Shown piece after piece: positions 1 to 64,000 of a stretch of 64,000 nucleotides of DNA. Under the pieces are notes generated by a model. That model searched no databases, was not told the origin of the DNA, and saw only the letters and a program-made list of their open reading frames with translations. The stretch is from positions 5,456,001-5,520,000 of the forward strand of contig NC_043002.1 of assembly GCF_006345805.1 (NCBI RefSeq). Reading direction: 5' to 3'. Numbering within the stretch: the stretch's first letter is position 1; every line of letters starts with the position of its first letter. The position numbers and the translations under genes are program-made. The stretch comes from Octopus sinensis. Taxonomy: Eukaryota.

Positions 1-360
1 TTGAGAGATTACAAACTGATAGCCGAAAAAAAAAACAACAACAAAAAAAAAGTTTTAAGCCGATGATGGAACCCCCACGTAGTGGGTAGACTTCTTAGAA
101 TTATTAGCCAATTCTCCCTAAAATCAAATCCATTTTACATTAAAACTATGGAGGATATATTTGATAATGTAATCCTAGATACCACAGAATGCAAATTACC
201 AGAGTCGCCAGAGCGTTGGATGGTGCCGTGGGACATTTGTTCGACGCGCAGTATTCTATCTTGCTAAGGTCAACTTTGCATTTCCTCTTCTGGTGGTTGA
301 TAAATAAAATACCTGCTCAGGATGTGGACTGGCCGAATTGGTAAAGTTTTATACAGGATA

Positions 361-780
361 CCTATTTCTTTACTACCCACGAGGGGCTAAACACAGAGAG
401 GACAAACAAGGACAGACAAACGGATTAAGTCGATTATATCGACCCCAGTGCGTAACTGGTACTTATTTAATCGACCCCGAAACGATGAAAGGCAAAGTCG
501 ACCTCGGCGGAATTTGAACTCAGAACGTAACGGCAGACGAAATACCTATTTCTTTATTACCCACAAGGGGCTAAACATAGAGGGGACAAACAAGGACAGA
601 CATATGTATTAAGTCGATTACATCAACCCCAGTGCGTAACTGGTACTTAATTTATCGACCCCGAAAGGATGACAGGCAAATTCGACCTCGGCGGAATTTG
701 AACTCGGAACGTAACGGCAGACGAAATACGGCTACGCATTTCGCCCGGCGTGCTATCGTTTCTGCCAGCTCACCCCCGCC
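361..780 (-). mobile_element. SINE-A (tRNA-derived, Meta-domain-like), one full unit plus a partial tandem unit
   Basis: Head agctggcagaaacg.tagc, B-box gagttcaaattc, central gtcgactttgcctttcatc.tttcggggtcgat, tail aagaaatagg. Further copies at about 5897-6170(+), 15797-15985(+), 16047-16272(-), 24791-25010(+), 30074-30297(-), 38498-38710(+), 45542-45762(-), 56265-56470(-). Confidence 0.88.
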
Positions 781-1049
781 TTCTGCTCTATCCAAGATAT
801 TGAATGATTGATCACGACAACATAGAGCTTCATAGCAGTCTCAATTGTTTTCTCTTCTTTCTTTTTCTTTTTCCTTTTTTACTAGATACAATTACTGTAT
901 ATTTTTAGAATAGACAAAAATGCTATGACATGCTTTCTCGGGTGCATTACTTCAACTGAGAACAGAGTTTGAATCCCTATCCGCGTTTGATCGACCCTTG
1001 CCAACTGATCTATTTATTGAAAAATAAGCTTTTTTTATTATATACATAC

Positions 1050-1141
1050 CTTAGTTCCATCGCTCTCCCAGATCATGTTACCTTCTTTGGCTCGATCATT
1101 TAATCCAATCCATACATATTTTTTACGAAACCTCGTTGGAA
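1050..1141 (-). CDS. Exon j, CTLD3: PTRFRKKYVWIGLNDRAKEGNMIWESDGTK (gene continues beyond position 1)
   Basis: Acceptor ttatttttAG and donor GTATGT. 92 nt, phase 1 to 0. WIGLND-x-x-x-EG-x-x-x-W-x-SDG motif. Confidence 0.95.
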
Positions 1142-1189
1142 CTAAAAATAAAAGAAAATATATCTTTACTTTTCCATTAGGAAATCTCT

Positions 1190-1594
1190 TTCTCTTCTCT
1201 TTTTATTTGTTTCAGTCATTTTGACTGCGGCCATGCTGGTGCACTGCCTTTAATCGAGCAACTCGACACTGGGACTTATTCTTTTGTAAGCCCAGTACTT
1301 ATTCTATCAGTTTCTTTTGCTGAACCGCTAAGTGACGGGGACATAAACACACCAGCATCGGTTGTCAAGCAATGCTAGGGGGACAAACACAGACACACAA
1401 ACATACACGCACATACATATATATACATATATACGAAGGGCTTCTTTCAGTTTCCGTCTACCAAATCCACTCACAAGGCTTTGGTCGGCCCGAGGCTATA
1501 GTAGAAGACACTTGCCCAAGGTGCCACGCAGTGGGACTGAACCCGGAACCGTGTGATTGGTAGACAAGCTACTTACCACACAGCCACTCCTGCG
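1190..1594 (-). mobile_element. SINE-B (tRNA head, CORE-like ccttgggcaagt, internal (TA)n/(TG)n, AAAAGAG tail)
   Basis: A-box tggctgtgtggtaag and B-box ggttcagtccc. Other copies at about 18770-19145(-), 31063-31470(-), 36355-36610(-), 39410-39775(+), 48553-48972(-), 51241-51652(-), 59101-59217(+). Confidence 0.88.
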
Positions 1595-2321
1595 TAACAA
1601 GTATATGTTGAAAATAGCTTCAGTCCAGTAGAAACCGGAAGTAGGATCTACATCAGCGCCGTAGAAACATTTCTCAGTATTATTTCTAACAACATGAAAA
1701 TAATTTATTATATACATTTGGCTGGTTTCTTTTTTTCATTTTTTTCTTGAATTATTTTTAGATTAGATTTGAAAATATGAGCCCCTGGTTAGTCCTAAAA
1801 GGGCAGGCAACTGTTCAAATTGTTCAGGTTCTGGCATTCCATTTCCTTTTTTTTTTTTAAATCAATTATTACATTGTTGAACGTATTCCTCTTTAAGGAC
1901 AATAGAAGAGAGTGATTTGAAGGATATTTGGTTGCTATTTCTTGCAGGATGAGTGGACGTGTAGAGGCTCCTAGATAAAAAACTAATTTCATGGGAGATC
2001 AAGAAAAGAATTGACTTCTTTAAAAGCTAAACGTGGATCAACGGCATATGTATGTGAAAGAAAAATCAATCAGAGCATTTCGTGAGAACATGAAAAGAAA
2101 TACAAGAATACCAGTGACCATTTTTTATGGTCAAAATTAGTTGGAATTTGATTAAGAAATGTGAGTTATGTGGCGTCATAACTGGAGGGAGGGCGAGGAT
2201 GCCTGATGGAACGGTGCATCCAAAAAAGCATTCCCCACTACTTCCTCGCCCCACTTTCATTGTGAACCCAACATGTAGTCGTCATGGCAACAATAACCTG
2301 CCAAACAGAAGGAACAGCAAC

Positions 2322-2592
2322 AAGCTCCACGAGGCTCCGGCAGAGGGTGGGGGTGGCGACCCCTGTTGTACTCTTTCGCTCCAACTTTCTCTCACTCTTT
2401 CTTCCTGTTTCTTGTCCCCGACTTCCTACGCAACCGCTGAGCCTGGATGCGCATTCATCCATCCGTCGATGCTCTCGGTGTCGGGGGGTTGACCTGCTTT
2501 CTTTTCTGCGGGTCTTACGAATAGCAAAGGACCACGTTTCGGACTTCTACCCCTAATGGGACGAAGACCGCTTCGCTCAACAACAGCAACAA
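2322..2592 (+). mobile_element. SINE-C, 5'-truncated
   Basis: Matches the body of the 18064 copy. Flanking direct repeat aacagcaacaagct. Confidence 0.88.
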
Positions 2593-3624
2593 GCTGTCAA
2601 ACCCCACCAACACCAACACCTCAAAGAGAAAATATGGTACTTTTTTTTAGACTGCGAATAGGCGAGTTTCTCAAGTGACGGAGAAAATGCTTTGCGAAAT
2701 TGATTCTGACTCCTTGCTCTCTGAGTTCAAATACTACTGAGGCCAACTTTGTATTTCATCATTCCAGGATTGATAAATAAAGTACCACCAAGGGTAGTGG
2801 CCTGGTGGGATTATTAAGCGTCCCATCGGATACTTCTCGGTTTTGTTCTGGTTCTTTTGAGTTCAAATCACTCCATGGTCTATTTGGCTGGTAGACATAA
2901 ACTAATTGAAAATCCGTCAATCAGTTTAATTCCACCTCCTAGTCATCTGGTAACCTAGTTCTTGAACGTCTTAAGCAACGTCCATTCTGTAACAAGCATT
3001 CGAGCCAGGTCTTTGGTTCCTGAAAGCTTCACGGCCATCGTCCTTCCTAACTACGTGATAAAATGTCTTGGGTTTCCAGAAAGAAAATCAGCGGAAATTA
3101 CGAGCTCCAGTGTCTGTCGAGTTTATGAAGTTTTCACTCTGTGTTGTTCACATATGCACAATATTGTTTTTGCTATTGCAGTTATTTAGGTTTTGATCGA
3201 ATCGACCTATGATAAAAAGGCATTCTCGGCGCGACCACCCCGTCATATTTCTTTTCAGTCTCACGTTATCCAACACATTCCTTTATTAAGAAAGCAAGGC
3301 GTGATACAAAAATGGCTTAGCTACCTTTTCTATCAGGTTCAGCGAGACATAGAGACGAATTTCGGAATGGCACAAATATTGCAACGTTTCATTGATGTGT
3401 GCGGTGATAACTAGCTGTTAGTTGTTCCAGCCCACCTACATCTATGTTTAGTCGTGAGAAACTGGTTATTTGTGAGTTAACTGTCTTTGTTCAAATATAA
3501 AACGTTGCATGCAATCCCATGGCCTCTCAGCTGGCATTATGACATTTCCATTGAAATACAGTAGAATATCCAGTTTAGTGAGCAAAATCGTAGCCATCTT
3601 CAAACCCTTCACAACCACAAGAAA

Positions 3625-3910
3625 GGCGGCGAGCTGGCAGAAACGTTAGCACGCCGGGCGAAATGCTGAGCAGTATTTCGTCTGCCGCTACGTTCTGAGT
3701 TCAAATTCCGCCGAGGTCGACTTTGCCTTTCATCCTTTCGGGGTCGATTAAATAAGTACCACTTACGCACTGGGGTCGATATAATCGACTTAATCCGTTT
3801 GTCTGTCCTTGTTTGTCCTCTCTGTGTAGCCCCTTGTTGGTAGTAAAGAAATAGGTATTTCGTCTGCCGCTACGTTCTGAGTTCAAATTCCGCCGAGGTC
3901 GACTTTGCCT
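3625..3910 (+). mobile_element. SINE-A with partial 3' re-duplication; TSD ccttcacaaccacaa
   Basis: 15-bp direct repeat at 3606-3620 and 3908-3922. Confidence 0.88.
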
Positions 3911-4236
3911 TCACAACCACAAAAATGCCATTAGGTGCATATTCGTCGCTGGCATTGTTTAGATCGAAGTCAGTTTTGATCGAGAAAACTTATAATCAAA
4001 GGCATTTCAGCTACGACCATCTTGTCTTCATTTAAAACAGACTCCATTATCCAATGTAATATTTTAAAGATTGTAAAGTGTGATAAAGTGAAGGAGATTT
4101 AACTCCTTTTATCAACAATTTCAGCGACCGTGTAAAGGCTCGAAGTTCGTAAATTTTTGATAGAAAGGCAAATTCACAATCAAATAAACTGCTTTGCAAT
4201 TATTAATATTTTAACATATAAATAATTGGTACTCAC

Positions 4237-4395
4237 TTTTTAAAACTGACATGGCTGTACGCCCCGAAACTTTGATCAGATGAGCATTGTGCTTTTGACA
4301 AGCAATCTTGGCTGCAAGCCAAGTTAAAGATGCCGAAAAGAATTTGTAACAGTATTTAGACATGGCAAACCATCCAGGTGCGCAACTGTAATGTT
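4237..4395 (-). CDS. Exon i, start of CTLD3: HYSCAPGWFAMSKYCYKFFSASLTWLAAKIACQKHNAHLIKVSGRTAMSVLK(I)
   Basis: Acceptor ttttgcAG and donor GTGAGT. 159 nt, phase 1 to 1. C-x-x-GW...CYKF...TW-x-x-A-x-x-x-C signature. Confidence 0.94.
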
Positions 4396-4827
4396 CTGCA
4401 AAACAAAAAGAAAAATGTATTAAAAGAGCATCTTTTTAGTTTCTATAAATCGACAGTCATCCTCGCGAATCAATGGGATAAAATTCTTACGAGAATAGCT
4501 CGATCCGCTGAAAAGAAATTTTAAAAAAGATTCATTCAAATTGTATCCAGTCATCTTCAAACTGGATGAACACATCGGATAATGTAATCTTAGATAACAA
4601 TGTTTACAACAAAGACGGGATGGCCATGTCTGAAATACCTTTGACCATAGATGTGATTGACTAGTCCCTACCCCAGAATTTCAGGCTTTATGCCTCTTGT
4701 AGAAAGGATTATTATATCATTCAACATGTAGAGTATGATTATAGTTTCTCAAACCTGATTTGCACTGTTGTTTTAATCTCTAGAATAGTGGTTCTCTACT
4801 AGAATCCATACGACCCTTACAGATCCA

Positions 4828-5197
4828 TAGGAATTACAACCGTGTTTCGTGGTCTGCTACCACAACAGCTCCTTTATAGGATCCAGTTAGCTCAAGACAT
4901 CATCAGGAGGAACCACGTCCGGTTTCGGCCCCTACTCCTCTACCGTTTTGACGTGCCCCCCACCCCCACCCTTTCGAAGGTGTCTTCAGCTCTGGTGTTG
5001 GGTGCATGTCTTCTTTCTTCTTCTTTCTTCTGTTCCCTGGCCTCTTCGATGTATCGTCAGCGAGTGTCATCGGCGACTGACTGACTTGTTAAATTTTCCC
5101 CTTTAAATAGCTGCCGCTTGGCTCCAGCAGGCAGCCCCAGGTCAGCTGTGATTGGGAAACCTTTATGATTACCCTTAAACAGCGGGAAAGGGTTACA
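4828..5197 (-). mobile_element. Solo-LTR-like interspersed repeat, copy 1
   Basis: Minus strand starts TGTAACC and contains CCAAT and TATTTAAA. The sister copy ends ...AATTCCACA. Similar to inverted copy 7812-8095. Confidence 0.55.
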
Positions 5198-6317
5198 TGG
5201 ATGTGTGTGCCAAAAGGGCAAAAAAAAAAACAAGAAAAATATCTCTGTCCCTTGAGCGTAATTTTTATACTTATTTTCACTTTAAATAAGTACAAAAACT
5301 ATAATCTTACGCTCGATAAAATTTACAAATTTATTTAAAAAGGGCCGTAAAATATTCACCTCTTTTGATGATTGCCGTTGCCATGTAAAGGTTTTGAAAC
5401 GCAAATTGATGATTTTCTCTTTTTAAGTGTTAAAGCGTCCCAAATGTGACCGCACCATTTTGTTTCCAGGACTAGATTTATTCAATGCTTCCTTCCCTTT
5501 TTATGCTGTCTTTGTTGTTTTACAATCAGGCCAGCCCTAGAAGTACTGACCTATCAAAAATGCTTCCGTCATAATCCTTCAGTCCTTTCTTTTTTCAGTC
5601 GTAGTATATTTTCAGAACTGCAGATCTCAGGAATTTCATTGAAATTCTAGACTTTTAGCTAGCTAAGCTACAATGTATGGCAAGGTAACGTGCTTATCCA
5701 GCAGAAGATCATAATTTTCTCTGGTAGAAATATTAACAACCGAAAAGAATATATCATCTTACTTGTAAATGTTTATTTGGACGCTGAAATTTGAAGTCTC
5801 AAAGTAGAAAACAAAACCATATACTACATTAGTCTGCAGTCATTTAGTTTTGCGTTTTATCATTCTTGCTAATTCATCATTATTAAACAATACGAAGGCG
5901 GAGAGCTAACAGAATCATATAGCACGCCAGAAGGTAGATTTTGTCCGCTTTTACGACAGAAAGACGGAGAGCCGGCAGAACTGTTAGCACGCCGGACAAA
6001 ATGCTTAGCGGCATTTTGTCCATCCTTATGTTTTGTGTTCAAATTCCGCTGAAGTTCACCTTATTTTTCATCCTTTCGGGGTCGATGAAACAAGTGCCAG
6101 TTTGACATTGGGTCGATGTAATCGACTTACTCCTCCCTCAAAATTGCTGGCTTTGTGCAAAAAAACTTGTAGGTTTATAATACTGATCAACATTTCCTGT
6201 TATTAAGCGATTAAAAAAGAGCTAAATGGCTTGGCCCACTTGAGAAATAAGTGTCGAATTGATGGGACTGAAGCAGGCATACTCTTTATACATGCAAAGA
6301 CATAAATAAATATTTAC

Positions 6318-6425
6318 CCACGGGTTTCGCGACGTCTTTCACTTTGACATCTGTTGCAATTTTACAAACAAAAGCCCTCGCCTGAGAGCAGGCGTTATCT
6401 ACCACCCATCTGCCTTCAACATTAT
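6318..6425 (-). CDS. Exon h, end of CTLD2 plus linker: NVEGRWVVDNACSQARAFVCKIATDVKVKDVAKPV(E)
   Basis: Polypyrimidine acceptor ttattccAG and donor GTAAAT. 108 nt, phase 1 to 1. G-x-W...C...FVCK motif. Confidence 0.93.
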
Positions 6426-6614
6426 CTGGAATAAAGAATAAAGAATAAAATGAGCTAAATTTAAAAACAAAAAACTCTATTAAGTTCAGAAAATAATTCT
6501 TTTATGAGATTCGTCCCCATCGTTGTATAATGAGCGAACAAGAAAAACTCTACTTGGAGGGCGACTTACCTGCTAAAAATAGTAGCCTAATCTTCCTCAG
6601 GTCATATTCGGCAG

Positions 6615-6974
6615 CAGAGATTCTCAAACATTTTTTTATTTATGGACCCCTTTGATTACTATTTTATTCTGGTGAACCCCCGAAACCATTCAATGTTTAA
6701 AAACTAGTTTCATAGAAACTTCTTTCAAAATTCTTATTTTGTTATTCACCCATTCACCTGTGTAGGTTTACAATAACACTCATTGATGTTGAGCTATGTA
6801 AACATTAAAGAAAGAAACCTAGCTGTTTCTTGTAACACATACATTTGAAGAAAAAAATTTTCAGGGTCCCTTAAAATGCTATTGTGGATCCCAACTTTAC
6901 TCCTGGAGTGCATGAGCCCCCAAAATCTTGTATGGACATTCAGGGGTCATGTGGACCTCAATTGCGAACCACTG
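6615..6974. mobile_element. Degenerate hAT/Charlie-like MITE
   Basis: Termini cagagattctcaaac / gcgaaccactg and internal ggacccc-type subterminal motifs. Confidence 0.5.
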
Positions 6975-7171
6975 ATCTACAGTTTAAAAAAAAATAGGAT
7001 GACATGTTGGGTTAATATAGTTTTAGATACAATATCTTAAAAAATATTAACGGGATGGTCACAGCTGGAATGTCTTTGGTCCCGGGTCTGCTCAATCAGA
7101 GTTCACATGGGTGAAAGTAAACAACAATGACAACGACGACGATGACGGAACTACTTATTGTTCTTTATGCT

Positions 7172-7556
7172 TGTTTGTTTGTTTGTTTGTTTGTTGAGCG
7201 AAGCGGTCTTCGTCCCAGTTGTGGGAGAAGTCCGAAACGTGGTCCTTTTCTATTCGTAAGACCCACAGAAGAGAAAGCAGGTCAACCCCTGACACCAAGA
7301 GCATCGACGGATGTATGAATGTACATCCAGACTCAACGGTTGCGTAGGAAGTCGGGGACAAGAAACAGGAAGAAAGAGTGAGAGGAAGTTGGAGCGAAAG
7401 AGTACAACATGGGTCGCTACCACTCCCTGCCGGAGCCTCGTGGAGCTTTAGGTGTTTTCGCTCAATAAACCCACACAACGCCTGGTCTGGGAATCGAAAC
7501 CGCGATCCTCCGACCGCGAGTCCGCTGCTCTAACCACTGGGCCATTGCGCCTCCAC
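7172..7556 (-). mobile_element. SINE-C, full length
   Basis: Reverse complement of the 18064 copy. Confidence 0.88.
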
Positions 7557-7811
7557 TGCTCTTAATGCTTTACTACCAAGCTCCTCTATCTTTTTCTTTC
7601 TACCTCTCCTCCTCTTCTCTCTCTCTCTCTCTACTGTTTCTTCCTGGTATGTCGTCCGCTCTGTTTTGTTTATTCAGTAGTGCTAGAATACTTAACCATT
7701 TTTCTATTCACTTGTGTCCCACATCACTTTTGTAACAGTTTTGAAATCAAAATCTGGCTCTAAAATTTGCTAATCAAGAATGGTGCTTGAGTCTTCTCCA
7801 CGAGTCTTATA

Positions 7812-8095
7812 CGGCAGGTATTTAAAGGGAAAAATTTGACAAGTCAGTCAAGCGTCGATGGCACTCGTTGATGCTACACCGAAGAGGCCAGGGAACAGAA
7901 GAAAGAAGAAAGAAGACATGCACACAACACCAGAGCTGAAGACACCTCCGAAAGAGGGGGCCCTGCCACGCCAAAACGGTAGAGGAGTAGGGCCGAAACC
8001 GGACGTGGTTCCTCCTGATGATGTCTTGAGCTAAACTGGATCCTATAAGGGAGCTGTTGTGGTAGCAGACCACGAAACACGGTTGTAATTCCACA
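7812..8095 (+). mobile_element. Solo-LTR-like repeat, 5'-truncated copy 2 (inverted relative to copy 1)
   Basis: Reverse complement of about 4830-5117. Confidence 0.6.
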
Positions 8096-10221
8096 GTCAC
8101 AAAACCTTATCTAAGAAGGAAGAAGCTATAGGACAATATGAGGATGTAAATAAAATCAAAGAAAGAGAGAGATACAACTAGAAAGTGAAACGATGGCGTA
8201 GATTTAATCATTTTGGAGCTGTTTGCGACTACAATCATTACATATCAACTGGATACGTTGAATTTTTGGTGGGTGGGGAACTAGGCCCAAAGGCGTACAG
8301 AAATGGAAGTTGGGATAAGCATACCTTTCTCAAAGATATTAGAGGCATGAATAAAGTAGCTATAATGAGAGACCGAAACTATGTTGCATCCTTCGATGTC
8401 AGAGTTTCCAAGCCTCTCTATGCTGCTTGTCACCAAGCATGGGGGATAAATCAATTTTGTGGCATAGATACGAAGCCTCAAAGTTTTTCTCTTATAATGG
8501 GGGTGCGATTGGGGTACGGAAAGCTATAGTCAATTAATTCGACCTTAGTATTTGACTAGTACTTATTTTCCCGACCACAAAAGGATGAAAGGCAAAGTCG
8601 AATGTGGATGTGTAAGTTTTAACATTGAATGTAAAGGAACGTAACTAAATACCGAACTATTTACGCATACATAATGTCATAATCAAGCTAACAGATTCAA
8701 ATTGATTTCACGATGGGTAATATTGGTTTCACATTCTGGAACAAGGCCAACAATTTCGGGGCGGGACTAGTCGATTACATCGACCCTAGTGTTCAAATTG
8801 TTTGTCCCCTCTATGTTTAGCCCCTTGTGGGCAATAAAGAAATATATATTACATATATAACATCCTGCCATTTTTGTGCCTGCGTGTGTCTGAACGCGTA
8901 CAAACCGATGCATCTAAACCTGTCATTGTTGTCGTTTAGGCCCAGGTGAACTCAGATCTAGCAGACTTGGGATCAAATGCATTATAATCGTGACCATCGC
9001 GTCTTGCATTCTGGTATAAAGCTTGTTGTGGCAATCTTTTATTTAGACATAAATATTAGAAACATTAAGGTTTGATAAAATAAATAGAAAAGTGACCCAC
9101 TTGGAAGGATTCGAAACAGGTATCTGTAATATTTCATCTTACCGATGAAACAACAAACCCTCTATCATTTTATCTTTACAAGATCGATGTATATGACCAC
9201 ATTATACACCTGTAAGGTGTCGGGGTATTGTTTGAGAGAGATTTAGCTGCTAATTCTAACAGAGCGATCAAGTGGATTCTCACTGATTGGCTATATTGTA
9301 TCAGTGTATGATATCATTCAGTATGAAGCCACGTGATCCGGTACCAGTGCTGCGATCACGATCATAAGGCTGTGTGTTCGATTCCTAGACCGTGCGGTGC
9401 ATTGTGTGTCCTTCAGCAAGGCGCTTCTCTTCGGGTTGTCCCACTTTACTCAACTAAAAATGAGGTCCAGCTCCGAGTGCTTGAGTAGCTCTCCCAACCT
9501 GCTGAGATCACATCCCCAATGCTTCACAGGGACAAGGAGTGGGTGGGACCAAGAGGGTGTCCCTGTCTGCCAGCGGCTACATCGTCATCTATAATAGTTA
9601 GCAAGAGTATGGTACGTGTTTTTAGATCATACTCATATGTCAGTGACGGCTGTTTTTTTTTTATTTTCATTAATTTTGCAACCTCAGTTCAGATCCAACA
9701 GCTCGTTCCCAGACTTAATTCCCTGAGGCATTTGAACACTGGAGTAATCAATTATGAAGTTTACCATTAATATACGGGTCACTGCATTACATGTTCACTT
9801 CCAATCAGTGTTTAGAATGAGACACCTTCTCTAGGTGATTACCAACCAAGAGTAAAGATCACATCTAGACATGATACATAAATTATCTCCTGCCGGACGC
9901 CAACATGATACTCTAGTGGTTTTCACTAGGAGTCCGTAAACCTAGACAGGAGCCCTGAATCCAGAAATCGCCTCAGACAGGAGCTTTATTCCTTGAAGTA
10001 ATGCCTAAGATAAATGAAATGAAATAAATTAGTGACAGCAAACGATGAGATTATGATAACTTTGGTGCCATATGGTGGGAGAAAAATGCTCTGACAAGTG
10101 GGTGACGGGTCTGTTTTTTTTTAATCTTTTGCTTTAATATGACTACATTACATTGACTACACACAGTGCTAGTAATATCATATTGTATTAAAAAAAGGGA
10201 TAGAAAATCATTTTGACTTAC

Positions 10222-10338
10222 TTGTTTTGATGTGAACACATCGCGCATTATGCGTTTTTCTTGGTTTTCCATTTAAGGGCCAATTGGTAAAAGTTACGTT
10301 CTCACCATTATCCCATTCTGGTCTTCCCTCCATATCAA
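10222..10338 (-). CDS. Exon g, CTLD2: DMEGRPEWDNGENVTFTNWPLNGKPRKTHNARCVHIKT(N)
   Basis: Acceptor ttactgtgcAG and donor GTAAGT. 117 nt, phase 1 to 1. W-x-NG...FTNW...P...C motif. Confidence 0.92.
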
Positions 10339-10659
10339 CTGCACAGTAAAAATAACAATATCAAAAAAGAAAACGACAAAAAAATGAGCAAAAGAAGAAA
10401 AACAAACAGTTCAGGGAAACTAGTTGTAGTCTGTGTTGGAAAAAAATCATTTAGTGATGCAAAATTCGCTACATTTTTATGCTGTGGGATGCGAAAATAT
10501 TGACATTTCGGTATCTTGAGTGAAGTTCATTCCTAAGAAGGACTTTACTTGAACGATCAATATTTTTGCATGTATTCAGATTTGAAGAATTTCTTTAACA
10601 CTACCGTATGGGGATTTTTCACCAAGTTTATGGATTGCATGATATATTCTCTTTTTCTT

Positions 10660-11745
10660 TACACAGGATGAATTTTGATTTGTCTCTGTCCCTTTTACTG
10701 GAAAAGATCCAGTAAAAGGGACAGCGTCAAATCAAAATTCAAGAGTTGTTGAAGACCTAGCAAAAGAAAATACTGGTCGCAATATAACTTGTGATAAATA
10801 TTTTTCCAAGTCTAGGATTGGCTTGAGAACAAGAAAACTCCTTTAGTTGGAACAGTTAAAAAGAACAGAGTGGAACTTCCAAGTGCTTTCACAAATGGAA
10901 AAGAAAGAGAAATCAGCAGCAGCACAATATTTAAATTTCAAAAGGGTTCTATGATCCTATCTTATTGTCCCAAGAAAAATTATGTTGTCATATTTATGAG
11001 TACAATTCACTCTCAGCCTTCAATTGATTCAAAAAGTGCTGAAAATAAACCTGAAGTTATTACATGTTGCAACAAAACAAAAGGAGGAGTAGATACCCCA
11101 GATAAGATGGTAAGGTCATGCGCTTGCAAAAGAATGGCTCGAAGATGGCCTATGGTTATATTCTACGACATGATTGATATAAGTGCAGTGAATGCTTTCA
11201 ATGTTGCTAAATAGCTTCACTTGTAAAGCTTTGAAGATAAGAGAAGACAGTGCTTAATTCAGTTAGGAAAGGAACTTGCTGGAGTTAATGCTAAACTAGG
11301 ATCTGACAAACAATCTTCTAGTTCCGCTTACATTTCTCAACCAAATAAGAAAAGACGATCTTCAATCTCATTTGAGATTCCTCAGCCAAAGAAAAAGGGA
11401 AGATGTTCTTTGTGTGGCCCCCAAAAAAGACAGGAAAACACGTACTACATGTAAGAATTGTAATATCCATGTTTGCCAAGAATATTCCAATGTTGTCTGC
11501 ATTCACTGCCATGAAGAACGGTAATTCTATATTCGTGTAATTTTTAAAATTTATAATATATTCTGTAAGCTGTATTTATTTATCAAAATTTGTGAGAAAC
11601 AGTAATTCTTCATTCACCTGATAGCATATATAATGTAGCTAAAAAATAGTGGTGGTTTGAATAAAATTTAATTAAAAGAAAAATATTGGGTCCATTGGGC
11701 CAAGTTGGTAATTAGTGACATACATGTTCTCTGGTAGACCAAGGG
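10660..11745 (+). mobile_element. Decayed piggyBac element (PGBD-like transposase pseudogene) with right end
   Basis: GRNITCD-like motif near 10775. ORF 10870-11214 has KPEVI..NKTKGGVD..D.MV...RRWPMVIFY.MIDI. Cys-rich tail (RCSLC..TCKNCNIHVCQE..C..C) at about 11400-11515. End AGGG followed by TTAA at 11746-11749. Frameshifts and stops present; left end not found. Confidence 0.88.
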
Positions 11746-11759
11746 TTAAGGGCAGATTT

Positions 11760-13905
11760 CGTTTTATTGATTTATTATTGCAGATTTGCTTTTACTGCTT
11801 ATTCGTATTGATTTTAGGTCGTCAATTTAAAGATGGAAAAAACAAATCCGAACGATTTTATTGAGTGCAAAATGAAACATAAAGCAGAAGAACCTGCTCC
11901 CCTTATCAGTGAAGCGTTCAAGAGACAACAAACGTACAGCTTAACCTGGTTTAAAAAACTGTATTAGAGACGAGAGCTTTGAAGATAAAGTCGGTCGTGT
12001 ACGATCTTATACGATTGACAACAACTAATTAAGGGCTATTATTGAAGCGGACCCATGCAAAACAACTCGAGAGGTTGCAGAAAAATTAAACGTTGACCAT
12101 ATAACATTTGTTCGACATTTATAGCAAATTGGTATGTTTAAAAAGGTTTGATAACCGTGTAGTGCATGAAATGAAGCTCTACGCTTCTGTTGCAACAAAA
12201 ATCACCCTGTTTTTATTATTGTGTAACATGCGACGAAATGGATTTTGACAACTGACGGCATTCTACGCCGTGGTTGGATTGTAATGTAAAGCGTAAAAAC
12301 TTTCCAAACCGAAGCCGCAACAAAAGAACCTTATAGTCCGAATTTGGCAGTAGGGAAATGAAATCCTCCATGACTATGATTTGAATCTCGGTGAACCCAC
12401 CATAGCATGAAAGCATTAGCAGGAAATCGACAAAATGCATCACAACTACAATGTTTACATCCAGCAATGGTCAACTGAAAAATATTGTTTCTTCTACCTG
12501 GCAACACTCGACCACATGCCTTGTAAAAGACTGCAAAAATTTAACGAAACGAGCTACGAAATGCTACCTCACCCAGCTTACTCCCTAAATCTCTCGCAAA
12601 CCTACGACCAGTTTTTCAAGCATTTTGTTAACTTCCTTGAAAAGAAGGTCTTCAATAACAAAGCAGCTAGATTTCTATATTACTGTGTTACGGAATCACC
12701 CGACGTCGCCGCTCGCCCGAACGGGCAAGTTCGCCACGGAAACTCAAAGAGGAGAGAGGAGAGATACAACAACAACAACAACCGCAGCAGCACAGAGATA
12801 CCGAGAGGCAACCGAGAGAGACACAAACGGCAAGGCAACAACTGGCTTACATTTAACACTAGTTTATGACAATCAATTGTTACACATCGAATACATTTAA
12901 AGGAAACATGCACGTGACAACTCAATACATCTCCACAACAGATCAAAGCATTTAACAACATGCAGATACAATATAACAGTCCGGAGACACAACAAGGTCA
13001 ATACATCAGCATTTCAAAGGTACACGTCCGAAAACACAGTTCTATTTCAAAACACATCACAGATAACGTCACAGTTCTTTAAAGTCTTTACAATCTCATT
13101 TCTATTTTCTTTTGTAACATGTATCAACACAATTCTGAACATAAATACCACAACTCGATAATCGACACATCGATAAGTCCTCTACTCAATTCACATTGTT
13201 CATTTCACTGTCTCATTTCTTTTCACTGTCTCTTTACATCGTGACACGTATCATACATAATCAAATACCTTAATTCCTAATTGAATCGCCAGTGTCCCAT
13301 ATTGCACCTCATCTCTCTCCGTACCACATATTCCTCTGTATATATCCCCTCTTGTGCCGCCAGCTCCAGCCTGCCAAGCTCTCGCATCCCAACATGCCCT
13401 GACTTCCAAAAATCCGTCTGTCCTCTTTGACGACCGAATCCCAAACTGTCCCTCTATCACTACCCCTCAATCTGTCTCTACTGCTTATACCCTCTCTATC
13501 TGCTCTCAGCCCTAACTGCCTATCTCTGTTCTCAATCTGTCTCTTAGCCTTCACTCTCTCCCTTAGCTCTGCCATACTCTCTGCCTGTCCTCCTCTGCCC
13601 CTCATCCTCTCTCACTGCTAATATCATCTCTATCTGCTCTCAGATTCCCTACTCTATCTTTCTCACTTCTTTCCTCCTCCTCTTCCTCAAGGGGTGTTTA
13701 GAACGACCTCTAATTCACCCGAAAGGGGTCGCAGATTTACCCAGAACCGATCAATCCACCTAAATCTGACAGGACAATGGGTTTATTCCAAAAGTAGGTC
13801 ACTGCCAACTGTCCTTAGACTGAACCATTCATAGCAACTGCAATAAAGAAACTTGTTTGCTTCTGGCAAAAATATGAAGATTCTAATAGTTATCTCGATG
13901 AATAA
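11760..13905 (+). mobile_element. Decayed mariner (Hsmar1/SETMAR-like) transposase, interrupted at about 12680-13832
   Basis: Degenerate HTH region (LRAIIEADP.KTTREVAEKLNVDH), a VTCDE/W motif near 12225, LPHPAYS.NLS.T.D.FF (YSPDL-like), and a C-terminal KLV..WQK..DSN segment after the insertion. Confidence 0.88.
12686..13830 (-). mobile_element. LTR-retrotransposon-like fragment nested in the mariner; putative LTR at 12686-13246
   Basis: Segment begins TGTTACG and ends CGTGACA (TG...CA short inverted termini). The adjacent minus-strand region is purine-rich and gives low-complexity charged translations. It interrupts the mariner reading frame. Confidence 0.5.
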
Positions 13906-14666
13906 ATTCTAAATGTCTCTATATTTATTCTCCCTTTAACTTATACAAACGTATTTCCTCGACCCGCCTGGCTGCTGGGGGTGTTTGTCTCCCCTTCGTA
14001 AATATATATAAGGACACAGAAAAAATGTGTCAAAGCCATCAGGAGGCGTCGATGCTTCCTAAGGCTAAAAAGCGGTGGTGTAACCCCCTACTGTCACGTT
14101 CACGTTAGATTGACAGTATACAACCATTCTATCGCCCCACCACCGTACATATCTCTGTGAGAGATTTAGAAATTTAATATTTCTGAAACGTATTTTTATT
14201 TACATTTAGTCGAACTTATTTATAAAGATGAATATAAAACATTGTTTTACACTTCTTACACTTGAGATACCTTTTCACTTGATGTTTCTCATCTTTATTA
14301 CATTATTTTCATTGTTTTTCAAATAACTTTCCAGGTATAAGCTTACATTCTTCCATAATACATTTATAATCGACTGCCAGTCACCCTCTCTTTCTTTATC
14401 TCTTTCTACTTATTATGTTTCTCCTAGCTCTCTCTCTCTCTCTCTCTCCCTTCTGCCTATCAACTTTTACCCCTTTTATCTCTCTCTACATATTTCCTTC
14501 TCCCACTACTTTCTCTCTCTCTTCTCTACTTATTACCTTCTACTCTACACACACTCCCTCTTTTCTCCTACTCCCTTTCATTCCTTCTCCTTTGTTTTAT
14601 AACTTTTATTTCTAAAACATATTTTACGTTTTATGATATTGTTCTGAACAGCTGCACTGTCATTCT

Positions 14667-14710
<44 letters not shown>

Positions 14711-14829
14711 GCTTCTTTGTCATTTACTCCTTCTCCCCTCCTCTGTTTCTGATTCTTCCTCTCTTACTGCGTATATGTTGGTAGTTTGGGAGGAACGTTG
14801 CTTACTCATTGCCTGCCATCAAGCCAAGT

Positions 14830-15345
14830 CATCATCATTAGCATCATCATTTAACGTCCGTTTTCCATGCTAGCATGGGTTGGACGTTTCGACATGGGTC
14901 TGGGAAGCCAGGAGGCTGCACCAGGCTCCAATCTGATCAGGCAGTGCTTCTACAGCTGGATGCCCTTCCTAACGCCAACCATTCCATGAGTGTAGTGGGT
15001 GCTTTTTACGTGCCACCGGCACAGGTGCCAGGGGAGGCTGGCAATGACCACGATCGGTTGGCGCTTTTACGTGCCACCGGCACGGAGGCCAGTCAAGGCG
15101 GTGCTGGCATCGGTCACGTTCGGTTGGTGCTTTTTACGTGCCACCGGCACAGGAATCACAACTACAATTTCCATTGATTTTTGATGTTGATGTACTTGAC
15201 TCAATAGTCTCCTCAAGCACAGAGTCGAAACGATGTTTCTTTACTTGCCACCTGCACAGGAGTCAGTCCAGCGGCACTGGCAACGGCCGGATGCCACAGT
15301 CATAGGATTTCGGTTCAATTTCGATTTCACTTGTCCCAACAGGTC
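14830..15345 (-). mobile_element. Retroposon with RTE-like 3' end and (GAT)n tail, with internal about 60-bp tandem units; second copy at about 25130-25325(+)
   Basis: catcatcatttaacgtccg...ctggatgcccttcctaacgccaacc; three repeats of ttttacgtgccaccggcac. Confidence 0.7.
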
Positions 15346-15422
15346 TTCGCAAGTATATGCAGTTATCCTACTCCTCTTACGATAACTCTCTCTCTCTCTC
15401 TCTCTCTCATTCTCTCTCTCAT

Positions 15423-15484
<62 letters not shown>

Positions 15485-15679
15485 ACTTTCTACCCCCTTC
15501 TCTCTATACGATTTAAAGCGTGAATGGAGAAATCAATAAACCAGCCAACCAACAAACATTTTTTATCGGCTATGATGGATTAACTGGCCGAAACTTCGAA
15601 GTCACTGTCAAAAATTTATTCGTGTTTAAGAACAAACTTGTACTTTACAGAAGTATAGAGTAACCTCTCAGATCAATGT

Positions 15680-15714
<35 letters not shown>

Positions 15715-15751
15715 GGATGGATGGATGGATGGATGGATGGATGGATAGATG

Positions 15752-15796
<45 letters not shown>

Positions 15797-16430
15797 AAGC
15801 GGCGAGCAAGCAAGCAGAATCCTTACCACGCCGGACAAAATGCTTAGAAGCATTTCGTCCGTTTTTACGTTCTGAGTTCAAATTTCGCAGAGGTCGACTT
15901 TGCCTTCCATCCTTTTGGAGTCGATAAAATAAGTACAATGGGGGTCGATGAAACCCGAACTTGCTGGCCTTTTGCCAAAATTTGAAACCTATATATGTAT
16001 GTCTGTGTGTGTGTGTGTGTGTGTGTGTTGCTGTTCGAAATATATGTTTTTTCTTTACTACCCACAAGGGGCTAAACACAGAGAGGACAAACAAGGACAG
16101 ACAAGTCGATTATATCGACCCCCACTGCCTAACTGGTACTTATTTAATCGATCCCGAAAGGATGAAAGGCAAAGTCGACCTCGGTGGAATTTGAACTCAG
16201 AACGTAACGGCAGACGAAATACGGCTACGCATTTCGCCCTGCGTGCTAACGTTTCTGCCAGCTCGCCGCCTTATACATAGACTAATATACCATTTTTCTC
16301 CCCCCACCATCCCCACTTGCTTTTACTGAATCGAGTGTTGCCAGCGGAGACCACCTCAAGTCTCCTTGAATGCAATAAATATATTTGTTTATTCGTGGTG
16401 AGATTTATTATAAAAGGTTGCATTACTAAC

Positions 16431-16513
16431 CTGTTAAACCAATCCAGAATCGTTCAATGCCAGCATCGGATAATTCTTTTAGTTTATCGTTGATAAAATC
16501 CTGGTCACGTGCA
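16431..16513 (-). CDS. Exon f, CTLD2: ARDQDFINDKLKELSDAGIERFWIGLT(V)
   Basis: Acceptor ccttcacAG and donor GTTAGT. 83 nt, phase 2 to 1. FWIGL motif. Confidence 0.93.
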
Positions 16514-16719
16514 CTGTGAAGGTAAAGTGCATTTTAATACTAAAAAGGGTGGTGATGGTAGTGATGGTGATGGGATTGTTTTTGTTTCGTTTGGATGGTG
16601 ATGGTGGTGGTGGTGGTGGTGGTGGTGGTAGTGGTGGTGGTGGTGATTTTGCTGGCAATGGCGGTGATAGTGATAGTAGCATTTTCAAATGTAGAAATGA
16701 CAATAATAAAGAAAAGTGT

Positions 16720-16765
<46 letters not shown>

Positions 16766-16766
16766 A

Positions 16767-16797
<31 letters not shown>

Positions 16798-17142
16798 ATG
16801 AGGACACTGATCCTAAAAAGATCTGAGCTAAGGGGAAATAATTCAGATACACCAATGGCATGATAAAGGATGACATATGGAATGATGTACGCAGAAAAAA
16901 AATCCTAATAAATTTAGAGAAACAAAAAACAAATCTAGCTGTAATTAATCAGTGATTCTCAAAACGGGGCCAGTAGATTCAAGAAATTAAACGACTTTAC
17001 TGGACCTGAATTTTCAAGAAGACAAAGTGGTAGTTGTAGACATGTTTCAGTCTTATTAAACCTTACCAACAAAGCATTGTGGCATTATTTGCTCAAGCTT
17101 GCTTTGATCAGCTGACTGACTTTTTTTTTTATTTACAAGTAT

Positions 17143-17553
17143 AGGCGCAGGAGTGGCTGTGTGGTAAGTAGCTTGATTACGAACTACATGGTTCTGGGTT
17201 CAGTCCCACTGCGTGGCACCTTGGGCAAGTGTCTTCTACTATAGCTTCGGGCCGACCAAAGCCTTGTGAGTGGATTTGGTAGACGGAAACTGAAAGAAGC
17301 CTGTCGTATATATGTACATATATGTGTGTGTGTGTGTGATTGTGTGTCTGTGTTTGTTCCCCTAGCATTGCTTGACAACCGATGCTGGTGTGTTTATGTC
17401 CCCGTCACTTAGCGGTTCGGCAAAAGAGACCGATAGAATAAGTACTGGGCTTACAAAGAATAAGTCCCGGGGTCGAGTTGCTCGATTAAAGGCGGTGCTC
17501 CAGCATGGCTACAGTCAAATGACTGAAACAAGTAAAAAAGAGAAAAAGAGAGA
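17143..17553 (+). mobile_element. Full-length SINE-B
   Basis: ggcgcaggagtggctgtgtggtaag...gactgaaacaagtaaaaaagag. Confidence 0.9.
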
Positions 17554-17845
17554 TATAAAAAATTAAAAGCCTTCTTAGCCGGTATAACTATCGATAGGTT
17601 TTTGTTTTCTTTCTCCAAAAGGCCGACGTCAACTCATAAAACATTTCTTTTATGGACGTTATTCAATGTACCAATACTCATCTAAATAATATCTTAAACT
17701 AATACAAAGCCACAACTTTTGCTGATGTTGTTATTTAACCCCAGGTCGACCTTGAACAAGTAGTTTTATCTGACAAATGGTATATACACTAGCCTGAAAA
17801 AGATACGGTATGACCTGGAGCTTAAACGATTTTGATCAGGACTAA

Positions 17846-18013
17846 GGCGGTGGCGAGCTGGCAGAAACGTTAGCACACCGAGCGAAATGCTTTATGTTCT
17901 GAGTTCAAATTCTGCCAAGGGGCGTTAAATTAAGTATCAATTGCGTACTGGGGTAGATCTAATTGATTGGCCCCCTCCCCACAAATTTCGGGCCTTGTGC
18001 CTAGTGTAGAAAA
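17846..18013 (+). mobile_element. SINE-A variant (internally deleted); TSD gattttgatcaggact
   Basis: 16-bp direct repeats at 17828-17843 and 18014-18029. Confidence 0.8.
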
Positions 18014-18063
18014 GATTTTGATCAGGACTGACAGAGGCTAAACAACAACAACAACAGCATCAA

Positions 18064-18461
18064 GTGGAGGCGCAATGGCCAAATGGCTTGGGCAGCGGAC
18101 AAGCGGTCGGTGGATCGCGGATTCGATTCCCAGACCGGGCGTTGTGTGTGTTTATTGAGCGAAAACATCTAAAGCTCCACGAGGCTCCGGTAGGGGGTGG
18201 TGGCGGCGACCCCTGTTGTACTCTTTCGCTACAACTTTCTCTCACTCTTTCTTCCTGTTTCTTGTCCCCGACTTCCTACGCAACCGCTGAGCCTGGATGC
18301 GCATTCATCCATTCGTCGATGCTCTCGGTGTCAGGGGTTGACCTGCTTTCTCTTCTGTGGGTCTTACGAATAGCAAAGGACCACGTTTCGGACTTCTCCC
18401 ACTACAGAGGCGCGATCTTGCGAGCTCTGGGACGAAGACCACTTCGCTCAACAGCAACAAT
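18064..18461 (+). mobile_element. SINE-C (tRNA-derived, (CAA)n-like tail), full length; TSD aacaacagcatcaa
   Basis: Head gtggaggcgcaatggcc..., B-box gattcgattcc, direct repeats on both sides. Confidence 0.88.
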
Positions 18462-19389
18462 AACAACAGCATCAACACTACTACAAGGTAAAGAAGACCT
18501 AAAGATCTACTTATTAAGTTTGCATTTTCATCTTAAAGCATTGGAGCAGTTCTTTGTTCACTTGCAACTTCTTGACCTTTTTTGCCGACTGGAGTAAAAC
18601 TAACAGAGGCAGAAAATTATGTACCGGATCCCAGGAATATAACTTAATCGCTGTATGTAATGGGGCGGGAACCCATGGGAACCGAACTATTAGTCTCAAA
18701 TTTACCTTTGTAGTCATTGTGATTTTTTTCTTTTTCATGATTGTCTTTTCCCCTTCATTTATCTTTCTTCTGCTTATTTCAGTCATCGAACTTTGGTCAT
18801 GCAGGGGCACCATCTTGAAGGCTGTAGCCGAACAAATCGACACCCAGTACAATTTTTAAAGTCTGGTACTCATTCTATCGCTCTTATTTGCCGAATTGCT
18901 AATTCACGGGGATATAAACTTACCAACACCGGCTGTCAAGCGGTGATAGGGACAAATATAAACAAGAGGACACGCATCATACAATATATGTACGACTCAC
19001 TTTCCGTTTACCAAATTCGCACACAAAGTTTTGGTCAGCTTGGGTCTGTAGTAGAAGAAACTTGCCCAAGGTACCGCGCAGTGGGATTCAACCGGAAACC
19101 ATGCCGTTGCAAAGCAAATGTCTTAATCACAAAGCCATACATCCGCCTTTTAATTAAGTTGACTCTTTCAATTGTAAATGGAAACTGAGTTACATCCTCA
19201 TCCCACAGTTGCCCTTGTATCACATATTACAAAGTATAAAAGAATGTATTTACTTCATTAAAATTTGAAGCCACAAAGGGAAACGGTCTCTAATCTGGAT
19301 ACAAACCATTTCAATGATTCGACTCACGAAGAGCTAACCTTTTTAGCAAACAATGTTCAACATTCAGCTCGAAAGTAATTTATTAATAA

Positions 19390-19788
19390 CTAGCAGTATC
19401 GCCTGGCGTTGCTCGGGTTTGTAAGGGAAATAACTATGTAAGCATTTTTAGAGAGTTATAGACAAAAAATAGCAAAAAAATGCATTAAAAATGGAAAAAA
19501 AAATTATGGTAAATTTTTTTTAAATCGTTGACTCATCGTAGACATTTTTAGAGAGTTACTTCCCTTATATAATAGCGAAAAAATGCATTAAAATGGAAAA
19601 AAATGATGGTAAATATTTTTTTAAAATCGTAGACTCATTGTAGACGCGCGCTAATACCCAGAAGGGCTCGATATGAATCACGACTATAAGATACCCGGTT
19701 TTGGTTAAACTGCACCGCAAAATGTGGGAGTAGTTAGGAATCTAAATCGTAGGAGACAGACACACAACTTCACTTTTATATATAAAGA
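19390..19788 (-). mobile_element. Non-autonomous Helitron, copy 1
   Basis: Minus strand starts TC (tctttatatataaaag) and ends with a GC-rich hairpin (cccgagcaacgccagg) plus CTAG. Inserted between A and T with no TSD. Confidence 0.85.
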
Positions 19789-19968
19789 TCAGTCTGGGTG
19801 AGATTTAAATTAGTTATATGTGTAGCAGTTTTTCAAATGTTATTACTTGTCGTGCATTTAAGTGATATCCTTAGAACTAACGACGGTGCGATACACTACA
19901 GCAGAATATAGTGCAGTAGTTTATTTGTATTTTTTTTTCTCTTATTGAGTTGCATGCTTTCAACAAAC

Positions 19969-20098
19969 CTGTTGATATCTGCCAAATAAGCGTTTTGAGC
20001 TTCACAGTATTCTTTTGCTTTCGTGTAAGTCAGACGATATAAGAAACTAAATTGGTAGCAGCTGTCTTGGTGTTGCTCCCAGCCGTCAACACAGGTTC
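19969..20098 (-). CDS. Exon e, start of CTLD2: TCVDGWEQHQDSCYQFSFLYRLTYTKAKEYCEAQNAYLADIN(S)
   Basis: Acceptor ttattttcAG and donor GTTTGT. 130 nt, phase 1 to 2. C-x-x-GW...CY...A-x-x-x-C...L-x-x-I signature. Confidence 0.94.
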
Positions 20099-21056
20099 CT
20101 GAAAATAACGAAAATAATGAGCTGTTATATATATAAGAGTTGAGTTATACGTTTACTGGTATATTTTCAGGTGATCTCAGCACTACCCCGGTTACGTAGA
20201 CACTGGATGAACAGAAACAGAGGTAAAATCGATAGAAACTATTAGACAGTAATGCCGTTCGTTGCTAGGGATTGTCCGTGTAACTTGAGCAGAACAAATG
20301 TAACAAAGATTTTCGTTCGAAAGCAATGGTCGGTCGATTTTAAACCTTTCATTAATACCTGAATACTTACTACCCGAATACTTGCATACGCGGTGAGTGT
20401 ATGTATGTGGTTAGGTAGGTATGCATGCAGTTAGAATCTATTCGACAAGTAACTTTAGAAATCAGCGGTTTGTTATCTCATCATCTTTGTTTGTGTGTGT
20501 GTGTGTGTGTGCGTTACCAAGGCATTTAACTCTTAACAAGCTGTTATAATAGGAAAATGGTGATACTATTTTCATATGACTGGATCTGCGCGAACTTAAT
20601 CGTTGCAGAAATAGAGAAATAATGATTGTTTATATTTTAAAAGTGTTGAGCTGAATTTAAATGTGCTTGGAGTAACTTTGGTAAACTATTCCTTTATATT
20701 TCTCTTTAGAAACTGTATGTGACTATTGTGAGCTGAGACAAACCCGCAGCATTGAAGGCCATCTCTCAGTATCAGGTGATATACTGCAGAAAATCTGAAT
20801 CTAACTCAAAATCAAACACATTAGAAACAATACGACCGCTTCCTCAATAACTTGTATATATATTTAAGGAAAGAGAGGGGATCAGGGGTTCAGAAGAAGC
20901 AGAGGAAAATATCTCAATAAGGATTGCTGTAATAGTCACCATCTTTGCCGAGGTGCTGGCCCTGGAGAAGTTGGAGTTTAACTTCACGTCCATTTGAGCA
21001 CACCGGTGTGTTATCTATATTACACCAATTTCTCTCCTTCTCTCTTTCTGTCTCAA

Positions 21057-21089
<33 letters not shown>

Positions 21090-21090
21090 C

Positions 21091-21179
<89 letters not shown>

Positions 21180-22321
21180 GCTTGCTAGCTAGCTATATAT
21201 ACACACGCGCGCGCGCACATGTGAAAAATTTAGATGAGTTAAAAGGTTTGTGACATATTTCAACTGCCAAAAGGCTAAATCACTGCAGTTATCTTTCTTA
21301 TGGTAAATAGGTGAGAAAATTCTATGTTTGTTCAGTGACGCCATCTGTGAGGAACCCCAGACATAATCTTTCGGTAGGTGTATGAACAACAAGCAGGTGT
21401 ATTAGTTTGACGCTTGAGAAAATTGAAAAGTCCTTTACGTTTCGGGCCTATGCTGTTCAACTGAAATGAATAAGAGAAAATAAACAGAAAGAGAGAATGA
21501 AAAACAAACTTGTGGATTTAGTGGTCAAGCATGGCATATATATATATATATATATAAGCTTCTTTCTGTTTTTCAAGTACCAAATCCACTCACAAGGCCC
21601 GAGCCTATAGTAGAAGACAGTTACCCAAGGAGCTTTGCAGTGGGACTGAACTTTGAGGTATGTCGTTACGACATAGCCAAGCTTGCACCTACACACACTC
21701 GCGCGGGCACATACACACAAACACATAGTGCATGTGTGTGTGTATGTGCGCGCGCGCGTCTGTCTGTATGTGAGAATGTGTTGCTAAGACTTGAAGCTGA
21801 AGGATAGTAGCACACGTTACATTTTGTGGAGCCTCAGATACTGGGCGAGAGAAAACGGAAGAATGTGTTTAGATAGCCTTAATTTGTCAGAACGTTTCCT
21901 TAACAAAGGGTCTTAAGAATAAAATCAGAACGCGAAAGATTTGATAAGATAACAGTTTAGCACTCGAAGAAAGAGTGGCACCAGCGGGGTGGCATCATTC
22001 GAAAGTTAAAACAATGCCAGAGCGCATTGTAACCAGCAGTGTATAATAACATTCAATAGCCTGGTCTATACCGTAATACATATACACATGTGTTAATATA
22101 TATATATATATATATTTCATTATTAATAATATAAGGGTAAATAATTATTAATTTTAAAAAACCAACAATTATTTCCGGGTAGATTTCGGTATGGAAATAT
22201 AACCATTGTATGTATATGTTGTATGTGGAGTTATATTTGTAGAAAATAGAAATAAGCGGTCTTTGACTGCTATTTCTAATTTTTCGGTATGTGGCTAAGC
22301 AACCTGTTGCTTGCCCTTTTA

Positions 22322-22353
<32 letters not shown>

Positions 22354-22378
22354 CGGGGGGGGGATTCCCTTTTATTAA

Positions 22379-22433
<55 letters not shown>

Positions 22434-22737
22434 ATATATATCACTTTTATACGTATCTGTATGCATGTATATCATATATATTATATAGTATAATATAATG
22501 GTTTTAAATTTTGGCCCATGGAAAATAATTCGGCATGAGACTGATAATTTATCTTATCCGCCCGAAAGGATGAAAAGCAAGGTTACCTCAGTGGGATTTG
22601 AGCAGAGGACGTAAAGAGCTAAAAAATAAAAATAATAAAAAAACTATTAAACATTTTGTAGAACGCGTGAACGCCAACCCCTCGCTATATAACACCATAT
22701 TACTGAGTATTTCTTATGATATATTTATATATATATA

Positions 22738-23131
22738 CTAGCAGTATCGCCTGGCGTTGATCGGGTTTGTAAGGGAAATAACTATATAAGCATTTTTAGA
22801 GAGTTATAGCCAAAAAATAGCAAATAAATGCATTAAAAATGGAAAAAAAATGATGGTAAATCTTTTTTTAAATCGTTGATTCATCGTAGACATTTTTAGA
22901 GAGTTACTTCCCTTATATAATAGCGAAAAATGCATTAAAATGGAAAAAAATGATGGTAATTTTTTTTTTAAATCGTAGACTCATCGTAGACGCGCGCTAA
23001 TACCCAGAAGGGCTCGATATGAATCACGACTATAAGATACCCAGTTTTGGTTAAACTGCACCGCAAAATGTGGGAGTAGTTAGGAATCTAAATCGTAGGA
23101 GACAAACACACAACCTTACTTTTATATATAA

Positions 23132-23134
<3 letters not shown>
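22738..23134 (-). mobile_element. Non-autonomous Helitron, copy 2 (in (TA)n)
   Basis: Near-identical to 19390-19788, with the same termini. Confidence 0.85.
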
Positions 23135-23176
<42 letters not shown>

Positions 23177-23351
23177 ATATATTATATATATATACTGTTA
23201 TATACTACTATAGCATATCTGCAATATAATTGATATTATATTGCAGATATGCTAATGTATAACTTATTTGTATATACTGATACTAATAAAAATGTGCATA
23301 ATTTTGTTTATCGTTTTCATGTCTTCCCTGGTGTAATGTAAATACACCTAC

Positions 23352-23464
23352 CCGTTTTCTTCTGGCACATGAATGGCTTCAGTGAGTGACACTCTCCTGA
23401 CAACCATATGTTGACAGTCTTAATATATGGGTCGGCAAAGGCACAGGTGTTGTTCTTCACTTGT
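23352..23464 (-). CDS. Exon d, end of CTLD1: QVKNNTCAFADPYIKTVNIWLSGECHSLKPFMCQKKT(G)
   Basis: Acceptor atatacAG and donor GTAGGT. 113 nt, phase 2 to 1. C...W-x-x-x-x-C...F-x-C C-terminal CTLD pattern. Confidence 0.92.
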
Positions 23465-25394
23465 CTGTATATTTATAATAATGAGAGAAAAAATGAAGAA
23501 AAAATAAAGCAGTTCTTGAATATTCTGAAACTGTAAATATTCATTCAAGTGACGTAGAGATTTGTTTGATGTAAGCTTTACAATAACGAAAGAGAAAACA
23601 GAAGCATATGGAGGAATACAATGAGACGGGATTTCAGTCCTGTAGCAGAAGGATTTTCGAAGAAAGACTGTTACATTTTGGTCTTATGTAGTGAAATAAT
23701 TCTTTCTAATTTTGGCTGAAGGAAACAGATTTGGAGAGTGGTGATGGCAATAATCAGTTGCCATCATCATTCGTCGGAAACTTATTTTTTACCATCTCAG
23801 AAAAATATATACCAACTTACCTGGTTCAAGTATGATTGAATTAAGATTTTCGGAAGAAAATGGAGTTCTACATCCAATGTGCTATGAATGATCAAGATTC
23901 AGAAGACAATAAAAATCTGGAAGATCTTTTAAAAATTCAGTGGTTGAATTGAACTCTGAACGTAAAGTGAAGTAACTAAATGCCACAAGATATTATTTTC
24001 GTCCCTGAGTAGGTTCTGTCATCGATTGACTTTAGGTTAGAGAAATGGTAGCTTTTAATATTGGAACAATGCCAGAAATCACACCGACCTCTGGAGTGAT
24101 TGTGAATATATCTTATTGAATCCAAAAGTATGAAAGTCGAAGTTGAGCGGCAAAATTTGAATTCAAAACATAAAGAACCAGAAAATATATCCTAAGGTAT
24201 TTTTTTTTCTGACTCTCAAATGATTCAGCCAATACACATTCCGAATAATAGGTAACATAAGTAGGTACAAGGTCACAAATTTAGGAGAGGGTTAAGTTGA
24301 TTAAATAGACTTTACATGTGCTTTACATGTGGGATTTGAACTTAGAACCTAAAATGCCTGAACAAATACTTCAACATATTTTTGTCCGACGCACAATGAA
24401 TCCCACCAACTAATTGGCTTGTGCGTGAAATAACAGAACGCAGGTGTTTGCCGTCCATTTGACCTACTGACACATTTATTTGTTATTAACTTAAAAACCG
24501 TCCGATAGGCCGTCTTTTAAACTAGTATATAGCTTTTAAGCAGCTGACCCCGAATGGGAAGATCTCTGACTTGTTTTGAAAAATTTGTTGCAGCTGTTTC
24601 TTCTATATCCCAATCAATGATGACCATGTTTGTCGCAAAAAAAATCATGTAAAAAAATCGCCGAAAACAGTCGCAGAGACGAAAACATAGGAATCCAAAA
24701 TTTTCCGGATTGCAGGTCCGGATTCAGCCCAGAATGTTTTTAATTTACTCACAGAGTTGGCCTTTTAGATTATAAAAATTATTGTAGTAAGGCGGCGTGC
24801 TGGCGTAATCGTTAGCACGCCGGGCGAAATGTTTAGCAGTATTTCGTCTACTGTTACGTTCTGAGTTCAAATTCCGCCGAGGTCGACTTTGCCTTTCATC
24901 CTTTCAGGAGTCAATAAGATTAGTACCAGTTATGTACTGGGATTGATGTAATCGACTTAATCCCTTCCACCAAAATATGAGGCCTTGTGCTTCCAGTAGA
25001 AAGGATGTATTAAAGTTGAAAAAGTGTGATACACTGTCATTCACATTTATTATATTAGATATGTTTAATTTTGGAGAAATTTTATTTCAATTAAAGTCTA
25101 TTTTATGTGTGTATATGTATATATACATTACGTGCAGGTGGCACGTAAAAAGCACCCACTACACTCACGGAGTGGTTGGCGTTGTTTCTACAGCATCCAG
25201 CTGTAGAAACATCGCCAGATAAGACCGGAGCCTGGTGCAGCCTTCTGGCTTCCCAGATCCCCGGTCGAACCGTCCAACCCATGCTAGCATGGAGAACGGA
25301 CGTTAAACGATGATGATGATGATGATTTATATATATATATATATGTGTGTTAAAGAAAGCAAAAAACAAAAGAAAAATTATAGTATGTTGGCCA

Positions 25395-25764
25395 CATTTG
25401 TTGTCACTTTCACATGGTTCTTCCTTGCAGAACAATGTTACTACATTTTAACCCCAGGAAACCAGCTACATTAGCTTGTTGTGAGATCAGCGACTGATTG
25501 TCGCTTCTTTGTTTATATATCGCGAGTAGAAACGGATAGCTGCCATCTCCAGCAGGTAGGCTTTCAGTACTGAGGACGAGAACACACCCAGAAACCAGCT
25601 AGTCTGCTGGTCTTGTTACGCTTGACGGGGAGTGGTTTGCTCACTTACTCGCAATATAAAAGACACAGTTGTGTCGTTAACCAGTTGGAAATGATGTTTT
25701 CCTGGGGTTAAAATGTGTAACATTGCTTTGCATAGAACAGCCATATAAAAGCGGCAACAAACAT
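25395..25764. mobile_element. Foldback/MITE-like element with about 65-bp imperfect terminal inverted repeats
   Basis: aatgttactacattttaaccccaggaaa pairs with tttcctggggttaaaatgtgtaacatt, plus an inner IR tttatatatcgcgagta / tactcgcaatataaa. Confidence 0.7.
25565..25609 (+). ncRNA. Degenerate hammerhead motif in the loop of a foldback element
   Basis: Reads CAGUA-CUGAGGA-(CGAGAACACACCCA)-GAAAC-CAGCUA-GUC-UGCUG. Stem I pairs (5 bp including G-U), core is intact, stem III is near-palindromic, stem II is poorly paired. Confidence 0.45.
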
Positions 25765-25800
<36 letters not shown>

Positions 25801-25802
<2 letters not shown>

Positions 25803-26056
25803 CGTAAGGGGGATCAGCCATCTGAATGTGGCTAGGGACAGGGCGGGTGGTGGGGGTGTTACTGATGCTTTTAGCCCCAGGCGATCATCGACGTCACCAG
25901 AAGGACCGACACCATATCGGTGTCCTTGTTAGCCTGTAAAGGGAGATCATCCTCCCTCGAAGATACGAATACTACATACGGACCGGTTTCGAGGTCATTG
26001 CCTCTTATCAACGTATGGTAAGCACCGTTCCTCGATGAAGGATTCCCTCTACAGGC

Positions 26057-26058
<2 letters not shown>
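25801..26058 (-). mobile_element. About 260-bp GC-richer insertion within (TA)n carrying an HHR inside a larger hairpin
   Basis: Bounded by (TA)n on both sides. The IR tagcctgtaaaggga (from about 25930) pairs with tccctctacaggcta (ends 26058) and encloses the HHR. Confidence 0.65.
25975..26017 (-). ncRNA. Minimal type I hammerhead ribozyme motif (U3-A8 core variant)
   Basis: Minus strand reads CAUACG-UUGAUAA-GAGG-CAAUGA-CCUC-GAAAC-CG-GUC-CGUAUG. Perfect 6-bp stem I, 4-bp stem II, palindromic stem III (ACCGGU) and GUC cleavage triplet. Confidence 0.8.
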
Positions 26059-26112
<54 letters not shown>

Positions 26113-26116
<4 letters not shown>

Positions 26117-26660
26117 GTGTCTCAAAAGTCAGTATACACTTTCTTTTTTCTATTTCGTTCCAGCTATCATTCGGAGAGACGTGAAACCATCAGCATTTCA
26201 CACCTTTGGCTCGCCCATGACTTGCCCATGACTCGCCAATTGACATTAGAGCAGCGTTGCAAAATTGCCTCCTGGCCAGAAGTTTTTCAGTCCCCTGCTG
26301 CAGTTCAGCGCAAGTTTGAGAAGGTTTATGGCCGCCACACTGTTCCAACGCGTAGCACAATTTATGTTATCCATTGAAAGTTTCTCGAGACAGGATCTGT
26401 TCTTGACAAACCACGCAGCAGAAGGCCTGTTGCTACCACCTTTACTTCTCAAAAGCTGGTGGTATGGTGTGTCATGTCTAGCACTGGGCTGAGTGGACAA
26501 TTTTTCTTCTATGATGCATTGGACCACCGTTATAGGAGAAACTTACCTGGAGTTTGCTGTGCCGCAACTTCAGACGTGGAGTGATCTTTCTAATGTTTTT
26601 CAACAAGACGGAGCCCCTCCCTACTTTGCCAGGTTAGAAAGAGATTTCCTAAACATCAAG
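26113..26660 (+). mobile_element. Decayed Tc1/mariner-superfamily element (HTH plus DDD/E fragment)
   Basis: TA followed by a CAGAGTGTCTCAAAAGTC terminus after (TA)n. Translations include VQRKF..YGR..PTRSTI...KF.ETGSV.DKPRS.RP, KLVVWC.MS..GL.G.FFF and FQQDGAPPY. Confidence 0.85.
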
Positions 26661-27040
26661 TTATGCCCAAACAATTCGACAGATACTGAGACTAACCACT
26701 TTAATTCATCTAAATATTTCTAACGAAAGTACTGATACATGATCAGCACTCGATACGTCTTTACTATTTTTTCATCAATCTGATTCTTTTTTTACTCTGT
26801 TTAAATAAACAAATGAACGATTTTATCAGAGAGGCTCAGTTCGGTTGCCCACACACTCTACTTGCACGCTAAAATCATTTAAAAGGTAACACATTAGATG
26901 GTATAGTTCTAGAAATCTTCAAATAGCTTGGAACTGTAATGCTTTTCAAAGTAAGTCGTCCTTGCAGTCAGGGCTAACGCGGGGCAAAACAACAACACCA
27001 TCAACAATTACAATAAGTAAAAAGATTCAATGCTACTCAC

Positions 27041-27132
27041 TCTTTAATGAATGGAAACCGACCTTCATTCCAAAAATTTATAGACACTTGTTTACCGTTA
27101 GTCCACTGCCATTCGTAGGCTCCTTTGTCTTC
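27041..27132 (-). CDS. Exon c, CTLD1: EDKGAYEWQWTNGKQVSINFWNEGRFPFIK(E)
   Basis: Acceptor tatattctAG and donor GTGAGT. 92 nt, phase 0 to 2. W-x-W-x-[DN]G and FW motifs of a CTLD. Confidence 0.92.
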
Positions 27133-30100
27133 CTAGAATATAAAATATGGTAAGAGAAATAATACTGCTGAAACACATGTACAATATTGTCTAAACAATG
27201 AAATGGATAACGAAAATCTAAATGATATTGTAATATTTTAAAAATCGTTTTCAATGAAATTGGGTTGCGAACGTTCATAGGATGTATAATAACAGGTGGA
27301 TGAAAAAGCTGAAAAACTAGATTCAGCGAAATCGCCAAAGAAATTGACGATAACAGCAAATAAGAAGAAGGAGTTGGATGAAGTGGATAGATTTCACAAA
27401 GATTGAAGATTGAAGACCCAAAACCGACAGGATTAGAGAAATTAAACACTGTTAATCTAGTTTTTCAGCTTTTTCATCCACCTGTGAACGTGCGCAACCA
27501 AATTTCATTGAAAATGATTTTAAAAACACTAGTTGATTTCTTTTTTACTGGTTATTTACAGTAGGAAGCACAGCACTCATAATCTCTTATTATTCAGGCC
27601 TTCGAAATTGGTGGAAAAAACAGAAGCAGGGACCAGGACCGAAATCTTGCTATATCGTGATCTCTACAAGAAACTATGGACTTGGACTTGGCGGTGGTGT
27701 TTAACTAGGTGATGGAAGAAGTCTAGTACCCAACGAGTTAGAACTCAAAGGGCTGAAACAAATTTCACAATCCATCCTTTCTACCAGCCTAACAATTAAA
27801 CGGACATAAATTCATAATCCTAATCCGTTTTCATATCTGACGCCATCACCTGGTCCTTGGGTGGCTTTAGCGGAAAACACTCTATTGTAAGCATTTCGAC
27901 CCAACCTCTCGGGTACTTCATCTCTTCTTCCCAGCAGTCTTGGAGGACGTGCAAAAATCTTATAGATGTTGCCTTTCCTCCTCTGAATAAGTCATGACAA
28001 CAAAAAAAACAATTCCATTTTAATTTTGGGACAGGTGAGTTAATTTTACATTGCCACCATTCATCTATCTGGAGAACAAGCAGAATGCACATCCAGAGAA
28101 GGCTACCTGCAATAGTTTAGTGATTGAAATAATGAATGCGCCACAGCTTGAAATTTGAGTCGATGTTCGGTATAAATCCTTCTCATATGTGACAAAAGCT
28201 AATATACATCACTATGCTATATCTCACTAAATCTGCACGCGCAAGCGAGTGAATATTTATGTAGTCGATCGACTCGCTAGAAATAGCAGCCAAATTTCTA
28301 TCAAATTACGCCATATCATCATATAAAAAGATAATATATAGTGAATAATCTAGTCGTAGATATACTGTTTCTGAAGAAAGATGGGAATAGTCATATCTGT
28401 AACGCCTTTGATCATAGATCCACTCCACAAGCACTTATGTGGGACAAGGCAACAACTCTTAATCCTCACTCTGAATTCTGTTAAGTATGTTTTTATAAAT
28501 AAATTGTGTTTCGTCCTCCACAAAGCACAAAGACCCAGCATTTTAAAAGAGATACGGGATGAAAGGCCTTAATTGTTTTCTCAAGAGCATCTTGTGGAGT
28601 AAGTAAAGTGAAATGGCTCCAAACGATGAGTGAAACTGTAGCACTGGTGTGTAGCGATCTTAACTCACTGTCAGTGTAACAATTGCTCCACATTGCTCAA
28701 CATCAATAATGGTTGCTTTCTAATATTGGCAAAATGGCAAAATACCCCATCGAGCTATTTTTAGTACTTATTTTATCGATTTTGCAATGATGAAATAAAC
28801 AAAATTGATCTTGGGGAAACTTATTTAATTTTGATCGCATTTTCTCCTTTTTTGTGAAAAGTTGTTGATTATAAGTGTCTAGTGGGGACCAATCACTGGT
28901 TCACTGTATTTCTATTAACGAGAATGACAAGGGAGTATCTGAGAGTGTCTGCATAACACTGCCTAGTATTTTATTTCAATGGCATTGGTTTATCGGTTTT
29001 CATGCCGGTATAGCCGACTAAACACATACATATGTACTCGCATTTGTACATGCATGCACGTATTAATACATACATGCATTCATACATACATTCATCAATT
29101 AAGCTGTTTGCAAAAGGACGTAATTATAACGCCACAAGACATTTTGTCCCACGGCCTACCAATTCTGGCATCCATCAAATTCACATCATGAACAATTATT
29201 ATTTTCAAATTTATATTAAGACACGCAACAATGTCCGAACGGCATGTTGCCCACTCACAGTAACTTAATTATACCTTCAGCAGATCTGCACACTGCATAG
29301 AAGTTGAAATGTCTAATTAAACAATTGAATAAAACGGCTAATTAATTAATTAACTTCTCACTCATATATGTGTAATGAGTGTCAGCAAGTAGAGAAATTT
29401 CACATTATTTCCCTTGTCATCATCATTTGACTTGGTTACTAATGGCTTCAACGGAACTCAAGTGACGCCTTCGAAAAACAGAATTAAATTGATTCAGGTG
29501 CCGAATGGTCGCCAGTTCTTTTCTTATGCAGATACAGCATCGTGTTTAAAGCCAAAACATTTTGCTGTTGTTTAACTCAGGTCTGACCTAATAAGAGTTG
29601 ATCTATTATTAAAGACCTTCCGTCAGTCCTGACCGTTTTGGAGTATTTATAGTCGAATGTGTTCTTCTTTTTAGAGATAGAAGGACGTATTTTTGAGCAA
29701 ATTTGACAGCTGTTCCCAGAAGGTTTTACAACAGTGTTGAGGTTCCTTCATTCGGCTCGAATTCAAACACGTAATCTTCGTTTATTCTGACTACACATTT
29801 ATAAGAATAAAAACAAAAATAAAAACAAAATAAATACTCTAATATTAGAAACACTTTTCATAGCTGCAAGAAGTGACTGCCACTCAATTGACTTCTTTTG
29901 ATTATCACAAAGTCAGTTTTGTAGAGTTCTAAAGTGTGAATTTTATTGAATCGTTTTCAATATATAGCCTCTACTTCGTCTCTATGAAAAGGACAGAAAG
30001 ATAAAGTGAATTCTAGATGAAACCCAAGTTGAGCTAAGGTGGGATTTGAGCACTGAGGGGCAACACTAAATATATGTTTCTTTATTACCCACAAGGGGCT

Positions 30101-30402
30101 AAACATAGAGGGGACAAACAAGGACAGACATAGGTATTAAGTCGATTACATCGACACCAGTGCGTAACTGGTACTTAATTTATCGACCCCGAAAGGATGA
30201 AAGGCAAAGTCGACCTCGGCGGAATTTGAACTCAGAACGTAACAGCAGACGAAATACAGCTACGCATTTCGCCCGGCGTGCTAACGTTTCTGCCCGCTCT
30301 AAATACCTAGCACTCCCATAGCGCTCTCTTGACATTTGCAACTCCTTGTGAGCTCACAAAACCCAGCTTTCAGAACCAGCTATAAATAAATTAATTTCTT
30401 AC

Positions 30403-30529
30403 GTCTTCTATATAGCGAAGTCCAATCCACACTGACTTGAGATACTTCATAGCTAGGTCATTGACGTGAAACTGCACCGTGCGATCTTCAATTGTTATCA
30501 GTTCGCTGTCTTCCATTTCACAAGTAAAT
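30403..30529 (-). CDS. Exon b, CTLD1: FTCEMEDSELITIEDRTVQFHVNDLAMKYLKSVWIGLRYIED
   Basis: Acceptor aaacgttAG and donor GTAAGA. 127 nt, phase 2 to 0. Joining to exon a gives the canonical W-x-x-A-x-x-x-C (WHNAQFTC). Contains the WIGL motif. Confidence 0.93.
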
Positions 30530-31995
30530 CTAACGTTTAAATAAAATACATAGAAAAAAAATCATTATTCACAAATAAATAAAATACGCTTTAATCATGA
30601 TGTTTGTTACAGCCTTTAGGTATTACAGTTCAGGCAAAGTTGAAATAAAGTTATAATTAATTGCAGTTATAGTTCATGTTTAACCCCTGGTCAACAAAAA
30701 ATGAGCAGGCCTATGATCGAAGCCGCTCCAGTGATGACCATATCAACTTTTTATACATCTAAGACTTCATTGTCCAATGTATTTGTCCTTTTTAAAGAGT
30801 GTCGTGTATGATAAGAGGGTCATATAGCTGCTAGTTCTAGAAGGTAGAATGACCCCATAGAATACCCCCCTACCACCTCCACTCTTTTAGGTTTGTTTTT
30901 ACACTTTATCGATCTCCTTCAGTCGTTTCTTACGTATACAAGATTATTGCTTTGCAGACGGGTTGTCGTCTTTTGAATCGACAAGAATATTGATTTACCA
31001 TTTTATAAAACAGAAGTGGACCTACACCAACCTACATATGTATATATACATGCATATATATTCTTACTCTTTTACTCTTTTACTTGTTTCAGTCATTTGA
31101 CTGCGGCCATGCTGGAGCACCGCCTTTAATCGAGCAACTCGACCCCGGGACTTATTCTTTAGTAAGCCCAGTACTTATTCTATCGGTCTCTTTTGCCGAA
31201 CCGCTAAGTGACGGGGACGTAAACACACCAGCATCGGTTGTAAAGCAATGCTAGGGGGACAAACACAAACACACACACGCATATATATATATATATATAT
31301 ATATATACGACGGGCTTCTTTCAGTTTCCCTCTACCAAATCCGCTCACAAGGATTTGGTCGGCCAGAGGCTATAGTAGAAGACACTTGACCAAGATGCCA
31401 CGCAGTGGGACTGAACCCGGAACCATGTGGTTGGTAAGCAAGCTACTTACCACACAGCCACTCCTGCGCCTATGGGTACGTAAAAAAAACGTGAACAAAA
31501 AATGAGAAACGAGTGGAAAACGAACTTTTTTTTTCGAACAACGAAATAAAGAAATAGAGAAATGAAACAGGCAACATAAAGAATATTGTCTCCTGTTTTA
31601 TCTATATACATAGAGTAATTACCTCGACTATCACGGGTGTTACTTTCTAAAACCGCTCACAGAAATAATTAAAATCTAAACAAATATAAATACCTATCAG
31701 CCGCAGAAACCCGCGATATACTGAGGAGTCCGCGATATAAATTTACATATATTAGCCAGAGAAATCCGCGATGTACTGATTGCGCGATCGGTCAATCGTG
31801 ATAACGCAAGGGATTACTGTATACACACGCAAACACACACCCACACACACACACACTTATATGCCTATATAAGTGTATGTGTGTGTGTGTGGGGGGAAGA
31901 TGCCTGCTTCTGAACCACGTGTCTTCTGTTATAGCCTCGGACCGACCCAAGCATTGTGAGCGGATTTGGTTGGCGGAAATTGAAAGGAACACGTC

Positions 31996-32036
<41 letters not shown>

Positions 32037-32037
<1 letters not shown>

Positions 32038-32866
32038 TAGCAGAATTGCCCGGCGTTGCTCGGGGCTGAATTGCTTGAAAGTACTGTTAATGATTGCACT
32101 GAATTATGATGATTATTCAGGCAAATATTGATATAAGTTTACGCTGGGAGATAAGGTCTTAACGATCAAACGTGTGCCATTGCATTGTTTTGGGGGAACC
32201 AAATTTCTGATGAGCATTATAGGGGCACCAACTTTAAGTTTGAGAAAGTGTGGTGGTAGTCCGGGGTGCTCAAAGGAATTGAGTACCTCTATTGGATAGT
32301 TGATGACGTCCTCTGGGTCAGGAGTTGTATCGATAGACTGATATACATAGACTTCCCCAGACATCATTAATATGGTGAACAGTTTTATTCCTCGGGGCCA
32401 GTATAGCCTTTTTGCCAATCCAATCAATATTCTGATAATTAGCTTGTAGATCTGGGAACACTGCATCTCTGAGATCAGAAGGCGTCTTAACAATGTTACA
32501 AATGGAATCGATGGCAATATTACCATTTTCATCCCCTGGTATTTTGCCTTCGCCAAGTGCAAGGAGGGTGTGAGGAAATGCTGCTGATGTGATATTACGT
32601 CGCATATGAGCACGCATATTGGTGTGAAGTTTGAGAGTTACTTCCCTTTATTTTTAAAAATATGCATTAAAATGGAAAAAAATGATGGTAAATTATTTGT
32701 AAAATCATAGACTCATCGTAGACGCGCGCTAATACCCAGAAGGGCTCGATATGAAACACGACTATAAGATACCCGGTTTTGGTTAAACTGCATCGTAAAA
32801 TGTGGGAGTAGTTAGGAATCTAAATCGGAGTAGACAGACACACAACCTTTCTTTTATATATAAATA
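32037..32866 (-). mobile_element. Helitron deletion derivative retaining a Pif1-type helicase fragment (about 32140-32635)
   Basis: Shares its 5' about 230 bp and hairpin-CTAG end with copies 1 and 2. Frameshifted translations LHTNMR...LL.LGEG...VFPDL...W...AILAPRN and YP.E.LNS....GLPPH.L.LKVGAPIML.RNL.PPK.CNGTRL.V are RepHel helicase motifs. Confidence 0.9.
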
Positions 32867-32989
32867 TTTTCGTCCTAAAAAACTTTGTATGGATTGAATG
32901 GTTACCTCTATGGAAATATATACACGCACATTATACATACATGTGTGTATAGATGAATATATAAATACATTTAAATATCTATATACACT

Positions 32990-33664
32990 TTTGGGCGATC
33001 TTTCTGTTTCTTAGAGATAACCTTATCCCGTCCGATTCGCTCCAAAATTTACAGGGACATGTAGAATGAGGTGACGATGCTCGTGGGCTACCTTAGAAAT
33101 CCCTATCTTAAAAGGTGTGGTTGCTAGGGGCCATCTTCCTCACTCACCCTATTTCCTCCAGTACCCTCTCACTCCTCTTCATGTGACAAGCCACTACGGT
33201 TATTTAATGTAAAGTCTTCCTCAAATCACTCTCTCGCTATTTACTCTCTTCCAAGAACATTTTCACTCACTCTTATCTCTTAGCTTCCCATACATTTTAC
33301 TCATGTATCTATCAGCGTCATAGACAGAAACAAATATTACATCGCCATCGCCATCGCATTCTATTGTCTACCTGTCAACACACACACAGTGAATTACTTT
33401 CACTTTATTCGTTGCACACTGTGTGTGTGCGTGTGCGTGTGCCGTATCCCACACTAAGAAAAGCATTTGACTCATACACCACAATGTGAGTTTTCTCTAA
33501 ATTTTGCTTAATTGGGGTTGAAATTTTAAAAAGTGGACCTGGCAAGACCCGATGCATTCTACTCTTAAAAATGCTAGGTAAATTGTAATTGAAGAAATCC
33601 TATATTGTAGATTTCTATAAGAGACAAAGGGAGGCAGATAAAATCTGCCTTTTATAATAAGAGA
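32990..33664 (-). mobile_element. Probable Helitron-like 5' fragment
   Basis: Minus strand begins a|TCTCTTATTATAAAA with a small hairpin ggcagattttatctgcc. No 3' CTAG end found. Confidence 0.4.
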
Positions 33665-33959
33665 TATATGTATGTATGTGTGTATGTATGTATATATATA
33701 TATCCATGTGTCTTTGTGTCTGTGTTTGTTCCCCCACCACCACTTGACAACCGGTACTGGTGTGTTTGTGTCTCCGTAACCAAGCGGTTCGGCAAAAAAC
33801 ACCGATAGAATAAGTACCAGCTCTTAAAAAAGTACTAGGGACGATTCATTCGACTAAAAATTCAAGGCGGTGCCCCAGCATGGTCACAATTTAGTGACTG
33901 AAACAAGTAAAAGAATGAATATATGTGTATGTGTGTGTGTGTGTGTGTGTGGTGTGTGT

Positions 33960-33996
<37 letters not shown>

Positions 33997-34340
33997 CCCA
34001 CACCCCCTTGACAACTGGTGCTGAAGTATTTATGTCCTTGTAGTCAAGCGGTTCGGCAAAACAAATCGATAGAATAAGGACCAGGCTTAAAAAAAAGGAT
34101 TGGGTTCGATTCATACGATTAAAAATACATCAAGGCGGTGCCCCAGCCTGTCCACAGTAAATGACTGAAACAAGTAAAAGATATGTGTGGCTGTGTGGTA
34201 AGTAGCTTGCTTACTAACCACATCGTTCCGGTTCAGTCCCACTGCGTGGCATCTTGGGCAAGTGTCTTCTACTATAGCCCTGGGCCGACCAATGCCTTGT
34301 GAGTGGATTAGTAGATGGAAACTGAAAGAAGCCTGTCGTA

Positions 34341-34429
<89 letters not shown>

Positions 34430-34774
34430 CCCACACCCCCTTGACAACTGGTGCTGAAGTATTTATGTCCTTGTAGTCAAGCGGTTCGGCAAAACAAATC
34501 GATAGAATAAGGACCAGGCTTTAAAAAAAGGATTGGGTTCGATTCATACGATTAAAAATACATCAAGGCGGTGCCCCAGCCTGTCCACAGTAAATGACTG
34601 AAACAAGTAAAAGATATGTGTGGCTGTGTGGTAAGTAGCTTGCTTACTAACCACATCGTTCCGGGTTCAGTCCCACTGCGTGGCATCTTGGGCAAGTGTC
34701 TTCTACTATAGCCCTGGGCCGACCAATGCCTTGTGAGTGGATTTGTAGATGGAAACTGAAAGAAGCCTGTCGTA

Positions 34775-34826
<52 letters not shown>

Positions 34827-35045
34827 CGTGTGTGTTTGTGTGTCTGTGTTTGTCCTAGCATTGCTTTACAACCGATGCTGGTGTGTTTATGTCCCCGTCA
34901 CTTAGCGGTTCGGCAAAAGAGACCGATAGAATAAGTACTGGGCTTACAAAGAATAAGTCCCTGGGTCGAGTTGCTCGACTAAAGGCGGTGCTCCAGCATG
35001 GCCGCAGTCAAATGACTGAAACAAGTAAAAGAGTAAAGAGTAAGA
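33665..35045 (+). repeat. Tandem array of SINE-B halves joined by (TG)n/(TA)n, including a near-identical duplication of about 430 bp
   Basis: 33994-34360 is nearly identical to 34426-34790. Confidence 0.85.
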
Positions 35046-35108
35046 GACATACATACATGCATGCATGCATACATACGTAATAGACACATAGATAGATAGA
35101 TAGATAGC

Positions 35109-35178
<70 letters not shown>

Positions 35179-36842
35179 TATTTATGTGTGTGGGTGCGTG
35201 TGTGTATGTTACAAGCAGAGAGAAAGTGGTCCTAGCACTTGACAGTTACTTTAAACTCTGAACGCGAAAAGCTGAAACAAATACCCGCGGGGTATTTACA
35301 AACGCTCTCCTGATCCTGCCAACCGACCGTCTTGATCACCAACCGCATTAATCTCATCAGTCTGTGTCGGTGTTGCAAAGGTCATGTTCAGCTACAGCAT
35401 CTGGTAAATCCATGCTTGCCAGTCTATCAACTAAGTGGTTCTTTCTGTTGTGTGCAAGCAACCCACATAATATCTTCTGTAAGGAAGTTTATGTCATTTG
35501 AATCCGTTCGATGAAATTTATAAATAACATGTCTAGTCTTAAAAAATAAATAAAATAAATAAAAATGTTTCTCTGTGAAAATCAAATCCTATCCCGAGGC
35601 AAAAAGAAAGAAAGAAAGAAAACAGCAATGACTGCAGCAACAAAAACAATAAAAACAACAAAAATAACACTACCAGTTTAACAAAAAAAAAAAAAAAAGA
35701 GAAAAACGTAATTATTTTTAAGAGAAATATTTGGTCCAAATATGGGAACCGAAAATTAATTCCCTCTGTCAATACCTTCATTATATGAGGTATCACATTA
35801 CATTGGATTTTAAATGACGTGAACAAAAATCACTGTCAAAACTCACTGAAACAACCCTGATAAATTTTTAGCATTTGCATAGACTTCAAATACGTAAATA
35901 ATTGAGTGACTGTTTGGTTTTTAATTTGGGTTTTGGGTTAGGTTTGGACTTGGGCTTGGCTGTGTTTAGTTTGTTGTTTTAAACTCAGCGCATGAATTCT
36001 ATATTGCATAAACTCGTGCAGGTCAATAAGGAAGAGGTGGAAAATTAGGACGTTTTAGTATAAACTAGTTCATACAGTGAAAAACATTACCCCACACCCA
36101 TTTTCGTGGGAATATAGTTGAAGGATGGAGAAAGAGAAGGGAGGGAGAGGAAACGGAGGCCTCTTTGGATCGAGATTAAATAGGAATTGGAAAAAAAGAT
36201 GGGGAAGCAGAAAGAATATAAAGGAAAGGGTAAAAAAAGAAAGAAATATTGAGAAATAAAGAAAAGAGAAAAAGGGAAGATAAATTTTGAAAAGTAATGA
36301 ACGAAAAAAATGGGAGGGCGGGAGGCTAAATTCTTTTTATCCTTTAGGTGTTCCATTTGTTGAATTGCGGCCATACTGGGGCACCGCCGTGAAGAGTTTT
36401 ATGGAAGAAATCACACCTGCACTTATTTTTGAAAAGTTTCTTATTCTAGCGGTCTCTTTTGCTGAACCGCTTGGCGTATACAAACCATTGTCAAATGCTG
36501 GTCGTAGAACAAACACAAACATACACTCACTCGCGCGTGTGTATATACGCCTTTCAGTTTCCGTTGACTAAATCCATTCACAAGGCTTTGGTCGGCCCAG
36601 GCTATAATAGAAGGCCACATATAATAGAAGGCCCCATGCCTGTTTGTTTTCGAAGAGATTACCGGGAGTTGAAACCGAGTTGCAGAAATGTGATGATAGA
36701 AATTTTGAAGGAAAGAAAATTACGTTGTGACGTTATCTTTTATTTTTATTTTTTTATTTGCTTCAGTCATTAAACTGTGGCCATGCTGTCGCACCGACTG
36801 GAGCAATTTTATCGAACGAATCAACTTCAGTACTTATGCATG

Positions 36843-36962
<120 letters not shown>

Positions 36963-37192
36963 GTAGGCGTGGTTGTGTGGTAAGAGTTTGCATGGGCGCA
37001 TGTGGTGTTGGTTTGTTTACGTCTCCGTGTCTTAGCATTTCGGCAAAAGAACCCGATAGAATAAGTACCAAGCTTAAAAAGGAAATAAGTATCGTGATGT
37101 ATTAGCTTGACTAAAATTTCTCAAGGTGGTGCCCCAGCATGGCCTCGGTCTAATGACTGCAAAAAGTATAAGGTTATATATATATATATATA

Positions 37193-37381
37193 GGGTGAGT
37201 TTACGAAAAAAAAAACAAAAGACGAAGACAGGTGGTGTACAAAACAAACAGATGTATTAGTATAACGCTCAGGATTAGAAAAACTCTTTTACGTTTCGAG
37301 CCTACGCTCTTCTACAGAAAGGGACACAGAAAAAAACAAGGAGAGAGAAAAAATGTGTGTAGTGGCTAACGATCTATCATG
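37193..37381 (-). mobile_element. Short HHR-like repeat next to (TA)n; second diverged copy at about 21376-21535
   Basis: Colinear similarity between the two loci (ggtgta...gtattagt...acgtttcg.gccta.gct.ttc). Both lie beside a (TA)n tract and a SINE-B head. Confidence 0.55.
37286..37321 (-). ncRNA. Hammerhead-like motif with non-canonical core (CUGUAGA)
   Basis: Minus strand reads CUUU-CUGUAGA-A-GAGC-GUAG-GCUC-GAAAC-GUA-AAAG. Stems I and II are perfect and stem III is palindromic, but the A6 position is U. Confidence 0.5.
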
Positions 37382-38328
37382 ATATACACAACGGGTTTCT
37401 TTCAGTTTCTATCGACCAAATCCGCTCACAAGGCTTTGGTCGGCCTGAGACCCTCGCTCAAGATGCCACGCAGTGGAACTGAACTCGAAATCACATCTCA
37501 TAATTTTTTCAAGACGATTAAGAAAGTAAATTAAGTGAAATCGCTCTGATTGAATTGAAACAGGACCAGGAATTTGACTTGGCATTTCTATTTTATCCAT
37601 AAGGATTATAATGCGTTGATCATAGCGAAAGCGTTTACATTAAAACAACTTATTTTATTCTAAAGGAAGAAAATGTAATGGACGGAACCGAATCACAGTA
37701 TATTACTGGTACTAGTGTCACCGTTTAATAGAAATAAAAACTTGTTATCTATTTTGCATTCAAGTTAACTTATCCTCCCGTCTCTTCTAGATGGAAGAAC
37801 CGAAATAATTCGTCTACCGCCTTCGTTTCAAGCTATGTCCCAATATCTACCAGACAAATTGTCATCCTAATGTCAAGGAAGGAATTCATTATCTACATGT
37901 CCCATCTATTTTACTTCAAAGAATTCCACACCAGCGAGATGGTGGTGATGATGATGGGGTGGTGAAGATGACTGGAATAAGAGAACACCGAAATAAATGC
38001 AATAGAATATGCCTTTAGAGTTTTTTTCAGCTTTTAGTTTGGATCCCGTTGGGGGAATACTTTGCTATATACGTAAATACGTGTCATGAGTGCACGAAGT
38101 CCCATGCTACCCAAATATGACAGAATTACAAAAGCCTTCATAGAGCATCGGTTTACAGGCAGTTTTTCTTTTTTTAACCTCAGTGTACTTTACAGCAAAT
38201 AAAAATATTTTGGTGCACTTTCTGCAAAACGGGGGAGAAATGTAATATTCGTTATATAACTAAATCAAGAAAACCATACAAGGCATATATAAATTTATAA
38301 ACAGATGTAAATTTTATATATATGTATG

Positions 38329-38362
<34 letters not shown>

Positions 38363-38971
38363 ATAATATATATATATATATTATATATATATATATATAT
38401 ATATGTATAATATATATATACATACATACATACATACACACATGTACATCCACATACATACATACATACAGTATTATTATTATTACTCTTATTACTAAGG
38501 CAGCGAGCTGGCAGAATCGTTAGCAACGCCGGACGAAATGCTTAGTAGCATTTCATCCGTCTTCTCGTTCTGAGGTCAAATTCCGCGAGGTCGACTTTGC
38601 CCTTCATCTTTTTAGGGTCGATAAAATAAGTACCAGTTGAGTACTGGGGTCAATGCAATCGACTTACCCCCTTCCCCGGAATTGCTGACCTTGTGCCAAA
38701 ATTTGAAATCATTATTACTCTTATTTGAGAAGAACCTGTTTACCATTCGCCAGTTGGGTTAGTTTTTCCTAAAGCTATAGATTATATATTTTTAAATCCT
38801 AGGCTCGCCAAGATACCCTCTCCTTTGCAGCTCACAATTTTGATCACTACTCGGAAGAAAAACCGTTGAACGCGATATTTTTAACAATATTTACATTATA
38901 ATACAAATCAAATAGAACATTATTATACATCATAATGGGACAACAAATAGATAGAATATTATTTGCTTCGG

Positions 38972-40415
38972 CATAACTACAAAAGTATAACCCTTGCCGA
39001 CTTTGTTTCCTCATAACTTTCTGAATAATGAAATGTTCTACACTTGCGTTTCACATAGTATGTATTTTGATTGTTTCGGAATTTGTTGCGAAAGTGTTTT
39101 CTGGGAGGTAGGGAAGGAGTTTCAGATAGTTGTTTTCTCATAACTTTCTGAAAAATGGATACTTTTTTCAAAAAAATTTTCTACTAATAAGTTTCAAGTG
39201 GTGTAGATAACGACTCTATCGGAATTTAATGAGAAAATAAATTTAGATGGGAGCAGAGAATATTTCACGCACAACTTTATTTTCTCAAATGTTTTAATAA
39301 TTTCGTTACAATTAGGTTCATAAATATTATTTTTGAGGACTGTTTTACCCTTTCCATTCCGTAATTTGTTAAATATTTTTAATAATATGAAAATTTCCAG
39401 AAATTCTCTGGCGCAGGAGTGGCTTTGTGGTAAGTAGCTTGCTTACGAACCATATGGTTCGGGGTTCAGTCCCACTGCGGGCACCTTGGGCAAGTGTTTT
39501 TACTAGACGAAAACTGAAAGAAGCCCGTCGTATGTATACATATATGTATGTATGTATGTATGTGTTTGACCCCCCCCCCAATATTGCTTGACAACCGATG
39601 GTGGTGTGTTTGCGTCACCGTAACTTAGCGGTTCGGCACAAGAGACCGATAGAATAAGTATTAGGCTTATAAAGAATATGTCCTGGGGATCGATTTGCTC
39701 GACTTAAGGCAGTGCTCCAGCATGGCCACAGTCAAATGACTGAAACAAGTAAAAGAGTAAAAAGAATAGAGAGTAAATTACCAACATAATTTGAAAACAA
39801 AAATCAGATTTGAATTTGTTCTTATGGCTGTTTGGTAAGCTATCGGCTTTAGAATATACACGTGTGATCGCTGTTATATCTAGCATATTAAATGGTGACG
39901 CAGAGGAGGAGTTACCTCTGAGCATGCTTAAAAGAGCGAGAGATTAAGACGGCTATGAAATAATCAAACATGTACTCACTAATTAGTATTAGCATGGTAC
40001 TCAGCTTTCTACAAAGATTTCTTTCAGAGAATTTTTGGAAAAGTGTGGAGTAGACCCCAAAACTATTTTGCTTTTCAACGTAATTAATCTACAATCATAT
40101 TAAGAGGAAGACAATCAAGGTGCATAAAATATCTCCCCGTTCCATGTTTTTCGCATCAAATTCCAACATAATCGTAATCTGAAACCATCTGAAAGGTATT
40201 TGTAGAAAATGTCATTAGAAGTACTTGTCTTTCTGAAAGTTATAAGGAAACAAAATCGGAATATGTGATTTATATGTAACTCCACTCTCTTCGCCTCCGC
40301 AAAACGTTTTCCCCCGCAAATTCCGATTTAATTGTAACTACACCAGCTGAAACATCCATTTTTCAGAAAGTTATGAGGAAACAAAGTCAGGAGGAGGTAA
40401 ACCTCTGTAGTTATG
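38972..40415. mobile_element. Old TIR element with repeated ctcataactttctgaa motifs, with a SINE-B nested inside
   Basis: cataactaca..gactttgtttcctcataactttctgaa pairs with ttcagaaagttatgaggaaacaaagtc..tgtagttatg. Confidence 0.55.
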
Positions 40416-40482
40416 TCATTGTTCCTTTTCTTTACGTTCTGAGTTCAAAACAAACTGAGGTCAACTTTGCATTTCATCCTAC

Positions 40483-40918
40483 GGATCTTTTCGGTTTGAA
40501 CGGCAGTTTTTAGCATAATTTCCAGGTAACTAAAAAATGTTAAACTTCGTATACTGGTAGAATATGTTTATAAAACATCTTTTTCTCTTGGCTTTATTGA
40601 GAAAATTCTATAGTTTGTAAAATATTTGCTTTTTTTCTTCAATTTCTGCAATTTCAACCAATCAGTGACGTGTATTGAGGTAAAAAACATTCTGTGCCGT
40701 ATGAATATGTCCCTCGTTTAAGAAATAGATTGGGTTTATTTACATTTGTGAAGAGAAAAAAGATACCCTTCCCCCACCCCTAACCCTAACTAACCCTAAC
40801 TCTAACCCTAACCCTAAATTAGATTGAAATGCAATAGACCGATACTAGGGTCATAATTATGGGTGACAATTTCATATGACACAGCTAGAATAAAATGCGG
40901 TTCAAACCGAAAAGATCC
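40483..40918. mobile_element. MITE with GGATC...GATCC TIRs, 8-bp TSD and internal (CCCTAA)n
   Basis: TIR ggatcttttcggtttgaac / gttcaaaccgaaaagatcc. TSD catcctac on both sides. Inserted into a SINE-A remnant. Confidence 0.9.
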
Positions 40919-42464
40919 CATCCTACAGTAAGATATAAATCATTATATATCATATGTTAAATAAGGTATGATATTTATTTAACATCCAATTATAAAATAC
41001 CTGTAATTACTAGTAAAAATAAGGATTTACAGTTTCACCAGCAATAGCAAAAGTGAGAGAGAGAGAGACGGATGGAGAGATGCGTGTACGTGAGTGTGTA
41101 CATATGTATAGGAATGAAATGGAATGCATAGATGTAAGTATGTGTGTTTATGCATGTATATTTTGAAGAAAGATTTTATGAAGAATTTTTTGTCTCTGGC
41201 AAAATATGCCGACAGAATCACATGTTATTTGTTTGTATATATTATCGGGCATAAATTAGAAATAAAAAAACAACGTGAAAAAGCTGAAAGCTACTTTAAA
41301 GAAATATGAAAAAGAAAAAAAACAGAAATGAAACCTGTGTCATAACTTATGTCAAAGAACCGAGGGATCGGGTTTCGAATTTATTTTGATTGTTGCCAGT
41401 GTCTACGTTTGACATTCGGTTTTCTTTTGTGTTGAAAGATTTTCCATATGTCTAAACCAATGAAATGATGTTTGAAGGTCTCAGTAAATAAAAATAGGAT
41501 TATTGTTATTGTTGTTGTTGAACCCCAGGTCAAACGGGATTGAGCAGACGTATGATCACAAAGCATTCCTGCTTTGATCAAGCCATCTCTACGTATATCT
41601 AGGATTACACTGTCTAATGCGTCCTTCTTACTTTAAAACGATAGGGTGTGATTCAAGGGAATTTGGCTCCTGTTGCTAGCCGTTCGAGCGACTGATTAGA
41701 CGTTCCCACGTACGGTATAAAATGCGTATATGTGGTGGGGTTTAATCTCTGAAGGAATAAAAAAGGGGAACTTCTGCGTATATATATCAGTCAGTGTGTG
41801 TGTGTGTGGTGTGTGTGTGTGTGCGCGCGCGCGCGCCATTGTGAGTAGGGAAGGGTCTGAGAAATTTTGAGAATATCTACTTGACATTTACGGATGTAAA
41901 CTAAGACGTTATCCTTGGTGAAGAGGCAAGAAAAGAAAGAAGGGGGTTAGACGAGAAAGGGGTTATTTTAGGGATAAGCAAAGTGTTAGAGATGACTGAT
42001 GGGGATGGAGTTAAAGTATATTAGAACAATGAAGCAACTGTTTCACTGGATTTCGTTGACGTTTTAACAAATCAAAAAGAGCGTAAGATAACTTGATTCA
42101 CCACATGACGATGAGCAGCGGGAGGAGGCTCTTCAGATATCAAATAGAGATTTGGTTACTATTTCTAGCAAGTTGAACGGCCCTCTAGAATTTTCCCGTT
42201 CAGTGTACAATAATAGTGAGATGTTTCCAGCCTGGTCTAAGCTGTGATGACTGAAACAAACTCATGATCTTAAGAGATAGCTAACCATTCAGCTACAATT
42301 CCCTGACAGCTGTAGATATAAATACATGCTTAAAAGCTGTTTAGCTTATCTAATTAATTATCTGGATGTTTTTACTAACTGAACTAATTAGATTTACATT
42401 GAGAAATGTTTTCAAGCATTTTCGTGTATCTACCTCCTTTACCAGCTCACCGTATCAATTCTTC

Positions 42465-42499
<35 letters not shown>

Positions 42500-42776
42500 G
42501 CGCACACACACGACAAGACCCATAACGCTATATAAATTTAAGACTAGTATTCATACAATCAACATTAATGAAAATAAATCTAGCAAAAATGTTGCAGATA
42601 ATGATAAAGAATTTTCAACTTAAAGAAAAAAATTCCCTTGCTACAGCCCTAAAATTTCCCACAGGAATCCTAAATTAACCAGGTTAAGAATTGGTGGCAT
42701 AGATGTTCGGCAAAATTAATGTCATTAAACATTATTTATTGTGACTATTAGCGACGAAACGATATTAGTACCAAAT

Positions 42777-43086
42777 GGCGGCGAGCTGGCAGAATCGTTA
42801 GCACGTCGGGCGAAATGCTTAGCGGTATTTCGTCTGCCGTTACGTTCTGAGTTCAAATTCCGCCGAGGTCGACTTTACCTTTCATCCTTTCGAGGTCGAT
42901 TAAATAAGTACCAGTTACGCACTGGGGTCGATATAATCGACTTAATCCGTTTGTCTGTCCTTGTTTGTCCTCTCTGTGTTTAGCCCCTTGTGTGCAGTAA
43001 AGAAATAGATATAATCGACTAAATCTGTTGTCTGTCCTTGTTTGTCCTCTCTGTGTTTAGCCCCTTGTGGGTAGTAAAGAAATAGG
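42777..43086 (+). mobile_element. SINE-A with duplicated 3' segment
   Basis: Full unit followed by a repeat of atataatcgact...aagaaatagg. Flanking tattagtac repeat. Confidence 0.85.
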
Positions 43087-43087
43087 T

Positions 43088-43225
43088 ATTAGTACGAAAA
43101 GTCAATTTTTATATCCAATTTAATTTGGATGTCTTGTGAGAGCGCTGATCACTGCGCAGTATTCGGCGCTCTAACAAGACATCCACGTTATGTTGAATAT
43201 AAAAATTGCTTTTATTGATAGTAAT
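43088..43225. repeat. Short palindromic (foldback) element
   Basis: ggatgtcttgt.agagcgc pairs with gcgctct.acaagacatcc around the centre actgc|gcagt; outer arms aatttttatat / atataaaaatt. Confidence 0.75.
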
Positions 43226-46178
43226 TTGGACCTTAGATAGAAGCTACATAATCTTTAAATTAAGAGAATAGTATAGTTTTCTGAATGAAACTCAAAATGT
43301 TTATTATCATTATACTACTGGACAGATGAAAAGATGGGGTTGATCTCAGCAGGTACCGGGATGAAACTACATACACCATTACCTCATAGGTTCTATGTCT
43401 ATACCAGTTCTCTAAAGAGGTCGATCGGCAGAATAGTTAGGACGTCAGACTAACCTTATACAGTAGTGTTCCGGTATACGGTAGTCTTCTCGTATTGAGT
43501 TAAAATTCCCATGAAGTCGACCTTGCCTTATATTTTATCTTTCTGGGTCGATAAATAAAGTGCTAGCCAATTTCTAAGGGTCAATTTATTTTCCAGCTCA
43601 TTATCTCAGAATCTTCAACGCTGTGAAAGGGTCGTAGAAGATAACTCACAATGTTTCTCTCCCTTAAGAAATGGAAGAAGGTTGAGCTATGAGCCACTTC
43701 TCATCAAGAAGGGTACAAAAAACGACCAATTAATCTAAAAAATATGGTAGACGTAAACAGGCTGATGAGATATTGTATGGATCCAGCGGTAAGAAAATAA
43801 AGCACAAATTCTCTTGTCCATAAAACACTAGATATTATTCAATTAATCAAACAATGGAAAAAAAGGTTGATTAGCTAAAATACTTCGAAGGACGATGTTG
43901 TTTAAAAAAAAACCAGATCAGCTCTGAAAGAGCAGACCAATTACCAAAGTCATTAATTATAACACGATCATTCAGTCTTTTCTGTGTTGGAGAGGGCATT
44001 GTGTATAGAGGACTATATTATCTAAAATATGTTTTTTTTTAAGATGTTAGGGTGTAATTTGGAGAAGCATTTGGCTGCTATTCTTCGTTGGTCGAACGAA
44101 CAAACGTAGAATCTTTTGTCACACTATTGTATTATTTTACCATATTATATGCGCAATGTATCTGCTAGTACTTTCCATTATTTATATCCTGAATTTGGGT
44201 TCAAGAAATAAACGTTTCACATTACGGCCTTTCCTTTATCTTTTCACTGCCACTGAATGGATTCAAGAAGACCCTAATTTTAATTATAATCTTTATTGTG
44301 TTCACAAACTATTCAGTAAATTAATTTCTATAATTAACCTCTAGCACCGAAAAATATTGCAACAACGAAAATTTCTTAGTGTTCTTTCCTCTTGCCAATG
44401 GCTGTGATCATCCAGTGATCTTTTTCTTTTTTTTTTTAGCATAATCATTTTCGGACTGGACATTTCTATATGCTTTACCTTTTTAAAGAAAATAGTGTTT
44501 CAAAGGAGATTTAGCTACCAATTTTTGAAAATCAAAAGCACGCGTAGAAGCCTCTCGTTGCTGAGATGTGAGCTACACTCCTAGCTTTCTAGATATATCA
44601 CCGATGTCAATGGATCGTACGTCTTTCAACTCACTTTCTTCATGACGTCGATCTGCACCGCCTGGAATAACCAGACCTAAGCCAAAACAACCTTAAAGCT
44701 TATATTTAAAGAAAGCTGCTTAATATTTTCCCTAAAGGCCCCGACCGAAATGCAAATAGCCAGAAACAGGGTATGTAGCTTAAAGCTAAGATGAGTTAAG
44801 CAGAATTGTAAGGATGCATTTTCACTACAGATTCTGGCTAAAAACAGAAAAATACAGAGTTATTCGCTTTTAAAGTTTGCAAATTTTGGATAATTTTAGC
44901 CAATTTTAGACACATTCATGCCTGTTTCCATAGTAACCAGCCAAACATGAGAACTCTTTTGTATGCGATATAGTACATGTTGACAAATACATTCTACGTG
45001 AAAGCATGTGCATCGATGCTGTGTTCTGCTGCCTGCATCCTGGTCGAGAGATGTGTCTAAAAATAACAGCCAAATAGGCCTTAAATCATGCACCTCCCAA
45101 TTTTTAAAATTATTATTATTATTATTTTGTTTTTGCATAATCGTATGAATTCCTGAATGTTGAATACAAATTCGCAAAAATTTTCTGAAAATTCCAAAAA
45201 ATAAAAAAAGGGTCCTGGGGGATCATATGTCGTGCGTAAAGCAAAAGTTGATTTATTTACTGTTTCATATTAAAACATATCACACACAAAATGTTAGCTT
45301 CCAAAGCCTGTTTTTTTTCTGATTGGGTAAAAAATATCAAACTCTAAACCTCTATAACTTTTGTAAAAAAAATGGCCACAGCTCATGAGCAGAAACTAGA
45401 ATCAATCAATCAATCAAATCTCCTGTGATTCAGCTTGAAAAACTACATTAATGTACCAAATTTTAAGATTTTCAATATAAACTTTGAAATTTTCACAGCT
45501 GCAACCTAACAGAAAATATTCTGGACTTGCTAAAGGTATCTTATTTCTTTATTGCCCACTAGGGGCTAAACATAGAGAGAACAAACAAGGACAGACAAAG
45601 GGATTAAGCCGATTACATCGACTCCAGTGCGTAATTGGTACTTTATTTATCGACTCCGAAAGGATGAAAGGCAAAGTCGACCTCGGCGGAATTTGAACTC
45701 AGGACGCAGCGGCGGACGAAATACCACAAAGCATTTCGCCCAGCGTGCTAACGTTTCTGCCAGAAAGCGTCAAGATGTGAAGCCGAGTAACGGATGAATT
45801 TTACAAACCATTAGTAAATAATTATTCATACTAACTACAACCGGTAAAGGAATCTTCTGAAATCAGCAATGATTCATGATTTCATTGCCTTACAAATAAA
45901 TACGAAACAAAAGGAGAGCCACTTCGTGGGAGATTGGCTTGCTAGTAATTGCTGCCTGATTGCCTCGAAGGTGGTTGCAAAGTGAGTTTCTTAACCACAT
46001 ATACACTGCATGACGTTTGGTAGACATACTATGTAAGAATGCTCTGTTTCGTGGCAGAAATATACCCAAAACATAGGAGCACATTATATAATCCCCAGGA
46101 CAGAAACAGTGGGACAAAGCGTATGTTAGGGACAAGACTGGGCAGGTCTTTTGTATCACAGGTATTAACCTGTCATAA

Positions 46179-46408
46179 GGCGGCGAGCTGGCAGAAACGT
46201 TAGCGCGCCGGGCGAAATGCTTAGCGGTATTTCATCTGCCGTTACGTTCTGAGTTCAAATTCCGCCGAGGTCGACTTTACCTTTCATCCTTTCGGGGTCG
46301 ATAAATTAAGTACCAGTTACGCACTGGGGTTGATATAATCGACTTAATCCGTCTGTGTATCCTTGTTTGTCCTCTCTGTGTTTAGCCCCTTGTGTGTAGT
46401 AAAGAAAT
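46179..46408 (+). mobile_element. Full-length SINE-A; 18-bp TSD aggtattaacctgtcata
   Basis: TSD at 46160-46177 and 46409-46426. Confidence 0.92.
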
Positions 46409-46985
46409 AGGTATTAACCTGTCATACTTTTACACACTTTCGTTCAACTGAATTTCACTCAAGAAGGTCTTGGGTAGACTTGAGGTTATAGTGCAATACA
46501 TTGCCCAAAATGTCGCATAAGAAGATCGAACACGGTATCTCATAATTGCGAAGTGAACTCCTCAAGCATTCAGCCATGATTTAAACAAATACATTCACTC
46601 ACACACACACACACACGAATGTAAGGAGTAACTTAAACCAATAACAGATTCTTGTTATACAAGTAGAGAAAAATTTGATTATTCTTCTCATAGTATTCAA
46701 GATATGTTGCAGCTATTTTTAATATTATAGGGTATCGTTTTTTAAAATTCTTTCTTTCTTTTTTTGCTAAATATTTTTTCTTCCTTGACTTCACTTTCAA
46801 GTTGTATTCATTGTGTTATTGAACCTGTTGTCATCCTCTCATGTTTATTAAAAAAAAAAAGAATGTAAGCAGAACAGAACAAGACAAGCAAATATTTTTA
46901 AAAGAAAGAGGAAAAATTTTCTTCTAAAAATACCAGCCTGATCATTAATCAATAAACAAAACTATATATACACGCGTGTGCGCAC

Positions 46986-47024
<39 letters not shown>

Positions 47025-47371
47025 GCATTAGTACAAATAGCATTTTGTTTTTTATTGTTGTTTTCCCCTTTTTGCTTGTATATTGAGATAGTCACAAAGA
47101 GCTATACTGGAGATTTGTATTCGTGTTGAAAACAGGAGCTCAGCTGGATATCTCCTATTATCTGTTATAGCGAGAGATAGATATAGGTTGCTCTCGTGCA
47201 AGGCACCTAATAATGAAAAATTAAACAACTGGAGACAATATACAATAGTGCGACCGTTTTATTTTTCTAGAAAAATCAGTAATGGAAAATAATCCGACGA
47301 AAAGTCTGGGCATTTCGAATTGAAAAGATGGCAAAGAAACTGTGCAAGAAAGGCTGTTTTACGCTAATATA

Positions 47372-47785
47372 GGATCTTTTCGGTTTGAACGGCAGTTTTT
47401 TACAAAAGATTTCCACGTAACTAAACACTTTAAAACTTCGTATACTGGTAGAATGTGTTTATAAAACATCTTTTTCTTTTGGCTTTATTGATAAAATTCT
47501 ATAGTTTGTAAGATATTTGTTGTTGTTTTTTTCTTCAATTTCTGCAATTTCGACCAATCAATGACGTCTATTGAGGTGAAAAGATTCTGTGCTGTTTGAA
47601 TATGTCCCTCGTTTAAGAAACAGATTGGGTTTATTTACATTTCTGAAGAAAAAAAGATACCCTTCCCCCCACCCATAACCCTAAAACAGATTGAAATGCA
47701 ATAGATCGATACTAGGGTCATAATTATGGGTGACAATTTCATATGACACCGCTAGAAAAAAGTGCCGTTCAAACCGAAAAGATCC
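47372..47785. mobile_element. Second copy of the same MITE
   Basis: Same TIRs; TSD ctaatata on both sides. Confidence 0.9.
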
Positions 47786-48102
47786 CTAATATATTTAGAC
47801 AGTGTCTGGGAAGATATCAAGTGGTTCACTTTTTTCAGTGCGGTATGAAGAAATTTGAGGTGGAGTAGACTGGTACTTCTAGCTTGTCAAATGATCACAA
47901 AGTGATTTCTCTGTTGTCACGTACAGGCACAACACTGGCTTTCCGGTTGGAAAGGAATTTACCTATAGGTGGTTTACTTAGTTCGTTGCCCAGGTTAACA
48001 CTACTCCTGACATCTTAAATGCTTTTAGTGAGGTCTGCTTTGTTAAACGGGTTCAGATAAGGTCCCCAGGTTATCTTTTATCGTTTATCTTTTCAGTTCT
48101 AT

Positions 48103-48221
48103 ATTTACATTTGACGGATATTTGTCCTCATTTTGTTTGTTGTTAACACAGTGTTTCGGTCGATATACTCTCCAGCCTTCATCAGGTGTCCTGGGTTCTC
48201 ATTCCTAAGGTATTTCTCCGA

Positions 48222-48255
<34 letters not shown>

Positions 48256-48349
48256 TAGGTCACTGCCTAGAATCGAACTCGGAATCTTGGGATTAGTAGC
48301 CCGGGCTACTAACCCCAAGATTCCAAGTTCGATTCTAGGCAGTGACCTA

Positions 48350-48410
<61 letters not shown>

Positions 48411-48546
48411 TCGGAGAAATACCTTAGGGATGAGAACCCAGGTTCGAAATTTCTCCAGGACACCTGATGAAGGCTGGAGAGTATATCGACCGAAACGTTG
48501 TGTTATCAACAAACAAGATCAGGACAAATATCCGTCAAATGCAAAT
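48103..48546. mobile_element. Spacer-less head-to-head palindrome of a tRNA-derived SINE-like element with (TAA)n linker and hammerhead tail
   Basis: Arms are reverse complements centred on tagtagccc|gggctacta (48302/48303). Each arm has a B-box (GTTCGATTC), (TAA)n and an HHR segment. Flanked by a 12-bp direct repeat cgtttatctttt (48082-48093, 48553-48564). Confidence 0.8.
48459..48504 (+). ncRNA. Minimal type I hammerhead ribozyme motif in the 3' part of a tRNA-headed SINE-like element
   Basis: Reads GACAC-CUGAUGA-A-GGCUG-(GAGAGUAUAU)-CGACC-GAAAC-GUU-GUGUU. Stem I GACAC/GUGUU, canonical core, stem II with one mismatch, loop-less palindromic stem III (ACGU), GUU triplet. Confidence 0.7.
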
Positions 48547-49464
48547 GATGTACGTTTATCTTTTACTTGTTTGAGTCATTAGATTGCGGCCATGCTGGGG
48601 CACTGCCTTGAAGAATTTTAATCGTACTAATCGACCCCAGTGCTTATTTTCTGTTTAAGCCTGGTGTTTATTCCATTGGTCTCTTCTGCCGAACCACTAA
48701 GTTACAGGGACGTAAATACACCAACACCGGCTGTCAACCGCTGGTGGGACGCACACGTACACTCACATACACACACACAGAGACACACACACACACAAAT
48801 ATACACACATATATACGACGGTTTTCTTTCAGTTTCCGCTTACCAAATTCACTCACACGGCTTTGGTCGGCCCGAGTCTATTGTAGAAGACACTTGTCCA
48901 ACGTGCCACGCAGTGAGGCTGAACCCAGAACCATGTGGCTGGAAAGAAAACCTCTTACCAAAAAGCCACGCTTGAGTCTATATCTTCTAAATAAGAGCCA
49001 TGGGCCAACAGAAAAACAAACTATAATGTAAATATAATCTGTTCACATTTTGGTTTTCAGATTTTAGCCAGACTCAGTAGTGAAACTGAATGTGAGAGCT
49101 TTGTGAAGATGCATCCTTACAATTCTGTTTAACTCATTTTAGCTTTAAGCTAAATACACTGTTTCTGGCTATTTGCATTTGCGGAGAGAAACTGTTTATC
49201 TTTAGATCTCTTTTCTTAAGAATTCAAGTGAGATTGTCTATCTGAGTGTGTCTGTATGTGTGATGGAGGAGAGAGAAAAACTCATACAGAGGGAGAGAGA
49301 GGGAGAAGGGGAAGGAGTAAGAAATAAATAAGAGAAATAAACATTAGGAAGAAGGAAGCAAGGAAAAACGTGAGAAAAAGAAGAGATGTGAGGAAGAACG
49401 GAGAAACGAAAATAATCAAAACAAAGAAGGAAAGAAAAAAGAATGCGTGTGTGTGCGAGTGAAT

Positions 49465-49498
<34 letters not shown>

Positions 49499-49544
49499 TG
49501 CTTATGCATACATATTCATACACATATACGTATATATATATATA

Positions 49545-49594
<50 letters not shown>

Positions 49595-49596
<2 letters not shown>

Positions 49597-50157
49597 TATA
49601 ATATAAATTGGACATTGGCGATCGTTGTATTCTTCCTTGTCTTGAGGTTCACAGCTAAACGGCTGCGTGGATTCGCGTGAAAAATGACACACATGTGGTG
49701 ACGGGTGCATAGATTGGAATGTGGTTTCTATTTTTTTCTTAGCCCCCATACTTATCGAGAAAATCGATTAAAACTTTTTCTAATGAAATTCCCGTTTGTT
49801 CTGCCATTAAAACAACCAGTTGCCCACACAGCCGACATATACCATTTCGCTAGCAACAAGGGGAGTACAGGATGACAGTCTGCCAAAACTTTCGCTTTCT
49901 TCTTTCACATCTTTGTGGGATTAGGGTTAAATATTAAATCTTAATTTTTAGTTACAGTTTCTCATTCAAACTATATAATAGGCAGAATTGTCGGATTAAG
50001 ACATTAGGGTGTTGTGAGGGATATTTGGCTGCTATTTCTACCAGGTTTAGCTACCATGTACTGGTCTGAACTTAATTTTCATTCACATATGCCTAACCGA
50101 AAACGATCACAGCCACATCATCCAAACAGACCGGGTGAAACCGAGCTTAGCTGCTAG
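49595..50157 (+). mobile_element. Non-autonomous Helitron, different family, in (TA)n
   Basis: a|TCTATAATATAAA start and an end of accgggtgaaaccgag...gCTAG|t. Confidence 0.65.
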
Positions 50158-51455
50158 TATATATATATACTGGTGAATCTCCACCGTTCGGGAACGAGGA
50201 CTCAGCCGTTCGATCAGCTGGATTATCTGCTCCTGAATCACGTGTAAATGGCTGAGCTTTCAACAAACATGTGTACTCCCAACATAATTTTCACGTAGAT
50301 TCAGCCCAATACTACCTGTGACAAGGCTGTACCGTTTGAATTACAGGTCCAACCTATATAAGACGGGCTACTATACAATTTCCATCAACCTAATTTCACT
50401 CCCAAGGTGCGACCCCAGACTATGGTAGATGGCATTTACCGAAGATATCAAGCAGTCAGATCAAACTTGGGACCTCGTGACTGCGAAACGAAATTCTTAG
50501 CCATTCAACCCTATTTCGCCTACACACAAAAGGAAAGAGAAAAATTGTACTTACATGCATAAATGCATATATAAATTACATACATACACACGCACATACA
50601 TACATGCATATGTACATACATGCATACATTGTGTTGATTTTTATTAATCCCTGGTCAACCCTGAAGGAGCTGATTTATGATCAAAGGCATTCCTTCCGTG
50701 ACAGACGTCCTTTTAAGGCTTACTCAAATGACGTTATCGGATATGTTTATTTTCTGTCTCTACTAACACCATCCTCAAAGCAAAGCTGAGGGGTTTTGAT
50801 AAGGGGCCCCTTTGCCCATCCCGGTAGCTACACGCAGATTATTATTAATTTATTACTATTATATAATATTTATTTTAATTTTGCGTTTTTCGCAACTCTG
50901 ATGGATTTATCTTAATAACTAAGGTCAACCTTGACCAAACATACTTTAGCTGCAACTAGCCCAATCATTTTTTTATATCTTGAACAATATGTTTAAACGT
51001 CCTTCCATTTTTAAAGATTGAATGAGATTAGGGTGCTGTTTTTAGTAGGTAGAACGACTGCTTTGAGGGTCCATCTGTAGTTTGAGTGAATTAAGTTTGT
51101 GATCTTGGATTTTTATTATACGATTCAGACCGAGCTTGATATCCTGGCAACATTCAGGAAGATGATAAGCCTTATGTGCTAATATTTCCGCTGTCATGCC
51201 TTATTCCTTACGAAGTGATTTCAGATACATTTTCATGAGTCTTACTCTTTTTACTCTTTTTACTTGTTTCAGTCATTTGACTGCGGCCATGCTGGAGCAC
51301 CGCCTTTAATCGAGCAACTCGACCCCGAGATATTCTTTTGTAAGCCCAGTACTTATTCCATCGGTCTCTTTTGCCGAACCGCTAAGTAACGGGGACATAA
51401 ACACACCAGCATCCGTTGTCAAGCAATGCTATGGGGACAAACACAGACACATACA

Positions 51456-51492
<37 letters not shown>

Positions 51493-52611
51493 CGGGCTTC
51501 TTTCAGTTTCTGTCTACCAAATCCACTCACAAGGCTTTAATCGGCCCGAGGCTATAGTAGAAGATACTTGCCCAAGGTGCCACGCAGTGGGACTGAACCC
51601 GGAACTATGTGGTTGGTAAACAAGCTACTTACCACACAGCCGCTCCTGCACCTATGTAAGTCTGTATAAGTGCGTTAAGTTTCTTCGTTCTTTCAAGTTT
51701 AAATGTCTTTGATGTTTCTTAAACAAAACGCCAACGCGTACATACCTTTTGGAAATGACAACAATGAAGATTTTGCTTTAATCTAGGGCAGAATATTCTA
51801 ACGGCATCTTTTGTAATCATGCTTCATGTTTTTATTTCAAGTTTGTTTGATGAGTTTTAAAATCTATGAGGATTATACGCGACACCTCTGAAGATCTCAT
51901 CTGATTACTAGATCCTATTTATCTTTAAGCTAAGCTTACGGTGTGCCAATGGAACCCTTGTCCAATTTGGAGTTCTGGATGTCAAAATATAAAGAAATTA
52001 CCATTTTATACAGTTGTCTTTTACTGAAATACCAAGATATCTCCTTAAAATAAAAGATGTGAGGGTGGCAAATAGGAGCCCGTTTTGGCATTAATTAGTG
52101 ACAGAAAGAAAGAAAACAAGGAAAAGAAAATAAACAATACGAAGCGAATGATAAATTAGACAGGTTTTCCTGTGCACGCTTCTAATGATGTACTGAATGT
52201 CACATCTGGTATTGGTTTTGTTGGAAGCGTTTAAATTAGGTCCAGTATGTAAATATTTGCCTGATGCTATAGAGTCATATAACAACAAAGAGATTGCCGT
52301 GGATAGCTGATGTTTGGTAGACACAAATTAACATATGATTAAAAGAAAAGTAAGAAAAAAGAAATTCATAAAGTGTCTATCGTGTAAATAAAGTGGTTTA
52401 ATGACTTCAAGATTGGCCGAGAATATCTTTTTTTTAATCATAACATTGTCTTTATAGTTACCTAGAAAAAATCTTTTACCATCACGGGACCTCTGAAACT
52501 AAAACACAGTTCCGGTTTTTGCAATGTTAAGCGGATGAGAGACAACATTTCCTCTGGACAGGATGCTAGTCTATCGCAGATGATATTCTCATAAATCTTG
52601 GCACCTAGTAT

Positions 52612-52683
<72 letters not shown>

Positions 52684-53206
52684 TGTGTGTTTGCATGCAT
52701 TTCTGTAGCTTAGCGTAGCGGCTCATCAGAAAGAATCCGATGGAATATATACCAGACTTTAAACATCTAAGAATTGGAGTCGATTTTATTGATTAAACTC
52801 TTCGGAGCGAGACCCCAGCATGGCTGCTGTTCAAAGACTGAAACAAGTACAAGGATAAAAAAAATATGCGTGTATGTAAATGTGTTTATGCACGCACACA
52901 CGTATGTGTGTGCGTACTGGTTGAAAACGAAGAGAAATAAAAATGAAAAAGGAAGCCAAAAGTTTGACAGATATACACAAACAATGCCGTGTTGAAATTT
53001 GTCAGCCAAAGAAAAACTGAATGTTTTTCGTCTTAGATACATTCTTGTACATTCCTCTTAGAAGGAATACACGACAAACGATATTATATTGTTAACGCAG
53101 TTAAAAGCCGTTCGCTGGGACAAAAATAAAAAACAAAACAAAGAGACTGCAGATCTAATCTTTCTTCCACCATTCAAATCCGACCAGATCTCACATCACT
53201 ATCATT

Positions 53207-53916
53207 TTAAATATTGTTGCAGATTCTTACCTCGTTTTAGGTATCGAAGTAACGAAATTATTTTTCCCTTAGAGGACGAAGGTTATATTTTTCTTATTCC
53301 AATTTTAGACCAAAAGTACAATTAGGTTATGCTAAATCTATCGTGTCCCTGTATTGTAAAAGCAGTAAGAAAAAAGTGCAGATTATAAGCGATCGGCAGG
53401 ACCTATATTTAATTATACTTTGACTAGAAATGTCTTTGGTAGAATATGTGAAAGTGCTGAAGTTTTGTATTTATGTTGATTATTCTGTTTCCAAACATTT
53501 CAGGCCAAAACCGATATGCAAGATCAAGGTCGGAGTGTTCTCGACGACAAAAAATATCAAGTCCACGCTGGTCCGACAATGATAGAACTGGCTAAAGAAA
53601 GGCTACAGAATGACAAATTATATGGTCCGCGCATTTCTAGAGCTTGAGAACAACACCGGTAGTTAACGAAACTCAGTGCTGAGCCATACCAATTCCCGGT
53701 ACCACTATCCTACATTTTGAGACAAGAACCCACTTTTTCTGTAGGGAAAATAAAAAAAAATCTACTGTAGACTACACCAGTATTTCACTAATATTTTGTT
53801 TATAGAAACCAAATGGATGAATGGCAAAGTTGGCCTCGGCTGAGTTCGAACTTATAAAGAGGCCTAACTAAATACTGTAAAGCACTTTCTAATTCTATCA
53901 ATCGCCCTCACTACTT

Positions 53917-53953
<37 letters not shown>

Positions 53954-54407
53954 TGTGTGTATGTGTGTGTGTGTGTGTGTGGTGTGTGTGTGCGTGTATG
54001 TGTGTGTGTATCTTGGCTCTTGACGCAGAACCGTATCAACGATAGAGTAGGAGACTTTAACCTTATTGTCAGTTGCCTAAATGTGTGATGCACAACTTCC
54101 ACAAAATCCACGAGGAAAACACAAGGACCACTTTTAATCACATTATGCCATTCAACAGGATAAAAAATATTTGCAAGGATTAATTATACATTAATTAATG
54201 TATAATTAATGTATTATACATTAAATATTGTTACATATTCTTACCTCGTTTTAGGTGTCGAAGTAACGAAATTATTTTTCCCTTAGAGGACGAAGGTTAT
54301 ATTTTTCATATCCCAATTTTAGACCAAAAGTTCAATTAGGTTATGCTAAATCTATCGTGTCCCTGTATTGTAAAAGCAGTAAGAAAAAAGTGCAGATTAT
54401 AAGCGAT
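53207..54407. repeat. 187-bp direct duplication (53207-53393 and 54221-54407)
   Basis: Near-identical sequence at offset 1014 with only a handful of substitutions. Confidence 0.9.
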
Positions 54408-55084
54408 AATCAATACGTTTTAATCGATTTAAATTTGAAACTAATTAAAGAAAAAATTTGAGACTTCCTTGGTTTTATGGATCTCACCATGGATCACCAA
54501 ACCTTTGGCAATGTACAAAACTGCGCATCATTGGCTTAAATTCTTAACGACATAACTAGATGCGAACCTATTAAACCATGAACAAAATTCCGAAGTGAAC
54601 ATCTCAAGTGAACATATAGCTACGTCTCGCCTTAGAGCCTCTGGCATTTCCCTCAAGAAATATAGTAACGATAGCCAAATTGCCACCCATTCGACGCCGT
54701 CAAATCTGGTGTATGACTCGAAATTTACGAGTAGCAAAACCAAATGTTTTCCTACATAAAATTTATTTACATTTTATTTCTCTGCATTTGAGTAAGTATT
54801 AAAATGTATGTGTCACACATTTGTTTATTTTCCGTTCTGTTTTTAGCCAATTCTTCAAGTCATCATAACAGAATCTAGCAAGATCTACAACTGCTTCTTC
54901 TTCTTCCCCCACATGATTTTTTCTTCATAGCTTCAGCTCCATCGATTCTAACATTTCTGTCTAAAATACTGGTCCCATCTAAAAAGTTGTATATATCCTC
55001 CTCCTCCTCTTCCTCATCATCACCACCACCACCACCACATCACCGTAGTCCTCTACTCTATCACATTAATCCCATCAGCAGTAG

Positions 55085-55377
55085 TATGTATGTATGTATG
55101 TATGTATGTATGTATGTATGTATGTATGTATGTATGATGTATGTGTGTATGTATGTGTGTATGTATGTATGTGTGTGTATGTATGTATGTATGTATGTAT
55201 GTATGTATGTATGTATGTATGTGTGTATGTATGTGTGTGTATGTATGTATGTATGTATGTATTATGTATGTATGTATGTATGTATGTATGTGTGTATGTA
55301 TGTATGTAAGTATGTATGTATGTATGTGTGTATGTATGTGTTTGTATGTATGTGTGTGTATGTATATATGTATGTAT

Positions 55378-55411
<34 letters not shown>

Positions 55412-55429
55412 TGTATGTATGTATGTATG

Positions 55430-55473
<44 letters not shown>

Positions 55474-55536
55474 AGCGTTAATAAGTGCATGTATCTATAC
55501 AAAGTTATTCTTTTCTTTTTCTTTACTTCTTCTTCT

Positions 55537-55570
<34 letters not shown>

Positions 55571-55932
55571 ACTCGCCAGATGTGATTCATATCACATCAC
55601 CACAACTACCGTCATCACCTCCATCATCATCACCATCATTTCCTCATCACCACCACCACCGCCACCAACACCATCGTGATCATCATTAAACGCCATTGCC
55701 ATTCTCCATGACTAACTCCACAACTGCCACTTACAGCACCACTCACGACGACGACGACGACGACGTCACCACCACTAGCATCTTCATTATCGTCATCGTC
55801 GTCATCATCATCATCGCTATCATCGTCGTCATTAGAGCAGGCCTGAGGCTAAGAACAACACACCGTTACTATCATCATCATCATCATCATCATCTCTCTC
55901 CCTTTCCCTCCCCCTCTCTCCGTCTCTTCTGA

Positions 55933-55970
<38 letters not shown>
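55085..55970. repeat. Compound microsatellite block (TATG)n,(TA)n,(CT)n,(CAT)n,(GAC)n,(TAC)n
   Basis: Direct inspection. Similar blocks at 15385-15483, 15680-15792, 16590-16800, 21060-21180, 35090-35180, 36840-36960, 61710-62250 and 63400-63735. Confidence 0.97.
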
Positions 55971-55971
<1 letters not shown>

Positions 55972-57646
55972 CATTTCCACTGCTTTGCAATCTGTTTTGG
56001 TCAGCTAACTCACAGCTGGCGGATGGATAGTAATCTTAAAAATAGAAACCAAAAAAAAAATTGTCTTCCACTAAACGGTATCTCGCATTACTTTCTAAGT
56101 CTTCGAGGAAGTTAGCGCTATATTCATTATTCCCCAGCTGCTCGTCCTTGTTTATGTTCCGCTTAATCCCAAAAGACAAAGTGTGGAATCCAGACGCAAA
56201 TTGATTTGCCAAAGTCTAGGGTGAGCACTGATGTGGTTAGTCAAGTCGGGCTCTTTGTTAATTAATCCTTTGTAGTATAGAAAGAAGGCCTGAAACTTTG
56301 GGGGAGCGGGATAGTCGATTACATCAACCCCAGTATACAACTGGTACTTATTTAATCGACACCGAAGGGATGAAAGTCTAAGACAATCTTGGCGGAATTT
56401 GAACTCAGAACGTAAACATTGACAAAATGGCAGCTAAGCATTTTGCGCGGCGTGTTAATGATTCTGTCATGCCACCTTGCCACCTTGCCGCTTTAGGGAT
56501 GATGCTGTGATATATTTAAGCATATTTTAGGAATATGCTTGAATATATCACAGAATCATCGTCGAAAACTCTCTGAATGCACGAGGCTGTTTTCATTTAT
56601 ATGTGTATTTATTAGACATATAAATTATGTCTAATAATATTGTCTATTTGTCCCCTGAAGAATATACCCATTGACAATTGACAAGTCCCTTAAACCCTTG
56701 GTTTTGTTGGGGCACTACGGCCATACAGCGTATCTAGGACGAGAAAGCCTGGCGGAGCTCATCCGCCTTCAGGTTAAGTTCATTTCTACAGCTAAGTGGG
56801 CTGAAGCAACGTGAAATGAAGTGTTTTGGTCAAGAATACAACGGATCGCCCGGTCCAGGGATTGAAACCACAATCTTACGACCATGAGTCCAACACCCTA
56901 ACCGCTAAGCCATGCGCCTCCACAAGAATATACCCATACGGACCACGAAATATTACCTGAAGAGACCATTAGAAAAACCTGAAAGTTTCTTCATTGGATT
57001 AAGAAAAGACGTTTACTACCAACAAACAAACAAACACGATGGCTGTCAAGCATTTCCTTGTAATAATGAAACAACATAAGATATATTTGTAGCAGGAATA
57101 TTCGGCAATCGAACCCAGACCATTGCATCCGATGCAAAAAAAAAAATCAAGAAAACTATCTCGATTCGCTACAATATTACAAACTCCATAAAAAAAATCT
57201 TAACCACCTTCGTATAGATCTGGATCTAACAGCAACTTCATTTTTGGCGCGCTTTTGGGGGGCAAGACTACCACTATATATTTAGTGCTGGCGGACGACA
57301 TACAACAGATCGGACACAGAATCAGAAGTTGGCCAGATAAGCTGGCCACATAAGGAGAACCAGAAGCTGACTGACCAGAGCGCTGTGACAACACAAAAAA
57401 CAATAGACGGCAGCTACAGCGACACACAATGATCAACTAGCAGAAACACGCGACGGCAGCCACTTTGATACCGACTCCAAAACAGCTTCGAACTATCTCG
57501 GTGTTTGTCGTTCTTAGTGACTGCAAACGTTTTTTGGTTTACGATAACAATGAATATTTTTTTCGTCAAACAGATTTCAGTGTTCTTCATCGTAACATAC
57601 GACCGAGATTTTGATTCATCCTTTAATTTCATGTTTAACTATTTTT

Positions 57647-57946
57647 GTTTATTCCTTCTCGAGCCATGTCTGGCTCATAAGGGCCGGTTTCCCGGTTTCT
57701 TGTCGTATAGGTTCCCCACCTGGACGGGACGCCGGTCCGTCGCAGGTGAGCTGCAAGATGCTGGAGGAAAGAGTGAGAGAAAATTGTGGCGAAAGAGTCA
57801 GCAGAAGTTTCGTCATTACCTTCTGCCAGAGCCGCGTGGAGCTTAGGTGTTTCGCTCATAAACACACACATCGCCCGGTCTGAGATTCGAACCTGCGAAC
57901 CCTCGACCGCGAGTCCGCTGCTCTAACCACTAGGCCATGTCCCCCA
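57647..57946 (-). mobile_element. SINE with SINE-C head and a different 3' module; 17-bp TSD catgtttaactattttt
   Basis: Head matches 7440-7556. The body contains cctgcgacggaccggcgtcccgtccagg instead of the SINE-C body. TSD at 57630-57646 and 57947-57963. Confidence 0.85.
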
Positions 57947-58179
57947 CATGTTTAACTATTTTTCGTATATAACTGTACATAAAAACAGACATGTGTGTAA
58001 AAACAGAAATGTGTGTGTGTGTAGATAAGATTATAATCCAAGCTGCGTCCTCATGAAGTACATCAGTGTATTCCAGTTCTCCTAAGTATATCCGTAGATG
58101 TTATGATCCACATAAGAGTTGAAAACAGTGGAGAATACTGTTAAATACTGGAAAATATTTATTGCAGAGTAATTACATA

Positions 58180-58389
58180 TTAAAACAGGAAGCAAGAAAA
58201 TTTCGGTATTATTTATTTCAGATTACATGTTTCTTTGCTAATAGAAGTTGCAAAGGTATTCATGTCTATCTGATGAATTACTAATGACAGATTTATGTTT
58301 TTTCTACATGTATATCTATGCAACTTCTATTGGTAAAAGAACATATATAACATGGAATAAGTACCAAAATTTTCCACTTCTGTTTTAAC
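58180..58389. repeat. Foldback element of about 210 bp, about 100 bp into the intron after exon a
   Basis: ttaaaacag.aag..gaaaattt.ggta / taccaaaattttcc.cttctgttttaa and aatagaagttgca / tgcaacttctatt. Confidence 0.7.
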
Positions 58390-58494
58390 ACACAGGCGCA
58401 CGCGTACACACATGCGCGTGCGTGTATTAGAGAGAGAGGGGGAGAGAGAAAGGACAGAGTCGAAAGATTTATTTCAAAAATCGTGTATACTTAC

Positions 58495-58591
58495 TGGGCG
58501 TTATGCCAGCTCATTGGTTCTGAGAAAAACTTATAACATGTGCCGTTGTAATACTCCCAGCCCCGATCGTTGTCGCATTTGAAAGGATAAT
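58495..58591 (-). CDS. Exon a of tandem C-type lectin domain (mannose-receptor-like) gene: (D)YPFKCDNDRGWEYYNGTCYKFFSEPMSWHNA(Q)
   Basis: Minus-strand acceptor ttctttacAG and donor GTAAGT. 97 nt, phase 1 to phase 2. Encodes the CTLD N-terminal signature C-x-GW-x-CYKF-x-W-x-x-A. Confidence 0.92.
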
Positions 58592-59728
58592 CTGTAAAGA
58601 AACCATTAGTTAACAGATGAAGATACCGATATTTCATGTCATAAAAACGATTCCGAATGTAACGATAAAAGCAAAACAGTCTGGTCAGAAAAAAATAATG
58701 AATATATTGATTGTAATTACTGTGTATCATTACCATGAAAAGCTGCGCCTCTCCATCCAGGCTATTAAGAAATTATTTAGATGTCACAATTTTTATGCAG
58801 TTTAGTGGCTTGAATGCTTGAATGACCGCTAAAGTATCTCAATAACTACTGATACGAAACAGTGATATTTTTGGTTATTTTTTTTTTAAAGTAATGATTA
58901 TTAATCAAAATGATTTACTATCATAATTCCATAAATATTTGAGTTGATTTAAAGAAATACTGTTCAATAAATACGATAATCTATTTTTACAGCAGGATAT
59001 GCATTACCTTGCAGGGGTTTTAGTGTCTTTACGAAAGGCACAGGAAAACCGATGATAAAATACGAAACTCGTCAAAATGTGTAGAAGATCATACAAATAT
59101 GACTGATAGAATAAGTACTGGGCTTACAAAAGAATAAGTCCCGGGGTCGAGTTGCTCGATTAAAGGCGGTGCTCCAGCATGGCCGCAGTCAAATTACCGA
59201 AACAAGTAAAAGAGTAAATATGGCTAATTACTCGCTCACAGGTGTCAAAGAATAGATATTATTGTATGAATAGAGGGATCATACCTTCGTCTCGACGAAT
59301 TAGTATTCGATTTGTTCTATCATCAAAGGTACTTATTCTCTGTTATAATATTGTGACCGGGTTTCCAAATGGCAGTTGTTCACTTAACATAGCAGAATCA
59401 GTGCAATAATATATATGACGAAGCCAAACAGCTTTGAATAACAAGTTGAGTTGAACTAATGAGCTTCTGTCTGGTTTCGGAATCTTTTATCTTATATCTT
59501 TTACTTGTTTCACTCACTAGACTACGGTCATGCTGGAGCACCGCTTTGAACAATGTTTAAGTTGAACGAATCAACTCCAGTGCTTTGTTGCTTGGTTGTT
59601 TTTAAGCCTGGTACTTATTCTATTGGTCCCTGTTGCCGAACTGCTAATTTACGGGAACGTAGACACAACACCGGTTGTCAAGCGGTGGTGGGGGACAAAC
59701 ACACACACAAACACACACACACATATAT

Positions 59729-60020
59729 ATGTTATCCGAAGTGTACAGTATTACACAGTATATTTATTACGGCCGATCTTACCAGTGGGTTTTTCACTAG
59801 GAATACAACAGAGTATTTAGGTAACAATCCGATTATGTAACCCGACACTCATCAGAGGTAGCCGATATAGAACCAAATCCGATTCCATATCTGTTACCTC
59901 TGATGAGTGTAGGGTTACATAATCGGATAGTTGCCTGACACTCCGTTCTACCCCTAGTGCGAAACCAATTGGTAAGATTGGCCGTGATGGATATATAATA
60001 CTGTACACTTAAGATAATAT
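59729..60020. repeat. About 290-bp imperfect palindrome (foldback) inserted in the internal microsatellite of a SINE-B
   Basis: atccgattatgtaaccc..cactcatcagaggtag pairs with tacctctgatgagtgt..gggttacataatcggat. Outer arms agtgtacagtatta / taatactgtacact. Confidence 0.8.
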
Positions 60021-60228
60021 ACCCACTCTTTTGACAGATATACAAGTGCATTTTTTCTTGATTTATGGACTTTTAAACGACTTACATATACATACACACG
60101 CGCGATCGCGCACGCACATACACACACACACATATATATGATAATAATAATATTAGGGAGTATAACTCCAAACTTACAGGGAAAAATACAATTTAGTATT
60201 AAATCAAATTTCACAATATAAATATGTA

Positions 60229-60675
60229 ATATATAAATTAGAGAAAAACCACTATTATGCAATTAAAACAATGATAGACATAAAACAAATCTTAAATAAA
60301 ATATATTTTTTTATTTTCCCAGAGCTAGTTTCTCATATACATGTATTAATTGGGTGCCTAATTGAATGATTAACAATCTCGAGATTTTGGGTACAACGGA
60401 GTATCAGGCAAGAATCTGATTATATAACCCTACACTCATCAGAGGTAGCAGATATGGAATCGGATTTGGTTCTACATCGGCTACCTCTGATGAGTGTCGG
60501 TTACATAATCGGATTGTTACCTAATACTCTATTGTATTCCTAGTTTATTCATTTTTGTACTTTTTGTGATCTAGTTATATTGTTTAAAAAAATATTTTTT
60601 ATTTTTTATTTAAGATTTGTTTTATGTCTATCATTGTTTGAATTGCATAATAGTTGATTTTCTCTAATATATATA
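60229..60675. repeat. Second foldback containing an inverted copy (60389-60544) of the previous palindrome core
   Basis: Outer arms ctattatgcaattaaaacaatgatagacataaaacaaatcttaa / ttaagatttgttttatgtctatcattgtttgaattgcataatag. Segment 60315-60390 recurs inverted at about 60950-61030. Confidence 0.75.
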
Positions 60676-60677
60676 TA

Positions 60678-60719
<42 letters not shown>

Positions 60720-61728
60720 ATATATATACTTCTTTCATCCACTCACAAGGCTTTGGGGTTGGTCCGAGGCTATAGAAGAAAACACTTGCCCAAAGTACCA
60801 CATAGTGGGACTGAACCCGGAACTATGTGGTTGGGAAGCAAGACTCTTACCACACAGCCACGTCTGCATGCATAACTTCTTTCACAAGACATTAGTCAAC
60901 TCAAGATTATACTAGAAAACACTTGTCTAAGATACCGCGCAGTGGATTTGAACCCTAAATCTCGAGATTGTTAATCATTCGATTAGGCACCCAATAAATA
61001 CATGTACATGAGAAACCAACCCCGGGAAAATAACTTCTGTTCAATACTTTAATATCTGTCGTAAGTAAAAATTCAGGCAACTCCACAATTTTATTTTTAG
61101 ACATAGATTAGATATAAATGTAGGAACGGAAAGCAGACCAAATAAATGCTTGTACATGCATAGAGATAGATAATGAATGTCCAGAGAGTAGTTATTCGTA
61201 GTTGTAAAATTTCCACTCAAACGAACATTCAGATCCACCTCCGCCAAATAAAAAGCTATATATATATATAACTTACAGAATGACATTAATTGAATAAAAC
61301 AAACAGATATGAAAACAAATTACTATGACAACATTACAAAAAAGAAACAAGTTCAAAACAGTAAATACAACAGTCACAACCGACTAATAGAAACAAACTA
61401 CACATAAAGCTTATTAAATGAACCAAACACACCATGATTATAGAATAGATGACTACGTTATCTAAACACAGCTCAAAGAGAACAGAGCCTGCAACACACC
61501 CAACCATAAACTGACAGTAACAATATATTGCAATAACACGGAACTTTTAAAAAAAAAATTACTTCTCGTAAGCAACAAAAGCACGAGTTACAAGCCACTG
61601 AATAAACTTAAGATGGTCTAATGTAATTTAGAAATTCATATGCAGACGTGAAGGTTGCAGACATCATAACTGTTATGGGCGACATACTAATATCACACAG
61701 CCTGATAAAGTGTTTGTGCGTGTGTGTG

Positions 61729-61763
<35 letters not shown>

Positions 61764-61794
61764 TTATATGTATGTAACTAAGCATGTAAGTATG

Positions 61795-61854
<60 letters not shown>

Positions 61855-62116
61855 TTAATGTGTGAGTGTTTATCTATGTATGTGTGTGTATGTGGATATA
61901 TATATATATATATATGAATATATTGATGTATGAATATATGCGAATGTATTTATGTATTTAGATGTGTATATATATATACTTTTTATATATGTATATATGT
62001 GTCTGTGTTTATCTATGTATGTGTGTGTATGTGGATATATATATATATATGAATATATTAATGTATGTATATATGCAAATGTGTGTGTATATATATATAT
62101 ATATGTATGTATATAT

Positions 62117-62152
<36 letters not shown>

Positions 62153-62153
62153 G

Positions 62154-62245
<92 letters not shown>

Positions 62246-62928
62246 TGTATATATCGTTTGCAACAGATATTAGTGTGCGATACAAAACGCAACTAGATAG
62301 AAATCATTTGTTAATGGCATAAACATGTTGTTTGAGAATTGTGGAAGTCATCAAGTTCTCTTTATACGACACAGTATAACAAAAATCGAGGATGGGCGAG
62401 TAGTGCCAGTTTTATCGATGCCATATTTCAACAACCCCCGAAAAGTTGAAAAACAAATTCATCTAATACGACTCGCTACTATTTTGCCAAACACCGACGA
62501 CGTGGAAGATCTAATGATTTCGGTCAAGGTCACACATTTAGTTGGAAGCGTATAGTTGATTTGACGGACATCGGTGCGTGACTGGTACTTTGTTTCATCA
62601 ACCCCATAAGGATGAAAGTCAAAGTCTCAAGGAGGATTTTTAAGTAAGACTGAAAAGAGGCGTAACCAATGCATTTTATCTTTGACTCAAGAAATTTTTC
62701 TGTTGCTCTACCGATTCTGCGAATTCTCTGCCCTTCTTGGAAGATACATTGGAAACCAAAATATACACAAAGCTTATACACAGAGACACTGAACACCAGG
62801 GGTAAAGCAACATCAGTAATTAAAAAAATAATATAACGAACCAACTGCATTGCCCCTATGAGATCATTCGATCTACTAGAAGTAGCAGTCAAAAATTAGC
62901 TTAAATTACATCCGACCATCTGAAAAGT

Positions 62929-63162
62929 GTTGAGTTGCCTAGATATTCGTGCATGACATTCACCAAATCTTTTGATCCAGTAGCCTTGAACTTCATCTGG
63001 TCCCGGGGCCTTCCAGTTGCTCATCTTTTTGCTGATTTCCTTCACTACCCTAACTTAAATGACTAATTCTGCTTGTTTTGTACAGACTACTGTTTGCTTC
63101 AGTTCTTGCAACCATTCAGCATCCTTCTTGTGCTCCTTGTCTTTGCTCCAGATGTCATTCCC
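62929..63162 (-). mobile_element. R4/Dong-like non-LTR retrotransposon fragment (pre-RT region)
   Basis: Translation NDIWSKDKEHKKDAEWLQEL...*...KKMSNWKAPGPDEVQGYWIKRF...HARI..QLN, with one stop codon. Confidence 0.8.
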
Positions 63163-63493
63163 TCATCGCATGCCTTGATCAAGTTTTATTTTCCTCTGCT
63201 ACACTACTCGCTACATATTCAATAAACAATAAACGTTTAATTAAGTACAGTAAGAATTCGTTTTAATATTCCCGGCTGAAATTGAATTTGTTGGACATCT
63301 TACACGCTGGTGGAACTTGTATGCCACCGAAAACGGTAATGAAAACAAAAAAAAAAAAGAATTTAACTGGCATGCATGCTTCATAAATAAAAATAGTTAT
63401 ATATACACATATACACTTACACATACATGTATACACACTACGTGTGTGTCTTTCATAGTATATGTAGATATACACTTACATACATATACGGCT

Positions 63494-63528
<35 letters not shown>

Positions 63529-63695
63529 TATAATAAATACAATTGTATGTGTATATATATATGCTCATGTATGTATACATGTTTACATAAACATATGTAC
63601 ACACACAAATATTATATATTATATATATATATTATATATATAATATATATATATTATATATATATATGTATATATATATAATATACATATATATG

Positions 63696-63738
<43 letters not shown>

Positions 63739-64000
63739 AACTTAATCGTGGCCTGACTGGCATCTCCATGTTTCCTGAAATTTATATCCACAACTTTATC
63801 GGTATATTTACACTCTCTAAGATGTTACTAATTGATTTGAGAACTTACATTATTGGAAAACCTATATGAAATTAGCTGAAGATTACTTGACATATTATAT
63901 TGCTGTAATATTTGCAGCTTTAATAAATTGTTATAGTATGAAACAATTGTACTAAATTACCGGATCCATTCTTGTTGCTTATTTTTTGGTTATATGTATG

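Follow-up and report, generated by a model that had tools for sequence, protein, structure and literature searches.

We consider it highly probable that the hammerhead found in this region of the Octopus sinensis genome belongs to a single, truncated copy of a non-coding 360-nt repeat with a type I hammerhead (family A), which is likely a passenger of Penelope-like elements (PLEs), i.e. a non-LTR retrozyme, and which is predicted to cut mainly as paired copies. The copy occupies 25802..26059 on the minus strand of the window, that is the whole stretch of 64,000 nt that was analysed; it is non-coding and 5'-truncated, comprises 258 of the 360 nt and ends ~180 nt downstream of the predicted scission site. 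The locus itself is ordinary and the U3-A8 pair in its core is already known. The real interest lies in the series of C-G, C·A and U-A cores present among the copies of this repeat, and especially in the amplified mismatch C3·A8.

Minus-strand positions 26017-25975 represent a type I hammerhead with a 6-bp stem I, a 4-bp stem II, a 2-bp palindromic stem III and a U3-A8 core. The sequence reads as reported in a preliminary description of this DNA, and stems I and II are intact at 6 bp and 4 bp. In the direction of the minus strand, the motif consists of the loop-1 trinucleotide UAC (26020-26018) with the 5' strand of stem I (26017-26012; together 26012..26020), the core UUGAUAA (26005..26011; U3 at 26011, A8 at 26006), stem II (26004-26001 paired with 25994-25991) with a 6-nt loop 2 (25991..26004), GAAA (25990-25987) followed by the palindromic stem III ACCGGU and C17 (25981..25990), and the 3' strand of stem I (25980-25975) with the unpaired U of loop 1 (25974..25980). 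Stem III has 2 bp and a CG loop, and GUC ends at 25981, placing the predicted scission between 25981 and 25980. U4, G5 and A6, a 3-8 pair, A9, G12, A13 and A14, the A15.1-U16.1 pair and H17 are all present, U3-A8 replacing C3-G8. A hammerhead descriptor matched once in the window as compared to no match in 100 simulated windows, and in the predicted monomer fold stem I pairs with a probability of 0.79-1.0 and stem II with one of 0.96-0.97, which agrees with the earlier view of a structurally intact hammerhead. The outer repeat, proposed to close the motif into a long hairpin, indeed does so: the minus strand of 25930..26058 folds into an imperfect 129-nt hairpin that extends stem I (predicted -61.2 kcal/mol, z = -7.1; none of 200 shuffled sequences folded equally well) and shows compensatory changes between subfamilies at its base.

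The assignment to a named Rfam family is less straightforward. With a 159-nt query, Hammerhead_HH9 (RF02275) was hit at E = 7e-5 and 26.2 bits, i.e. under its gathering score of 52. The window copy shares with this family the type I topology as well as the pattern of loop 1 (UAC/U) and loop 2, whereas it has no closed stem III and is a young repeat, HH9 being conserved and single-copy. A scan of the whole window at the gathering score and a 2-kb scan returned no hammerhead family, merely miRNA noise driven by (TA)n. Since canonical C3-G8 copies of locus L041 likewise gave no match at E <= 1, the Rfam models appear to suit family A poorly.

A search of the 2.7-Gb genome showed that the hammerhead is not special to this locus. 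The 258-nt unit yielded 1547 candidates, and the 40 of them that were scored gave at least 58 matches with 90-100% identity. Patterns with the exact core and with stems II and III as in the window copy matched 299 times genome-wide, and reversed-pattern controls had no match. The window copy is thus one truncated member of a scattered repeat, and its 99% identity to copies on other contigs indicates that it is young. Other family A copies run ~100 nt further and are arranged head to tail with a period of 360 nt, in tandems with both cores intact, for instance in L013/L016, L041 and L055. The window copy is a solo monomer, and no second family A copy was found inside the window. The unit had earlier been described as 260 bp inside (TA)n; the (TA)n does flank it on both sides, but the unit is 258 nt long and truncated from a 360-nt period.

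An active hammerhead had been proposed, and stems I and II form as anticipated, but it had been overlooked that stem III cannot form in the monomer. Its predicted probability is 0 there, and dimers are predicted to form it both in cis and in trans. The lowest-energy structure predicted for the natural L016 tandem is a double hammerhead at -190.5 kcal/mol, 6.5 kcal/mol lower than two monomer hairpins (-184.0 kcal/mol), and two free window monomers are predicted to gain 7.9 kcal/mol on pairing. In a related family both bases of the palindrome loop are changed and the sequence is still palindromic. The 6-bp/4-bp form matches the architecture of the canonical metazoan type I hammerhead (PMC4209133), for which dimer-dependent behaviour has been published (PMC4209133, PMC6765202). 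For the axolotl, Cervera and de la Peña 2020 (PMC7229834) report weak monomers and efficient dimers.

We compiled the ends of 66 distinct insertions from 82 loci, comprising 106 3' ends and 107 5' starts of arms. Nearly all 3' ends (102/106) fall at two sites, +176-180 (58) or +222-228 (44) counted from the scission site. These two fixed ends are ~46 nt apart, and the window copy uses the one at ~+180. TA runs follow the 3' end in 77/106 cases. Inverted insertions make up 40 of the 66, and 36 of these 40 pair one short with one long end. The 5' starts of arms are scattered: two of 107 lie at the scission site as compared to 2.1 expected, in a set of loci picked by similarity or intact core, so that arms starting at the cut are under-sampled. 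Arms longer than 365 nt account for 52/107, and their templates therefore ran through the ribozyme.

Tandem and inverted 5'-truncated copies, a one-sided tail and microsatellite targets are the pattern of PLE mobilisation. PMC8557442 describes partial tandems for PLEs as well as inversion of the 5' arm, a tail on one side and a bias towards microsatellites, and according to PMC11167929, two internal starts of reverse transcription and AT-rich cleavage were shown for the element PAc. According to these two sources and PMC4209133, PLEs with hammerheads in their pseudo-LTRs (pLTRs) share with family A the truncation at the 5' end, partial tandems, inversion of the 5' arm, a tail on one side and AT-rich or (TA)n targets. 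Family A differs from them in that it has no ORF, in a tail of ~46 nt as compared to 30-40 nt, and in a canonical 6-bp/4-bp ribozyme with loop contacts in place of the minimal pLTR form. Candidate partners exist in the genome: intact PLE ORFs of 775-883 aa carry GIY-YIG over the cut-off and RVT_1 just under it, with 150 of 5029 GIY-YIG candidates scored. Among the unit-bearing loci and the 40 PLE loci examined, no autonomous PLE was seen to share sequence with the unit. A related unit occurs in two of these 40 loci, apparently as separate insertions, and PLE protein fragments occur in four unit-bearing loci. On this sequence evidence, the PLE partner of family A is a putative one.

It is improbable that the unit is instead a pLTR belonging to an autonomous PLE, the copies that bear its ORF having been missed and the window holding a solo 5'-truncated end. 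The PLE-type ends would fit, and with many PLE families and the fraction of candidates scored such copies might escape notice. However, the sequence upstream of the unit is a further head-to-tail unit with the 360-nt spacing. Moreover, in L021, the one inspected of the four loci with PLE fragments, a microsatellite and the fragment's own UTR lie between the fragment and the unit; the unit there was considered as part of a PLE and rejected, being a separate insertion in (TA)n. Likewise, the unit beside a PLE ORF in L117 was considered as the pLTR of the partner and turned out to represent a non-coding family of its own (~350 nt, 2098 candidates).

In the passenger mechanism that we favour, tandem copies would be transcribed and their palindromic stem III would pair them into a double hammerhead, whose cutting would set free linear or circular RNA of unit length. 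A PLE protein with RT and GIY-YIG domains would nick AT-rich DNA such as (TA)n, and reverse transcription would begin at either of the two internal sites, continue across the hammerhead of a multimeric or circular template and end at random points. The window copy would have landed in this way in intronic (TA)n, its U3-A8 pair being inherited from a master copy. The clean two-site 3' ends support PLE enzymes as movers of animal retrozymes. In two studies (PMC7229834; Li, Clavereau and Pollet 2026, bioRxiv 10.64898/2026.07.22.740005), animal non-LTR retrozymes are, like family A, non-coding units of ~360 nt, each with a single canonical type I hammerhead, that occur as dimers and solo monomers with a dimer-type stem III and are proposed to be non-autonomous PLE derivatives. 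The former gives a GC content of <45%, slightly exceeded by the unit with 47%. Retrozymes form long satellites there, whereas family A mostly forms short arrays with an inverted arm; family A also differs in its U3-A8 majority and C3·A8 subfamily, and is known here from DNA, not from RNA circles.

The preliminary description suggested counting the copies and their core variants. This was done, and the U-A core is the majority: among the 299 exact-core matches, positions 3 and 8 are U-A in 193, C-G in 83, C·A in 21 and U·G in two, and hence Watson-Crick in 276. When the heptamer was left free, the matches listed (100 of 281) comprised 60 U-A, 33 C-G, 5 C·A, one U·G and one A·A. The double change had been read as a sign of selection on activity. 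The predominance of paired states is in line with this idea, but the history of the pair weakens it. A tree was built with positions 3 and 8 masked from 90 of 94 copies (three dropped for short cover and one as a duplicate). The 53 U-A rows lie together on one side of a single branch (support 100/98) and every C3 row on the other, so that the covariation amounts to one event, which probably proceeded via C·A. As a single event on the tree, U3-A8 is weak evidence for selection. We attempted to root the tree with the related family B, which is 66% identical and mostly C3-G8, but its branch was long (~0.86 changes per column) and placed the root at a U-A tip of zero length. With so distant an outgroup the tree gives no direction of change, and as another related family, C, has U3-A8, a reversion to C-G is equally possible as the forward route.

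The C·A copies form a 12-row clade (100/94) that includes tandems; two more C·A rows stand at the fork beside the branch between U-A and C3, and one decayed C·A row lies within a C-G array. Private changes amount to 0.0083 per site, from which decay would yield at most ~2 copies of either single state. The two U·G matches fit this expectation, and the 21 C·A matches, of which 12 are insertions on large contigs and six lie on small contigs and are possible duplicates, exceed it. Judged from its sequences, the mismatched form was itself mobile and amplified, which weakens the argument from double change to selection. Hence the data do not support U3-A8 as surprising or specific to this locus: it is the state of most copies, goes back to one branch and was known in nature. 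According to Perreault et al. 2011 (PMC3088659), the U3-A8 covariation is natural and, per earlier work cited there, active in vitro, and Cervera and de la Peña found U3-A8 in ~1,300 Schistosoma hits (PMC4209133). As compared to the natural cases described in PMC3088659, family A holds C-G, C·A and U-A as coexisting subfamilies.

It is unlikely, though compatible with the passenger explanation, as it bears on the ribozyme step alone, that the hammerhead fold persists chiefly for its RNA structure or as a site of protein binding, with cleavage weak or dispensable for spread and the covariation partly a historical accident. The amplified C3·A8 subfamily points in this direction, as do the lack of surplus 5' starts where scission is predicted and the observation in PMC11167929 that mutants of the PAc hammerhead left insertion in vitro unaffected. 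Conservation of the catalytic core argues to the contrary. By hand count among the matches listed (100 of 281), U4, A6 and A9 are invariant in 100/100 copies and G5 is present in 99. With GAAACCGGUC left free, 87/100 copies are intact (hand count among the matches listed, 100 of 307); nine of the 13 deviants listed alter the CG loop, and G12, A15.1 and U16.1 are altered only sporadically among these matches. Furthermore, three related families and one PLE 3' motif retain the palindrome as well as the 3-8 pairing. At the level of subfamilies, the conservation of the core is only borderline: shared variants occur in 47/227 free columns, so that 9-13 core columns would lack them by chance with a probability of 0.12-0.05.

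In 31 distinct copies, 93% of structure cells pair as compared to 38-49% in slid controls. Double-change cells number 24 versus 8.7 after shuffling, but these come from only five pairs, are inflated by relatedness and refer to the structure of the window copy. Stem I is 99.5% paired across copies, with one-sided changes only, and the invariance of stem II is partly forced by the search patterns.

Two further hammerhead families resemble family A. Family B (L117:5437-5772; L123-L152) has a period of ~350 nt, a tandem and inverted layout like that of family A, C3-G8 in most copies listed and a conserved ~38-nt tail common to both families. Family C (L153-L167) gave 50 matches, all with A8 and, in 15/15 fetched, with U3; it shares stem II with family A, differs in stem I and has the palindrome ACUAGU. 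Its members are mostly single and older-looking copies. In one of them (L163 ~1500-1530; G000:C1:199447991-199448019), a bare core from U3 to exactly C17 is bordered by (TA)n on both sides; on its 3' side it ends right at the scission site, and stem I could be formed by the TA flanks. A U3-A8 hammerhead-like motif is also present 3' of the ORF in 20/40 PLE loci, with two pairs of loci overlapping. This motif (L113:4941 and 19 further loci) is AU-rich, has the palindrome ACAUGU and lies ~870 nt past the ORF. The L113-type PLE family is abundant, with many equal-scoring copies and intact 781-aa ORFs, and with a 479-aa upstream ORF in two loci.

It is possible, albeit rather doubtful, that we see a compensatory change caught midway, in which C-G, C·A and U-A were each amplified as subfamilies of one 360-nt retrozyme. 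If this were true, the C·A stage would mean that retrozymes spread on with a crippled core via protein-assisted or slow cleavage. On this reading, the recurrence of U3-A8 in another retrozyme family of this genome and in the 3' motif of an autonomous PLE would hint at host-level selection for this core. Family A offers naturally occurring alleles (C-G, C·A, U-A) against a single sequence background, which makes testable whether hammerhead cleavage is required for the spread of retrozymes and PLEs.

At the locus itself, the hammerhead lies, as first proposed, in an intron and on the transcribed strand. The minus-strand intron 27040-23465 (donor GTGAGT, acceptor tacag, i.e. GT-AG ends) is flanked by exons at 27041..27132 and 23352..23464 of a C-type-lectin-like gene, which join in an open frame. 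Since this host gene is on the minus strand, the hammerhead would be part of its transcript. Lectin_C matched four of seven open stretches tested (E 0.0015-0.15), all under the cut-off and as partial domains, and the two exons flanking the element gave no domain match when searched singly. The gene appears to extend over 1041-30561 of the window (minus strand) with several C-type lectin exons; we take it to be mannose-receptor-like. The target microsatellite is (TA)17 at 25768..25801 on the 3' side of the element, and (TA)26 follows at 26060..26112 on the 5' side. The break lies inside the element's own TATATA, which meets the target (TA)n at the truncation point as a microhomology.

As stem III needs a partner and the window holds no second copy, cutting of the host pre-mRNA by the window copy is likely to be minimal or inefficient; on the folding model, cleavage would occur only in trans or with help of a protein. 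The PAc hammerhead needed its protein (PMC11167929). The copy is likely a neutral passenger within the intronic (TA)n. That it has been domesticated to cut the lectin pre-mRNA, like the conserved intronic HH9/HH10 of amniotes, is very improbable. Its sense orientation, the agreement of its loop-1 and loop-2 letters with the consensus of HH9, the best Rfam match, and the gain predicted for the trans dimer could be cited in favour. Yet the copy is young and one among hundreds, its 2-bp stem III contrasts with the closed helix of HH9, and it has no partner within the window. Intronic copies are moreover common for retrozymes (~43% in Xenopus; Li, Clavereau and Pollet 2026).

A search of the literature on octopus hammerhead ribozymes and Penelope retrotransposons, which covered papers on core variants in part, turned up no description of family A. 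Contigs from four sequencing runs, none recorded as RNA, cover the unit and showed no joints and no piled ends, which has no bearing on expression; a short loose-end motif from such contigs had no match in the genome. In run X12, probably DNA, the summed contig depth over 25816-25900 was tens of times that over the ribozyme. This summed depth, which is not a copy number, hints at a far larger family that shares the 3' part of the unit. Elsewhere in the window, decayed stretches at 10579-11451, 32113-32647 and 62899-63054 look by eye like, and are presumably remnants of, a piggyBac-type transposase, a Helitron helicase and a LINE RT, respectively.
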